Shown here: in pieces, positions 1 to 56,246 of the stretch
How the letters are laid out: every line of letters starts with the position of its first letter
Numbering within the stretch: position 1 is the stretch's first letter
DNA from: Ignavibacteriales bacterium
Lineage (GTDB): Bacteria > Bacteroidota > Ignavibacteria > UBA10030
Direction: 5' to 3'
DNA length: 56,246 bases
NCBI GenBank assembly: GCA_037446575.1
Contig: JBBIII010000007.1
Coordinates: forward strand, 1-56,246
Made by a program: the position numbers and the translations under genes
Notes under the pieces: model-generated
Seen by the model: only the letters and a program-made list of their open reading frames with translations
The model's database searches: none
What the model was told of the DNA's origin: nothing

Positions 1-49
1 TAAGTAATAAGTAAAAAGTAGTAAGTAGTAAGTAATAAGTATGAAGTAA
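1..49. repeat. Tandem heptamer array, 7 x (T/A/G)AAGTA(A/G/T); may extend beyond the window edge
   Basis: taagtaa taagtaa aaagtag taagtag taagtaa taagtat gaagtaa, read directly. Confidence 0.9.
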
Positions 50-103
50 AAAAGGATTAAGTATTAATTATTGAAAAGATTCAAATTGAACGGAAAAAAA
101 CAT

Positions 104-138
104 ACTGATAACTGAATACTGAAAACTGATAACTAATA
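104..138. repeat. Tandem heptamer array, 5 x ACTGATA-like
   Basis: actgata actgaat actgaaa actgata actaata. Confidence 0.9.
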
Positions 139-152
139 GAAAGGAGAAGAAA

Positions 153-182
153 ATGAAAATTCAATTAAGCGAAGGACCTTAA
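153..182 (+). CDS. Candidate leader peptide MKIQLSEGP
   Basis: AAGGAG at 141-146, ATG at 153, TAA at 180-182; same frame as the downstream large ORF. Confidence 0.35.
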   Translation: MKIQLSEGP

Positions 183-425
183 TTTGGTTGGGAAACCGAA
201 CGCTTAGAGGGAGTTATACTCCCGATAAAGTATGCCTTTCATCCTTGAGGTAAAAGTTCTAAGGATTCCGGTTGACCTTTGAGCAAGATAAACTGGAGAA
301 ATAAAAGTAAATATTTTTTAAGGAGTTACACCATGGAAAATATGTTGAAATATTCCAAAGGCGAAAAAACCTTGTATGGTGAGTTATATATAAACAAATA
401 CTTTTTTATAAAAAGGAGCAATACA

Positions 426-2606
426 TTGAAGTACTATTTTTCAAAAACGCTGGGAAGGGTGTTCACAACCCTACTCACAATTTCTCTCATAGCCGCCTTG
501 GCGATGGGACAAAATTTGGTTTTAAATAATAACGCAGTTACAAATACCGGAACCATAAACGTTAGAGGTAACATTAACACCTCAGGCGCAGGTAGTAGTG
601 TTGCAATCGGTGGAATAGTGAATCTCAACGGTTCAACAACCCTTCAACAGCTTGGCGTTTCTGGCGCGAATACAATTCAATTTGCGACCCTTAATGCTTT
701 AGGTTCAGTTGCTAAGCAAATGGATGTAAATGTAACCGTTACAGATGCTTTAACTGTCAATATTACAGGTGCATTAAATCTCGATGTGCAAGCAAATACC
801 TTAACATTAAGCGGAACATCAACACTTACATCTGGTTCTTTAGATGTTAGTGATGAAGGTAGTTCAGTTGTATATAATAGAAATTCCGGAAGTCAAACTG
901 TTTTAGGATTAGCATATGCCGGAGCTTTAACACTAACAGGAAATGCCTCAAAGAATTTAAGCGCCGATGCGAGCGTAGCGGGCGCGTTTTCACATGCAGG
1001 CGGTGATTTAACTGTTGATAGGAACTTAACAATTTCTTATGCAACACCTGCTTTTGGCACAATTGCGGATGTAACAGGCGGAAATACTCTCTCACTTTCT
1101 GGAACTGGCGCTAAATCTATCGCCGCAATTACTGCAATAACAGCCGGTAATACGATTGCCAACTCTGGTGCAAACGGTCTATTAACAATAACAGCGCTGA
1201 ATGGTAATGCTGGTACAATCACAGGCGGTTCCGGTGGAATCACATTTACAAATGCCGCTACAAATGCTGGGAATATAACCGGTGGTGCGGGAGCCGTAAC
1301 ATTCAGCAATACACTAACGCATAATGCCGGAACAATTACGGGCGCAGGCGGTGGAATAACATTTGGCGGCGCAGTTACAAGCGCAGGTAACATTAATGGC
1401 GGCACAGGCGCCGTAGCATTTAATAGCACGTTAGGGCAAACCGCCGGAACAATTACTTCCGGTTCTGGAGATATTACATTTGCCGGCGTTGTTACAAAAA
1501 ATGGTGGCTCTATTGCCTCATCTAATGCTGGCAACTTGCTTGATTTCCAAGCTAATGTTATTAACACTGGCGGAACAATTGACCTGACTTCAACAGGCGC
1601 GGCTGAATTTGCCGGTTCTGTCAATGCAACAGGACTTAACTTTGCCTCAGGTTCATCAGTTACATTTGATGGCGGTGCACAAACAATCCCAGCCGTTACA
1701 TTTGGTAATCTTACTCTTGGTGGCACTGCCGATAAAACTGGTGCAGGTTCATTCTCCATGGCGGGTAATCTTGTCTTAGATCAAAATCTTGATATGCTAA
1801 CAAACAGCGGAACGCTTACATTTGCAAGTGCAGGAACTGTTACTGGAACACGTGAAGTTGTCGGCGCTGTTGCTCGTACACATACTCTTGCTTCAGGAAC
1901 TGCCTATGCATTTAACCGCGCTGAAGTTACTATGCAATTTGCTTCTAATGAAGAAGCAGATGTTACGCTCGATATGCGACCAGGCGTTGCACCATCTGGC
2001 GTAGGTGCGAATTACATTAATCGTTACTACGGAGTCTCTTCTACGGCAGATTTGAGCGCAAATAACGCGGCATTGCAACTCTATTACCTTGATGGTGAAA
2101 GAGTAGGAACTATTACCGAGTCTAAATTAGGTATCAGCAAATACAATGGCACGTCCTTATCGAAGCTTAGTTCTAACGGCGGTTCATATACTCGCGTAGA
2201 TGGTTTAGCCAATACAATTGCTTTATCGAATGTAAATCAAGGTCTTTCCGGTATTACTCAATTTGCAATAGTGCCACTTGGTTACTACACAATTGCTAGT
2301 GGTAACTGGAATGCGATCGCAACATGGGGTTATACATCTGATGATATCCCAACTGCAACAGACGATGCGGAAGTTAGGCACACAGTAGCTATGGGTGGTG
2401 CAAACCGTCAAATTACTAACCTGACGATTACTGACGACGTAACTTATGATGGCAAACTTAATGTTAACGATGCCAACTTCACGGCAACATCTATTAACAA
2501 TACTGGTGAGATAAACGTCAGCGCAACACGCGAGTTAACAGTCTCTGGCGGCGATTTAACTAACTCAGGTACCATCACAAACGCTGGAACAATTACGGTT
2601 GAATAA
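426..2606 (+). CDS. Secreted Gly/Thr/Asn-rich beta-solenoid (adhesin/filament-like) protein, no T9SS CTD
   Basis: AAGGAG 413-418 then TTG 426 gives a Sec signal ending AMG|Q; about 19-aa NAGTITGGxGxITF repeats; SGNWxxxxTW motif near the C-terminus; alternative in-frame start ATG 333. Confidence 0.8.
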   Translation: MKYYFSKTLGRVFTTLLTISLIAALAMGQNLVLNNNAVTNTGTINVRGNINTSGAGSSVAIGGIVNLNGSTTLQQLGVSGANTIQFATLNALGSVAKQMDVNVTVTDALTVNITGALNLDVQANTLTLSGTSTLTSGSLDVSDEGSSVVYNRNSGSQTVLGLAYAGALTLTGNASKNLSADASVAGAFSHAGGDLTVDRNLTISYATPAFGTIADVTGGNTLSLSGTGAKSIAAITAITAGNTIANSGANGLLTITALNGNAGTITGGSGGITFTNAATNAGNITGGAGAVTFSNTLTHNAGTITGAGGGITFGGAVTSAGNINGGTGAVAFNSTLGQTAGTITSGSGDITFAGVVTKNGGSIASSNAGNLLDFQANVINTGGTIDLTSTGAAEFAGSVNATGLNFASGSSVTFDGGAQTIPAVTFGNLTLGGTADKTGAGSFSMAGNLVLDQNLDMLTNSGTLTFASAGTVTGTREVVGAVARTHTLASGTAYAFNRAEVTMQFASNEEADVTLDMRPGVAPSGVGANYINRYYGVSSTADLSANNAALQLYYLDGERVGTITESKLGISKYNGTSLSKLSSNGGSYTRVDGLANTIALSNVNQGLSGITQFAIVPLGYYTIASGNWNAIATWGYTSDDIPTATDDAEVRHTVAMGGANRQITNLTITDDVTYDGKLNVNDANFTATSINNTGEINVSATRELTVSGGDLTNSGTITNAGTITVE
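1201..1520 (+). repeat. Intragenic ~19-20-codon tandem repeats (5-6 copies) encoding beta-helix coils
   Basis: NAGTITGGSGGITF / NAGNITGGAGAVTF / NAGTITGAGGGITF / SAGNINGGTGAVAF / TAGTITSGSGDITF. Confidence 0.85.
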
Positions 2607-2659
2607 AATATTATAAATAAATGTAAATATTAAATTTATATGAATTATAAGAGTCATAT

Positions 2660-2863
2660 ATGAAAAATGATGGAAGACAAAATAAAATCGAATCTATTAC
2701 GCTGAAAGGTCGCAATACATTCTGGACTATCTTTTCAGTAAAAGCGTTTGGAAGCGATTTAGACTTCTACTTTGCAGAAAACCGAAACGGTAACGTGCAA
2801 AGTAAAGGCGTCTTCTGCAAAACTTCAAATGACTCAAGTATCATAATTGGTGAAAAATCATGA
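2660..2863 (+). CDS. Small hypothetical protein (67 aa), paralogous to the N-terminus of the next ORF
   Basis: ORF track; MKND..NK...I.L...N shared with the 2860 ORF; ATGA overlap with the next ORF. Confidence 0.5.
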   Translation: MKNDGRQNKIESITLKGRNTFWTIFSVKAFGSDLDFYFAENRNGNVQSKGVFCKTSNDSSIIIGEKS

Positions 2864-3543
2864 AGAACGATGATCAAAAAAATAAATCTGTGGGAATTAT
2901 TCTAAATAAAGGAAATTCTCCCGAAAGGTCTTTTGCGTATTCATCAGATTTGTTTGAATGTCGAGCTAATAATCGGATTACTCGCGAAGACGAACATGAT
3001 GATTTCTGTAGCTGGGCTATGAAACATCTCTCTACACGCTTAGCAACGATAAAGAGAAACCAGGATAGTATAAATCCTGTCCTACGCGATCACATATTAT
3101 CGAATAAGGAATTATACTTTGGAAAACATGCGAGTCCAAATTCACTTGATCATAATTCACCAAAATTGTTTTTACATTTACATTTTAGCAAACATCGGCT
3201 TTTATCGTCTAATATTCCTCATTTAACAGAGAAGACAACGGCAGTGAGCTATGCCGGACCAAAACAAAGCCAATTCAGCGGTTATTTATGTCCCGGGTAC
3301 GCGCAGAATTCAATTTTATCCGGTACCTGGAATTCTATTATGGTCAAATCGACTAGTCTTGTCTTACAGCGCTGGAGTGAAGTTTGCTCCTCTTCTCAGT
3401 CCATTTGCTGTTATTGGAGCGGATTTGAAAGCATATATTTCCAAGATCCGTATTCAAAAGGACAAAACAGGTTAGAAGTGCGGTCTTGCTCAGACCAAAC
3501 TCAGAAGTTCAAAGTTATGAAGATGAATATCATACTTAAATAG
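2860..3543 (+). CDS. Hypothetical protein (227 aa)
   Basis: ATGA-coupled to the upstream ORF and followed by a terminator-like hairpin; no recognisable family; Ser-rich 3' half is of uncertain coding status. Confidence 0.45.
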   Translation: MKNDDQKNKSVGIILNKGNSPERSFAYSSDLFECRANNRITREDEHDDFCSWAMKHLSTRLATIKRNQDSINPVLRDHILSNKELYFGKHASPNSLDHNSPKLFLHLHFSKHRLLSSNIPHLTEKTTAVSYAGPKQSQFSGYLCPGYAQNSILSGTWNSIMVKSTSLVLQRWSEVCSSSQSICCYWSGFESIYFQDPYSKGQNRLEVRSCSDQTQKFKVMKMNIILK

Positions 3544-3555
3544 TAAATTGATTTC

Positions 3556-3604
3556 AGAGAGAAGGTAAGCTTTACTCCTTCTTGCCTTCTCTCTAATCTT
3601 TATT
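3556..3604 (+). terminator. Probable intrinsic terminator
   Basis: agagagaaggtaag (3556-3569) pairs with cttgccttctctct (3581-3594), then aatcttttatt. Confidence 0.6.
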
Positions 3605-3860
3605 GAAATATTGGAGTAGTTACTAAGGAGTATAGTTGTATTTTGTTAGTTGAAATTGTAAGTAGAAGAAGAAAATAGAAAATGAATAATAAAATAACAT
3701 ATTGGTTGATTGAAAAATTTCATCATATCAAAGCGGCTTGTCAAAGGACGATGCTTGAAATTATTTTGACGGATACTATGATATGCTGGATTACTATTTT
3801 CAGAAATTATTATATGTTATATTCAAGTGATTGTTGCAAATTAAATCAACAGGTGGCCCT

Positions 3861-6800
3861 ATGGTCGCAAAGTTAACTAAAATATTGCCGCGTTGCCTAA
3901 GTATGCATAGAAAACGGCTTACCCGTTCGAGTTTGACTGCATTTGTTTTATTGCTGTTGGTTACTGCAAGTACAAATTCGCAAAACTTTATCAATACCAG
4001 TACGGGTAAATACAGTGGTCAGGGCACATTCCGCGTAAAAAATAATGCTACCGGTTTACCTGATACTGTAACCGGTACTTTTGAATTTTTTGGAACAGGA
4101 AAGCATTCGATTGAATCTAAGAATTATGAAAATCTTAGACTAAAGGGTGACGCAAATACAATTAGAACTACAACCGCTGGCGATTTGGGTATTCTTAAAA
4201 CAGTTGCTATTGCCGACGGCGTTAGATTTGAAGTTGCTTCAACAATGAATTTAGAAAAGTTAGAAGGCAGAATTACTAAAGAAGAGGGACTTATCATCGG
4301 AAAAGTGAAAAAATCTGCAGATTTCAATGCTTCCGCGCCCGATTCTTCCGACTTCGGAGGGATTGGTATGTCCATTCGTTCTGATGCAACATCTCCGGGT
4401 ACAATAGAAATTTTACGCACATCAGGTTCAGGTATCACAGGTTCTACTGGAAATAATTCAATCTCAAGAGTTTATGATGTAAATCCAGAGGTAACCGGTG
4501 GGTTCGAGGGTAAAATATTCTTCCGCTATGCGAAAGATGAATTAAATAATCAAGATTCGATGACCTTGGATCTGTGGCGTTCAATTGATGGTAATACTTG
4601 GCGAAGACAAAGAACACTTAGAAATGGAAATATCTTAGAACGAACAGGCAAATTCCTAAATGGATTGTGGACTGCCTCCGATGCATCTAATTTGCTTGGA
4701 AGAAAAAATTATGAATTCGACCCAGATTCTATTTTTGCATTAGGTGCAGATTCTCTTAAAGGTAGAGTCAATAAGTTGATGATTAATCCATTTGTCGCGC
4801 AGGTTACAGATATTTATGGAAATCCAATTCAAGGCGCTATGGTTCAATTCAGCATCGATTCTATTCCAGATGGCGCAGTGGGACAGTTACTTACAAATTC
4901 TAATGTTATTACGAATTCTCAAGGTCAAGCCGAAACATATCTACATCTCGGCGATAAGAAAGGCAAGTATAAAATATTAGCTAAGGTGATCTCCGGAGAT
5001 TCAGCCCGAATGGAATTTTTCGGCTTTGGTGAATCTGGCGTAAGTAATTTCGTATCTAAATCTACAATAGTTTTTGATACTGTTAGAAAAGAAATCGGAC
5101 CGTTCACTGTCGAGGCGTTTGACGATCAAGGTCTTTTAGTTTCATCGAGCGAAGTGATATGGAGTGTCAGACCTCCAATAGATAAGTATTCTACAATGCA
5201 TGAAGTTGTCGTTTCTAAATCCGATACAATAACAAATGCAAATGGAAGCGCGCAAGCTTATGTGCTACTTGGCGAAAAAACCGGCGATTATATTATCGAA
5301 GCTCGATCAAAAGAAAACGATAGTGTGTTTGCCGCTTTCACTGTTAGAGCGCTGCACGGATTGCCTTCACTCGCTAATTGGGAAGATAATATTGCTCGGC
5401 AAGATACCATTGGCGCTGTTATGCCCGAATTCAAATATAGAATTACGGACGTAGATACAAATGCAGTTCCTGCTCGCTTAGTCCGATTTGCATTATACCA
5501 ACCCGATGGCAGTTTAATTGATACAATTCGCACATCAACAAACACCGAGGGGACTGCAAAAGCGTCGTTTAATTACGGCTTAAAAGCAGGCAAATATATT
5601 GTGCAAGCTGAAGATATTAATCTTCTTGGTTCAACTCGTTTTGATACCTGCATCGCAAAACATGGTAAAACAGCAAAGTTCGATCAAATTTATTCCTCTG
5701 TATCCGATACAATTGGAGCTACAATATTATTTGGCGTTAAACTCGCCGATAGAGGAGATAACCCTGTAGATTCTGAATCAGTCATATATAAATTTGTAGA
5801 TGTGCCACTTGGGTCGTCCCCCTCGCTCATTAAAGATAGTGTCTTGACAGACACAAGCGGTAATGCTTTAAACTATTTAGTGCTCGGAGATAAAATAGGA
5901 GCATATACTATACAAGCGGAAGCATCATCGTTGGCATATTATCCAATTCAATTTAATTTTAACGCACGTGCTGGTCTGCCGCAAAAAATGCTCGCTGAGC
6001 GCGGCTTTAATCAAGAAGCGGAAATTTTACAACCGCTTAACATTCCATTTGAAGTGCGTCTAACAGATAGAGCAAACAATCCGCTTGCTAATGATACAAT
6101 TCGATTTACATTTGCCGAAGTACCCGATTCGATTGCTAATACTGGTTACTCATTGACTAATTCGCAAGATATAACGGATATTAACGGTATTGCATCTACA
6201 TATTTAACGCTTGGCAATAAAATTGGGGAATATAAGGTTAGAGCGATTTCTAATAAACTAAACACGCCGGTAGAATTCATTGCTCGCGCACTTCCCGGTT
6301 CTGCAAGAATTATAGCGTATAGATATGGCGGCTACGGACAGAAAACAATTCTTTCTCTTCTCGATACAGCGCTTACTGTTAGAGTAACTGACTTAGGCGG
6401 AAATCCTGTTTCAAATACATTAGTTAGATTTACAATCCAAAATACACCTACTAACGCTTGGGGTTATAGAATTGGACGCGACACTACGTGGTCAATTTCT
6501 TTCGATACTGTCAGAACAAATTCTTCTGGATTGGCGGCAAGCTATTTGCGCTTAGGTTCAAAAGTTGGCGCTTATAGAGTAATTGCAACATCGCCGGCAT
6601 TATCGGATACAATAAGATTTTCTAATATTACAGCCACGGTTGGCGCTCCAAAAATATTAACATATTTGCCTGATTCATTAGGAAATCCCGGCAATGCTCA
6701 AGTGATGCAAATCGGCGATACGCTCAGACCATTTATTGTTCAAGTACGCGATACAGGCGATAATTTTGTTCCTTATGTTAAAGTAAACTTCACAATTTTA

Positions 6801-7943
6801 CAACGTCCGGCTTTGGATACAAGCGCGGCTCTTATAGCTTCAAGAGATACTACCGATATTATCGGAAGCGCTTACACAATATTAGCTTTAGGCGATAGGA
6901 GAGGAATTTACAGAGTCAAAGCGTCTGTGCCCGGACTTAAAGATACAGTCTTTATTGCTGAAGCTCGAATGCTGTTAGCAGACGCTAATCACGATAATTA
7001 TCAGAATATTGGCGATTTAACTGCAATGATCGATCATGTTTTAGGAAAGAAACGTCTCAATAGAATCCAATTCTTAAAATCTGATATATATCCAACGCTT
7101 CCCGATGGATCAATTGGTGATGGCATTGTTGATTTCAGAGATATAGTTGCTTGCCGCGACAGTCTATTAGTCGCCGGTTGGATACCGACACAAGATCAAA
7201 TTCAAAGTAATTTAAGTATCTCATTCAAATTGAGCGGCGCATCGGTAGCGCAAGGAGTAGGCGCGCAACTTCTAACATCAACAACAGATTCGTGCTATAT
7301 ACAAACGACGCATATCGGCTCTCGGTTCACATTAAAGAATTCTATTCCAATAAAAGGTATGCAAGCTGTAATTTATTTAAAGAACCCTGCAATTATAGAT
7401 ACAACTGATCTAATATTCCCGCGCGCAAGTATGATGCGCACCGAAGTGAAGAGTGTTGGCAAGGTAGTTACTGTTATTTTGTGGAATACAAACAATATCC
7501 CAATAGAACCGGGTGATTCTGCAATATTCCGTCTGCCTGTGCAATTAACAAATAATAATGTGGATTCAATTAATATACTTATGAGTACAGGTGATAATAA
7601 CACTGTCGGTCTACTTGGCACTAAGAATATGGATATAAGAAATCTCATTCCCAAAGATTATATGTTATACCAAAATTATCCGAATCCGTTTAATCCTTCA
7701 ACAACAATTCAATTTGATGTGCCGGAAGTTGCAGGTAAAATGCCGCGCGTAGCGATTCAGATATTTAATATTTTGGGACAAAAAGTTACAACAATTGAAC
7801 GCAACGTTTATGATGCCGGTCGTTATACAGTAACTTGGCATGGTATAAATGAAAATGGCGCGCGTGTTGCAAGTGGCGTCTATTTCTATCGCTTACTTGC
7901 CGGCGAATATGCGAGCACCAAGAAAATGGTAATGTTAAAATAA
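3861..7943 (+). CDS. Large T9SS cargo: N-terminal solenoid module, 7 invasin/Big_1-like Ig repeats, dockerin-like domain, cohesin-like region, T9SS/FlgD-Ig CTD
   Basis: AGGTGG then ATG 3861; signal ending TNS|Q; 7 x T(N/D)xxGxA...GxKxGxY; DANHDNYQNIGD...DGIVDFRD; QNYPNPFNPST...SGVYFYRL...KKMVMLK. Confidence 0.85.
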   Translation: MVAKLTKILPRCLSMHRKRLTRSSLTAFVLLLLVTASTNSQNFINTSTGKYSGQGTFRVKNNATGLPDTVTGTFEFFGTGKHSIESKNYENLRLKGDANTIRTTTAGDLGILKTVAIADGVRFEVASTMNLEKLEGRITKEEGLIIGKVKKSADFNASAPDSSDFGGIGMSIRSDATSPGTIEILRTSGSGITGSTGNNSISRVYDVNPEVTGGFEGKIFFRYAKDELNNQDSMTLDLWRSIDGNTWRRQRTLRNGNILERTGKFLNGLWTASDASNLLGRKNYEFDPDSIFALGADSLKGRVNKLMINPFVAQVTDIYGNPIQGAMVQFSIDSIPDGAVGQLLTNSNVITNSQGQAETYLHLGDKKGKYKILAKVISGDSARMEFFGFGESGVSNFVSKSTIVFDTVRKEIGPFTVEAFDDQGLLVSSSEVIWSVRPPIDKYSTMHEVVVSKSDTITNANGSAQAYVLLGEKTGDYIIEARSKENDSVFAAFTVRALHGLPSLANWEDNIARQDTIGAVMPEFKYRITDVDTNAVPARLVRFALYQPDGSLIDTIRTSTNTEGTAKASFNYGLKAGKYIVQAEDINLLGSTRFDTCIAKHGKTAKFDQIYSSVSDTIGATILFGVKLADRGDNPVDSESVIYKFVDVPLGSSPSLIKDSVLTDTSGNALNYLVLGDKIGAYTIQAEASSLAYYPIQFNFNARAGLPQKMLAERGFNQEAEILQPLNIPFEVRLTDRANNPLANDTIRFTFAEVPDSIANTGYSLTNSQDITDINGIASTYLTLGNKIGEYKVRAISNKLNTPVEFIARALPGSARIIAYRYGGYGQKTILSLLDTALTVRVTDLGGNPVSNTLVRFTIQNTPTNAWGYRIGRDTTWSISFDTVRTNSSGLAASYLRLGSKVGAYRVIATSPALSDTIRFSNITATVGAPKILTYLPDSLGNPGNAQVMQIGDTLRPFIVQVRDTGDNFVPYVKVNFTILQRPALDTSAALIASRDTTDIIGSAYTILALGDRRGIYRVKASVPGLKDTVFIAEARMLLADANHDNYQNIGDLTAMIDHVLGKKRLNRIQFLKSDIYPTLPDGSIGDGIVDFRDIVACRDSLLVAGWIPTQDQIQSNLSISFKLSGASVAQGVGAQLLTSTTDSCYIQTTHIGSRFTLKNSIPIKGMQAVIYLKNPAIIDTTDLIFPRASMMRTEVKSVGKVVTVILWNTNNIPIEPGDSAIFRLPVQLTNNNVDSINILMSTGDNNTVGLLGTKNMDIRNLIPKDYMLYQNYPNPFNPSTTIQFDVPEVAGKMPRVAIQIFNILGQKVTTIERNVYDAGRYTVTWHGINENGARVASGVYFYRLLAGEYASTKKMVMLK

Positions 7944-7972
7944 GGAAATCCTTCCTACCGGAAGGATTTCCT
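7943..7972. repeat. Perfect 13-bp inverted repeat overlapping the stop codon (GGAAATCCTTCC element)
   Basis: aggaaatccttcc-tacc-ggaaggatttcct; no U-tract; same motif recurs at 56.1 kb. Confidence 0.9.
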
Positions 7973-8046
7973 AATAGTAAATAATATCAAATGATTTAAT
8001 TGGACAGTTATTTGAAAAATCAAATAAAAGAATATGGGTTTTTAGA

Positions 8047-8790
8047 ATGAAAAATAATGTTAATAATATTATAGTACTTGTTGCTTGTGCAGTATTATTT
8101 GGAGCTTGTGGCGTCTCAAGCGAGTTTACGCCTGGCGCTGGCAACAAATTCCAGTATAATTATAAACTTATCTACCCAATCGAAAGTTCTAATTTATTAT
8201 TTCAAGATGATAATATTATTATTCAATTTAAATTCGATGAAGCTGCTATCCGGTTTCAATTACAAAATATCACTTCATCAAAAATAACAATTACTTGGAA
8301 TAAAGCTTCAATTAATATCAACGGAAGATATTTTCCGATTCGTAATTCTAATAATCTTTATAGTGATACGGTAATTGCAAACTCAATAATTATTCCTCCA
8401 CTTGGGTACATAAGAGATTTGGCGATTCCCCGTGAGAATATTTATTACGACGGCGATAATTGGGTAGAAAAAGATTTATTACCTACAATAGATCGAAATT
8501 CGCCAACTTTGAGAGATGCAATACAAAACAGCATAGGGCAGCGAATAGGTCTATTGTTTCCCATTAATTTTGGTTCAAATGAACATACATACGAATTTGA
8601 TTTTGTAGTCGATTCTGTAAAGCGAATTCCGTGGAAAGAATATATACCGACAAAACGAATTCCTTCGCCCCCGCCTCCAAAAAAAGGAATTCTTGGATTA
8701 GATAATGTTACAACTGCTATTGTTGTTGTCGGCATACTCGGATTCTCAGCTTATATTATTTCTATGAAAAAAAATCCACCAAGCGAGTAA
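8047..8790 (+). CDS. Hypothetical lipoprotein with C-terminal TM helix
   Basis: Lipobox LFGAC; Pro-rich linker followed by a hydrophobic helix. Confidence 0.75.
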   Translation: MKNNVNNIIVLVACAVLFGACGVSSEFTPGAGNKFQYNYKLIYPIESSNLLFQDDNIIIQFKFDEAAIRFQLQNITSSKITITWNKASININGRYFPIRNSNNLYSDTVIANSIIIPPLGYIRDLAIPRENIYYDGDNWVEKDLLPTIDRNSPTLRDAIQNSIGQRIGLLFPINFGSNEHTYEFDFVVDSVKRIPWKEYIPTKRIPSPPPPKKGILGLDNVTTAIVVVGILGFSAYIISMKKNPPSE

Positions 8791-8800
8791 GGAGGAAAAT

Positions 8801-9691
8801 ATGAGATACAATAAAAAATATTTAATATATCTTGCGTTATTAGCTTTGATCCTTACAGGATGCACTATAACGCGTGAACAGGTTAGATACAGAGACGAAT
8901 TTTTTAGACCGGTTGTTGTCATTCCACAGCGTAGTCAACCCGCGCATTCAGCAGATGTCTCTCAATTGACGTATCAGATAGAACAAGCTACTAAAGCGGC
9001 TTTAGTATTGCGTGATTCGCTTGCGTCTCTACAAAATTTCACGGGCGACCTTTTAGCGTCTACGTATTCATTAATAGAAAAAGTTAGCGATCTCGAAAGC
9101 AAAGAATTTCTTACAAACACTAAGCAAAAAGAATTAGAACAAAACATTGCTCAACTTCAATACGAGAATAAACAGTTGGCTCAACAACTTAACGAAATTC
9201 GTGCAAGACTTTTTACCGACAATCAACAACCGATAGTTTCGCCCGCATTCTACAAAGCAAAGGTATTGTCCAATTTACATTACGAATACAACGAAGGATT
9301 GATCTTGTTTAAGCAAAAACGTTACGATGAAGCATACGACAATTTTTCATCATTGATCGAGAAAGGTATAGAAGATGATTTATCTGATAATTGCGAGTAT
9401 TGGAAAGGAGAGTGTAGCTTTGCAAAAAAAGAATACTCTTCGGCAATCGTATCATTTCAAAAAGTTCTCGAAATTAAATCGTCTAATAAAATAATTGACG
9501 CTTATTATATGCTTGGAAAATCATACGAACAAGTTGGTGATTTTGTGAAAGCCAGATGGGCTTTTGAAGAGCTGAGTCTATTATATCCAAATAATCTTCA
9601 TGCGCGGGCTGTAAAGGTAAAACTAAGAGCTATTTACAAGTTAATTCCTGAATCACAAAACAAAATAATGTTCAATAGACCTTCTACATGA
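8801..9691 (+). CDS. Coiled-coil + TPR lipoprotein, YbgF/CpoB-like
   Basis: Lipobox LTGC; coiled coil; C-terminal TPR with DNCEYWKGEC...YPNN pattern; SD GGAGG. Confidence 0.7.
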   Translation: MRYNKKYLIYLALLALILTGCTITREQVRYRDEFFRPVVVIPQRSQPAHSADVSQLTYQIEQATKAALVLRDSLASLQNFTGDLLASTYSLIEKVSDLESKEFLTNTKQKELEQNIAQLQYENKQLAQQLNEIRARLFTDNQQPIVSPAFYKAKVLSNLHYEYNEGLILFKQKRYDEAYDNFSSLIEKGIEDDLSDNCEYWKGECSFAKKEYSSAIVSFQKVLEIKSSNKIIDAYYMLGKSYEQVGDFVKARWAFEELSLLYPNNLHARAVKVKLRAIYKLIPESQNKIMFNRPST

Positions 9692-9717
9692 ATATTTTAA
9701 ATTTTCTATTTCTTAAC

Positions 9718-9751
9718 AATGCCTAACACTAAAAAGTATTAGGCATTTTTT
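9718..9751 (+). terminator. Intrinsic terminator
   Basis: aatgcctaa...ttaggcatt followed by a T-run. Confidence 0.75.
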
Positions 9752-9834
9752 ATTAAACCTAATAGATCGTCTTTTAAATAAAGTTGTATTCTTAGTTGAA
9801 CTGAAACGTAACTATTAACAGGCGCTTATTCTTT

Positions 9835-9863
9835 TTGCATTTCTTATCTCTTATTTCTACTTT
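9835..9863 (+). promoter_or_regulatory. Candidate sigma70-type promoter
   Basis: TTGCAT-17bp-TACTTT upstream of ATG 9899. Confidence 0.4.
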
Positions 9864-9898
9864 CTAAAAGCAATTTCTTAATTAAAAAAGGGCTAAAA

Positions 9899-11296
9899 AT
9901 GGAAATTCAATTTATTGGCGCGGCGCAAACGGTTACCGGCTCTATGCACTTAATTTCGGTAAATAACTCAAAAATATTATTGGATTGTGGTTTATTCCAA
10001 GGTAAAAGAGCTGAGTCTTATGATAGAAACAAAAACTTCGTTTTCGATCCATCTAAAATAGATGCCGTAATTTTATCTCATGCACATATTGATCATTCCG
10101 GTAATTTACCAAATTTAGTGCGAAATGGATTTCGAGGACCCGTTTATTCTACGTCTGCAACTAAAGATTTATGTAATATAATGCTTTATGATAGCGCTTA
10201 TATTCAAGAACGTGATATTGAGTACGTAAATAAAAGACATCAGAGGAAAAATTTGCCGTTAGTCCATCCATTATATGATATTACTGATGTAACAGCGGTT
10301 ATGTCTCAGTTTATTAGCGTAGATTATAATAGAGATTTTATGATAACAAAAAAAATCTCAGCAAAATTTTTAGATGCAGGACACATTCTCGGTTCAGCAA
10401 TTACAGTTCTTGAAATAGAAGATAATGGCAAAAGAAAAAGAATCGGATTCACGGGAGATTTAGGCAGGAAGGACGCACCGATTATTAAAGATCCTGAACC
10501 TTTATCTGATATAGATATATTAATTTCAGAGAGTACTTACGGCGGAAAGCTACACGATCCTGTAAGCGGTATGAAGGATTCGCTCTTACATATTATTTCT
10601 AATACTGTTGATAGAGGCGGAAAAATTATTATTCCATCTTTTAGCGTAGGCAGAACTCAAGATATAGTATATCTGCTATCGGAGCTTTTTAATGAAGGTA
10701 GATTGCCGGTTATTCCTATTTATGTAGATAGCCCCCTTGCGGTAAATGCAAGCGATATTTTTCGTTCGCATACAGAATGCTTTGATGACGAGACAATTGA
10801 ACGCTTTAATGTTAACGAAGATCCGTTCGGATTTAATCGTTTAATTTATGTTCGTTCGGTTGAAGAATCTAAAAAATTAAATGCAATGCAATCTCCTTGT
10901 ATTATAATATCAGCATCTGGTATGTGCGAAGGCGGACGAATTGTTCATCATATTGCCAATAACATCGAGAATCCAAAAAACACGATTTTAATCGTAGGAT
11001 ATCAAGCTGAACATACGCTTGGCAGAAGAATAGTTGAAAAACAACCGGAAATAAGTATATTTGGTGATATATATAAGCTGAATGCAGAAGTAATTGTTTT
11101 AAATTCACTATCCGCTCATGCTGATCAAAATGAATTAGTGAAATACATAATGTCAGCAGATTCAGAAAATCTTAATAACTTATTTTTGGTCCACGGCGAA
11201 ATATCGCAAATTGATAAATTAGTCGTTAAGCTTAAAAGCGAAGGGTTTAAAAAAAATATCTGTATTCCAACAGCAAACCAGAAAATCGAAATATGA
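9899..11296 (+). CDS. MBL-fold beta-CASP ribonuclease (Ysh1/CPSF73-like)
   Basis: HAHIDH, AGHILGS, GDLG, SGMCEGGR, SAHAD, LVHGE motifs. Confidence 0.92.
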   Translation: MEIQFIGAAQTVTGSMHLISVNNSKILLDCGLFQGKRAESYDRNKNFVFDPSKIDAVILSHAHIDHSGNLPNLVRNGFRGPVYSTSATKDLCNIMLYDSAYIQERDIEYVNKRHQRKNLPLVHPLYDITDVTAVMSQFISVDYNRDFMITKKISAKFLDAGHILGSAITVLEIEDNGKRKRIGFTGDLGRKDAPIIKDPEPLSDIDILISESTYGGKLHDPVSGMKDSLLHIISNTVDRGGKIIIPSFSVGRTQDIVYLLSELFNEGRLPVIPIYVDSPLAVNASDIFRSHTECFDDETIERFNVNEDPFGFNRLIYVRSVEESKKLNAMQSPCIIISASGMCEGGRIVHHIANNIENPKNTILIVGYQAEHTLGRRIVEKQPEISIFGDIYKLNAEVIVLNSLSAHADQNELVKYIMSADSENLNNLFLVHGEISQIDKLVVKLKSEGFKKNICIPTANQKIEI

Positions 11297-11322
11297 CATT
11301 AATCCTATCTAATATTTATTAA

Positions 11323-13263
11323 ATGATAGATTCTGTAATGTCCAACAGAATAAAACAATTTAATTCAATCGGTATCCTTAGTCTATCGCTTTTATGCGGC
11401 GTTGTTACAAATGGTCAGGATATAAAACGTATTACATACAAACCGTATTCGGATAGCGTGCAAATATCCTCAATCAATTTCGACCGTATTCTTGATACGT
11501 ATATTTGGACCGGATTACTCCAGAAACAGATTAATACTCAGATAATGGAAACAAATTTTCGGCAAAGCGTTCGTTCCAGGTTTATCAAAACTAATATGCC
11601 TGCGATTCAAGATGAATACAACGGGTTAATATCTTTTAAATATAGATTATCGGAAAAATGGAAAATTGAGTTTCATAATAATTCAAATATTTTATCTGAT
11701 AATAGAGCTATAGGACTTGGACGCATGGCACAGCATCAATTTCTATCTGGTTTTAAAAATTATACTTTGGATAGTGTGGATATTGGAATGTTTATGGGAT
11801 ATGAGTTGAATTCACAAGATGATGAAAAAGACCACGGCTTTATTTATTCATTAGGCTTTGATGCAAGAGATTTAAGGATGGAAGATTTCGATATTAAACT
11901 TAACTCTTCTTGGAATAAATCAATGTTAGGACGTCGTTCGCCGCATTCGGGTCAAATTAATTTTTCGCTTTCTCGTGATTTCGGTGGTGGCGTATTTCAC
12001 TCGATCATATTAAATTATTCTATGCAGAAAAGGGAATTTTATACTTCATTAGCGCCTTCTCGCCAATCTATTTTAGGCGCTAAACATAATATTTTTAGTA
12101 GAAATGCCAATGTGATAGATGTGATGAATAAATTTATTTATCAATCTCACGATAATTTTATTTTTTCTACATCATTAGGGTTTGCCAATCAAGTAATTGA
12201 TCGGGCTTATAGATACCGAGATTCAGCGTTGATTTTAGACTCGGAAATTCAAGAGATGCAATTCTATGTGAATGCATCGTTCCAACTATTCCTTTTTGAT
12301 TGGCTGACGACTATAGCAAAAATAACGGTTTCTGAAAAAGATGAAAAGCATTCAGTTATTGATAAGATGGAAAATCCAACACCATTTGATCTTCAAAGAA
12401 TAAATGAACAACGCGCATCGGCGAACCGTTTGGAAAATACTGCGCATAGAACCGGCGCCTCAATCGAAATAATAACCGATGTTGCGAAAAATAACAAAAT
12501 TAAATTATATGCATCTGCCAATATTCTAAGATACGATACGCCCGATATATCAAATACCGATGATAGAGATGAACTTTTTATGACGTATGGTTTTGAAGTA
12601 TCCCATCGCTTTTCGAAATATTTGAATTCTTCATTCACTGTAGATGCCACGCTGTATCATCTTGTTTATATAAATAAAGAACAAAGCGCCAATAATAATT
12701 GGAACCGTGTATTGCGTCTTTCACCAATTGTGGAATACAAGCCTGTAAAATGGCTTAGAACTGTTGCTCGTGCAGAAGTATTGGCAAATTATACAATTAG
12801 CGACTATGAACAGCAAATAGCGTCGGTTAAAAGCTATTCTTTCCGGCAGGCATATTGGATGGACTCCACCATGATTCTAATGACTAAAAATATTCAATTT
12901 AAATTCTTCGGAAGCTTGCGTATTTTTGAAAGAGGAATACTTAAATGGAAAGAATTTTCAGAACGGCCTGAAAGTTACTTCGTGGAAAAAACAGTATGGC
13001 CAGAGTTGATATGGACTTCAGATATTGGAATCAGAATAGGTTTAGGATATCGTTATTTTGGACAAGATAGATATAAATATCAACTTGGAAAAAGGAATTT
13101 CGCCCATAACATTCAGACAACGGGACCAACGGCATTGTTAGAATGGCAAGGTCCTAACAATGAAAGATTTTCTATGATAGGATGGTTGGAAAATCAAAAA
13201 AATAATGATGTAAAAACCAGAACAATTTCTAACCTATCAATCCAAGTCGGATTTGTTTTATAA
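11323..13263 (+). CDS. Hypothetical exported protein, probable outer-membrane beta-barrel
   Basis: Signal-like N-terminus; amphipathic strands; C-terminal LSIQVGFVL. Confidence 0.65.
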   Translation: MIDSVMSNRIKQFNSIGILSLSLLCGVVTNGQDIKRITYKPYSDSVQISSINFDRILDTYIWTGLLQKQINTQIMETNFRQSVRSRFIKTNMPAIQDEYNGLISFKYRLSEKWKIEFHNNSNILSDNRAIGLGRMAQHQFLSGFKNYTLDSVDIGMFMGYELNSQDDEKDHGFIYSLGFDARDLRMEDFDIKLNSSWNKSMLGRRSPHSGQINFSLSRDFGGGVFHSIILNYSMQKREFYTSLAPSRQSILGAKHNIFSRNANVIDVMNKFIYQSHDNFIFSTSLGFANQVIDRAYRYRDSALILDSEIQEMQFYVNASFQLFLFDWLTTIAKITVSEKDEKHSVIDKMENPTPFDLQRINEQRASANRLENTAHRTGASIEIITDVAKNNKIKLYASANILRYDTPDISNTDDRDELFMTYGFEVSHRFSKYLNSSFTVDATLYHLVYINKEQSANNNWNRVLRLSPIVEYKPVKWLRTVARAEVLANYTISDYEQQIASVKSYSFRQAYWMDSTMILMTKNIQFKFFGSLRIFERGILKWKEFSERPESYFVEKTVWPELIWTSDIGIRIGLGYRYFGQDRYKYQLGKRNFAHNIQTTGPTALLEWQGPNNERFSMIGWLENQKNNDVKTRTISNLSIQVGFVL

Positions 13264-13271
13264 GGAACGTA

Positions 13272-13706
13272 ATGAAATTGAAAAGGAAAACTAAAGTACG
13301 CAATTTATATCAATTGGAATGTTCTAGTGTATCTAAGAATGTTTCGTGTATTGAAGGATTTTTAGAAGATATTAGGAATAAACACAATATCGACGATGGA
13401 ACGATGTACAGATTGCTCGTATCTTGTACAGAGGCGGTTAATAATGCGATAATTCATGGAAACAAATCTGATCCAACAAAAAAAGTAAATGTAATCTGCA
13501 AAGTAGAAAAAAAGAATTTGACGATAAGAGTGAGGGACCTCGGAATAGGATTTAACTCTGAAAATCTGCCCGACCCGCGTGATGAAAAAAATCTATTAAA
13601 AGAAAGCGGAAGAGGTATATTTTTAATGCGGTCATTAATGGATGAAGTAAGATTTAAAAAATTAAAATCAGGTTCGGTAGTCGTAATGAAGCTAAAATTG
13701 CATTAA
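13272..13706 (+). CDS. RsbW-like anti-sigma factor (HATPase_c)
   Basis: EAVNNAIIHGN, DLGIGF, GRGIFLMRSLMD. Confidence 0.88.
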   Translation: MKLKRKTKVRNLYQLECSSVSKNVSCIEGFLEDIRNKHNIDDGTMYRLLVSCTEAVNNAIIHGNKSDPTKKVNVICKVEKKNLTIRVRDLGIGFNSENLPDPRDEKNLLKESGRGIFLMRSLMDEVRFKKLKSGSVVVMKLKLH

Positions 13707-13726
13707 TGATTATCTATATCGCTGCA

Positions 13727-13768
13727 ATATAAAAAAACCGCTCCTTTGCAAGAGCGGTTTTTTTATAT
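13727..13768. terminator. Bidirectional intrinsic terminator
   Basis: aaaaaaaccgctc-ctttgcaa-gagcggttttttt between convergent genes. Confidence 0.9.
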
Positions 13769-13783
13769 TCGTTCAACAATAAA

Positions 13784-15016
13784 TTAGAATGCGTATCCAA
13801 CATTAACGCATAAAACATGGGCTGTGCTATTATAATATCCGCGTAAAGCAGAATTAGTTGCATCCTTTTCTGTAAAATTGACTAACATATATGCTGCATC
13901 AACCGATAAATTTTCATTAATTTTATAACTTCCACCAATGGAAATGTTTATACGATCAGCATCTGGAAGCATCGGTTCTGTCTTACTGCGTGGTTGCGGT
14001 GTAATGTCATATATAACTCCACCGCGTAAGCATATTTGGTCGTCAAGTTTATATTCTGCGCCAACACGCCCCGTATAACCTACACTCCATTTTTTAATTT
14101 GTGTTACGGGAGCTTGCAGTCGCGTTCCAGTACCAGGGAACACAGGCCCAAGTGGGAGGTTAATTGTAAGTTTATTGTATGCATCCCAACCCACGTATTG
14201 AAGATCAGCTTCAACTGTTAATTCTGGCATTAATTCATAAGCGGCGCCCATAAAGACATTCATTGGCATAGGTAGTTTTGCTTTGCCAGTTCCACCTGGG
14301 AAGTATGGTTGCAAAGCGCCCATTTCCGTAAACTTTGCATCGCCAGAAAATTCAATTTCTGTTAACGAGCGGAACGAGACTCCTAAAGATAACTTTTCTA
14401 TCGGTTTGTATATTGCTCCAAAATTAAAACCAAAACCTGAACCTGTCCCCTCTAAACTCATAATTCCCCCTGTAGCAGTACGTTGCTTCATAGCAACACT
14501 GCCATAAATTAAAGATAAACCTAAACCAACAGAGAGGTCATCGTTTATTTTATAAGCAACGGATGGATTGAAATTGAATGTTACAATTTCGGATTCAATA
14601 GCATGCTGGCTACCGACCCAATTAACAGGCCATTTTGTCCCAAGTCCATACGGATTAAATACACCAAGACCAACCACAATCTGATCATTTATTTGATATG
14701 TGCCATACAGGTTGATAGGGGTAAAAACCTGACTTTCGGTCGATGTTTCTGTTTGAGAAGGAACTGGACCTCTAAAAGTTGTTGAAGGTAAAATAATGGA
14801 TGTACCGCCTAATACATTGATCCCCTGTAATTGTGTTAGCCCCGCAGGATTAAAATAAATTGCCGATGGATCTGATGCTCTTGCTACAAAAGCACCGCCC
14901 ATTCCTGTTGCTCTTGCTCCATGCTCGTTTAATTGATAACCGCCCCCAAACAAAATGGAAAACGCGAGTACGGAAAGGACAATTGTCCACGTCAATCGTA
15001 GATTTAATTTACTCAA
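13784..15016 (-). CDS. fadL: FadL/OmpP1/TodX-family outer-membrane transporter
   Basis: GYQLNEHG..GMGGA..A..DPSAIYFNPAG; PMLPDADR; terminal YAF; SD AGGAGG with TTG start. Confidence 0.88.
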   Translation of the reverse strand: MSKLNLRLTWTIVLSVLAFSILFGGGYQLNEHGARATGMGGAFVARASDPSAIYFNPAGLTQLQGINVLGGTSIILPSTTFRGPVPSQTETSTESQVFTPINLYGTYQINDQIVVGLGVFNPYGLGTKWPVNWVGSQHAIESEIVTFNFNPSVAYKINDDLSVGLGLSLIYGSVAMKQRTATGGIMSLEGTGSGFGFNFGAIYKPIEKLSLGVSFRSLTEIEFSGDAKFTEMGALQPYFPGGTGKAKLPMPMNVFMGAAYELMPELTVEADLQYVGWDAYNKLTINLPLGPVFPGTGTRLQAPVTQIKKWSVGYTGRVGAEYKLDDQICLRGGVIYDITPQPRSKTEPMLPDADRINISIGGSYKINENLSVDAAYMLVNFTEKDATNSALRGYYNSTAHVLCVNVGYAF

Positions 15017-15334
15017 GGTGACCTCCTGTTAATTAGTATTTGTATATGTTATTTATTTATGAAAAGTTGCCTACTTCATAAAACAACTTGGTGAAATTAT
15101 AATAAATGAATAATTAATATGCAAACTTACAATAAAAAATCTTTATAGCTAAACCGCTATTTTTAGATAGAATAAATAGATAGAGAGAGGCACCCAATTT
15201 TAGGAATCTTGACCCTTATTTATTAACGCTTTCTTCAATAGGTATTTAATTAAGTGTGCGCCTGCCTTTGTAGTCACAAAGAAATACTATTTATCTGTCA
15301 AAATTTACTTTTAGCTGATTTCGCATTATTAAAT

Positions 15335-15361
15335 AAAAAAACCTCCTAATGGAGGTTTTTT
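15335..15361 (-). terminator. Intrinsic terminator of rplU-rpmA
   Basis: aaaaaaacctcc-taat-ggaggtttttt. Confidence 0.85.
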
Positions 15362-15378
15362 AAAATTCTCGGGTTCAC

Positions 15379-15636
15379 TCATTCCGACTGAATTATGCTA
15401 ACGCGCTGCCTCGATTTTCCTAATCGTTCAAACTTAACTATGCCATCCTTTAATGCGAATAATGTATCATCGCTTCCAATTCCAACATTGGAACCCGGGT
15501 GGAATTTAGTACCTCTTTGACGTATAAGTATATTGCCAGCTAATACTGCTTGTCCGCCAAATCTTTTAACGCCTAATCGTTGAGCATTACTATCGCGACC
15601 ATTTCTTGAGCTTCCGCCACCTTTTTTATGAGCCAT
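15379..15636 (-). CDS. rpmA: 50S ribosomal protein L27
   Basis: [16 protein letters not shown]. Confidence 0.99.
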
Positions 15637-15644
15637 ATTACCTC

Positions 15645-15956
15645 TTAATTGACTAAATTTATTATTTCAACTTCAGTGAATTGCTGACGATGTCCATTAC
15701 GAACTTTATAACCTTTTCGCTTTTTCTTTTTAAATACAATAACGGTATCGTCCTTTAAATGACGCAATACTTTTGCTTCAACAAAAGCGCCCTTGATAAA
15801 TGGATTGCCAATTTTCGATGCTTTTTCGTCGTTTGTCAACTTCACTTTGTCAAATTTTACTATTGAACCCTCTTCGAATTGTAATTTTGGCACATATACC
15901 TTATCCGCCTTAGATACCTTAACTTGGACGCCTGCTATTTCGACTACTGCAAACAT
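15645..15956 (-). CDS. rplU: 50S ribosomal protein L21
   Basis: [12 protein letters not shown]; GHRQQFT; adjacent to rpmA. Confidence 0.98.
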
Positions 15957-15994
15957 ATTACTCCTTTTTTTTATATCATTTTTTTAACTGCAAT

Positions 15995-16023
15995 AAAATA
16001 ATTAAAAAATGTTACATAGTCAA
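15995..16023 (-). promoter_or_regulatory. Candidate sigma70 promoter for rplU
   Basis: Minus strand TTGACT-17bp-TATTTT. Confidence 0.5.
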
Positions 16024-16063
16024 TCTGTTATAACAGGGTAATTTTAAAGATTTATTGCAAGAA

Positions 16064-16921
16064 TTAATTGGCTAATTCTTTTTCTAATACCGTCTTTATT
16101 TGAGTTATCGGCATTTCCTGTCCTGTCCATAATTTAAATGCCGCGGCGCCCTGCTGAATAAACATATCTAACCCGCCGATTATCGTAGCTCCCTTCTCAA
16201 GCGCATCATTAAGTAGTCGAGTTTTTATTGGACGGTAAATTACATCAAACACAATTTGATTCCCTAAAATAAAATCTTTGTTTGTTAATGGCGATGCTTC
16301 AATATTAGGGTGCATTCCTACAGATGTTGCATTAACAATTAAAGCGCATTCTTTAATGAAAGCCCCTATAGCTACTTCTGATGATGGAATAACGTGAAAT
16401 TCAACTTTGCCGCTTTTAAAATTACTAACCAAGTTTTCCGCTTGTTCTAATAGTTGCGCTGCAATTACTATCGATTTGACATTAAACTTTTTTACTAATA
16501 CATAAGTAACAGAACGCGCAGCGCCGCCAGAGCCGATTATCATGCACTTCTTCCCGGAAATTCGTTCCCGAAATGGTTGCATTGCCAGCTCAACGCCTAT
16601 AACATCTGTATTATATCCAATTAATTTTGAATTTTTGTTCACTACAGTGTTCACTGCGCCTATCGATTTTGCTTCTGGCGAAATTTCATCTAACAATTTC
16701 ATAATCGATTCTTTATGAGGCACGGTTACATTAAATCCCCCCCAATTAGATTCTCTAAATAAATTAACCGCATTAGTTAAAGAATCCGGCTCAATATCGA
16801 GTTTCTCATAATCATAATTTAAGCTCAATAATCGAAAAGCTGTATTGTGCATTAATGGTGAAAGCGAGTGTCCGATCGGATGCCCAATAACTGCGAATTT
16901 TTTTGGCAAGTTAGTTGTCAT
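16064..16921 (-). CDS. aroE: Shikimate dehydrogenase
   Basis: GHPIGHSLSP.MH, NVTVPHK, GAVNT, NTD, GSGGAA. Confidence 0.96.
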   Translation of the reverse strand: MTTNLPKKFAVIGHPIGHSLSPLMHNTAFRLLSLNYDYEKLDIEPDSLTNAVNLFRESNWGGFNVTVPHKESIMKLLDEISPEAKSIGAVNTVVNKNSKLIGYNTDVIGVELAMQPFRERISGKKCMIIGSGGAARSVTYVLVKKFNVKSIVIAAQLLEQAENLVSNFKSGKVEFHVIPSSEVAIGAFIKECALIVNATSVGMHPNIEASPLTNKDFILGNQIVFDVIYRPIKTRLLNDALEKGATIIGGLDMFIQQGAAAFKLWTGQEMPITQIKTVLEKELAN

Positions 16922-16922
16922 A

Positions 16923-18338
16923 TCATTTTTTTAATAATCGTAAAAAGAAAGGATCGTTTATTAAAAATGGAAATATTCGTTCAAAGTCTTTTTTTATTTC
17001 TGGAACTAAGTTAAAAGCAATGAAGAAATTATTCGATGCTTCCTCTTTGGCATTCATCGATAGGAGAACCTGACCACGGCTAAAATAAGCTGGCGCAAAT
17101 TTTGGATCTAATTTGATACATTCATTTAAATGTTTTAGTGCTTCTTCAAATTTACCCTGTTCAAATAATGTGTCTCCGATATCGAACCATATTTCGGGAT
17201 CTTTTGGATCGAGAGATAGCACTTTTTGGTAACATTCAATACACTCGTCTATTTTGCCAAGGTTGTATAATGAGTCGCCGCAAGCATACCAATATTCCGC
17301 ATAGTCTGGAACTATTTCTGCTGCCGTTTGATATTCTTTCAATGCAAGCTCAATTTTTCCTAAAGCGTCATAACAGCAGCCTCTTCCAAAATACGATTCG
17401 TGATGTTTGTTGCTAATTTCGATGACTGTTGAATAAAATTTTATAGCTTGTTCGTAGTCGTTCAATTCTTCGTATGCATTGCCTAAGTTGTGTAAAGCTG
17501 AAATGTCGTTAGGTTCAAATTGAAGTGTGACTGTGTAGCAACGTATTGCTTCATGTAATTTGCCGAGGTTAGCATATGCATTTCCCATATTAAACCAGGC
17601 GGCAGGAAAATCTTCTTTTATTGCTAAAGCAAACTCGTAATTCGTAATAGCTTTTGCAAACTGTCCTATTCTATTTTGCACAATACCTTTATTATACCAA
17701 GCATTATAATTATACGGGTCTCGTTCTAAATGTTCTTCGTAACAGCGAATGGATTCTTCGGGTTTATCTAAATAATCATAACAATACCCAAGCTCATACC
17801 ATACCTCAATAAAATCCGGATCAATTTGAAGTATATGTCGAAAAATAGATAAAGCATCTTCAAACTTTCCTAATTTTTCTAAAGTGATAGCTTTATGAAA
17901 CAAAGCATCTTCATGCGCTGGTTCAAGGTCGAGCGCTTTATTAAAAGATGTCATCGCCTCGCTAGTTCGATTTAGATTATCGAGTGTAATGCCTTTATTA
18001 ATGTGTGTTTCAGGATCTGTAGGATTCATACTAATAGCCTTATCGAAACAATCTAATGATTCGTTGTACTTAGATAGGTTATTTAGTATCATTCCTTTTT
18101 TTTGCCAAGCGTCAGCACTAAACGGTTCAAATGAAAGAAGTCGATCGGCGTAGAACAACGCCTCGTCAAATTTTTCATGCTCGAAATAAAATTGGATTAT
18201 CTCATCAAGCGCTTCTGGGTTATTAATATCCTTTGCGCCATTTTTTAGCGATTCGCGAAACTTTCTTACATCATCCTCGGAGCGCTTGCTATTCCGTCGA
18301 CTCATATTATCATTATTGTTATTTTCAAATTCGGACAA
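16923..18338 (-). CDS. Multi-TPR repeat protein
   Basis: About 11 consecutive 34-aa TPRs (AWYNKG, AWFNMG); SD AGGAG with TTG start. Confidence 0.9.
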   Translation of the reverse strand: MSEFENNNNDNMSRRNSKRSEDDVRKFRESLKNGAKDINNPEALDEIIQFYFEHEKFDEALFYADRLLSFEPFSADAWQKKGMILNNLSKYNESLDCFDKAISMNPTDPETHINKGITLDNLNRTSEAMTSFNKALDLEPAHEDALFHKAITLEKLGKFEDALSIFRHILQIDPDFIEVWYELGYCYDYLDKPEESIRCYEEHLERDPYNYNAWYNKGIVQNRIGQFAKAITNYEFALAIKEDFPAAWFNMGNAYANLGKLHEAIRCYTVTLQFEPNDISALHNLGNAYEELNDYEQAIKFYSTVIEISNKHHESYFGRGCCYDALGKIELALKEYQTAAEIVPDYAEYWYACGDSLYNLGKIDECIECYQKVLSLDPKDPEIWFDIGDTLFEQGKFEEALKHLNECIKLDPKFAPAYFSRGQVLLSMNAKEEASNNFFIAFNLVPEIKKDFERIFPFLINDPFFLRLLKK

Positions 18339-18570
18339 CTGATTTACTCCTGTTCATTTCATAATTAATAAAATAAATTACGCAATTGAAGTCAAGAATT
18401 GAAAAAAATAACTCTGCGTTGTAAAAATTTATTATATTTATACATTTGATTTTAGTTACGAGTTGGGGTATATTAATCCCGTTACAAATTTCGCTTTTTA
18501 GTGTGCAAAAGGCAATTTTTATGTTAAAACTGCATTAATTAATGAGTGAAATTATTAATTTTGTCTTTGC

Positions 18571-19275
18571 ATGCAAAATATAATGGTTGCTGAAAATATA
18601 AAAATTCTGTACGAAAGAATTAGAGATGTGTGCAATGCGTGTAACCGTTCTTTCAAAGAAATTAATCTTGTAGCAGTATCTAAAACTTTTTCAGTAGGAA
18701 AAATTAAAGAAGCTTTGGATGCCGGACAATTAGAGTTTGGCGAAAATTATGTTCAGGAAATGCAGAAAAAAAGAGATTCTCTTATTAATCAGCCGATACG
18801 GTGGCATTTTATTGGGCACTTACAATCGAATAAAGTTAAATATATTAGTGAGTATGTTCACCTAATTCATTCTGTCGATAGTGTTGGATTAGGAAAAGAA
18901 ATAAATAAAAGAGCTGAAAAATTAAATCGTGTGCAGGAAATTCTTGTTGAAGTCAATACAACAAACGAAGCGACAAAATTTGGCGTAACGCCCGAAAAGA
19001 CAATTAGCTTGATAAAAGAGCTGTCGAATTTACGAAATCTAAAAGTTCTTGGGTTAATGACACTGGGACCGTTTTCCGAGAATCAAAATGATTCGCGGCT
19101 TTCATTTCGTCAACTATTTGAGTTAAAGAAAAATATTGAAAGAGAAGGAGTTGAAACTGTAGAGATGAAGCATTTATCGATGGGTATGACGCACGATTTT
19201 GAGATAGCAATTGAAGAAGGTGCAACAATTATTCGTATCGGAACGGCAATATTTGGGAATCGTTCAGTAAAATGA
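18571..19275 (+). CDS. yggS: PLP homeostasis protein YggS/PLPBP
   Basis: AVSKT, FGENYVQE, WHFIGHLQSNK, SMGM. Confidence 0.96.
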   Translation: MQNIMVAENIKILYERIRDVCNACNRSFKEINLVAVSKTFSVGKIKEALDAGQLEFGENYVQEMQKKRDSLINQPIRWHFIGHLQSNKVKYISEYVHLIHSVDSVGLGKEINKRAEKLNRVQEILVEVNTTNEATKFGVTPEKTISLIKELSNLRNLKVLGLMTLGPFSENQNDSRLSFRQLFELKKNIEREGVETVEMKHLSMGMTHDFEIAIEEGATIIRIGTAIFGNRSVK

Positions 19276-19291
19276 GTTGAAAGGATTAAAT

Positions 19292-19819
19292 ATGAAAATT
19301 ACACCATTGGAAATAAAACGTCAACAATTTAAAAAAACTTTGCGCGGATATGATTCTATTGAAGTAGATACATTTTTAGAAATGCTATCGAACGAAATGG
19401 AAGAGTTGATTTGTGAAAATAAAGAACAAAAGGAACAAATTCTGCAACAGGCAACGCAACTTGCTGATTATAAAAATATCGAGAAAACATTACAGCAAAC
19501 ATTATTGCAAGCGCAAGAAACGAGCGGAAAATCTATAGAGAACTCAAAGCACGAAGCTGAATTGATAATTAAAGAAGCCGAATTGAAAGCTTCTCAAATT
19601 ATTGAAAAGGCGCGCTTAGATTTTTCGCGTGTAAAAGAAGAAATAGCGCAAATGAAAGCAAGAAAAGAAAGCATCCTTAGTAAAATGAAGATTTTGCTAT
19701 CTTCAGAATTAAATTTAATTAAAGCTCTTGAAATTGATGAAGATGTAGATGTCGTCAATCCTTCAAAAGGAACTGGAAAAGAACATTTAGAAATAGATGA
19801 AATTTTAAAAAAACTCTGA
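19292..19819 (+). CDS. divIVA: DivIVA-domain protein
   Basis: ITPLEI..QQF...RGYD..EVD.FL plus coiled coil; ATG 19292 preferred over TTG 19277. Confidence 0.88.
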   Translation: MKITPLEIKRQQFKKTLRGYDSIEVDTFLEMLSNEMEELICENKEQKEQILQQATQLADYKNIEKTLQQTLLQAQETSGKSIENSKHEAELIIKEAELKASQIIEKARLDFSRVKEEIAQMKARKESILSKMKILLSSELNLIKALEIDEDVDVVNPSKGTGKEHLEIDEILKKL

Positions 19820-19836
19820 TATGATAGAGGCGCAGA

Positions 19837-20658
19837 ATGACAGTATTGAGAAAACAAATAAATGAAGCGGTAAAATTCATCAGAACGAAAACGCCCGCTC
19901 GACAAAAAATTGGAATTATACTAGGCACGGGACTTGGCGGTTTGGCTAAAGAAATTAAAAAGGATGTTGTAATAGATTATGCTAAAATTCCGCACTTTCC
20001 CGTCTCAACAGTTGAATCGCATCAAGGAAAGCTGATTTTTGGAACGCTTGCCGGTAAAAAAATTGTAGCAATGCAAGGACGTTTTCATATTTATGAGGGA
20101 TACGATCTAAAACAGGTTACATTTCCGGTTCGAGTAATGAAATTTTTAGGCGTTCAAAACTTGCTAATTTCTAATGCTGCGGGCGCATTGAATCCTCTAT
20201 TTCAAAAAGGGGATGTAATGATTATTTCCGACCATATAAATCTAATTGGCGATAATCCTTTAATTGGTCCTAATGACGATGAACTTGGGCCCCGTTTTCC
20301 CGATATGTCGGAAGCTTATAATAAAAAGTTGATTAGCTTAGCAGAGCAAATTGCGCTTGATTTGAAAATAAGAGTGCAAAAAGGAATTTATGTGGCAATG
20401 CAGGGGCCGAATTTAGAAACAAGCGCTGAATATCGTTTCCTTCGTATTATTGGCGCAGATGCGGTGGGAATGTCTACAGTGCCTGAAAATATTGTGGCAA
20501 ATCACATGGGAATGAATGTATTTGGAATATCTATAATTACAGATGAGTGTTTTCCAGACTCGCTTAAACCTGTAACGTTACCAGAGATTTTAAAAATAGC
20601 TAATAAAGCAGAGCCAAAAATGACGGCTATCATGAAGGAAGTTGTAAAAAGAATTTAG
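19837..20658 (+). CDS. punA: Purine-nucleoside phosphorylase (trimeric family)
   Basis: ILGTGLG, GRFH.YEG, GPNLET.AE, VGMSTVPE. Confidence 0.93.
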   Translation: MTVLRKQINEAVKFIRTKTPARQKIGIILGTGLGGLAKEIKKDVVIDYAKIPHFPVSTVESHQGKLIFGTLAGKKIVAMQGRFHIYEGYDLKQVTFPVRVMKFLGVQNLLISNAAGALNPLFQKGDVMIISDHINLIGDNPLIGPNDDELGPRFPDMSEAYNKKLISLAEQIALDLKIRVQKGIYVAMQGPNLETSAEYRFLRIIGADAVGMSTVPENIVANHMGMNVFGISIITDECFPDSLKPVTLPEILKIANKAEPKMTAIMKEVVKRI

Positions 20659-20812
20659 CAGTAAAAAGCCGAATAAAAGTAATTAGTCAAAATACAAAAG
20701 TTAAAATTGGAAAGTAGATAAATCAAGTAACAGCGAAACTAAAAAGCGAATATAAAAATGTATAAAATAACTAAATCGAATAATCATCAAATCACTTTAA
20801 CGAAATTTAAAG

Positions 20813-23800
20813 ATGTTTAAACAATTAACAGACAAAGTAAATTATCACGAACTCGAATCTGGAATTCTTAAGTTTTGGGAATCAAAAGATATTTTTAAAA
20901 AGAGTATTTCAACCCGGGAAGGGAGTAAAGAGTTTAATTTTTATGAAGGTCCGCCAACAGCGAATGGCAGACCTGGAATTCACCACGTAATGGCGCGCAC
21001 TCTAAAAGATATAATATGCCGGTACAAGACTATGCAGGGATTCCAAGTTCGTCGAAAAGCAGGTTGGGATACGCACGGACTTCCCGTTGAAATCGAAGTT
21101 GAAAAATCTCTTGGATTTAAGCACAAAGATGAAATTCTTGAATATGGTATAGCTAAGTTCAATGAAGAATGCAAAAAATCTGTGTGGAAGTACAAAGCTG
21201 ATTGGGAAGAATTGACGCGTATAATGGCTTATTGGGTAGATCTTGCACATCCGTATATTACTTTTGAAAATAATTATATCGAATCAATATGGTGGGCGTT
21301 ATCCCAATATTTTAAAAAAGGGTTAATTTACAAAGGGCATAAAATTCAACCGTACTGCCCGCGCTGTGAAACGCCTCTATCGTCTCACGAAGTATCGCTT
21401 GGTTATAAAGATGTTAAAGATCCGTCGGTATATTTGAAATTAAAAGTTAAAGGTGAAGAGAAAACATTTTTCCTTGTTTGGACGACGACACCGTGGACAT
21501 TAATATCTAACGTTGCTCTTGCTGTTCATCCGGATGTAGATTACGTAAAGGTTGAACATAAAACCGAATATTTGATACTTGCAGAAGCTCGTCTATCAGT
21601 TCTTGGCGATGAATATAGAATTATTGAAAAATTCAAAGGAAGCGCTCTTGCCGGAAAAGAATACGAACGAATGTTCAATTATCATCCGGCTAAGGAAAAA
21701 GGTTGGTATGTTGTTTTAGCTGATTTTGTTACGACAGAGGATGGCTCGGGTATTGTACATATGGCTCCGGCTTATGGCGAGGACGATTATCAAATTGGAC
21801 GTAAATATACATTGCCTACTATTCATCCGGTAAATAAATCGGGGGAATTTAGTCCCGAGGTAACAGATTTTGCCGGAATGTTTGTAAAAGACGCCGATCC
21901 GGAAATTATACAAAATCTGCGCAACAGAAATATCCTATATAAGAAGGAACAATATTTACATAGTTATCCGCATTGCTGGCGATGTTCTTCGCCGCTGTTG
22001 TATTATGCCCGCGAATCATGGTATATACGTACGACTGAATATGCAAAGCGCATGATAGAATTGAACAAAAAAATAAATTGGATACCGACGGAAGTAGGAA
22101 CCGGAAGATTTGGAAATTGGCTCGAAGAAAATAAAGATTGGGCATTATCGCGCGATAGATTTTGGGGAACGCCTCTTCCGATTTGGATTTGCGAAAACTG
22201 TAATAAACAAAAATGCGTTGGAAGTGTTGAAGAATTGAAAAAGGGGAATAATATACCGGAACCGTTAGATTTACATAAACCGCATGTTGACGCGGTTATT
22301 TTTAATTGCGATTGCGGCGGAGTAATGAAACGTACTCCGGAGTTGATAGATGTATGGTTCGATTCCGGCGCTATGCCGTTTGCACAGTGGCACTATCCAT
22401 TTGAAAATAAAGAGGTTTTTGAAAATGCTTATCCGGCAGATTTTATCTCGGAAGGAATTGACCAAACACGAGGTTGGTTTTACACACTTCATTCAATCGG
22501 TTGTTTCTTGTTTGATAAACCAGCATTTAAAAATGTGCTTGTGAACGAATTGATACTCGATAAGCAAGGACAGAAGATGTCTAAATCAAAAAAGAACAGT
22601 GTGGATCCATTCACATTAATCCAAAAATATGGAGCAGATACCGTTCGTTGGTATCTTGTGGCTCAAAGTCCGGTTTGGCGCCCCACATTGTTCGATGAAG
22701 ATGGCGTTGGGGAGGTTCAAAGAAAATTCTTTAGCACGCTTTTGAATACGTATTCATTCTTTGCTCTTTATGCAAATGTAGATGGATTTGATAACACAGA
22801 ACCAATAATTCCAATTAATGAGCGGCAAGAAATTGACCAATGGATATTATCTGAATTGAATACGTTAATCAAAAATTATTTTAATGCTGTTGATGCTTAC
22901 GATGTAACGAAAGCGGCGCGGGCAATAAGCGATTTTACAATAGATCAGCTTTCTAATTGGTACGTAAGGCGTAATAGACGAAGATTTTGGAAAAGCGAAA
23001 AGGGAAAAGATAAAACTGCGGCTTATCAAACGCTATACGAGTGCTTATTATCAATAATTAAAATGATTGCGCCATTCGCGCCGTTTATTTCCGAAGAACT
23101 ATATCTAAACCTGACACAAGAGAATAAATTCGCTGAAGAATCTGTTCATTTAGAGTCGATGCCAAGATATAATGATGCTTACATAAATATTGAGCTCGAA
23201 CATAGAATGGAACAAGCAATACGTATTGTAAGCATAGTTCGAGCAATGCGAGTGAAATCAAATTTAAAAGTTCGTCAACCGTTGCAAAAGATAATAATTC
23301 CAGTAACATCGGAGATAGAACGTAAAGAGATAGAGCAAATGTCAGATGTTATATTGGACGAAATAAATGTCAAAAAAATTGAATATGTAGCAGATGAGTC
23401 CGCAATTGTAAAGAAAAAATGTAGACCTAATTTTAAAGCTCTTGGTCCAAAATACGGTAAGAATGTTCAATTGATTGCAACCCGACTTCGGGAATTAACA
23501 AATGAAGAAATTAACATTCTGCAATCTCAAGGCAATTTAAAGCTTACAATAAGTGCTATCGAATACATAATCGAACAAACTGATATTGAGATTATTCATG
23601 AAGATATCGAAGGTTGGCTTGTTGAATCCGATGGGCAGATTACAGTTGCACTAGATACAGCTTTGACTGATGAGCTTGTTAGCGAAGGACTTGCACGCGA
23701 ATTTGTGAATCGAGTGCAGAATTTAAGAAAGGATTCCGGTTTTGATGTAACTGATCGTATCCGTATTTTCCATACATCTTCACAAAAGCTTTCAACAGCG

Positions 23801-23944
23801 TTAGACAAAATGACAAATTATATAAAGCAAGAAACCTTAGCTGTGGCACTCGATTCTCTTCCATTTGACAACGATATTATACGAAGTGCAAAAGAGGAAG
23901 ATATAAATGGGGAAAAAAGTACAATTGCAGTTGTGAAAATTTAA
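20813..23944 (+). CDS. ileS: Isoleucine--tRNA ligase (type 2)
   Basis: EGPPTANG, GWDTHGLPVE, WTTTPWTL, KMSKS; long type-2 C-terminus (EGLAREFVNRVQ). Confidence 0.97.
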   Translation: MFKQLTDKVNYHELESGILKFWESKDIFKKSISTREGSKEFNFYEGPPTANGRPGIHHVMARTLKDIICRYKTMQGFQVRRKAGWDTHGLPVEIEVEKSLGFKHKDEILEYGIAKFNEECKKSVWKYKADWEELTRIMAYWVDLAHPYITFENNYIESIWWALSQYFKKGLIYKGHKIQPYCPRCETPLSSHEVSLGYKDVKDPSVYLKLKVKGEEKTFFLVWTTTPWTLISNVALAVHPDVDYVKVEHKTEYLILAEARLSVLGDEYRIIEKFKGSALAGKEYERMFNYHPAKEKGWYVVLADFVTTEDGSGIVHMAPAYGEDDYQIGRKYTLPTIHPVNKSGEFSPEVTDFAGMFVKDADPEIIQNLRNRNILYKKEQYLHSYPHCWRCSSPLLYYARESWYIRTTEYAKRMIELNKKINWIPTEVGTGRFGNWLEENKDWALSRDRFWGTPLPIWICENCNKQKCVGSVEELKKGNNIPEPLDLHKPHVDAVIFNCDCGGVMKRTPELIDVWFDSGAMPFAQWHYPFENKEVFENAYPADFISEGIDQTRGWFYTLHSIGCFLFDKPAFKNVLVNELILDKQGQKMSKSKKNSVDPFTLIQKYGADTVRWYLVAQSPVWRPTLFDEDGVGEVQRKFFSTLLNTYSFFALYANVDGFDNTEPIIPINERQEIDQWILSELNTLIKNYFNAVDAYDVTKAARAISDFTIDQLSNWYVRRNRRRFWKSEKGKDKTAAYQTLYECLLSIIKMIAPFAPFISEELYLNLTQENKFAEESVHLESMPRYNDAYINIELEHRMEQAIRIVSIVRAMRVKSNLKVRQPLQKIIIPVTSEIERKEIEQMSDVILDEINVKKIEYVADESAIVKKKCRPNFKALGPKYGKNVQLIATRLRELTNEEINILQSQGNLKLTISAIEYIIEQTDIEIIHEDIEGWLVESDGQITVALDTALTDELVSEGLAREFVNRVQNLRKDSGFDVTDRIRIFHTSSQKLSTALDKMTNYIKQETLAVALDSLPFDNDIIRSAKEEDINGEKSTIAVVKI

Positions 23945-24002
23945 TATATATTTGAGACAATATTTAACGGATGTTTAACTCTCTTAAGTCGGGAGAAATA
24001 AT

Positions 24003-24494
24003 ATGGCAAAGAAAAAGATTCTTAAAAAAACGATAAAAAAGACAAGCAAAAAACTTGTTAAAAAAAGCAATAAAAGGGTAAAAAAAGCTTGTGCTAACAA
24101 AAGAAAAGCTACAACAAAAAAAGGTTATAGCAAAGCGGAATTAGTGCGTTTTAAAAATATCATTCTTGAAAAAAGAAAAGAAATATTAGAAGAGCTTGAA
24201 TCCCTTAAATCTACTATGATGGATGTTACAACTGGTCAGTACGAAATTGAGAGCTCTAGTTATTCGTTACATATGGAGCAAGGCACGGATGCCATGGAAC
24301 GTGAAAAGACATTCTTATTTGCGTCGAGAGAAGGAAAATTTCTAAATTACCTTGATGATGCGTTGAAGCGGATTGAAAAAGGAAATTATGGGTTTTGTAC
24401 TGAGTGTGGCAATCTGATAGACAAAGAGCGGCTTGAAGCTGTTCCACATGCTCACCAGTGTATAAAATGCAAAATGAACAAGGGAGGAAAGTAA
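24003..24494 (+). CDS. dksA: TraR/DksA C4 zinc-finger protein with Lys-rich N-terminus
   Basis: YGFCTECG..I..ERLEAVP....CIKC. Confidence 0.85.
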   Translation: MAKKKILKKTIKKTSKKLVKKSNKRVKKACANKRKATTKKGYSKAELVRFKNIILEKRKEILEELESLKSTMMDVTTGQYEIESSSYSLHMEQGTDAMEREKTFLFASREGKFLNYLDDALKRIEKGNYGFCTECGNLIDKERLEAVPHAHQCIKCKMNKGGK

Positions 24495-24655
24495 TAATAA
24501 ACACAATGCAGAAAGTAAAATGCAGATAATAAAATCCATGATTAAGAAAGATAAAAATCTGAGATAGTAAATCTGCAGAAAAATAGATTCAATTAAAGTA
24601 TAAAATAACTATAATTTTACACATCCAATCATGAAAATCTACAAAGAGGTATTTC

Positions 24656-25309
24656 TTGCGCGTTTTATATATAACTCTATTTATTGTCGTTATCGATCAA
24701 ATCACTAAATTTCTAATTAAGGGGTTTTCGCTTCCAATTTTTGATTATTACCATCAAGGAATGATTTTAGGGCAGAGTATTCCGGTTATCGGAGATTTCC
24801 TTCGAATCACGTTTATAGAAAATCCCGGTATGGTTTTTGGAATTGACATAGGGGGACAATTATTAAGAGCGATTTTTACGATTTTGGCTTGTTTAGCAAT
24901 CCTGTATTATATCTATCATATAAAAAATGAAGCATTAATTGTTCGGATAACATTAGCTATGATATTAGGGGGCGCAATCGGGAATATGATCGACAGGACT
25001 TTTTATGGCGTCATTTATGGCGAAGCACCGCTTTTTTATGGGAAGGTAGTAGATTTTGTCGATGTCGATATAATCGATATAAATATTTTTGGAATACATA
25101 TGGAACGGTTTGCAATTTTCAACGTTGCAGATTCGGCGGTAACAATCGGAATTATTCTTATGATTTTATTCCACAACAAGTTCACAAAAAAAGAAGAAGC
25201 CAAAGATATCACAAATGATGCAGAAAAAATTGTTGCGGAACAAAACCCGATTACTTCAGAATCTGTTGAAGAAAAAAGCGAAGCAGAAAAAAAGGAAACA
25301 GGTTCCTAA
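24656..25309 (+). CDS. lspA: Lipoprotein signal peptidase II
   Basis: DQITK, NPG, GGAIGNMIDR, VVDF, FNVAD. Confidence 0.95.
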   Translation: MRVLYITLFIVVIDQITKFLIKGFSLPIFDYYHQGMILGQSIPVIGDFLRITFIENPGMVFGIDIGGQLLRAIFTILACLAILYYIYHIKNEALIVRITLAMILGGAIGNMIDRTFYGVIYGEAPLFYGKVVDFVDVDIIDINIFGIHMERFAIFNVADSAVTIGIILMILFHNKFTKKEEAKDITNDAEKIVAEQNPITSESVEEKSEAEKKETGS

Positions 25310-25319
25310 TAATTATTTT

Positions 25320-26315
25320 ATGTCTCCTCTTAAATCAACTAAAGAAAATATGGAGGAACTCGACAGCCTGCAAATAGTTATTCCTTCTGGCGAGCAACGA
25401 AAACGGATCGATATATACCTAACACATCGAATTGAAAATGCAACCCGCAGTAAAGTGCAACAGGCAATAACAGCAGGTCTTGTGCTTGTAAATAAAAAGC
25501 CAACTAAAGCTGGTTATTTTATAAATCCGAATGATATAATTGATATTACATTTCAGCGTCCTCCACGCTCAGAAGCGATTCCTGAAAATATTCCGTTAAA
25601 TGTATTATATGAAGATGATGTTTTACTTATTGTAAATAAACCTGCTGGAATGGTTACGCATCCGGCTTATGGAAATTATTCGGGCACTTTGGTAAACGCG
25701 CTCTTATATCATTGTAATCAACTTTCCAAAATTAATGCCGAATTGCGTCCCGGTATCGTGCATCGTTTAGATAAGGATACAACCGGATTAATGGTTATAG
25801 CCAAGACAGATTTTTCGCACAATTTCTTGGCTAAACAATTTTCAAAAAGAACTATTGAACGCGAATACTGGGCATTAGTATGGGGAAAATTTAAAAAGAA
25901 CAAAGGAAAAATAGAGGCGAACTTAGGAAGAAGCAAACGCGATAGAAAGAAAGTAGCGGTTGTTGAAGATGGAAAATTAGCGATTACTGAATATGAAGTG
26001 TTAAAGGAATATGATTTTTTTTCGCTAATAAGGTTGCACATAAAGACCGGCAGAACTCATCAAATCAGAGTTCATTTAGCGCATATAGGACATCCTGTTT
26101 TTGGCGATCCGACTTATGGCGGGAGGACAGAAAATTGGAATGGCTTGGAAGGCAAAAAAGCAAAACAAGCCGCAAATTTATTAAAACTCATAAACCGGCA
26201 AGCGTTACATGCAAAAACTATTGGTTTTATTCATCCTGTTAAAAAAGAGTTTATGAAATTTGATTCTGAGTTGCCTGAAGATATGAGGTCTATTCTTGCA
26301 GAATGCAAATATTAG
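25320..26315 (+). CDS. rluD: RluA/RluD-family pseudouridine synthase with S4 domain
   Basis: HRLDKDTTG, TGRTHQIRVH; start moved to ATG 25320 to avoid the lspA overlap. Confidence 0.92.
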   Translation: MSPLKSTKENMEELDSLQIVIPSGEQRKRIDIYLTHRIENATRSKVQQAITAGLVLVNKKPTKAGYFINPNDIIDITFQRPPRSEAIPENIPLNVLYEDDVLLIVNKPAGMVTHPAYGNYSGTLVNALLYHCNQLSKINAELRPGIVHRLDKDTTGLMVIAKTDFSHNFLAKQFSKRTIEREYWALVWGKFKKNKGKIEANLGRSKRDRKKVAVVEDGKLAITEYEVLKEYDFFSLIRLHIKTGRTHQIRVHLAHIGHPVFGDPTYGGRTENWNGLEGKKAKQAANLLKLINRQALHAKTIGFIHPVKKEFMKFDSELPEDMRSILAECKY

Positions 26316-26343
26316 TTCACTATGATGTCTTTTTGTCGAAATT

Positions 26344-27084
26344 CTATTTTATTTTATGTTCTGTTTGTTCAAACTGCATTGTAAAGATAGAAGACGCGAT
26401 AGGAAATCGTAGCTTAAATGACTTCGTTTTTGTGAAAAAATTGAAATGAACTCTTCCTTCTGTACTATTGCCTGGTTCTAAAGTTGTTTTTCTTAGCGTC
26501 GAGGATTGCCAATAATGTTTTAAATTCTCTAACTCGTATATACTTCGTTCGTAATCAAATTTTCGCCTATCATAACTTTCTTCGGCTTCTTTTCTTGCAT
26601 ATTCTCGTTTTCTCATTTCATCTTCTGTTTTACTTTTACCTATCGTTGCTACATCTATAAAAAAATTAAAGAATGAACCAAACACATGTGAAACTTGATA
26701 AGATTCAAACGATGCTTTTTCTTTGGAAATTTGGCCATCTAAATTTAAAACTTCTTTTTCAGGGTCTATTGCGAAAAATATTTTCTGGTTTGAGGTGGTT
26801 TTATTATTGTCAGGAATACATTCAAATACTGCGGGGTCAACAATGAAATCTGATTGGGACTCGTTTCTGATAATTACTTTAAAGCACATTAAATTATTTT
26901 TGTTTTCAATAAATCCAACAAGAATAGAAATGCAGGAATCAGATTTGTCTATTAAGCCGACGCCACTTGCCCACTTTATTTCAGAATCCATCGGTCTAAT
27001 AGTATAAATAGGGGCGGGCGTTATACATCCATAATCAAGAACAATAAAACTTAAAACGAATATTATGCAGATGTATTTTTTCAT
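26344..27084 (-). CDS. Hypothetical lipoprotein
   Basis: Signal ending YGC; ATGA-coupled to the upstream gene. Confidence 0.7.
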   Translation of the reverse strand: MKKYICIIFVLSFIVLDYGCITPAPIYTIRPMDSEIKWASGVGLIDKSDSCISILVGFIENKNNLMCFKVIIRNESQSDFIVDPAVFECIPDNNKTTSNQKIFFAIDPEKEVLNLDGQISKEKASFESYQVSHVFGSFFNFFIDVATIGKSKTEDEMRKREYARKEAEESYDRRKFDYERSIYELENLKHYWQSSTLRKTTLEPGNSTEGRVHFNFFTKTKSFKLRFPIASSIFTMQFEQTEHKIK

Positions 27085-28274
27085 TTTCTTCTTGTGTTTT
27101 CATTCTCATTTCTCTGTGTTGGTCTATTAGGAGAATTTCTTTCGATTCTTGGGTTTATAGGTTCTCGCCTTTTCGGTTCGTTTTGTATTTGTTGCTTTTC
27201 TCTGTTGATTGGCGGTGTCGGGTTTTGCCCTCTTTCATATCTTTCTAATAATTCGCGCCGCTTCTCGGATCGGCCTTTTGGTTTTTCTTGGTTACTAATA
27301 TTTGGAATATTTTCACGGCGCGGCTCTTCTTGCTTAATTCTGTGTTCAGTCTCTCTTTCCTTTCTTGATTCTTCGCGGATAGTTTTTTCTTGTGTTGTGT
27401 TTCTTTCTTCTGTGCGTTGTCTTTCAATTTTTGTCATATCTATCGAAAGAGAGCGTTCGCCGCGTCTAACTTGCGGTGTTTCGGCGCGTCTATTCATCTC
27501 ATCTTGCGTGGGGCGAAAAATTTCTATTCTATTTTCCCTCTGATTTGTTTCTGACCTAATTATTCTTTCGACGTTTTGTTCCCGAACTTCACGAACTTGA
27601 GCTTGTGAAATTACAACATTCCCACGTCTCTCAATGATATTTCTATCTACTCCACGGTTTATTATTCTATCTCCCTCAATTTCAAATTGATTCCCTGCGC
27701 GCGACGTTCTTATCAATCGTCTTGTATGCTCTTCGGGTGCAACGTCTCTATATCGGAATACGGAACAGAACCGATGATATCGTACAAAATTCCAATAATG
27801 AACTGGCGCAACCCAGTGAGAAGTAAATCTGATTCCAATTCCAATTCTAAATACAGCATAAGGTGGTAGAGGCGCCCAACCAATGTAATCATCTGAATAA
27901 CGCCACTCGACCCAAGCTGGTCCCCATACATTATCCGGAACCCAAACCCATCCGTAATAATCATCATAGTACCACCTGCCATAGTGGTAAGTAATCCAAC
28001 CGAATGGCTCGCGCGACATCCAATACCAGCCGTAGTCTGTCCAAATCCATCTGCCAATTAAATAAGGACGCCAGCGATAAGATACATTGAACGGCCGCCA
28101 TACATGAAAACCGTGTTCAATTTCTATCCACTCGCCGTGCGGTGAAAGCGTTGTATAAAAGAATCCGAATTTAACTCCGGCTCCAATAGGCATTGAATTT
28201 GGAGCCGAGTTTGCCGTGTAATTAATTATAATTGTAAGCGCTAAAACAGATAATATAAAAATCGCTTGTTTCAT
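27081..28274 (-). CDS. DUF6600-like Trp/Gly/Pro-rich exported protein with Arg/Glu-rich disordered tail
   Basis: FY..LSPHGEW, WRPY..GRW.WTDYGW.W.S.EPFGW..YHYGRW, WGPAWV.WR, GWAPLPP. Confidence 0.75.
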   Translation of the reverse strand: MKQAIFILSVLALTIIINYTANSAPNSMPIGAGVKFGFFYTTLSPHGEWIEIEHGFHVWRPFNVSYRWRPYLIGRWIWTDYGWYWMSREPFGWITYHYGRWYYDDYYGWVWVPDNVWGPAWVEWRYSDDYIGWAPLPPYAVFRIGIGIRFTSHWVAPVHYWNFVRYHRFCSVFRYRDVAPEEHTRRLIRTSRAGNQFEIEGDRIINRGVDRNIIERRGNVVISQAQVREVREQNVERIIRSETNQRENRIEIFRPTQDEMNRRAETPQVRRGERSLSIDMTKIERQRTEERNTTQEKTIREESRKERETEHRIKQEEPRRENIPNISNQEKPKGRSEKRRELLERYERGQNPTPPINREKQQIQNEPKRREPINPRIERNSPNRPTQRNENENTRRK

Positions 28275-28394
28275 TGTTCACCTCGTTTTTGTTACTACTA
28301 ATTCACCTTTAACAAGTGAAATGCCATCGACGTCTACAAAAATCAATCCAAAATCGAAATATTTTTTCAACTTTTGTCTATTTCTTAACTCAAA

Positions 28395-28414
28395 TTGTAT
28401 GTTAATTCATACAA
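28395..28414. promoter_or_regulatory. Palindrome, candidate operator in a divergent intergenic region
   Basis: TTGTATG-ttaatt-CATACAA. Confidence 0.4.
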
Positions 28415-28486
28415 CATAAGGTATTGCAAAGACGATATTTTTTATTGATTTTTGTATCAATTAATTAGCATTGAAAGGAAATTGAA

Positions 28487-29086
28487 TTGGCAACTCGCGC
28501 GGTTGTAGTTATTACGGCATATCTTGCGGCTCAAATGCTAAGCGACATAACTAGTCTTAAAATTATCGTTTTTCTTGGACTTTCGATGGACGCTGGCACA
28601 TTGATTTACCCGATTACATTTACGCTACGAGATTTAGTTCACAAATTGTTGGGAATTAAAATCGCTCGAGTATTAATATTACTTGCGGCTGGAATAAATT
28701 TAATAATGGCGGGATTGTTTTGGTTTGTGTCAATTTTGCCTGCTGATCCTAACGTAGGTCCTCAAACTGAATTTGCAATTGTGCTCGCTCCTGTTTGGCG
28801 TATTGTGATCGCTTCGATAATTGCAGAGGTGATTTCTGAACTTGTTGACACAGAAGCTTATCGGATGTGGGCAAAACGTTTAGGCGAGCGCAAGCAATGG
28901 TTGCGGGTTTTAGGTAGTAATTCTATCAGCGTTCCTCTTGATAGTCTAATGTTTTCTTGGTTAGCTTTTGGCGGAGTGTATGATAATTCAGTTGTGTGGG
29001 CTATTGTATTAAGTAATATTATTCTTAAAATGATTACTACTTTTGTGAGCATTCCGCTAATTTATACAGTGCCGGAGAAAAAGTAA
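28487..29086 (+). CDS. yhhQ: Queuosine precursor transporter (YhhQ/Vut_1)
   Basis: GTLIYPITF...D; RIVIAS; WLR..GS..IS..LDS..F. Confidence 0.85.
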   Translation: MATRAVVVITAYLAAQMLSDITSLKIIVFLGLSMDAGTLIYPITFTLRDLVHKLLGIKIARVLILLAAGINLIMAGLFWFVSILPADPNVGPQTEFAIVLAPVWRIVIASIIAEVISELVDTEAYRMWAKRLGERKQWLRVLGSNSISVPLDSLMFSWLAFGGVYDNSVVWAIVLSNIILKMITTFVSIPLIYTVPEKK

Positions 29087-29220
29087 TTGAGGGATTAAGC
29101 CTATTAGTTTGTGAATCGATGAGTCTATAAGTCTATAAGTAGTTAAGCAGTAGGTAATACATAGCAAATATTAAATTATCAATAACGGATAGAACGTTCT
29201 TAATCCCTGATTACCAACTA

Positions 29221-29931
29221 TCAAGCCATATTATGGAAGACCGATTGCACATCATCATCTTCTTCGAGTTTATCTAACAAGTCTTGAACTTCTTTCATCT
29301 GTTCTTCGTTAAGTTCTTTTGTTGTTGTTGGAAGATATTGTAATTCGGCGCTTTTAACTTCTATGCCTTTCTCTTCTAAATATTTCTGCATTTTTCCGTA
29401 ATCTTGAAAAGAAGAGTAAATTTGTAATTCCTGTTCGTGTTGAACTAATTCGTCAAGTCCGTAATCAATTAGCTCTAATTCGAATTCTTCTAAATTAGAA
29501 ATTATAGATGCATCAATTCGAACAAGTCCTTTGCGTTCGAACATAAATCCGATCGAGCCGGATGCTCCGAGCGATCCGCCGGCTTTGGTAAGATAATGTC
29601 TGATGTTTGCTACTGTACGCGTTGGGTTATCAGTTGCACATTCAACTATTATGGCAATTCCATGCGGAGCGAAGCATTCGTAAATAACTTCTTGATAGCC
29701 GGATGTATCTTTTAGCGATGCGCGTTTAATAGCCGCTTCAACCCGATCTTTTGGCATATTAACGCTTTTAGCATTTTGGATTGCAATACGTAATCTCGGA
29801 TTGGCTTTAGAGTCTGGTCCTCCAGATTTTACCGCAATTTCAATTTCGCGTCCTATTCTGTTAAATGCTTTTGACATTCGAGAAAAGCGCGCAAACATTT
29901 TATATTTACGTTTTTCAAATATTCTACCCAT
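29221..29931 (-). CDS. yebC: YebC/PmpR family protein
   Basis: NMPKD, TDNPTRT, LEEDDDVQSVFHN. Confidence 0.95.
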   Translation of the reverse strand: MGRIFEKRKYKMFARFSRMSKAFNRIGREIEIAVKSGGPDSKANPRLRIAIQNAKSVNMPKDRVEAAIKRASLKDTSGYQEVIYECFAPHGIAIIVECATDNPTRTVANIRHYLTKAGGSLGASGSIGFMFERKGLVRIDASIISNLEEFELELIDYGLDELVQHEQELQIYSSFQDYGKMQKYLEEKGIEVKSAELQYLPTTTKELNEEQMKEVQDLLDKLEEDDDVQSVFHNMA

Positions 29932-30010
29932 TATTTTTATCCGTTTGTTTATCGATCAATTTACATTACAAAGATACAAATCAAAAACGTTATACGGAAG
30001 TCTCATTTTT

Positions 30011-30039
30011 TTGAAGATGGCGGACTTTTTCTATATATT
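30011..30039 (+). promoter_or_regulatory. Candidate promoter implying leaderless guaA
   Basis: TTGAAG-17bp-TATATT ending 5 nt before ATG 30045; no SD. Confidence 0.4.
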
Positions 30040-30044
30040 CGATT

Positions 30045-31589
30045 ATGGAGCATAAAGAGAATATATTAGTACTTGATTTTGGGTCGCAATATACTCAATT
30101 AATAGCGCGCCGTGTTCGCGAATTAGGGGTCTACTCCGAAATACATGCTTTTAATTTTTCTATAGAGCAGATTAAAAAGTTAAAACCGATTGGTATAATC
30201 TTATCAGGCGGTCCATCAAGCGTTTATGAAAAAGATGCGCCAAAACCCAATCCGCTTATCTTCGAAATCGGCATTCCGATTCTTGGTATTTGTTACGGTT
30301 TGCAAATTATTGCAGATAAGTTCGGAGGAGAAGTAAATTCAGCGGCAAAAAGAGAATATGGAAAGGCGGAATTATTTATTGATGATAAAACCGACTTGTT
30401 TGCAGGCATAGAAAATTCAACAACAGTATGGATGAGTCATGGAGATGCGTTAAGTCGGTTGCCTATAGGTTTTGAACCGATAGCTCATTCAAGCAATGCG
30501 CCAATTTGCGCCGTTCGTAATTTGAGAAAAAAAATATATGGAGTACAGTTTCATCCAGAAGTAGTTCATACGTCCGAAGGGAAAAAAATTCTATTTAATT
30601 TCCTTTTTAAAATATGTGAAGCAAAAGGAGAATGGACTCCGGCTTCCTTTATCGAACAAACAGAAAAAGATATTAGACACAAAATCGGTTCTGCAAAAGT
30701 TCTTTGCGCACTCAGCGGCGGCGTGGATTCTACTGTACTTGCCGCGCTACTGCATCGGGCAATCGGAGATCAACTTCATTGCGTTCATATCAATAATGGA
30801 TTAATGCGAAAAAATGAAAGCGAGCAAGTCATAAAAACTTTTAGCGATGCTCTTCATGTTAATTTAACTTATATCGATGCGACAGATTTTTTTCTTTCTC
30901 GGCTTGCCGGTGTATATGACCCCGAAAAGAAACGAAAAATAATCGGCTGTACTTTTATTGAAGTTTTTGAAAACGAAGCGAAAAAGTTAAACTCAACCGT
31001 AGAATATCTTGCGCAAGGCACGCTATATCCAGATGTGATTGAATCGGTTTCATTTAAAGGACCTTCAGTTACAATTAAAACGCATCACAACGTTGGCGGG
31101 TTACCGGAAAAAATGAACTTTAAATTGATTGAACCTTTTCGCGAACTTTTTAAAGATGAAGTGAGGCAAATTGGAAATTTGCTTAATATTCCAAAAGAAT
31201 TAATAGGGCGACACCCGTTTCCCGGCCCCGGTCTTGCAGTACGTGTGCTTAGCGATGTAACAAAAGAAAAACTCGAATTACTGTGCGAAGCCGATGACAT
31301 TTTTATTCAAGAACTCAAAAAAGCTAATCTATATAACGAAATTTGGCAGGCATTTGTTGTTTTGCTCCCTGTTCGTTCTGTTGGAGTTATGGGGGATGGA
31401 CGCACTTATGAAAATGCAGTCGCTTTGCGCGCTGTAACAAGTGTTGATGGTATGACAGCCGATTGGGCAAGAATACCAAACGATGTGCTGGCTCATATCT
31501 CAAATAGAATCACCAATGAATTACGCGGAATAAATCGTGTAGTTTATGATATTAGCTCGAAACCGCCAGCTACAATAGAGTGGGAGTAG
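30045..31589 (+). CDS. guaA: GMP synthase (glutamine-hydrolysing)
   Basis: [32 protein letters not shown]. Confidence 0.99.
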
Positions 31590-31668
31590 ATTCAATTAAT
31601 TAAACCAAAATGAGAATCTAATATCTAAAAAAAACTTATTTGTTAACGACCTTAAGCAAAAACATTAT

Positions 31669-32391
31669 ATGATCGAATTAAAAAATGTTACAAAGAAATT
31701 TGGCAATTTTATAGCTGTCGATAATTTAACGCTGGCAATTCCTAAGGGCGAATTTTTTGGATTTCTTGGACCAAATGGGGCGGGAAAGACTACTACAATA
31801 AAAATGATAGTAGGTTTGTTTGCTCCGACTTCCGGCGCAATAACTGTAAATGGTTACGATGTCGTAAAACAACCGATAGAAGCCAAGCAATCTCTTGCAT
31901 ATGTGCCGGATATTCCATTTTTGTACGATAAATTGACAGGGCGTGAATTTCTTTTTTTTATGGGCGGATTGTTCAATATAGAAAAATCAGTCGTAAATCA
32001 ACGAATAGCCGAGCTAATAGAGCATTTTGAAATTGGGAGTTGGATAGACAAACGCTCTGAAGATTATTCACAAGGGATGAAACAGAGAATAACAATTGCC
32101 GCCGCACTGATACATAATCCATGCGCTATCATTATTGATGAACCTATGGTTGGATTAGATCCGCGAAGCGCGAAAATTGTTCGAGAAACGCTCCACGCCA
32201 AATCTCAAAGCGGCATATCGATATTAATGTCCACGCACAGTTTATCTGTAGCGGAAGAACTATGCGATCGTATTGGAATAATCAACCATGGGAAATTGGT
32301 TTTTTGCGATTCACGAGAACAACTCCAGTTTGACAAAGACCGGTTCGATGGTAAATTCGAGTCTGTATTTCTCGAGGTTACAAAACAATAG
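31669..32391 (+). CDS. ABC transporter ATP-binding protein
   Basis: GPNGAGKT, YSQGMKQ, DEP. Confidence 0.95.
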   Translation: MIELKNVTKKFGNFIAVDNLTLAIPKGEFFGFLGPNGAGKTTTIKMIVGLFAPTSGAITVNGYDVVKQPIEAKQSLAYVPDIPFLYDKLTGREFLFFMGGLFNIEKSVVNQRIAELIEHFEIGSWIDKRSEDYSQGMKQRITIAAALIHNPCAIIIDEPMVGLDPRSAKIVRETLHAKSQSGISILMSTHSLSVAEELCDRIGIINHGKLVFCDSREQLQFDKDRFDGKFESVFLEVTKQ

Positions 32392-32396
32392 AATCA

Positions 32397-34094
32397 ATGC
32401 TTCTGCATATAATTAAATATAAATTTCGTTCGTATTTAAAATCAACTTTAGATTTACGCACAGTAGCGATTACTCGTGGAATTGGAACATTAATCGTTTA
32501 TGGAAGCTTTGCTTATGGAATGTATAGCTTAGCATATTTTCTAACAAGTTTTATGCTTGAGCATACAAAAGTAGGGCTACATCTTTATCACACATTTATT
32601 TCAATGATGCTTTTTGTGTTTTTTATAGCCGTGAATTTAGGAAATATCATAGTTTCCTATTCGACCTTGTATAGGTCGGCGGAGGTAAATTTCTTTTTTA
32701 CCAAACCTGTTCCATTTGTAAAGATATTTATATTAAAATTTTTCGACAATTTTTTTTATAGCTCAACAACATTATTTATTGTAGCTTTTATGGCGCTTTT
32801 GGGGTACGGAAATTATTTTGGTCATCCTTGGTATTTTTTCGTTGGTTCTATGCTTTTTGTTCTTATTCCATTTATGTTCTTAGCGGCTTGTCTTGCTGTT
32901 TTGGTTCTAATGGCTATTATGAAAGTAGCAGGGAAAGTAGGGTTCAAAAACGTAATGGCTGGGCTTTTTATACTATATTTTTTCCTAATATTTTTATTCT
33001 TCAAACAATCTAATCCCGTAACCTTGGTTGAGCAATTGAATCGTTATTATCCACAGATGGATGAATACATTTCGCAAGTGATACCGGCATTTCTTAATTA
33101 TCTGCCTAATCAATGGGTGTCTGAATATTTATTTTACTGTGCTCGCGGAGAAATTGTGAAAGCTTTCCCTTATGCAGGTTTAATTTTATTAATTACTATT
33201 TTGATATATGGCTTATGTATTTTTATCGCGAAACGTTACTATTACAAAAGCTGGTTAGTTTCGTTGCAAATCAAATCAATCGCTCGCGTCCCTTATAATT
33301 TGGCTAAACGAAAATTTTTAGATTTTAGATCGAAAAGCATTTTATCTCCTCAATTAGAAGTATTAACCAAAAAAGAATACTTCTCATTCATTCGCGAAGC
33401 AAGTCAATGGATTCATTTTCTTATAATGATTATCCTTACGGCATTGTTCGCATTAAGCATAAGCAATTTAAACCTCAGGTTGCGTGTAATGGATATACAA
33501 CTGCTAACGTATATAGTCATTTTTTCCTTCAGTGGTTTTATGGTTAGTTCCTTAGCTTTGAGATTTATTTTTCCGATGATTGGATTGGAAGGGCAGGCAT
33601 TTTGGACGCTCAGAAGTAGTCCGGTAAAAGAAAGTAAAATTCTATTGGTAAAATTCGTATTAGGTTTTTCGGTTGTGCTTCTAATGGCTATGTTTATTTC
33701 GATTTCTGGGAATTTACCATTTGCGAGAATGACGGCGATGCGTCCGTTGCTATTGTGGTTTGGCGTTTTTAATGCTTTTTGGATTTCGCTAACTATGGTA
33801 TCGTTAAATCTTGGGTTCGGAAGTTTTTTTGCAAATTATTCGGAACGTAATCCGATTCGTGCGGCGTCAACACAAGGGGCAACCTTAACTTTTCTTATTA
33901 CAATCGCATATTTAATCATACTTGTAATTATTATACTTTTACCGATTTCTTCTTATTTCTCGACGTTATTTATGTTTAGACAATTCGATATGAAGTTGAT
34001 AATAATTCCGGGAACGGTTTTTGGCGTAATCTCTTATATACTTACTGTAATTGGTCTAATTACCGGGCTTCGCTCATTGAGAAGAGATTTTTGA
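32397..34094 (+). CDS. Putative ABC exporter permease
   Basis: Many TM helices; follows the ATPase; EG.AFW.LRSSP motif. Confidence 0.8.
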   Translation: MLLHIIKYKFRSYLKSTLDLRTVAITRGIGTLIVYGSFAYGMYSLAYFLTSFMLEHTKVGLHLYHTFISMMLFVFFIAVNLGNIIVSYSTLYRSAEVNFFFTKPVPFVKIFILKFFDNFFYSSTTLFIVAFMALLGYGNYFGHPWYFFVGSMLFVLIPFMFLAACLAVLVLMAIMKVAGKVGFKNVMAGLFILYFFLIFLFFKQSNPVTLVEQLNRYYPQMDEYISQVIPAFLNYLPNQWVSEYLFYCARGEIVKAFPYAGLILLITILIYGLCIFIAKRYYYKSWLVSLQIKSIARVPYNLAKRKFLDFRSKSILSPQLEVLTKKEYFSFIREASQWIHFLIMIILTALFALSISNLNLRLRVMDIQLLTYIVIFSFSGFMVSSLALRFIFPMIGLEGQAFWTLRSSPVKESKILLVKFVLGFSVVLLMAMFISISGNLPFARMTAMRPLLLWFGVFNAFWISLTMVSLNLGFGSFFANYSERNPIRAASTQGATLTFLITIAYLIILVIIILLPISSYFSTLFMFRQFDMKLIIIPGTVFGVISYILTVIGLITGLRSLRRDF

Positions 34095-34145
34095 TTGCAA
34101 CTTATATTGTATTGCAATATTTTTTAATCAGACAATAATAACAAA

Positions 34146-36161
34146 ATGATGGGAATAAAAATGTTGAGCAGAAAGCGACTTTGTTATTTCATATTAATAT
34201 TTTTTGGAATTGTTAATTTTGCTGTAGCGCAAATCATTCGGGATAGCATCATTTATGTTCCAGAGGTGGAGTATGAGTTTGTTGAAGCTATGAAATTTTT
34301 TCGGGATCGCCAATTTGATTCTGCTTCAATTAAATTTATCAAATCGATAAAGATACATCCTAGAAGTCATCGAGCTACTGGCGCATATATAATGGGGGGT
34401 AAAGCTTTATATGAAATCGGAAATTACCGTGAGTCGATACGATTATTAAAAGATTTGATTGATCTCTATCCGCAATCAGATTATGAAGATGACGCACGCT
34501 ATTCGCTTGGATTGAATTATTATAGATTGGGACGTTATGAAGACGCGACCTCGGAATTTGTATGGGTGTTTGAGCAATCAAATGAACCCCGCCTTGTATT
34601 GCGCTCGCAAAGAATGACGGAGATGCTGACAGCTTCACATTTAACATTATCTGAATTGAAAATGCTTTTACCAGAAGCAAAAAAAGAAGCGATGAAAGCT
34701 CTAATCAATATGCGTGTCGCAGAAAAGCTATTGCGCACAGGGGATTTGAATGATGCAGAAGGATTATTACAAAATGTGGCAAATATGCCGCCGAACATAA
34801 AATATGCAGATGAAGCTCGCAATATACTCGAACAAATGAAAAGACAGGGCGGAATAAAAATTGGAGTTGCTTTGCCCTTAATGTTAAAATCTGATAATGC
34901 GGAAATGCGTTCCTTAGGATTAGAATTTTTACAAGGAATTCAACTTGCAATTGATGAATATAACCTAACGGTTCCAGTTAAAATTGGAGTCGATGTACGC
35001 GACACTGAAAAAGACCCGAGTGTAGCTGCCCGTCAAGTTGCGGATTTATGCAGTGATGAAAAAGTTTCGGTGATAATAGGTCCAATTATAAGCAGTGAAG
35101 TTTTTGCTTGCGCTGGCATTGCTAACGAAAGAGGCGTTCCATTAATTACGCCAACAGCCACGGCAAATGGAATTGCAGCAATAGGACCATATATATTTCA
35201 AGCAAATCCGGATTTCGACACGCGCGGCAGATGCGCCGCGGCTTATGCATTTCATTCATTAAGCGCACGGACATTTGCGGTGCTTTCTCCAATAGATGCG
35301 ATAGGCAAGCAAATGGCGGATTCTTTTATTTCAGAAGTGGAATTACTCGGAGGCGAACTAATTGATGCGCAATTTTATCATACAGGTTCTACAGATTTAC
35401 GCACGGAATTGATGTCTATACGCAGAAAAGCTTTAGAAAAAATAAAAAACTATGTAATTGATTTCAGCGCGAAGATACGCCATACAGATATTAACAAATT
35501 GATTAAATGGGGGGTAAGCGCTCGTATTGTGGATTCTCTTGTGGAAAAAGGATTAACAGCGCAGGTAACATATTTATTTGGGGAACGTGGAGCAATCATT
35601 GCCGATTCTTTAGGATTTCAAACGCGAATTGAACATTTAAAATATGATAGTTTAGGATTGCCGGTTACAAATATAGATGTAATCTTTGTCCCTATAGCCA
35701 GTTACGAGGAAATTCCAATTTTAAGTTCTCAAATAAAATTTTTCAATTTACAAGGCAAGATACTCGGGACTGGAGAATGGTTCGATATAGCGGCGTTAGA
35801 TCAAAATAAACAATATACTGACGGACTAATATTTTTTGTAGATACAGATGTAAATCAATCGGACGGAAGCTTTAAAGAATTTGAAGAAAAGTTCCGACTT
35901 GCCAATAAAGATAATCAGCCGCGAACGAATGCATTATTTGGTTATGATGTCGCTAAAATGATTGTACAGATAATATCACAAGGAAAAATAAGAAGAAAAG
36001 ATATTGCGAATGCAATTTCAGGTATAAAGGATTATAAGGGATTGCGCTCAAAAATTTCGTTATCGAATAATCGAGTAAATTCATATATGACTGTAATGGA
36101 ATATAAAAAACGGCAAGTAAAAAAAATAGGAGAAATTGATTTAGCAACAATCGGGAAATAA
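34146..36161 (+). CDS. TPR + periplasmic-binding-fold protein (LpoA/LppC-like)
   Basis: N-terminal TPRs; KIGVALPL, IIGP, PLITPTA, GYDVA type-I PBP fold. Confidence 0.75.
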   Translation: MMGIKMLSRKRLCYFILIFFGIVNFAVAQIIRDSIIYVPEVEYEFVEAMKFFRDRQFDSASIKFIKSIKIHPRSHRATGAYIMGGKALYEIGNYRESIRLLKDLIDLYPQSDYEDDARYSLGLNYYRLGRYEDATSEFVWVFEQSNEPRLVLRSQRMTEMLTASHLTLSELKMLLPEAKKEAMKALINMRVAEKLLRTGDLNDAEGLLQNVANMPPNIKYADEARNILEQMKRQGGIKIGVALPLMLKSDNAEMRSLGLEFLQGIQLAIDEYNLTVPVKIGVDVRDTEKDPSVAARQVADLCSDEKVSVIIGPIISSEVFACAGIANERGVPLITPTATANGIAAIGPYIFQANPDFDTRGRCAAAYAFHSLSARTFAVLSPIDAIGKQMADSFISEVELLGGELIDAQFYHTGSTDLRTELMSIRRKALEKIKNYVIDFSAKIRHTDINKLIKWGVSARIVDSLVEKGLTAQVTYLFGERGAIIADSLGFQTRIEHLKYDSLGLPVTNIDVIFVPIASYEEIPILSSQIKFFNLQGKILGTGEWFDIAALDQNKQYTDGLIFFVDTDVNQSDGSFKEFEEKFRLANKDNQPRTNALFGYDVAKMIVQIISQGKIRRKDIANAISGIKDYKGLRSKISLSNNRVNSYMTVMEYKKRQVKKIGEIDLATIGK

Positions 36162-36165
36162 TATT

Positions 36166-36888
36166 TTGAATCAGGATTTTAAAACAGATCGAATATCAGA
36201 AGCTTTGTATTATCATATACCGATTACAAAGTGGCCAACAGATGAAAGGCCAAGGGAAAAATTGCTTCAACGAGGGGCTGAAAACTTAACCGATGCCGAA
36301 TTGCTTGCAATTTTAATAAGAACAGGCAAGAAAGGACAAACAGCAATTGATCTTGCAAGAAAACTTTTTAGCGAAGAAAAGAGTATAAAAGACATTTCTT
36401 TGATGTCGGTCGAGGATATTAAAAAAGTAGGTATCGGAGAAAGTCGCGCTATTGCAATTGTTGCGGCTTTTGAATTAGCAAGGCGTTTGCCAGAAGTAAA
36501 AAATAAAGAAAGTATAATAATAAAATCACCTGAAGATATTGTTCGTAATTACGCTTCTAAATTTAAGAACTTACTTCAAGAGGAATTTTGGGTGTTTCCT
36601 TTAAATTCAATAAATAAGTTGTTGGTGCCTAAGCAAATAAGCAAGGGAATTTTAGGTTCATCTTTGGCGCATCCGCGTGAGTGTTTTAGAGAATCGATTT
36701 CTCAGTCTGCCGCAGCGGTTATATTTGTTCACAATCATCCTAGCGGAAACCCGGAACCGAGTCAAGAAGATATGATAATGACAAAACAGTTGGTAGAAGC
36801 GGGTAAAATAATCGGCATCGCAGTTCATGACCACATAATAGTTGCCGCCGATAGTTATACGAGTTTTGCTGAACGTAATTTGTTGTGA
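36166..36888 (+). CDS. radC: RadC (JAB domain) protein
   Basis: RPREKL, HPRE, HNHPSG...PS..D, DHII. Confidence 0.95.
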   Translation: MNQDFKTDRISEALYYHIPITKWPTDERPREKLLQRGAENLTDAELLAILIRTGKKGQTAIDLARKLFSEEKSIKDISLMSVEDIKKVGIGESRAIAIVAAFELARRLPEVKNKESIIIKSPEDIVRNYASKFKNLLQEEFWVFPLNSINKLLVPKQISKGILGSSLAHPRECFRESISQSAAAVIFVHNHPSGNPEPSQEDMIMTKQLVEAGKIIGIAVHDHIIVAADSYTSFAERNLL

Positions 36889-36966
36889 TTTATTTAGCGG
36901 ATATTTACTCTATTAAGTAGATAATTGAATTAATATTAAACAAAAATAATTATTGATGGATTTTGC

Positions 36967-36995
36967 TTGACTTTTTTTGGTCTTCTGTTTATTAT
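36967..36995 (+). promoter_or_regulatory. Candidate sigma70 promoter
   Basis: TTGACT-17bp-TATTAT. Confidence 0.55.
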
Positions 36996-37055
36996 TGTGT
37001 TGCATTCAATTTGAAAATAAATAGACAATAATTAATAATTAAGGAGAATCGAACG

Positions 37056-37319
37056 ATGAGAAAGCAGATGAATCTCATAGTAATTGGAAGCGCGATGATA
37101 GCTGGATCGTTCATTGGGTGCTCGAATAAGCCCTCAGAAGCTGAAATGAAGCAATTGAACGATTTAAAAGCCGAGGTATCATCGTTAGAAAAAGCAATTT
37201 CAGCAAGGGAATCAGAAAAAGCGGCATTGTTGAAAGCAATTGCAGAAAAAGATGCACAATTAGCGATATGCTTAAAAGATAAAGAGGCTTTGCAACAGCA
37301 TATTAAAGGTATGCAATAA
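37056..37319 (+). CDS. Small coiled-coil lipoprotein
   Basis: SD AAGGAG; lipobox FIGC; heptad pattern. Confidence 0.8.
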   Translation: MRKQMNLIVIGSAMIAGSFIGCSNKPSEAEMKQLNDLKAEVSSLEKAISARESEKAALLKAIAEKDAQLAICLKDKEALQQHIKGMQ

Positions 37320-37346
37320 TTACGGATAGAAAAGGAGAAAATAGAT

Positions 37347-38090
37347 ATGAAATACTTCATTCGTTTAAATTTGATCGCTTTATTATTAAGTACGATCGCT
37401 TTCGTTGCAATAGGACAAATAGAGTTAACGAAAGATGAGTGGCAAAAACAGATTACTTCTTTAACTACAAGCAGAAATGATCTAAAGAATAAACTTGAAG
37501 GTTTGCAAAAAGAAGTTGCTAATCTTCAAAAACAAGATGGAGAAAAAGCTTTAGCATTGAAGCAATGCCAAGATGAGGTAGCTGCACTGCACGGAAAAGA
37601 AGAAGCTCCTTTTATTGCAAAACTCGATGCAATCGACGCACGTATTAACGAACTAACGCGTTTATCAAATCAAGATTTGTGGGCGCGTAAAGCTGAACTT
37701 GATACTGTGCAAAAATGGATAAGCAATGCACGTAAAGATCCGTTAAGCGCTCTGAAAAAATTCAAAGATCGGTTGGATAGTCAACAGGGCAGATTAGATG
37801 CATTAAAAAAGAATTTAGAACAAATTATAGCAAGCGGTCAAATTATGCCTATATACACAGTAGGAACATGGGCAAAAGATAGAGATTGCTTGTGGAACAT
37901 TGCGAAGAAACCAAAGATTTACAATAATCCATTCTTGTGGCCAAAAATTTGGCAGGGAAATAGAGACCAGATAAAAAATCCTGATGTAATTCATCCAGGT
38001 CAAAAATTAAAGATACCTCCTAAAGCTGAATTAACAAAAGAGGAAAGATCAGCATTGAAGAGATATTGGTCTAACAAACAAGGAAAATAA
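37347..38090 (+). CDS. Coiled-coil + LysM peptidoglycan-binding protein
   Basis: YTV...DCLWNIA...IY.....WPKIW..N.DQIKNPD.I.PGQ.L.IP. Confidence 0.9.
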   Translation: MKYFIRLNLIALLLSTIAFVAIGQIELTKDEWQKQITSLTTSRNDLKNKLEGLQKEVANLQKQDGEKALALKQCQDEVAALHGKEEAPFIAKLDAIDARINELTRLSNQDLWARKAELDTVQKWISNARKDPLSALKKFKDRLDSQQGRLDALKKNLEQIIASGQIMPIYTVGTWAKDRDCLWNIAKKPKIYNNPFLWPKIWQGNRDQIKNPDVIHPGQKLKIPPKAELTKEERSALKRYWSNKQGK

Positions 38091-38148
38091 TAATAAATAA
38101 GAGGTTTTATCACGCTTATTCTGCGTGTATATAATGAGTAATAAGATT

Positions 38149-38193
38149 AACGCCCTTGTGATAGTAAAAAACTATCAAAGGGCGTTTGTTTTT
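38149..38193 (+). terminator. Intrinsic terminator
   Basis: aacgccctt..tgatagt-loop-actatca.aagggcgtt followed by a T-rich run. Confidence 0.8.
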
Positions 38194-38218
38194 ATAAAAC
38201 TGTAAGGAGAGTTATAGA

Positions 38219-39220
38219 TTGACAGAAAAGAAAATCTCGTTAGCTGGCGTTGATGTTGTTCAATTGCTTGGTTTTAATGATGCGAATTTACAATTGATAG
38301 AAGAAAGATTCGATGCAAACCTTACGGTTCGCGGAGATCAATTGACAATACGGGGATCGCAATTTGAAATAGGCAAAATTGAAAAAGTTGTTGGCGAACT
38401 GATTTATATGTTGAACAAGAACGGCAGTTTAAATCCGAACGACATTGACACAGTCATTGATTTAGTTTCTGTAAATAGCGCCACGCCTGATCTCCCTTCA
38501 GAAGTAAAAGCCGATGAAAGCGATTCGGTAATTCTTTATACGAAAGCTGGAATTATTAAAGCAAGAACACAAGGACAAAAGCAATACATACAGCAGATAC
38601 GCAAGAACGACATAGTATTTGCTATTGGACCTGCAGGCACGGGAAAAACCTACCTTGCTGTTGCGATGGCGGTAGCGGCATTAAAAAATCGCGATGTTAC
38701 ACGAATTATATTGGCAAGACCCGCCGTTGAAGCCGGGGAAAGTTTAGGATTTTTACCGGGGGATTTTCGAGAAAAAATTGATCCTTATTTGCGTCCGCTT
38801 TACGATGCGTTAGATGATATGCTTTCGGTCGAAAAGCTGAGAGGGTATATAGAAAAAAGAATAATTGAAATTGTGCCATTGGCGTATATGCGTGGTAGAA
38901 CCTTGCATAATGCTTTCGTTATTCTTGATGAGGCGCAGAATGCAACTGCAATGCAGATGAAGATGTTTTTAACTCGGTTAGGCGGGAATTCGCGTGCAAT
39001 CATTACTGGCGATATTACTCAAATTGATCTTCCCGCCAAAACTACATCTGGTCTTGTTCAAATTCAAGAAGTGCTAAAAAAAGTTCAAGGAATAACTTTT
39101 TGTTATATGGATAAAAATGATGTTGTTCGGCATCGTTTAGTTAAAGATATTATAGATGCTTATGATAAATATCGTGTTAACGGAGGCGCAGAAAACAAAA
39201 CTAACAATGGTGCTAATTAA
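38219..39220 (+). CDS. phoH: PhoH-like ATPase (YbeZ)
   Basis: GPAGTGKT, RPAVEAGE.LGFLPG, YMRGRT, DEAQN. Confidence 0.95.
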   Translation: MTEKKISLAGVDVVQLLGFNDANLQLIEERFDANLTVRGDQLTIRGSQFEIGKIEKVVGELIYMLNKNGSLNPNDIDTVIDLVSVNSATPDLPSEVKADESDSVILYTKAGIIKARTQGQKQYIQQIRKNDIVFAIGPAGTGKTYLAVAMAVAALKNRDVTRIILARPAVEAGESLGFLPGDFREKIDPYLRPLYDALDDMLSVEKLRGYIEKRIIEIVPLAYMRGRTLHNAFVILDEAQNATAMQMKMFLTRLGGNSRAIITGDITQIDLPAKTTSGLVQIQEVLKKVQGITFCYMDKNDVVRHRLVKDIIDAYDKYRVNGGAENKTNNGAN

Positions 39221-39993
39221 TTTTTTGATTTTTTCTTTGCTTCCCATATCTCATCCATTTCTTTAAGCGAAACATTACCGATTTTTTTTCCGCGATTTTC
39301 TAATTCTTTTTCTATTTCACGGAATCTCTTTGAAAATTTTTCTACAGAACTTTTTAGGGCAAATTCCGGATTAACATGTATAAAGCGTGAATAATTTACG
39401 AGAGCAAAGAGAAGGTCGCCATATTCTTCTTCTATATGCTCTTTATGTTTTTTTTGTTCAGCTGTTCGTAATTCTTCTATTTCTTCTACTACTTTTTTCC
39501 ATACGTCCTTCTTTTTTTTCCAATCGAAGCCCACTTTAGAAGCTTTTTCTTGAATACGCAAAGCACGTAATAACGCCGGCATCTTTATTGGTACTCCGTC
39601 AATTATAGATTTTCTGCCTTCAGTCAGTTTAATATGTTCCCAATTCTTTTTAACCTCTTGCGCATCTTTAACATCAAGATTATTAAATACGTGCGGATGA
39701 CGACGTATCATTTTTTCCGTAATCGTTTCAATCACATCTTTTAACGAGAAAGATTTGCATTCCTCTGCCATGATTGCGTGTAAAGTTATATGTAAGAGCA
39801 AATCTCCGAGTTCTTGCTTCAATTCAGTAAAATTGTCTTGCTCAATTGCTTCGATAACTTCATAAGCTTCTTCAATTAAGCTATGTCTAATGGACCGATG
39901 TGTCTGTTGCCGATCCCAAGGGCATTCTTTTCGTAGAGTTCTAACTATCTGTATAAAATTTTCAAAAACATCGTTGTGATTTTTACGCGTCAT
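39217..39993 (-). CDS. mazG: Nucleoside triphosphate pyrophosphohydrolase
   Basis: CPWD..QT, EEAYE, ELGDLL, RRHPHVF, EEYGD. Confidence 0.96.
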   Translation of the reverse strand: MTRKNHNDVFENFIQIVRTLRKECPWDRQQTHRSIRHSLIEEAYEVIEAIEQDNFTELKQELGDLLLHITLHAIMAEECKSFSLKDVIETITEKMIRRHPHVFNNLDVKDAQEVKKNWEHIKLTEGRKSIIDGVPIKMPALLRALRIQEKASKVGFDWKKKKDVWKKVVEEIEELRTAEQKKHKEHIEEEYGDLLFALVNYSRFIHVNPEFALKSSVEKFSKRFREIEKELENRGKKIGNVSLKEMDEIWEAKKKSKN

Positions 39994-40079
39994 AGAGTTT
40001 TTTACTCATCATACATAAAATCGAAGTTAGAATCAATGTTTGTTTTTTTAATAGTTATTGCGTAATTTTAAACAAATTA

Positions 40080-40152
40080 GGGGCTGTAGCTCAGTTGGGA
40101 GAGCGCTTCGTTCGCAACGAAGAGGTCGTCAGTTCGATCCTGATCAGCTCCA
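40080..40152 (+). tRNA. tRNA-Ala(CGC), CCA not encoded
   Basis: Acceptor GGGGCTG/CAGCTCC with G3:U70; anticodon arm cttcg-ttCGCaa-cgaag; T-loop TTCGATC. Confidence 0.96.
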
Positions 40153-40226
40153 CAAAGATTAGAAATATTTCTTTCTAGTTATTATTGAATAGCAAAACAA
40201 TAGGATTGGAGTTTTAGTGGGTCATT

Positions 40227-40328
40227 GGGGTCAAGTCCTGTGCAACAAATCATTGCCCAACCCCGCCAGGTCCGGAAGGAAGCAACGGTCAGCAAATCGT
40301 TTTGTGTGACGCAGGTAAGCTTGACCTC
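40227..40328 (+). ncRNA. ffs: Signal recognition particle RNA (4.5S)
   Basis: CAGGTCCGGAAGGAAGCAAC domain IV; ggggtcaag/cttgacctc closing stem; T-run follows. Confidence 0.95.
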
Positions 40329-40628
40329 TTTTTTTATTATATGAAGTTATGAAGCTATGCCTGTGGTTTGAGCAAGTTATGACAAACCGAGCAGGTAATT
40401 AAATGATTCATAATAATAGCAAACAGATCTTTTCACTTATGTTAGCAAAGACTAACTACAATATTGCTAAAATAAGCAAGGCGCTGTACATTGATCGATT
40501 CGGTGAGAGACTCAAAGGATTTTATAACTGCACTGAATTTCTTTTAAAATTAGGCAGAAATTTCCTGCTTCGTTCAAAAATACTAAGCGCTTTCAAAAAA
40601 ATACTTTTCAAGTGGGATAGGATTTTGC

Positions 40629-42206
40629 ATGAAAAAAGAAATTATTATCAACTCAACGGCTAATGAGCATAGGATTGCTATATTAGAAGATGGGAAAACC
40701 GCAGAATTGTTTGTAGAAACGCCGGGTAAAAGTCGAAATGTAGGGGATATTTATCTTGGAAGTGTGGCTAAAGTTATGCCCGGAATTAAGGCGGCGTTTG
40801 TAAATATTGGTATGGAACAGGATGCTTTTCTCCATTTTTCTGATGTTGGCTCAATCGAAGAATTCAACTCACTTTTTGAAGAAGATGATGACGAAAAGGA
40901 AGCGGACGCAATTGCAAACAATGTAACGACTACGGAAGAATTCGAAGAACGCAAGAATATACGTTCGCCACAAAATATTCCGCAAGTGAACCTTCAAAAA
41001 GGGCAAGATATACTTGTCCAAATAACTAAAGAACAAATCGGGAAAAAGGGGGTTAGAGTACGTTCTGCAATATCTTTACCGGGGCGTTTTTTAGTTTTGA
41101 TTCCTTTTGATGGCAAAGTTGGAGTGTCGAAAAAGCTAACTAATTTTAAAGAGAAAAGGCGGCTTCGGAAACTGATACGTGGTATTCTGCCTGAAGGTTT
41201 TGGTGCTATTATACGAACTGTGGCTGAGAGTAAAACAGAGGATATGCTCAAAGAAGACTTGGAAGATCTGATTAAGACATGGCATAATATAGAAAAATTG
41301 GTAAAAACCGAAAAAGCCCCTGCCCTCATTTATAAAGACATGGATACAACATCAAGTGTAATTCGTGATTTATTTCAGGATACGGTTGAGCGTGTGGTTG
41401 TGGATGATAAAAAACTTTATAAGGAAATTCGGTCTTATGTGCAGTGGATATCGCCAGATATGCTGAATCGAATAGAATATTTTAAAGATAGAGAACCGAT
41501 TTTTGATAAATATGAAATTGAAAAAGAAATTCAGGTCTTGTTGTCAAAAAAAGTATGGTTGAAAAGCGGCGGGTATCTATACATCGAAAAGACGGAAGCG
41601 ATGACGGTAATTGACGTAAATAGCGGCCGTTATGCGGCAAAAAAAGAGCAGGAACTTAATTCATTGCGCACAAATTTAGAGGCGGCGCGCGAAGTCTGCC
41701 GACAAATAAGATTGAGAGATATTGGCGGACTTGTTATTGTCGATTTTATAGATCTCGACGATGAAAAAAATAAAAAGAAAATTTATGATGAAATAAAAAA
41801 GGAAGTTAGACGCGATAGGGCAAAAGTTACTGTGCTTCCTATGACAGAATTTGGTTTAGTTCAAATAACACGGCAAAGAGTTCGACAAAGCGTTCAACTT
41901 AGTTTTAGTGAATCTTGTCCAATGTGCGGTGGCACAGGATTAGTTCAATCAAAAACATCTACAATAAATCAGATCGAACGTTGGATAAGAAGATTTAAAA
42001 GTGATAAAAGAGAATTTAGGTTACACCTACATGTAAATCCCATAATTGCTGAATTTCTGTTACAGGGCACAATCAGTCGATTGATGAAAATGCAATTAAA
42101 ATTTTTCGTAAAACTTAGACTAATATCGGATTCATCTATGCCTGCCGATGAATTTAAATTCTTTTCTATAAAACAGCAGAAAGATATTACGGATCAATAC
42201 AAATAA
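40629..42206 (+). CDS. rng: Rne/Rng family ribonuclease
   Basis: S1 domain GDIYLG..AAFV; IDVNSG; TNLEAA; DFID; CPMCGGTG. Confidence 0.93.
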   Translation: MKKEIIINSTANEHRIAILEDGKTAELFVETPGKSRNVGDIYLGSVAKVMPGIKAAFVNIGMEQDAFLHFSDVGSIEEFNSLFEEDDDEKEADAIANNVTTTEEFEERKNIRSPQNIPQVNLQKGQDILVQITKEQIGKKGVRVRSAISLPGRFLVLIPFDGKVGVSKKLTNFKEKRRLRKLIRGILPEGFGAIIRTVAESKTEDMLKEDLEDLIKTWHNIEKLVKTEKAPALIYKDMDTTSSVIRDLFQDTVERVVVDDKKLYKEIRSYVQWISPDMLNRIEYFKDREPIFDKYEIEKEIQVLLSKKVWLKSGGYLYIEKTEAMTVIDVNSGRYAAKKEQELNSLRTNLEAAREVCRQIRLRDIGGLVIVDFIDLDDEKNKKKIYDEIKKEVRRDRAKVTVLPMTEFGLVQITRQRVRQSVQLSFSESCPMCGGTGLVQSKTSTINQIERWIRRFKSDKREFRLHLHVNPIIAEFLLQGTISRLMKMQLKFFVKLRLISDSSMPADEFKFFSIKQQKDITDQYK

Positions 42207-42224
42207 ACCGCAGAAGGATGAAAA

Positions 42225-42872
42225 ATGAAATTTTTTATTGATACTGCAAATATACATGAGATTAGAGAAGCGGCTAATCTTGGCATACTTGACGGGGTTA
42301 CTACTAATCCAAGCTTAGTGGCAAAAGAGAAGAAAGATTTCCGAAAACTATTAGAGGAAATTTGTTCGGTTGTTGATGGACCTGTAAGCGCCGAAGTTAT
42401 ATCACTGGATTATGAAGGAATAGTAAAAGAAGCGCGAGAGTTGGTTAAGATTCATAAAAATATTGTGGTTAAAATTCCTTTAATAAAAGATGGATTAAAA
42501 GCCGTTAAAGCTCTTGGCGGCGAAGGAATAAAATCAAATGTAACTTTGTGCTTTTCTCCAAATCAAGCTTTGATGGCGGCTAAAGCTGGAGCTTACTTTA
42601 TAAGTCCTTTTATCGGGCGCTTAGACGATGTAGGACATAACGGAATGGATTTAATAGGTCAAATAGTTACAATATATCGCAACTACGGCTTTGCTACAGA
42701 GGTGCTTGTAGCAAGCGTCCGTCATCCGATGCATGTAGTAGATGCGGCAATGGTTGGAGCAGATATTTGCACTATGCCTTTTAAAGTAATTGATCAGTTG
42801 ATTAAACATCCGCTTACTGATATAGGAATAGAAAGATTTTTAGATGACTGGAAAAAAGCTGGACTGAAATAA
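42225..42872 (+). CDS. fsa: Fructose-6-phosphate aldolase / transaldolase
   Basis: [29 protein letters not shown]. Confidence 0.93.
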
Positions 42873-43960
42873 TGCTTAAACGAACACCATTTTACGAGTA
42901 TCATAAATCATTAGGCGCAAAGATAGTGGATTTTGCAGGATACGAAATGCCTATTCTGTACTCAGGTATTATCGAAGAGCATTTGTCGGTTCGCAATTCT
43001 GTTGGCGTATTCGATGTATCGCACATGGGTGAATTTATTATTCATGGGAATAATACGCATGAATTTCTTCAGCAAATGACTATTAATGATGTTGCTAAAA
43101 TAAAACCCGGGCGCGCACAATATTCGGCAATGTGTTATGAAGATGGCGGTTTAGTTGATGACCTTTTGATATATAAAATGGAAAACAAATACATGATGGT
43201 TGTCAACGCGGCGAACATAACGAAGGATTATGATTGGTTATTATTACATCATTTCGGCAATGTGGAGATTGAAAATGTAAGCGATAAGACTGCTCTACTT
43301 GCCGTGCAAGGACCTCGATCGCTTCAAGTGATACAAAAACTTTTTAACGAGGACTTATCTAAGCTTGTATATTATTCTTTTATTGAATCGAAATATGAAG
43401 ATATACCAGTATTGATTTCAAGAACAGGCTACACAGGCGAGTTAGGTTATGAGTTATATTTTAACGCAACATCTGAAAATGCCAAGAAAATATGGGAGGG
43501 AATATTTGAAGCGGGGAAAGAATTTAATATTGTTCCAATCGGCTTGGGAGCAAGGGATACATTAAGGCTCGAAATGGGTTATTGTCTTTATGGCAACGAC
43601 ATTGATAAAGCGACTAATCCTTTAGAAGCCGGGTTAAGCTGGATAACTGCACTGGGAAAGAATAATTTTATTGGAAAAGAAAAAATAATAGAAGAAAAAG
43701 AGAAAGGAATAAAACGTAGAATGGTTGGTTTCATTCTACAAGACAAAAATATAGCAAGACATGGTTACAAGATTATGAAAGAGAATAAGGAGATTGGAGA
43801 AGTTACAAGCGGCGCTTTTTCGCCCTCTTTGCAAAGAGGAATTGGAATGGGTTACGTTGCAGTTGAAAACGCTAAAGAGGGTGAAAATATTTCGGTAATT
43901 ATTCGAGGAAAAGAAGCGTCTGCGACAATTGTATCGATGCCTTTTTTAAAAAAACATTAA
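42872..43960 (+). CDS. gcvT: Glycine cleavage aminomethyltransferase
   Basis: FDVSHMGE, SRTGYTGE.G.E, GLGARDTLRLE. Confidence 0.97.
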   Translation: MLKRTPFYEYHKSLGAKIVDFAGYEMPILYSGIIEEHLSVRNSVGVFDVSHMGEFIIHGNNTHEFLQQMTINDVAKIKPGRAQYSAMCYEDGGLVDDLLIYKMENKYMMVVNAANITKDYDWLLLHHFGNVEIENVSDKTALLAVQGPRSLQVIQKLFNEDLSKLVYYSFIESKYEDIPVLISRTGYTGELGYELYFNATSENAKKIWEGIFEAGKEFNIVPIGLGARDTLRLEMGYCLYGNDIDKATNPLEAGLSWITALGKNNFIGKEKIIEEKEKGIKRRMVGFILQDKNIARHGYKIMKENKEIGEVTSGAFSPSLQRGIGMGYVAVENAKEGENISVIIRGKEASATIVSMPFLKKH

Positions 43961-43970
43961 TTAGGGGGAC

Positions 43971-44735
43971 ATGATGAAAATAGACTTAAGTTTAAGCGCA
44001 TCGCAGTTCGATGAATTGCAAATGCGAGATAAAAATATAATTGTTATTGATGTATTACGAGCAAGCACAACGGTAACGGTTGCAATAAATAACGGCGCCC
44101 GGGAAATTATTCCAGTGGCAAGCATCGAATCCGCAGTTAAAATTTCTGGCAGTTTGTTTGGCGAAGTTACACTGCGAGGCGGTGAACGAAACGGCAAAAT
44201 GATTGAAGGATTTAACTTGGGCAATTCTCCGTTGGAATATAACGAAGTGGCTGTTAAAGGTAAATCAATTATTTATTGTACAACCAACGGTTCTGTGGCA
44301 ATGTCAAAAAGCAGATATGCGCGTTCTTTAGCAGTTGCATCATTTGTCAACATTTCGGCTGTAGTTCAATATATGCATGAAGAAAACAAGGATTTTCTTT
44401 TGATATGCGCCGGAAGAGCAAACTCAATTGGCAATTTCAGCTTAGAAGATGTAGTATGCGCAGGCATGATTCTTCAGAAATTATCAACAGTAGAATCTAT
44501 TATATTAGAGCTTAGCGATTCAGCAAAAGCCGCAATAGCTCTTTATAAATCCTTTGGCCGTTCGATTTTGAAAATGCTTAAAAACACAGAGCATGGCAAA
44601 TATTTAATCGAAATCGGTTTCGCTGAAGATTTAAAAATCTGCGCCGCAGTTGATTCGACATCGGCACTGCCTGTTTTAACTGGAACTGTTATAAAATTAA
44701 AGAAAGAAGAACCGCGCACAGAACATTCTATATAA
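43971..44735 (+). CDS. comB: 2-phosphosulfolactate phosphatase family protein
   Basis: IDVLRASTT, GGER, GNSP.E, TTNG, EDVVCAG. Confidence 0.9.
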   Translation: MMKIDLSLSASQFDELQMRDKNIIVIDVLRASTTVTVAINNGAREIIPVASIESAVKISGSLFGEVTLRGGERNGKMIEGFNLGNSPLEYNEVAVKGKSIIYCTTNGSVAMSKSRYARSLAVASFVNISAVVQYMHEENKDFLLICAGRANSIGNFSLEDVVCAGMILQKLSTVESIILELSDSAKAAIALYKSFGRSILKMLKNTEHGKYLIEIGFAEDLKICAAVDSTSALPVLTGTVIKLKKEEPRTEHSI

Positions 44736-44755
44736 ACAGAATAAACCGCTGAACA

Positions 44756-47188
44756 ATGGCAGAAAACCATAAAATATCTCAATCCAAACAATCTCCTCAA
44801 CATAAACTTCAAATTGGAGCGTTCGTTGGTATACTTTTTTCTTTAATGCTGTTCTTAAGCATTATCTCATATTCTGCTAACGATCAAGCAAGCGGCGAAA
44901 TAAAATTATGGGATTTATGGAAGCTGTTCACAAATGATGAAATTATAAATTTGAAAGCCGAAAGAACGCAAAATTGGTTAGGTTTGTTAGGCGCGATTAT
45001 TTCCAATTGGTTCATAAATTCAACTATAGGTTATGCAGTTCTCATTGTCCCCTTTTTAGGATTGGTGTGGTCGATCTATTTGTTGAACAGAAAAAATCTT
45101 CGCAGTAAAATTATACTGACAAATTACACAATTATACTTGCCGTTCTCTTTGCGTCGTTTGCCGGACTTCTTAAACAGCTCGATGGCAATCTCCCGATAG
45201 AATGGAGCGGAGTTGTAGGGCATTTTATTGCATATATTTTATCTAAAGCGATAGGACTAATTGGAGCCGCAATATTTGTAATAGGCGGTTTTTTGATAAT
45301 GCTTACTTTGCTAATCGATTTAGATTATAAGGTAACATATCAACGTATGGTTGATGCAATAAATTCAGTGATAGAGTGGTATAGGGAAAGACAAGAAAAC
45401 AGGGAAACTCAGCGCAATATGGAGCGAGCAGAATTTGAAAGAAATAAAACTCGTTCTGTGGTTCAAATTACAAAACCTGAAGAGGAATTAACTCATCAAC
45501 CAATAAAACAAAAAATTGAAGAACAACCAGCAAAGCCCGTTGTAAAAACTACTTTAGCTGTAAAAAAAGACTCAGATAATACTATTATATCAGATTCTCC
45601 GAACAATGACAAAGATTTAAAAATTGATATTCAAGAAAAAGTTATTGAAGAAGAAATAGATTATGACGAGCGGAAAACAGATAATAGCGATAATTTAGAA
45701 GAAGAAATTGATTATGTTTTTCCCTCTATGGAATTGTTGGATACGCATCATGGCACCGAAGATATAGATGATGAGGAGTTGAAGGCAAACGCCGAGCTGT
45801 TAAGAGCAAAATTAGCTGATTTTTCTGTCGAAATAGAAAGCGTCTCGGTTACCCCAGGTCCAGTAGTTACTTTGTATGAATTAATTCCGGCGGCAGGCGT
45901 GAAAATTAGCCGTATCGAAAGTTTGCAAGATGATATCGCGCTTGCATTGAAGGCAAAAGGAATCAGAATTATTGCGCCAATGCCTGGCAAAGGGACTGTT
46001 GGTGTCGAAATTCCCAATCATAATCCTTCGCTTGTAACAATTAGGAGCATAATAAATTCTGCGAAGTTTAGAGATTCAAAAGCACTTCTTCCGATTGCGA
46101 TGGGTAAAACTATTGCGGGCGAAGTTTATGTTGATGATTTAGCAAAAATGCCGCACTTATTAATAGCGGGCGCTACTGGTTCTGGTAAAAGCGTCGGTAT
46201 AAATACGATACTTACAAGCATCATTTATCGCCAACATCCAAGCGATGTTAAGATTGTCATTATCGATCCTAAAAAAATTGAGTTGACGCTTTATAAAAAA
46301 CTCCGCAATCATTATTTAGCCGTTTCGCCTGATATAGACGAAGAAATCATTACGGAACCTAATAATGCTGTGCTTGTATTAAAGAGCGTGGAATTAGAAA
46401 TGGAAAACCGCTATAATCGATTAGCTTCGGCTGGTGTGCGCAACATTATGGATTATAATGAAAGATTTGCAACTGGCCGTCTTCATGACACTGAGACAAT
46501 AAAGCATAGAAAGATACCGTTCTTGATAGTTGTAATTGACGAATTAGCCGACTTGATGATTACAGCGGCAAAAGAAGTTGAAGAACCGATAGCCCGCTTA
46601 GCGCAATTGGCAAGAGCGGTCGGAATTCATCTTGTGGTAGCCACACAGCGTCCGTCGGTAGATGTAATTACCGGCGTTATTAAAGCGAACTTTCCCGCAC
46701 GTGTCGCTTATCAAGTCTCTTCAAAAATTGATTCGAGAACGATATTGGATATGAACGGCGCCGATCAATTGCTTGGCAATGGCGATATGTTGTATTTGCC
46801 ATCCGGCTCGCCAAAGCCGCATCGAATACAAAACGCTTTTATTTCTACAGATGAAGTCGAACGAATAACAAATCATATCGGCAAGCAAAAGGGTTATCGG
46901 AATCCTTATAAACTCCCCTCTGTAATAGAGAAGAAGCGTCAATCGAGCGCAGGTGGAGGAGTAAGCGAAGATGAATTGTTTGAAGATGCGGCTTTTATAG
47001 TAGTGCGTCATCAACAAGGTTCAGTATCGCTTTTACAGCGTCGTTTGAAAGTAGGTTATTCACGCGCCGCGCGTTTGATTGATGAACTTGAAACCGCTGG
47101 AATTGTAGGTCCGTTCGATGGGAGCAAAGCTCGCGAAGTATTAGTCGAAACAGAAGCTGAATTAGAAACAATATTGAGGAGATCATGA
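44756..47188 (+). CDS. ftsK: DNA translocase FtsK
   Basis: N-terminal TMs; PHLLIAGATGSGKS; DELADLM; gamma domain SLLQRRLKVGYSRAAR. Confidence 0.97.
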   Translation: MAENHKISQSKQSPQHKLQIGAFVGILFSLMLFLSIISYSANDQASGEIKLWDLWKLFTNDEIINLKAERTQNWLGLLGAIISNWFINSTIGYAVLIVPFLGLVWSIYLLNRKNLRSKIILTNYTIILAVLFASFAGLLKQLDGNLPIEWSGVVGHFIAYILSKAIGLIGAAIFVIGGFLIMLTLLIDLDYKVTYQRMVDAINSVIEWYRERQENRETQRNMERAEFERNKTRSVVQITKPEEELTHQPIKQKIEEQPAKPVVKTTLAVKKDSDNTIISDSPNNDKDLKIDIQEKVIEEEIDYDERKTDNSDNLEEEIDYVFPSMELLDTHHGTEDIDDEELKANAELLRAKLADFSVEIESVSVTPGPVVTLYELIPAAGVKISRIESLQDDIALALKAKGIRIIAPMPGKGTVGVEIPNHNPSLVTIRSIINSAKFRDSKALLPIAMGKTIAGEVYVDDLAKMPHLLIAGATGSGKSVGINTILTSIIYRQHPSDVKIVIIDPKKIELTLYKKLRNHYLAVSPDIDEEIITEPNNAVLVLKSVELEMENRYNRLASAGVRNIMDYNERFATGRLHDTETIKHRKIPFLIVVIDELADLMITAAKEVEEPIARLAQLARAVGIHLVVATQRPSVDVITGVIKANFPARVAYQVSSKIDSRTILDMNGADQLLGNGDMLYLPSGSPKPHRIQNAFISTDEVERITNHIGKQKGYRNPYKLPSVIEKKRQSSAGGGVSEDELFEDAAFIVVRHQQGSVSLLQRRLKVGYSRAARLIDELETAGIVGPFDGSKAREVLVETEAELETILRRS

Positions 47189-47832
47189 AAAATCTAAGCG
47201 CATTTACATTGCTCTTTTTACTGATTATCAGCTTTGATTTATTTGCGCAAGAAAAAGAATTAACCGTAAAGCAAATTACAAATCAGCTTCAGAGGCGATT
47301 TGAAATGATAGACGACGCCATTATACAATATGAACAATATAATAAGTACGGTTTTTCAAGTATGGAGCAAACTTTCAGCGGAACATTATATATAAAAAAA
47401 CCAAATCGGTATCGCGTCGAATCTGAACATCAAACAATTGCAACTAACGGAGCTACTGTGTGGGCATTTTCCGCTGTTAATAATCAGGTGATAATTGATA
47501 GATATAAAGAAAACGATAATTCGCTTTCGCCTGAAAAATTTATGCTTAATTTACCAGCCAATTATTATGCATCAATAATTGGAACGGAAAAAATCGCGAC
47601 CGGAAGGTTATTTAATTTGAAACTTGCTCCCAAAGATGATAGATCGTTTGTAAAGGCAATAAGGATTTCGATTGAAGAAAATAATTGGATTCTTAAGAAG
47701 GTCGTTATAACAGATATCAATGAAACAATTACCGCCTATACAGTTAAAGATATAAAATTGAATACTAACATCAATGATAAGACATTTGTTTTTGACATCC
47801 CGGAGGGCGCAGAAATAGTTGATCTGCGATAA
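47185..47832 (+). CDS. lolA: Outer-membrane lipoprotein carrier LolA family
   Basis: G.LYIKKPNRYR; follows ftsK; F.F..PEGA..VD. Confidence 0.85.
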   Translation: MKNLSAFTLLFLLIISFDLFAQEKELTVKQITNQLQRRFEMIDDAIIQYEQYNKYGFSSMEQTFSGTLYIKKPNRYRVESEHQTIATNGATVWAFSAVNNQVIIDRYKENDNSLSPEKFMLNLPANYYASIIGTEKIATGRLFNLKLAPKDDRSFVKAIRISIEENNWILKKVVITDINETITAYTVKDIKLNTNINDKTFVFDIPEGAEIVDLR

Positions 47833-47848
47833 CAAATTCCCATCGAAT

Positions 47849-48871
47849 ATGCCGGCGAAATTTAATACTCTCTTCCGTTATAGTTTTGGATTCCTAATTG
47901 CATTTGGATTTCTCTATCTTGCAATTAGAGGAGTCGATCTTTCGGAATTATGGGAATCAATTGTTAATGCAAATTATTGGCTGTTAGCGTTGTTAATTCC
48001 GCTTAATGTTTTTTCGCATTGGGTTAGGGCTTTGCGTTGGTCGTACCTGCTTGAACCTATAAAACCGAAAATTTCATTGAGGAATCTTTTCTCGGCTGTA
48101 ATGATAGGTTATGCTGTCAACAATATTTTGCCGCGTGTCGGCGAACTTGTGCGTCCTTTTGTTTTAGGTAAATTGGAAGGCATATCCAAAACTTCTACTT
48201 TCGGCACCGTCGTAATCGAACGAATATTGGATATTGTATGTTTATATTTAATAGTGTGTTCTGTTTTAATATTCTTGCCTAATGTACTTGAACCATTTGT
48301 AGCCAATATAGAAATGTATAGGCCCATCCTCATAAGTGCATTAATAATATCCCTTATTATCCTGATATTTATTTTTTTAAAAGCGGGAGTCTTTTTTAGG
48401 TTTATTTCAAGGATCATTAATATCGGACCCAATTCTTTTATAATGAAAACAGAAAAAATATTAGAAAAATTTTACTCTGGCATTGCCACTGAAAAATTAA
48501 TCAGCAATTTAGGCAGAATAATTTTTCTAAGTTTTGTAGTTTGGGGTTTATATATTCTTGGCATGTATATTCCTTTTTTTGCTTTCGATTCTTTAATCCG
48601 CCCGGAACTTGATTTTGGCGCTGCAGTAACGCTCCTATCAATCTCATCTATCTCTTGGATGTTGCCGGCCCCCGGGGCTTTAGGAACTTATCACTCGTTT
48701 TTAACAGTTGCAATGGTAAAACTATATAATGTCGATATAGCGGTTGCATTAAGTTATGCTATACTTACACATGGCATTACTTATGTTTTAGCAATGATTA
48801 TAGGATTATTTTATTATTTTAAAGATCATCTGAAGTTATCTGAAATTACAAGCGATAATTCAAATTTGTGA
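47849..48871 (+). CDS. Lysylphosphatidylglycerol-synthase TM / flippase-like protein
   Basis: RALRW, NNILPRVGELVR, ERILD, PAPGALG. Confidence 0.85.
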   Translation: MPAKFNTLFRYSFGFLIAFGFLYLAIRGVDLSELWESIVNANYWLLALLIPLNVFSHWVRALRWSYLLEPIKPKISLRNLFSAVMIGYAVNNILPRVGELVRPFVLGKLEGISKTSTFGTVVIERILDIVCLYLIVCSVLIFLPNVLEPFVANIEMYRPILISALIISLIILIFIFLKAGVFFRFISRIINIGPNSFIMKTEKILEKFYSGIATEKLISNLGRIIFLSFVVWGLYILGMYIPFFAFDSLIRPELDFGAAVTLLSISSISWMLPAPGALGTYHSFLTVAMVKLYNVDIAVALSYAILTHGITYVLAMIIGLFYYFKDHLKLSEITSDNSNL

Positions 48872-48919
48872 TGTATAATAAAACCAATTTTTAAAAATGA
48901 ATAAGAAGAGGAGATTAAA

Positions 48920-49732
48920 TTGAGTATTATTGATGCGATTCTTTTAGCAGTACTACAAGGTTTAACAGAGTTCCTGCCAATCAGCAGTTCCGGACATCTT
49001 GTTTTAGCTCAGCATCTGTTAGATCTTAATAATTTTGACATGATTTCATTCGATGTGTTTGTTCATTTTGGAACGCTTATAAGCGTGTTTGTAATCTTTA
49101 GAAAGGATATTGTAGAAATAATAAAAGCTTTTGTAAAAGCATCAGTGTCTATAAAAATTACGCAAGAATATAAAAGCAACGAATATTTTCGACAAGGCGT
49201 GGCTATTTTAATTGGTTCTATTCCTGCGGCTGTAATCGGAATTTTCTTTCGCGAGGCAATAGAGGCAACTTTTAAAGATCCAAAACTTGCGGCTGTAAAT
49301 TTAGTTATTACTGGACTGATACTTTTTTTAACTCGACTTGCTAAACCTACTGAAGGGAAGCAAGTGGGCATAATTTCGGCGTTTGTAATCGGGATCGCGC
49401 AAGCAGTTGCAATTTTACCCGGCATTTCAAGGTCTGGGACAACAATTAGCGCCGCTATATATTTAAAAATTCCGCCTGTAAAAGCGGCAAGATTTTCATT
49501 TCTTCTCTCGCTCCCTGTTATTGCAGGGGCTGCTTTGTTAGAAGGTTATAGACTTTTTGAGAACAATTCCGATATCGGACTTATGCCAATTCTTGTTGGC
49601 ACAATTGTAGCGGCTATTGCTGGTTATTTTGCTATTAAAATTTTATTGCGGATAACTGAAAAAGGAAAATTCAGATGGTTCGCATTTTATTGCTTAATTC
49701 TTGGTATTATTGGAATTATTTTTATAGGATAA
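48920..49732 (+). CDS. uppP: Undecaprenyl-diphosphatase
   Basis: QGLTEFLPISSSGHL, PGISRSG. Confidence 0.97.
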   Translation: MSIIDAILLAVLQGLTEFLPISSSGHLVLAQHLLDLNNFDMISFDVFVHFGTLISVFVIFRKDIVEIIKAFVKASVSIKITQEYKSNEYFRQGVAILIGSIPAAVIGIFFREAIEATFKDPKLAAVNLVITGLILFLTRLAKPTEGKQVGIISAFVIGIAQAVAILPGISRSGTTISAAIYLKIPPVKAARFSFLLSLPVIAGAALLEGYRLFENNSDIGLMPILVGTIVAAIAGYFAIKILLRITEKGKFRWFAFYCLILGIIGIIFIG

Positions 49733-49736
49733 CAAT

Positions 49737-50318
49737 ATGAGAACTCTTAATATTATCTTTCTTTTATTTTTTGGTTTATCACAATTAACAAGCTGTCAAT
49801 CGGACACAACAAAGGGGAAAACCGTGAACATTATCATCGAAACCACAAAGGGAGAGATTGAACTTGAATTATTTGAATCGGATGCGCCTAAAACTGTAGC
49901 AAATTTTATCGGACTTGCTGAGCAAGGATATTATAATGGCGTAATATTCCATCGAATTTCAAAAGGATTTGTCGTTCAAGGAGGAGATTCGACAGGAACG
50001 GGCAGAGGTGGAAAAAGTATTTATGGAAATGTTTTTGAAGATGAATTGAAACCTAATACTTTGTCCTATCAAGAAGGGTATAAGCGAGGAACAGTTGCTA
50101 TGGCAAATCGCGGACCAAATACAAACACAAGTCAGTTTTTTATTGTTCTGAATGATGCGCCTTGGTTGCCTAAAAATTATACGATATTCGGAAGAGTAAA
50201 GAACGGAATGAATGTTGTAGATTCTATAGCCGCAACCGAAATTATTCCTCAGATGGGACCCACTGACGGCAAGCCAATAGTTGATATTTCGATGAAATCG
50301 GTAAGAGTGATCAAGTAG
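49737..50318 (+). CDS. Cyclophilin-type peptidylprolyl isomerase (lipoprotein signal)
   Basis: APKTVANF, FHRI..GFVVQGGD, AMANRGPNTNTSQFFI. Confidence 0.93.
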   Translation: MRTLNIIFLLFFGLSQLTSCQSDTTKGKTVNIIIETTKGEIELELFESDAPKTVANFIGLAEQGYYNGVIFHRISKGFVVQGGDSTGTGRGGKSIYGNVFEDELKPNTLSYQEGYKRGTVAMANRGPNTNTSQFFIVLNDAPWLPKNYTIFGRVKNGMNVVDSIAATEIIPQMGPTDGKPIVDISMKSVRVIK

Positions 50319-50451
50319 GAAGTAACCAAAATTGGCTCGGCAATTCGCAAAATGCAATTGGTGTCGGTTCGATTGCAGCCGAAATAAAAAAGTAGTGAAC
50401 AATAAGAACTATTATCTGAATCCTACTCTTAAAAATATTGAATGATTTTTT

Positions 50452-51486
50452 ATGGCAAAAAAAGACAGCTTACCTAAATATAGCGATTTCATAGAGTCTG
50501 TAAAAAAGGATGGTTATGCGCCTTTATACTTGTTTATTGGTGAGGAAGATTTCTTAATTGACGAATGTATTTCCAAAATAATAGACGACTTGTTAGTTAA
50601 AGATACACGAGCATTTAATCTTGATATCGTCTATGGAAGTAAGGTAGAAGCGAAAGACGTAATCGCGCATGCCGCATCATTTCCGATGATGAGCGAGCGA
50701 CGTGTAGTAGTTATTTGGGAATTTGACAAATTGATTTCTGATATAAATTCAAAAGAATTGATTTCGAATTATATTTCGAAGCCGCTAAATTCTACTTGCC
50801 TTGTTATGGTTTGCGAAACGGCTGATTTTAGAAAGAAGCCATTTACAGATATAAAAAAAGCAGGCGCCGTATTTGAATTCAATAGATTGTACGATAATCA
50901 GATTCCGGCGTGGATTTCGAAGCGATTGGAGAAGTATGAAATATCAGCAGATTCGGAAGCTTGCAGGTTAATACATGCGTACATTGGGAATTCTTTACGC
51001 ACTATTAATAATGAAATAGAGAAACTTGCAATCTATTTAGGAGATCGCAAAAAAGGCACACCTGAAGATGTAGTCAAAGTTGTAGGTGCATCGCGTGAAT
51101 TTACAATATTCGATCTACAGAAAGAAATCGGCAAGAAGAATCTGAAAGGCGCTCTTAAAATAATTAAAAGAATGTTGGAAACCGGAGAAGCGCCCCAGTT
51201 GATAATTATTATGCTTACGCGATATTTTACGTTACTATGGAAAATTCAAGATTTGTTAAACCAGAATAAAAACGAAACGGAAATTTTATCCGCTGTTAAA
51301 ATTCATCAATTTTATTTGAAGGATTACATTTCAGCGGTAAAGAATTTTAGCCCAATCCAAATTGAGGCGGCATTTGATATTCTATTAGAAACCGATCTAA
51401 AACTTAAAACTACCTCTCCCGATCACTATCATCTAATGGAAATGTTAGTATATTCGCTTATTAATAAATATCAAATATCAGAGTAA
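50452..51486 (+). CDS. holA: DNA polymerase III delta subunit
   Basis: PLYLFIGEE.FL, FPMMSERRVVV, EIEKL. Confidence 0.9.
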   Translation: MAKKDSLPKYSDFIESVKKDGYAPLYLFIGEEDFLIDECISKIIDDLLVKDTRAFNLDIVYGSKVEAKDVIAHAASFPMMSERRVVVIWEFDKLISDINSKELISNYISKPLNSTCLVMVCETADFRKKPFTDIKKAGAVFEFNRLYDNQIPAWISKRLEKYEISADSEACRLIHAYIGNSLRTINNEIEKLAIYLGDRKKGTPEDVVKVVGASREFTIFDLQKEIGKKNLKGALKIIKRMLETGEAPQLIIIMLTRYFTLLWKIQDLLNQNKNETEILSAVKIHQFYLKDYISAVKNFSPIQIEAAFDILLETDLKLKTTSPDHYHLMEMLVYSLINKYQISE

Positions 51487-51493
51487 CTATAAA

Positions 51494-53002
51494 ATGTATG
51501 AGCATATAAACAAATTGTTTGCTAAACCCTCCTCAACCGAGTGGGAATGGATGCTGTATATAACCATTGGATTAGTTTTATGTGTAATTGTTGGCGAAAT
51601 TATTCGCAAACAATTTCATTGGTCTGCTGAAGTATCCAGAAAAATTGTCCATATATCTGTCGGAATTCTCATATTTTTTGCTCCGCTAATATTTGTTTCG
51701 GCTTTAATTCCACTTGTGTTATCTATTGTTGCAATGATAGCGATGGCTTTTGCTGTTAAAACAGGATTGCTCGTTGGAATGCACGGAGCATCCCGATTTT
51801 CTTACGGCACAGTTTTCTATCCATTTTCTTTTTTTGTTCTGATAGTACTATTCTGGTATCGGCATCCTGAAATCGTCTCACTATCTATGTTAGGTCTTGC
51901 AATTGGTGATGCATTTGCGGCTATAGTTGGCGAATCTCTAAAATCTGCAACTACTTTTAGATTGACATCGGATATGAAATCGGTTGAAGGCACAATAACA
52001 ATGTTTATAATGACAATGCTGAGTTTGATTGGCGGAATGTATTATTTAGGACTTCAAGAAAGCCAGCCGCTCGGATATTTAATTGCAACAGCCGCAGTTG
52101 CCGCAATTATAGCGACTGCCTGGGAGGCGATTTCATCAAAAGGGTTTGATAATTTTACAGTTCCAATATCTATAGCATTTGTTCTTTTTTATTTCTTTGC
52201 ACCGTCACAAATGCGCGATGTCTCGCAATTTACTACAGGTATTTCGTTTTCTATTTTAATAGCAGTAGCATCGTATTATTTAAGAATATTAAACCTAAGC
52301 GGCGCAATTGCAACTTTTTTACTTGCAAGCGTAATTTACGGAATTGGCGGATGGAAATGGACGCTCCCAATATTGACATTTTTTATTCTTTCAAGTCTAA
52401 TATCAAGAATCGGAAATAAGAAAAAGCTTCAGTACGAAAACATATTTGAAAAATCCAGCAAGCGAGATTGGGGACAAGTTTTAGCCAATGGCGGAGTTGC
52501 TGGATTAATAGTCGTTTGTCAATATATTTTTCAGGATTATGATTTCTACCCGATTTATTTGGGCGTAGTAGCCGCCGCAATGGCAGACACATGGGGAACT
52601 GAAATTGGATTATTGATTAGCGGTAAAACATTTTCGATTTCTCGTCTTAAAAGCGTAGCGCCAGGAACTAATGGAGGGGTTTCGTTAGGTGGGTTTGCAT
52701 CCGGCGCTTTAGGCGCATTGTTTGTCGCTGGTAGCTCCTATCCATTTATATATTCGGATAGAATATTTATTATTTCTGCCTTTGCAGGCGTAATCGGAAG
52801 TTTGGTAGATAGTTTTATAGGCGGAACAATTCAGGCACAATATAAATGTTCGGTGTGCAATAAAATTACAGAAAAAAAGCTCCACTGTAATTTGCAAACA
52901 GAATTATTTTCCGGTCTGAAATGGTTAAATAATGATTTTGTGAATTTTATATGTGTTGTTTCGGGTGGAGCTATAGCATGGATATTAAATTTGATTTTGT
53001 AA
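51494..53002 (+). CDS. Fusion of SEC59/DGK1/VTE5-type CTP-dependent kinase and DUF92 (TMEM19/VTE6-like)
   Basis: RKIVH, GDAFAAIVG, KSVEG, DN in the N-half; QVLANGG, ADTWGTEIG, PGTNGGVS, DSFIG in the C-half. Confidence 0.85.
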   Translation: MYEHINKLFAKPSSTEWEWMLYITIGLVLCVIVGEIIRKQFHWSAEVSRKIVHISVGILIFFAPLIFVSALIPLVLSIVAMIAMAFAVKTGLLVGMHGASRFSYGTVFYPFSFFVLIVLFWYRHPEIVSLSMLGLAIGDAFAAIVGESLKSATTFRLTSDMKSVEGTITMFIMTMLSLIGGMYYLGLQESQPLGYLIATAAVAAIIATAWEAISSKGFDNFTVPISIAFVLFYFFAPSQMRDVSQFTTGISFSILIAVASYYLRILNLSGAIATFLLASVIYGIGGWKWTLPILTFFILSSLISRIGNKKKLQYENIFEKSSKRDWGQVLANGGVAGLIVVCQYIFQDYDFYPIYLGVVAAAMADTWGTEIGLLISGKTFSISRLKSVAPGTNGGVSLGGFASGALGALFVAGSSYPFIYSDRIFIISAFAGVIGSLVDSFIGGTIQAQYKCSVCNKITEKKLHCNLQTELFSGLKWLNNDFVNFICVVSGGAIAWILNLIL

Positions 53003-53017
53003 AAAGAAGTCGCTCGA

Positions 53018-53136
53018 AGATGTCTGACACTTACCTGAGGATTTGATTTGCGAAGTGTCTGACATCTGAATCGTTATATTTGTCAGGAAAAAACTCCTGA
53101 CTCCATCGTGATTATTGAGAAAGATGTTTGACATCT
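53018..53136. repeat. Cluster of three 15-bp REP-like palindromes plus one hairpin
   Basis: agatgtctgacactt 53018-53032; aagtgtctgacatct 53053-53067; agatgtttgacatct 53122-53136; gtcagga..tcctgac 53082-53101. Confidence 0.8.
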
Positions 53137-53216
53137 AACTAATATTAAAAGATTACTGCTATTGAATCATGTCTCGCAGTTGTAGAAGTTTTATTAATTT
53201 GATGTAAAGGAAAAAA

Positions 53217-56111
53217 ATGAAGAAAATATTTTTAACAATTCTAAGTGGAATAATTTTAACGGAAGCATCGCTTGCTCAAACGGCATCCAGCGTATGGGAA
53301 TTAACAACTAACACTACTCCAATAATTATCGGCGAAGTAGTCAGCGCGAATCAATCGGCAATGAATTTATCTTATATAGAATGGAAAACTACATATCAAA
53401 GACGCGCAATCAGCAGTACAAATAAACTTTTGCCTGTCGGTTATAATGAAAGCTATTATATCCAATATATAATTGCGCCGAAGCCGGGATATAGTATAAA
53501 CGTCAATTCAATTACAATGAAATTATTTTGCGATGGTACAAGCGATAAAGGAAAAGCGGCTATTTATTATTCACTTAAAAATGATTTTTCTTCATCTACG
53601 GCAATATATTCGTTTGCAACACCGCTTTCATTGAGCGGCTCACTGCCTGCCAATCCAAATGTAAGTTTTACTGGAAATATTCGAGTGAGTAATGGCGACA
53701 CTTTATACTTGAGAGTATATCCTTGGTTAACAGAGGTAACATCTTCCGGTAAGTATTTAGCAAGCGCTAATGTTGTTATCTCTGGTATCGCGCAATCGAC
53801 AATTGCGATAATAACATCAACAGATGAGCTAAGCGAGTTTATGCAAACAACCGCAACCCCGTCAGATTCAAAATCTTACAGCGTATCGGGTTTGAATCTT
53901 ACAAACAATGTCATAATTACTCCACCTGAAAATTTTGAAATATCTACTGACGCCGGTTCATCATGGAATAATAATTTATCGCCAGTGGCGCTAACCCAAA
54001 CCGGCGGCGTAATATCTGGTCAACCAGTTACAATATTAGTTAGAATGAATTTATCATCCGCAGGAGCTTTTAGCAGTGAAATAACTCATAATAGCGAAGG
54101 AGCTTCAATCAAACGCGTCTTAGTAAGCGGAGTTCGTTTAATGGCCGAACCGACTGTTCAATCGGCTATTACATTTGGTAATACAACAGGAAGTACTATT
54201 GAAGTGAATTTTTCTGGAGGAAATGGAAGCAGGCGGATTCTTGTTGCACGCAAATTAAATCCAGTTTCTTGGGCTCCATCTGATGGCAGTGGAGTAAATG
54301 CAAACAGCGATTTTTCATCAGCAATAGATATGGGTGATTCAAATAAAGTCATTTACGATGGTGCGGGGAATAGCGTCATTGTTAGCGGATTGAATGTTGG
54401 AACATTGTATCATTTCGCAGTATATGAATATAATGTTGCCTCAGGTAATTCGCAGAACTACTTAATAGATTCTCCGGGCAGAGGTAATATATCGTCACTC
54501 TCAATTTCAACTTTATATGTTACTCCGGATTCATTAAATTTCGGGTTAGCAGTTGTTAGTGGTTCTATAATTGAAAAATCGTTCATGCTTGAGGGAAATT
54601 TTCTTTCTCCAGAAAGTGGAAATATCACTGTAAGCGCTCCGGTTGGATATCAAGTGTCAGTAGTTAGCAAAGCAAATTATGCATCGACTCTCGAAATTCC
54701 GTATACAGATTCTTCAATAAGGAAAACAATATACGTTTGTTTTATACCAACTGAAAATACAATCTACAGCGGAATTATTTCTATCGCTGGCGGTGGCGCG
54801 GTTGAAGTAAATGTTGCTGTAAACGGAAAAGGTGTGTCATCTTCAACTCTTCCTTCAATGCAAATGATTGGTTATGCAACTGTCAGCGGCGAAGGATATA
54901 CGACAACCACAGGGGGGGCTGGCGGCACAGTTACAACTGTTAGAACTTTAGCAGATTTACAGACATGGGCGGCTGCAAGAGAAAATAAAACTAACCCTGC
55001 CATATTATATATCGATGGAAAAATATCAAGCCCTACATCTACAGTCGTTACAATTAAGCATGGAGCTAATATTTCAATTTATGGTGTTGGTTCGACAGCC
55101 GAGTTACAAAATGTAGGACTTAATATACGAAATTATAAAAATGTAATTATAAGAAATTTAATAATTCACGAAGTTCTCTATCCAAACGATGCGCTGACAA
55201 TTGATGAATGCCGCCATGTATGGGTAGATCATTGTGAGTTGTATAGCAAAATAGGTCCGGGAATTGGAGTAGATACTTATGACGGTTTGCTTGATATAAA
55301 AAATGGCTCGCGTTATGTAACAGTATCCTGGTGTTACTTTCATCATCACATGAAATGCATGCTGTGGGGACACACCGATAACGTTGCACAAAGACAGATT
55401 GATAGTTTAATGAGAATTTCTTTTCATCATAATTGGGTCTCTTATACAGATGGGCGTAATCCGAGCTTGCGTTTTGGAGTGGCTCACATTTTCAATAATT
55501 ATTTTGAAGAAATAACTGATTATGGAGTTGCGGCGCGAGTTGGCGCGCGTGTTAAATTAGAAAACAACCATTACCGCAACGTTGTGTTGCCTATGTCGAC
55601 TGATAAATTTCCGGTTACGGGATTGCCAAATGGATATATTTGCGAAAGCGGGAATCTATTTTCAGGTTTGTGTGGGGAAAAAGTTATTTCACAAGCAGGA
55701 TGCGAGTGGTGGAATTTCGAAACATTGCCGTATTTATATGAACTCGATCCTGTTGAAATGATCGAAGAAAATGTAAAACTCTATGCTGGGGTAGGAATTA
55801 TAACGACAACCGTTAAAAAACATATGGAAGAATTACCTATTGCATTCAAATTATACCAAAATTATCCAAATCCGTTTAATCCAACCACTACAATCCGATT
55901 CGATATTCCCAACGTAGGGACACATCACGATGTGTCATTAAAGATATATGATATTATTGGGCGCGAAGTAGCAACGCTTGTGAATGAACCAAAAGAAGTC
56001 GGCAGTTATGAAGTTGTATTAGACGCATCAAATCTTGCAAGCGGTATCTATTTTTACAAATTGCAGGCAAGTAATTTTTCGTCTGTAAAGAAATTAGTAT
56101 TGATGAAATAA
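53217..56111 (+). CDS. Multidomain pectate lyase (PL1) with T9SS CTD
   Basis: Signal ending SLA|Q; TTGGAGG, NVIIRNL, WVDH, DGLLD, RNPSLR; QNYPNPFNP...SGIYFYKL...KKLVLMK. Confidence 0.9.
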   Translation: MKKIFLTILSGIILTEASLAQTASSVWELTTNTTPIIIGEVVSANQSAMNLSYIEWKTTYQRRAISSTNKLLPVGYNESYYIQYIIAPKPGYSINVNSITMKLFCDGTSDKGKAAIYYSLKNDFSSSTAIYSFATPLSLSGSLPANPNVSFTGNIRVSNGDTLYLRVYPWLTEVTSSGKYLASANVVISGIAQSTIAIITSTDELSEFMQTTATPSDSKSYSVSGLNLTNNVIITPPENFEISTDAGSSWNNNLSPVALTQTGGVISGQPVTILVRMNLSSAGAFSSEITHNSEGASIKRVLVSGVRLMAEPTVQSAITFGNTTGSTIEVNFSGGNGSRRILVARKLNPVSWAPSDGSGVNANSDFSSAIDMGDSNKVIYDGAGNSVIVSGLNVGTLYHFAVYEYNVASGNSQNYLIDSPGRGNISSLSISTLYVTPDSLNFGLAVVSGSIIEKSFMLEGNFLSPESGNITVSAPVGYQVSVVSKANYASTLEIPYTDSSIRKTIYVCFIPTENTIYSGIISIAGGGAVEVNVAVNGKGVSSSTLPSMQMIGYATVSGEGYTTTTGGAGGTVTTVRTLADLQTWAAARENKTNPAILYIDGKISSPTSTVVTIKHGANISIYGVGSTAELQNVGLNIRNYKNVIIRNLIIHEVLYPNDALTIDECRHVWVDHCELYSKIGPGIGVDTYDGLLDIKNGSRYVTVSWCYFHHHMKCMLWGHTDNVAQRQIDSLMRISFHHNWVSYTDGRNPSLRFGVAHIFNNYFEEITDYGVAARVGARVKLENNHYRNVVLPMSTDKFPVTGLPNGYICESGNLFSGLCGEKVISQAGCEWWNFETLPYLYELDPVEMIEENVKLYAGVGIITTTVKKHMEELPIAFKLYQNYPNPFNPTTTIRFDIPNVGTHHDVSLKIYDIIGREVATLVNEPKEVGSYEVVLDASNLASGIYFYKLQASNFSSVKKLVLMK
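55914..55940. repeat. GTAG-type REP-like palindrome inside the coding sequence
   Basis: GTAGG-GACACATC-ac-GATGTGTC-atta, encoding VGTHHDVSL. Confidence 0.7.
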
Positions 56112-56198
56112 GGAAATCCTTCCAGTTAGTTAAAGAGAAAAGGTTATCTTTTTGGTGTAATAAAAATAAGAAGTATCCGGAAGGATTTCCTTATTTCA
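56104..56198. repeat. Perfect 20-bp inverted repeat spanning both stop codons, 55-bp spacer
   Basis: tgaaataaggaaatccttcc 56104-56123 and ggaaggatttccttatttca 56179-56198. Confidence 0.95.
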
Positions 56199-56246
56199 AC
56201 AGCACTAACTTCTTCGTCTCATAAGACAAACCTATATTCAAACGAT
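56191..56246 (-). CDS. 3' end of a convergent T9SS-CTD gene (partial, absent from the ORF track)
   Basis: Minus strand translates ...RLNIGLSYETKKLVLLK-stop, matching the CTD ends of the other two cargo genes. Confidence 0.85.
   Translation of the reverse strand, partial: RLNIGLSYETKKLVLLK

What the first reader, a model, noticed from the sequence alone, without database searches (positions are those of the whole stretch)
56104..56198. A fixed non-coding motif fused to the stop codon of every T9SS cargo gene (AAA-TAA-GGAAATCCTTCC)
Seen: three different CTD genes are followed with zero spacing by the same 12-mer, GGAAATCCTTCC. They are the genes ending at 7943(+) and 56111(+), and an unannotated gene ending at 56191(-). 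Their upstream codons differ (MVMLK, LVLMK, LVLLK), so the untranslated bases are better conserved than the coding ones. I saw the motif after no other stop codon in the window. Here two cargo genes sit tail to tail, and their motifs make a perfect 20-bp inverted repeat around 55 bp. Inference: a cargo-specific cis element. Options are a recombination or insertion half-site that moves or shuffles CTD-bearing genes like cassettes, the target or scar of a small element that homes to KK..K-stop ends, or an mRNA 3' tag for stability or localisation of secreted-protein transcripts. I do not recognise it as a described element.
Basis: partly seen in the sequence, partly recalled or inferred. Interest (0 to 1): 0.85.

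Follow-up and report, generated by a model that had tools for sequence, protein, structure and literature searches.

The report
Low-copy palindromic repeat after stop codons
The 12-letter motif is one arm of a small hairpin-forming repeat found at only three places in this one genome. It touches the stop codons of three of about forty secretion-cargo genes, so it looks like a relic of a small mobile repeat and not a universal cargo tag.

Summary
The sequence is as described. GGAAATCCTTCC follows the TAA of the genes ending at 7943(+), 56111(+) and 56191(-) with no spacing. A perfect 20-bp inverted repeat flanks 55 bp at 56104-56198.

The motif is therefore a palindrome arm.

It is not a mark of "every" cargo gene. 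The genome has 40 T9SS C-terminal-domain (CTD) matches and only these 3 carry it. None of 72 CTD gene ends from metagenomes has it. A fourth copy lies at a non-CTD locus, inside the remnant of an insertion-sequence end. Neither pattern scanned (arm plus start of interior; short hairpin) found a related copy in the genome or viral collections.

The three CTDs are not close paralogues. Their coding tails are 52-54% identical, while the arms are 100% identical. The repeat therefore spread recently and separately from the genes.

Best reading (about 0.5): a miniature, non-autonomous palindromic element, like a MITE (miniature inverted-repeat transposable element) or a REP (repetitive extragenic palindrome). 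It has a long and a short form. Next to a TA its terminal A rebuilds TAA, and its RNA hairpin may act as a 3' end barrier.

The bias towards CTD ends is real but rests on 2-3 events and is unexplained. This is a new member of a known kind, of low interest.

The parts
3831..7943 (+). Gene A: 1370-aa Ig-like (Big_1) protein with a T9SS C-terminal sorting domain. It ends ...KKMVMLK, AAA TAA.
   Evidence: ORF. Pfam Big_1 and Por_Secre_tail. TIGR04183 match 7677-7931.
7944..7971 (.). Short form of the repeat: a perfect 12-bp palindrome with arms 7944-7955 and 7960-7971 and loop TACC. It starts at the base after TAA, and TAA flanks it on both sides.
   Evidence: Sequence. Arms. RNA fold -21.4 kcal/mol, z -5.7, with 0 of 200 shuffles as good. 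Flagged as terminator-like only on the minus strand.
53217..56111 (+). Gene B: 964-aa pectate lyase with a T9SS C-terminal sorting domain. It ends ...KKLVLMK, AAA TAA.
   Evidence: ORF. Pfam Pectate_lyase_4 and Por_Secre_tail. TIGR04183 match.
56112..56190 (.). Long form of the repeat: the same 12-bp arms (56112-56123 and 56179-56190) around a 55-nt interior (56124-56178). With one more base on each side it reads as 13-bp terminal inverted repeats flanked by TA and TA.
   Evidence: Sequence. Arms. Fold -39.2 kcal/mol, z -6.9. 77 nt are 93.5% identical to C20 3906-3982. A 412-nt contig of another run spans it with no difference listed inside it.
56104..56198 (.). The finding's span: a perfect 20-bp inverted repeat (56104-56123 / 56179-56198). 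It includes the last codon, the stop codon and the arm of both convergent genes.
   Evidence: 20 nt at 100%, both orientations. extends it to 44-nt arms at 84%, because both tails encode KKLVLxK.
56191..56246 (-). 3' end of gene C, a beta-propeller-repeat (SBBP) protein with a T9SS C-terminal sorting domain (343-aa open frame, 332 aa from its first ATG). The stop is TAA at 56193-56191. The rest of the gene lies in contig C13.
   Evidence: 55-nt overlap of C7 and C13. ORF and tail. Pfam SBBP and Por_Secre_tail. TIGR04183 match C13:12-239.

Best explanation
The motif is the terminal inverted repeat of a miniature, non-autonomous palindromic repeat of the bacterial MITE/REP kind. It is limited, as far as the data reach, to this one Ignavibacteria-type species.

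The genome holds three copies:
- a full-length form at 56112-56190, with 12-13-bp arms and a 55-nt interior;
- an internally deleted form at 7944-7971, with the arms plus 4 nt that match the last bases of the interior;
- a copy with a truncated right arm at C20 3906-3982.

Inferred mechanism. The element enters at a TA in an A-rich context (AAATA). Its outermost base is A. When it lands on the TA of a TAA stop codon, the stop is rebuilt as TA + A and the gene is unharmed. Such insertions survive and look 'fused' to the stop.

Once in place, the transcript ends in a very stable stem-loop. This most likely acts as a barrier to 3' exonucleases or as a weak terminator. That role would be a side effect, not a cargo-specific signal.

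Shown: the anatomy, the copy number, the distribution, the absence from other CTD genes, and the branch points in the assemblies. Inferred: mobility, the TA target and the RNA role.
For: - There are 5 exact arms at 3 loci, against 0.2 expected.
- The arms are 100% identical, while the adjoining coding tails are 52-54% identical.
- The three CTDs rank only 4th to 27th of 35 to each other. The repeat therefore did not travel with the genes.
- The long and short forms share arms. The short form's loop TACC matches the interior's end, TATCC or TAACC. Correia elements likewise come as 155 and 107 bp forms that differ by a 50-bp internal piece (PMC2229807, passages).
- TA lies at or next to all four complete termini. 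Removing the short form plus one TAA leaves AAA TAA TAG, an intact gene end.
- The C20 copy sits 33 nt inside an IS terminal inverted repeat. That repeat is the end of a 1325-bp IS present in 5 listed places in relative G068 (two copies compared in full, identical over 1325 bp).
- The flank right of the C20 copy resembles, at the expected offset, what follows that repeat in the other copies (p about 0.01). Uninterrupted copies have TA at the junction. RUP elements are also reported to insert into IS elements (PMC2229807).
- In independent assemblies the junctions are branch points. C7 and C13 meet at a 55-mer that starts at 56192. In run X3 a 1553-nt contig matches up to 56111 and then continues for 1367 nt unlike the laid stretch. 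In X1 a contig stops at 56111.
- The genome holds other low-copy palindromic families, and 2 of 4 copies of one family also touch a stop codon. This is reported for REPs (PMC3733652, abstract and passages).
Against: - There are only three loci, so every pattern rests on very few events.
- No empty site was read directly.
- No transposase with matching ends was found. At up to 3 mismatches, the only inverted pairs exact in both arms are the two known ones. There is no DDE_3 match. None of the 5 Y1_Tnp ORFs has a perfect hairpin of 9 bp or more resembling this one within 300 nt, and none lies on a contig that carries the motif.
- The flanking duplication is inconsistent. It reads TA/TA with 13-bp arms at 56112-56190, but TAA/TAA with 12-bp arms at 7944-7971.
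- Site 56112-56190 cannot be a single simple insertion. Removing it leaves both convergent genes without a stop, so a further deletion or palindrome-correcting step must be assumed.
- The C20 flank match is not significant without the position constraint (p 0.11-0.17).
- A preference for AAATAA alone does not explain the CTD bias. About 1679 AAATAA sites lie outside coding sequence or on a stop, and only 15 of the 39 CTD ends examined, plus gene C, are among them.
Confidence: 0.5

Rival explanations
1. These are plain transcription-terminator or 3'-stabiliser hairpins kept by selection. The shared sequence comes from local copying, such as duplication or conversion, and not from a mobile element.
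For: The stems are stable: -21.4 and -39.2 kcal/mol, z -5.7 and -6.9. The site at 7944-7971 is the only hairpin between gene A and the next gene. At 56104-56198 both arms are followed by TTATTTC on the sense strand of each convergent gene. Unique classical terminator hairpins follow other genes. Perfect hairpins of 8 bp or more that start -3 to +1 nt from the end of the stop occur at 13 of 2091 crude ORFs.
Against: On the sense strand the short hairpin is followed by TAATAGTAAATAAT, and the scan does not call it on that strand. The long form has a 55-nt loop and is not called. Function does not explain identical arms at unrelated genes, nor the third copy, which has no right arm, upstream of a gene at C20. 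The flanks are too diverged for homologous conversion.
Confidence: 0.2
2. The right arm at 56179-56190, and perhaps the whole palindrome, was made in place by template switching during replication (quasi-palindrome correction). The seed would be the naturally complementary tails of two convergent CTD genes.
For: The two tails are already 84% complementary over 44 nt, because both encode KKLVLxK-stop. The perfect repeat runs 8 nt into both coding tails. This would explain why both stops touch the arms with no spacer, which a single insertion cannot do.
Against: It does not explain the hairpin at 7944-7971, where there is no convergent CTD gene. It also does not explain the C20 copy. It needs a pre-existing left arm and interior. 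It therefore adds a step to the best explanation and does not replace it.
Confidence: 0.1
3. The 77-nt unit is the decayed inner part of an IS end, the C-terminal coding region of its transposase. The window copies are fragments of that IS.
For: In C20 the unit starts right after a true IS terminal inverted repeat, on its inner side. Local alignment to the sub-terminal region of the IS gave weak hits at a similar place: 15 of 500 shuffles as good in G068 and 19 of 500 in G083.
Against: The same test fails for G074 (454 of 500), C20b (243 of 500) and C13 (57 of 500). The window copies lack the IS repeat. The sequence beyond the C20 copy resumes IS-like sequence, which suggests interruption and not descent. 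A BLAST search of 86 genomes of the family matched only the IS repeat part.
Confidence: 0.08
4. One reading: a cis element specific to T9SS cargo genes, either a recombination site for CTD cassettes or an mRNA tag for secreted-protein transcripts. A variant is a 55-bp invertible switch between the 20-bp repeats.
For: All three CTD gene ends in or touching the window carry it. Chance placement at CTD stops is unlikely even among AAATAA sites. The interior holds a TGnTATAAT-like stretch in the C20 copy (read by eye).
Against: It is absent from 37 of 40 CTD genes in the genome. 0 of 72 CTD ends from metagenome loci have it. One copy is at a non-CTD locus. None of the 30 contexts fetched from 61 genomes of the order (G000 included) looks like it. 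No recombinase was found among the 10 nearby ORFs scanned. The contigs laid show one orientation only, and no strand-changing joint was listed. Contigs can hide rare forms.
Confidence: 0.05

Closest known systems
Bacterial MITEs such as Correia/NEMIS (Neisseria) and RUP (Streptococcus pneumoniae); PMC2229807, passages read
   Same: The element is under 200 bp and non-coding. It has perfect terminal inverted repeats, TA at the termini and a long stem-loop transcript. Long and short forms differ by an internal piece of about 50 bp. One copy lies inside an IS, as reported for RUP.
   Different: There are only 3 loci instead of about a hundred or more. The arms are 12-13 bp, against 24 bp in Correia. 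The flanking duplication is not consistent. No matching transposase was found. Two of the three loci sit exactly on stop codons of one gene class.
REP elements of the GTAG- and CGTC-tagged superfamilies, and REPINs mobilised by RAYT transposases; PMC3733652 (abstract and passages), PMC3337134 (start of abstract in the search listing)
   Same: It is a short palindrome located downstream of ORFs. REP termini are reported to supply the stop codon of the flanking ORF. The long form recalls a REPIN, which is two inverted units around a spacer. The genome has RAYT-like genes and GTAG-tagged palindromes of its own.
   Different: It has no GTAG or CGTC tag, and the bases before the stem are ATAA or ATGA. 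Its copy number is very low. It does not flank any Y1 transposase gene. Each arm is not a hairpin of its own beyond a trivial 4-bp GGAA/TTCC pairing.
Intrinsic (Rho-independent) terminators, including bidirectional ones between convergent genes
   Same: It is a stable stem directly after the gene. At 56104-56198 an A-tract and a T-tract flank the stem on both strands.
   Different: The short form has no U-tract on the sense strand. The long form has a 55-nt loop. The same stem sequence recurs at unrelated genes, whereas the genome's other terminator hairpins are mostly unique: 27 recurring stem 10-mers, several of them artefacts of N runs, among 14405 raw hairpin calls that are also inflated by N runs.

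Membership tests
T9SS cargo (C-terminal sorting domain, TIGR04183 / PF18962) for the three flanking genes | C-terminal domain match over the curated cut-off at the very end of the protein | tested here: met
   TIGR04183 scores: gene A 36.6 bits, gene B 43.9 bits, C13 gene 41.2 bits, all over 23. PF18962 scores: 30.5, 46.4 and 34.5 bits, over 27.
   3 of 40 CTD matches in the genome carry it. 0 of 72 CTD ends in metagenome loci carry it. One copy lies at a non-CTD locus.
Bacterial MITE (Correia / RUP type) | Terminal inverted repeats, size under 200 bp, no ORF | tested here: met
   The arms are 12-13 bp and perfect. The forms measure 79-81 nt and 28-30 nt. The 22-codon frame that starts at the ATG in the C20 copy, read by eye from the sequence, is not kept in the window copy (no tool run).
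Bacterial MITE (Correia / RUP type) | Target-site duplication (typically TA) and filled versus empty sites | tested here: inconclusive
   The flanks read TA/TA at 56112-56190 with 13-bp arms, and TAA/TAA at 7944-7971 with 12-bp arms. In X3 a contig lacks the element after gene B's TAA, but its continuation could not be read. No clean empty site was seen.
Bacterial MITE (Correia / RUP type) | A parent IS or transposase with matching ends | tested here: not met
   No IS-sized inverted pair has both arms exact (0 mismatches), apart from the two known sites; looser pairs listed at up to 3 mismatches were not examined one by one. There is no DDE_3 match in the 98%-complete genome. A metagenome-assembled genome can miss IS copies.
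REP / REPIN-RAYT | Conserved GTAG (or CGTC) tag next to the stem | tested here: not met
   The bases next to the stems are ATAA, ATGA and, on the far side, TAAT or TTAT. Other palindromes in this genome do carry GTAG.
REP / REPIN-RAYT | Tens to hundreds of copies, with copies flanking a single-copy RAYT gene | tested here: not met
   There are 3 loci. Of the 5 Y1_Tnp-like ORFs, none has a perfect hairpin of 9 bp or more resembling this one within 300 nt, and none lies on a contig that carries the motif.
REP / REPIN-RAYT | Located downstream of ORFs; may overlap or supply the stop codon | tested here: met
   Three arms touch TAA. The same behaviour is seen for 2 of 4 copies of a GTAG-tagged family in this genome and is reported in PMC3733652.
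Intrinsic terminator | G+C-rich stem, loop of 3-8 nt, then a U-tract on the sense strand | tested here: not met
   Site 7944-7971 is called only on the minus strand. Nothing is called in 55000-56246.
Invertible promoter switch (inverton) | Both orientations present in a population, with an invertase nearby | tested here: inconclusive
   Contigs of X1 and X2 show one orientation, and no strand-changing joint is listed. Contigs drop rare variants. No recombinase family was found among the 10 nearby ORFs scanned.
Known RNA family (Rfam 15) | Match to a covariance model | tested here: not met
   The window has no match at either site at gathering scores. The C20 and C13 loci have none at E up to 1, apart from two chance eukaryotic hits elsewhere.

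The most novel reading that the evidence does not exclude
This is a miniature palindromic element that prefers the conserved K-stop end of T9SS C-terminal-domain genes. It recognises more than AAATAA, for example the V-L/M-L/M-K-stop coding tail. It inserts on the TA of the stop codon and rebuilds TAA with its own terminal base. Cargo genes thereby gain a shared 3' hairpin that could couple their mRNA fate. The bias is statistically real in this tiny sample. Among about 1679 AAATAA sites outside coding sequence or on a stop, only 15 of the 39 CTD ends examined, plus gene C, are CTD stops. Yet 2 of 3 loci, or 3 of 5 arms, sit there.
Probability: 0.12. Interest if true: 0.5.

Novelty: new member of a known kind. 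Interest (0 to 1): 0.2.

Why it matters
The main value is a correction. A pattern that looks universal inside one 56-kb window is a local, low-copy repeat genome-wide. It should not be read as a T9SS signal.

It has modest interest of its own.
- It is a clean small example of a palindromic repeat that abuts stop codons and rebuilds them. This was known for GTAG-tagged REPs, here in an Ignavibacteria-type genome and without the usual tag.
- It marks a spot that is structurally variable in the natural population.
- If the bias towards CTD gene ends held up in more strains, it would point to a target choice worth studying.

Tried and rejected
- RNA evidence: no RNA holder was listed among the 4 runs found, which belong to one study. 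Expression and 3' ends could not be examined.
- Run X4 has no cover over 56130-56163. I draw nothing from this hole.
- Depth figures were not used, because they are one figure per contig.
- The 12-mer in relatives: 48 of 61 genomes of the order (G000 included) have it, against very few hits for the reversed control. All 30 fetched contexts are unrelated and look like coding sequence. None is preceded by TAA and one is preceded by TGA. No two listed hits in a relative lie close together on one contig. The control contains stop triplets and so is depleted in coding DNA. I therefore reject conservation across the order.
- Window scan with up to 2 mismatches: 8 found against 4.24 expected, and 8 of 100 shuffles reach 8. 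Only the exact copies carry signal.
- Near matches to the 18-mer with 2-3 mismatches (C132:995, C138:2388 and others): 17 places in all, 4 of them known arms with 0-1 mismatches and a fifth the right arm at 7960, against 4 for the reversed control. C132:995 reads as a possible ORF start. None has a partner arm. They were not counted as copies.
- Alternative haplotype contigs inside the genome bin: none found by BLAST of the gene tails.
- Metagenome collection: the best relative of gene B is 63% identical, so it gave no strain-level empty site. I used 72 of the 80 loci. The 8 dropped (L033-L039, L049) had matches that stop before the CTD end.
- Genome collection: the pattern for arm plus interior start gave 0 hits. 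The pattern for two arms 3-30 nt apart gave 2 unrelated hairpins, in an Acidobacteriota and a Phaeodactylibacter record, neither after TAA. Long forms with other interiors were not covered by these patterns. The viral collection gave 0 and 0.
- Origin of the unit from the IS interior: weak and inconsistent.
- The flank-continuity test without the position constraint was not significant.
- Search for a partner transposase and for a recombinase among neighbours: nothing found.
- Earlier notes of this scan have no look-alike stretch.
- One script was swamped by runs of N in other contigs. Its useful tail was re-examined.
- Literature: one search for T9SS with 'stop codon', 'inverted repeat' and 'downstream' gave 1 unrelated paper. 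On that search alone I found no description of such a motif.
- The report that REPs within about 15 nt of a stop lower translation through ribosome stalling (Liang, Rudd and Deutscher 2015) is recalled from memory. My search did not retrieve it, so I do not rely on it.
Full report
**Observation.**
The window is a whole contig (C7) of a 2.62-Mb assembly with 159 contigs and 36% G+C. GGAAATCCTTCC occurs exactly four times in it, at 7944+, 7960-, 56112+ and 56179-. It directly follows TAA of gene A (3831..7943) and of gene B (53217..56111). It also follows TAA of a minus-strand tail...KKLVLLK*, that runs off the contig.

That third gene, gene C, continues in contig C13. C13's first 55 nt equal the window's last 55 nt. 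The same 55-nt overlap joins 38 contig pairs, which is the signature of the assembler's word length. All three genes carry a T9SS C-terminal sorting domain (CTD).

The 20-bp perfect inverted repeat around 55 bp is real. The motif is therefore one arm of a palindrome.

The repeat is not chance. The genome has 5 exact copies against 0.2 expected, and 0 of 300 shuffled 12-mers reach 5.

**The claim of universality fails.**
TIGR04183 finds 40 CTD matches in the genome, 37 over the cut-off. Of the 39 with a readable stop, 2 are followed by the motif. The 40th is gene C. So 3 of 40 carry it.

Among 2091 crude ORFs of 100 aa or more, the motif follows only those two stops. In 72 CTD gene ends from metagenome contigs, 0 have it. 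I used 72 of 80 loci; the 8 dropped had matches that ended before the CTD.

The 12-mer is common in 61 genomes of the order (G000 included). However, all 30 fetched contexts are unrelated and look like coding sequence.

Two patterns were scanned in the 185,579-species genome collection and the viral collection. The arm plus the start of the interior gave nothing. Two arms 3-30 nt apart gave two unrelated hairpins in other phyla.

**Anatomy of the repeat.**
The only other extended copy in the genome is C20 3906-3982. It is 77 nt long and 93.5% identical. It has the left arm, the same 55-nt interior with four substitutions, and a right arm cut after GGAA. It lies between a thioredoxin-reductase-like gene and a small ORF, not at a CTD gene.

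So there are three forms:
- full (56112-56190);
- internally deleted (7944-7971), whose loop TACC matches the interior's last bases;
- truncated (C20).

Both window forms fold very stably: -39.2 and -21.4 kcal/mol, z -6.9 and -5.7. Rfam has no match.

**The repeat did not travel with the genes.**
The last 240 coding nt of genes A, B and C are 52-54% identical. Among 36 CTDs, each of the three ranks only 4th to 27th for the others. Identity jumps to 100% at AAATAA plus the arm. This points to recent spread of the short unit itself.

**The C20 copy sits in an IS relic.**
The 33 nt to its left recur at C13 1130-1163, about 130 nt upstream of gene C's first ATG (C13 998), and at C20 117-150. In relatives they are the terminal inverted repeat of an IS. 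In G068 this IS is 1325 bp long and listed at five places (two copies compared in full, identical over 1325 bp). It encodes a 399-aa protein with only a weak IS481-family hit. G000 keeps only a 73-aa fragment of the transposase.

Uninterrupted copies read ...GAAAAT-AGTC..., while the C20 copy reads ...GAAAAT-GA-arm. The sequence beyond the C20 repeat resembles, at the expected offset, what follows the IS repeat elsewhere. This gives p about 0.01 with the position constraint and 0.11-0.17 without it. The simplest reading is that the repeat interrupted an IS end at a TA.

The opposite idea, that the unit is IS interior, received only weak and inconsistent support.

**Population evidence.**
Four runs of one subsurface-metagenome study hold the region as contigs.
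- In X2 a 412-nt contig with 7 differences spans the whole site, and no difference is listed inside the element.
- In X1 the site is covered by short contigs, one of which stops at 56111.
- In X3 a 1553-nt contig matches up to 56111, the last base of gene B's stop. It then continues for 1367 nt unlike the laid stretch.
- Contigs that start at 56192 occur in X1 and X3, and the C7/C13 junction starts at the same base.

The outer edges of the element are therefore branch points in independent assemblies. This fits presence/absence variation. It could also reflect general rearrangement at gene boundaries. I could not read the alternative sequences.

**Context in this genome.**
Other low-copy palindromes exist: two GTAG-tagged families with 4 and 3 copies, and a TGTCAGGAG-type family with about 10. 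The genome also has five Y1 (IS200/RAYT-like) transposase ORFs.

Perfect hairpins of 8 bp or more that start within -3 to +1 nt of the end of the stop occur at 13 of 2091 ORFs. These include 2 of the 4 copies of one GTAG family, one of which supplies the TAG. Di Nocera et al. report the same for REPs (PMC3733652, abstract and passages). Touching a stop codon is thus a known habit of such repeats and is not special to cargo genes.

**Mechanism proposed (inferred).**
With one more base on each side, the arms are AGGAAATCCTTCC and its complement. TA lies at or next to every complete end. Landing on the TA of TAA rebuilds the stop as TA + A, so such insertions are harmless.

Removing the short form and one TAA leaves AAA TAA TAG. 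The long form cannot be explained by one insertion, since both genes would lose their stops. A further deletion or a palindrome-correcting template switch between the already complementary tails must be assumed.

No partner transposase was found. No recombinase family was found among the 10 nearby ORFs scanned. The hairpin RNA probably protects or ends the transcripts. The scan does not call either site a terminator on the sense strand.

**What remains odd.**
212 of 2091 ORFs end in AAATAA, and 15 of the 39 CTD genes with a readable stop do. About 1679 AAATAA sites lie outside coding sequence or on stops. Two of three loci at CTD stops is therefore more than an AAATAA preference predicts. With two or three events, this is a lead and not a finding.

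**Comparison and verdict.**
The element works like a bacterial MITE (Correia or RUP type; PMC2229807, passages) or a REP/REPIN (PMC3337134, listing). It fails the defining tests of REP/RAYT membership: it has no tag, no RAYT linkage and a low copy number. It meets only the structural tests for a MITE.

It is a new, very small member of a known kind, and it is not a T9SS signal. Earlier notes of this scan describe another low-copy intergenic repeat in the same genome and call the organism Ignavibacteria-type. I did not test the taxonomy.

Noticed in passing
C13 1130-1163(-), C20 117-150(-), C20 3979-4012(-); L123 603-1927: Three relics of the terminal inverted repeat of an IS. Intact copies are 1325 bp, with a 399-aa transposase and only a weak IS481-family hit; they are listed at five places in relative G068 (two compared in full and identical) and are also present in G074 and G083. 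G000 keeps only a 73-aa transposase fragment, at C124 4674-4892. One relic lies about 130 nt upstream of the first ATG of CTD gene C.
   Followed up: partly
C30 2663, C56 460, C59 1323, C99 344; C124 2735, C38 14060, C80 4529: Two GTAG-tagged 28-nt palindromic repeat families, with 4 and 3 copies. Two copies touch or supply a stop codon. One copy lies inside a RAYT-like open frame on C56.
   Followed up: partly
C67 7640-7984, C144 1442-1648, C19 17851-18039, C56 282-593, C137 3790-3954: Five Y1_Tnp (IS200/RAYT-like) open frames of 155-195 aa. The C144 frame has a 10-bp hairpin 86 nt upstream.
   Followed up: partly
C10 1-300; C103 6590-6800; C107 6313; C60 4880; C105 556: A family of hairpins with stems TGTCAGGAG or CTGTCAGGAC, partly in short tandem clusters near contig ends. 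A related hairpin follows the CTD gene at C31 22361-22573.
   Followed up: no
C17 28986 and 29320: The same terminator-like hairpin, preceded by what looks like a tRNA 3' end, occurs twice 334 nt apart. This could be tandem tRNA genes or an attachment-site duplication.
   Followed up: no
window 40080-40329: A tRNA (40080-40152) and the small SRP RNA (40229-40329) lie side by side (Rfam).
   Followed up: no
window 13726-13769: A textbook bidirectional terminator, with 18-nt perfect arms and A and T tracts, lies between convergent genes 13272..13706 and 13784..15016. It is useful as this genome's own standard for a terminator.
   Followed up: no
window 56084: A synonymous T/A difference (TCT to TCA) in gene B separates two strain variants in runs X1 and X2.
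   Followed up: no
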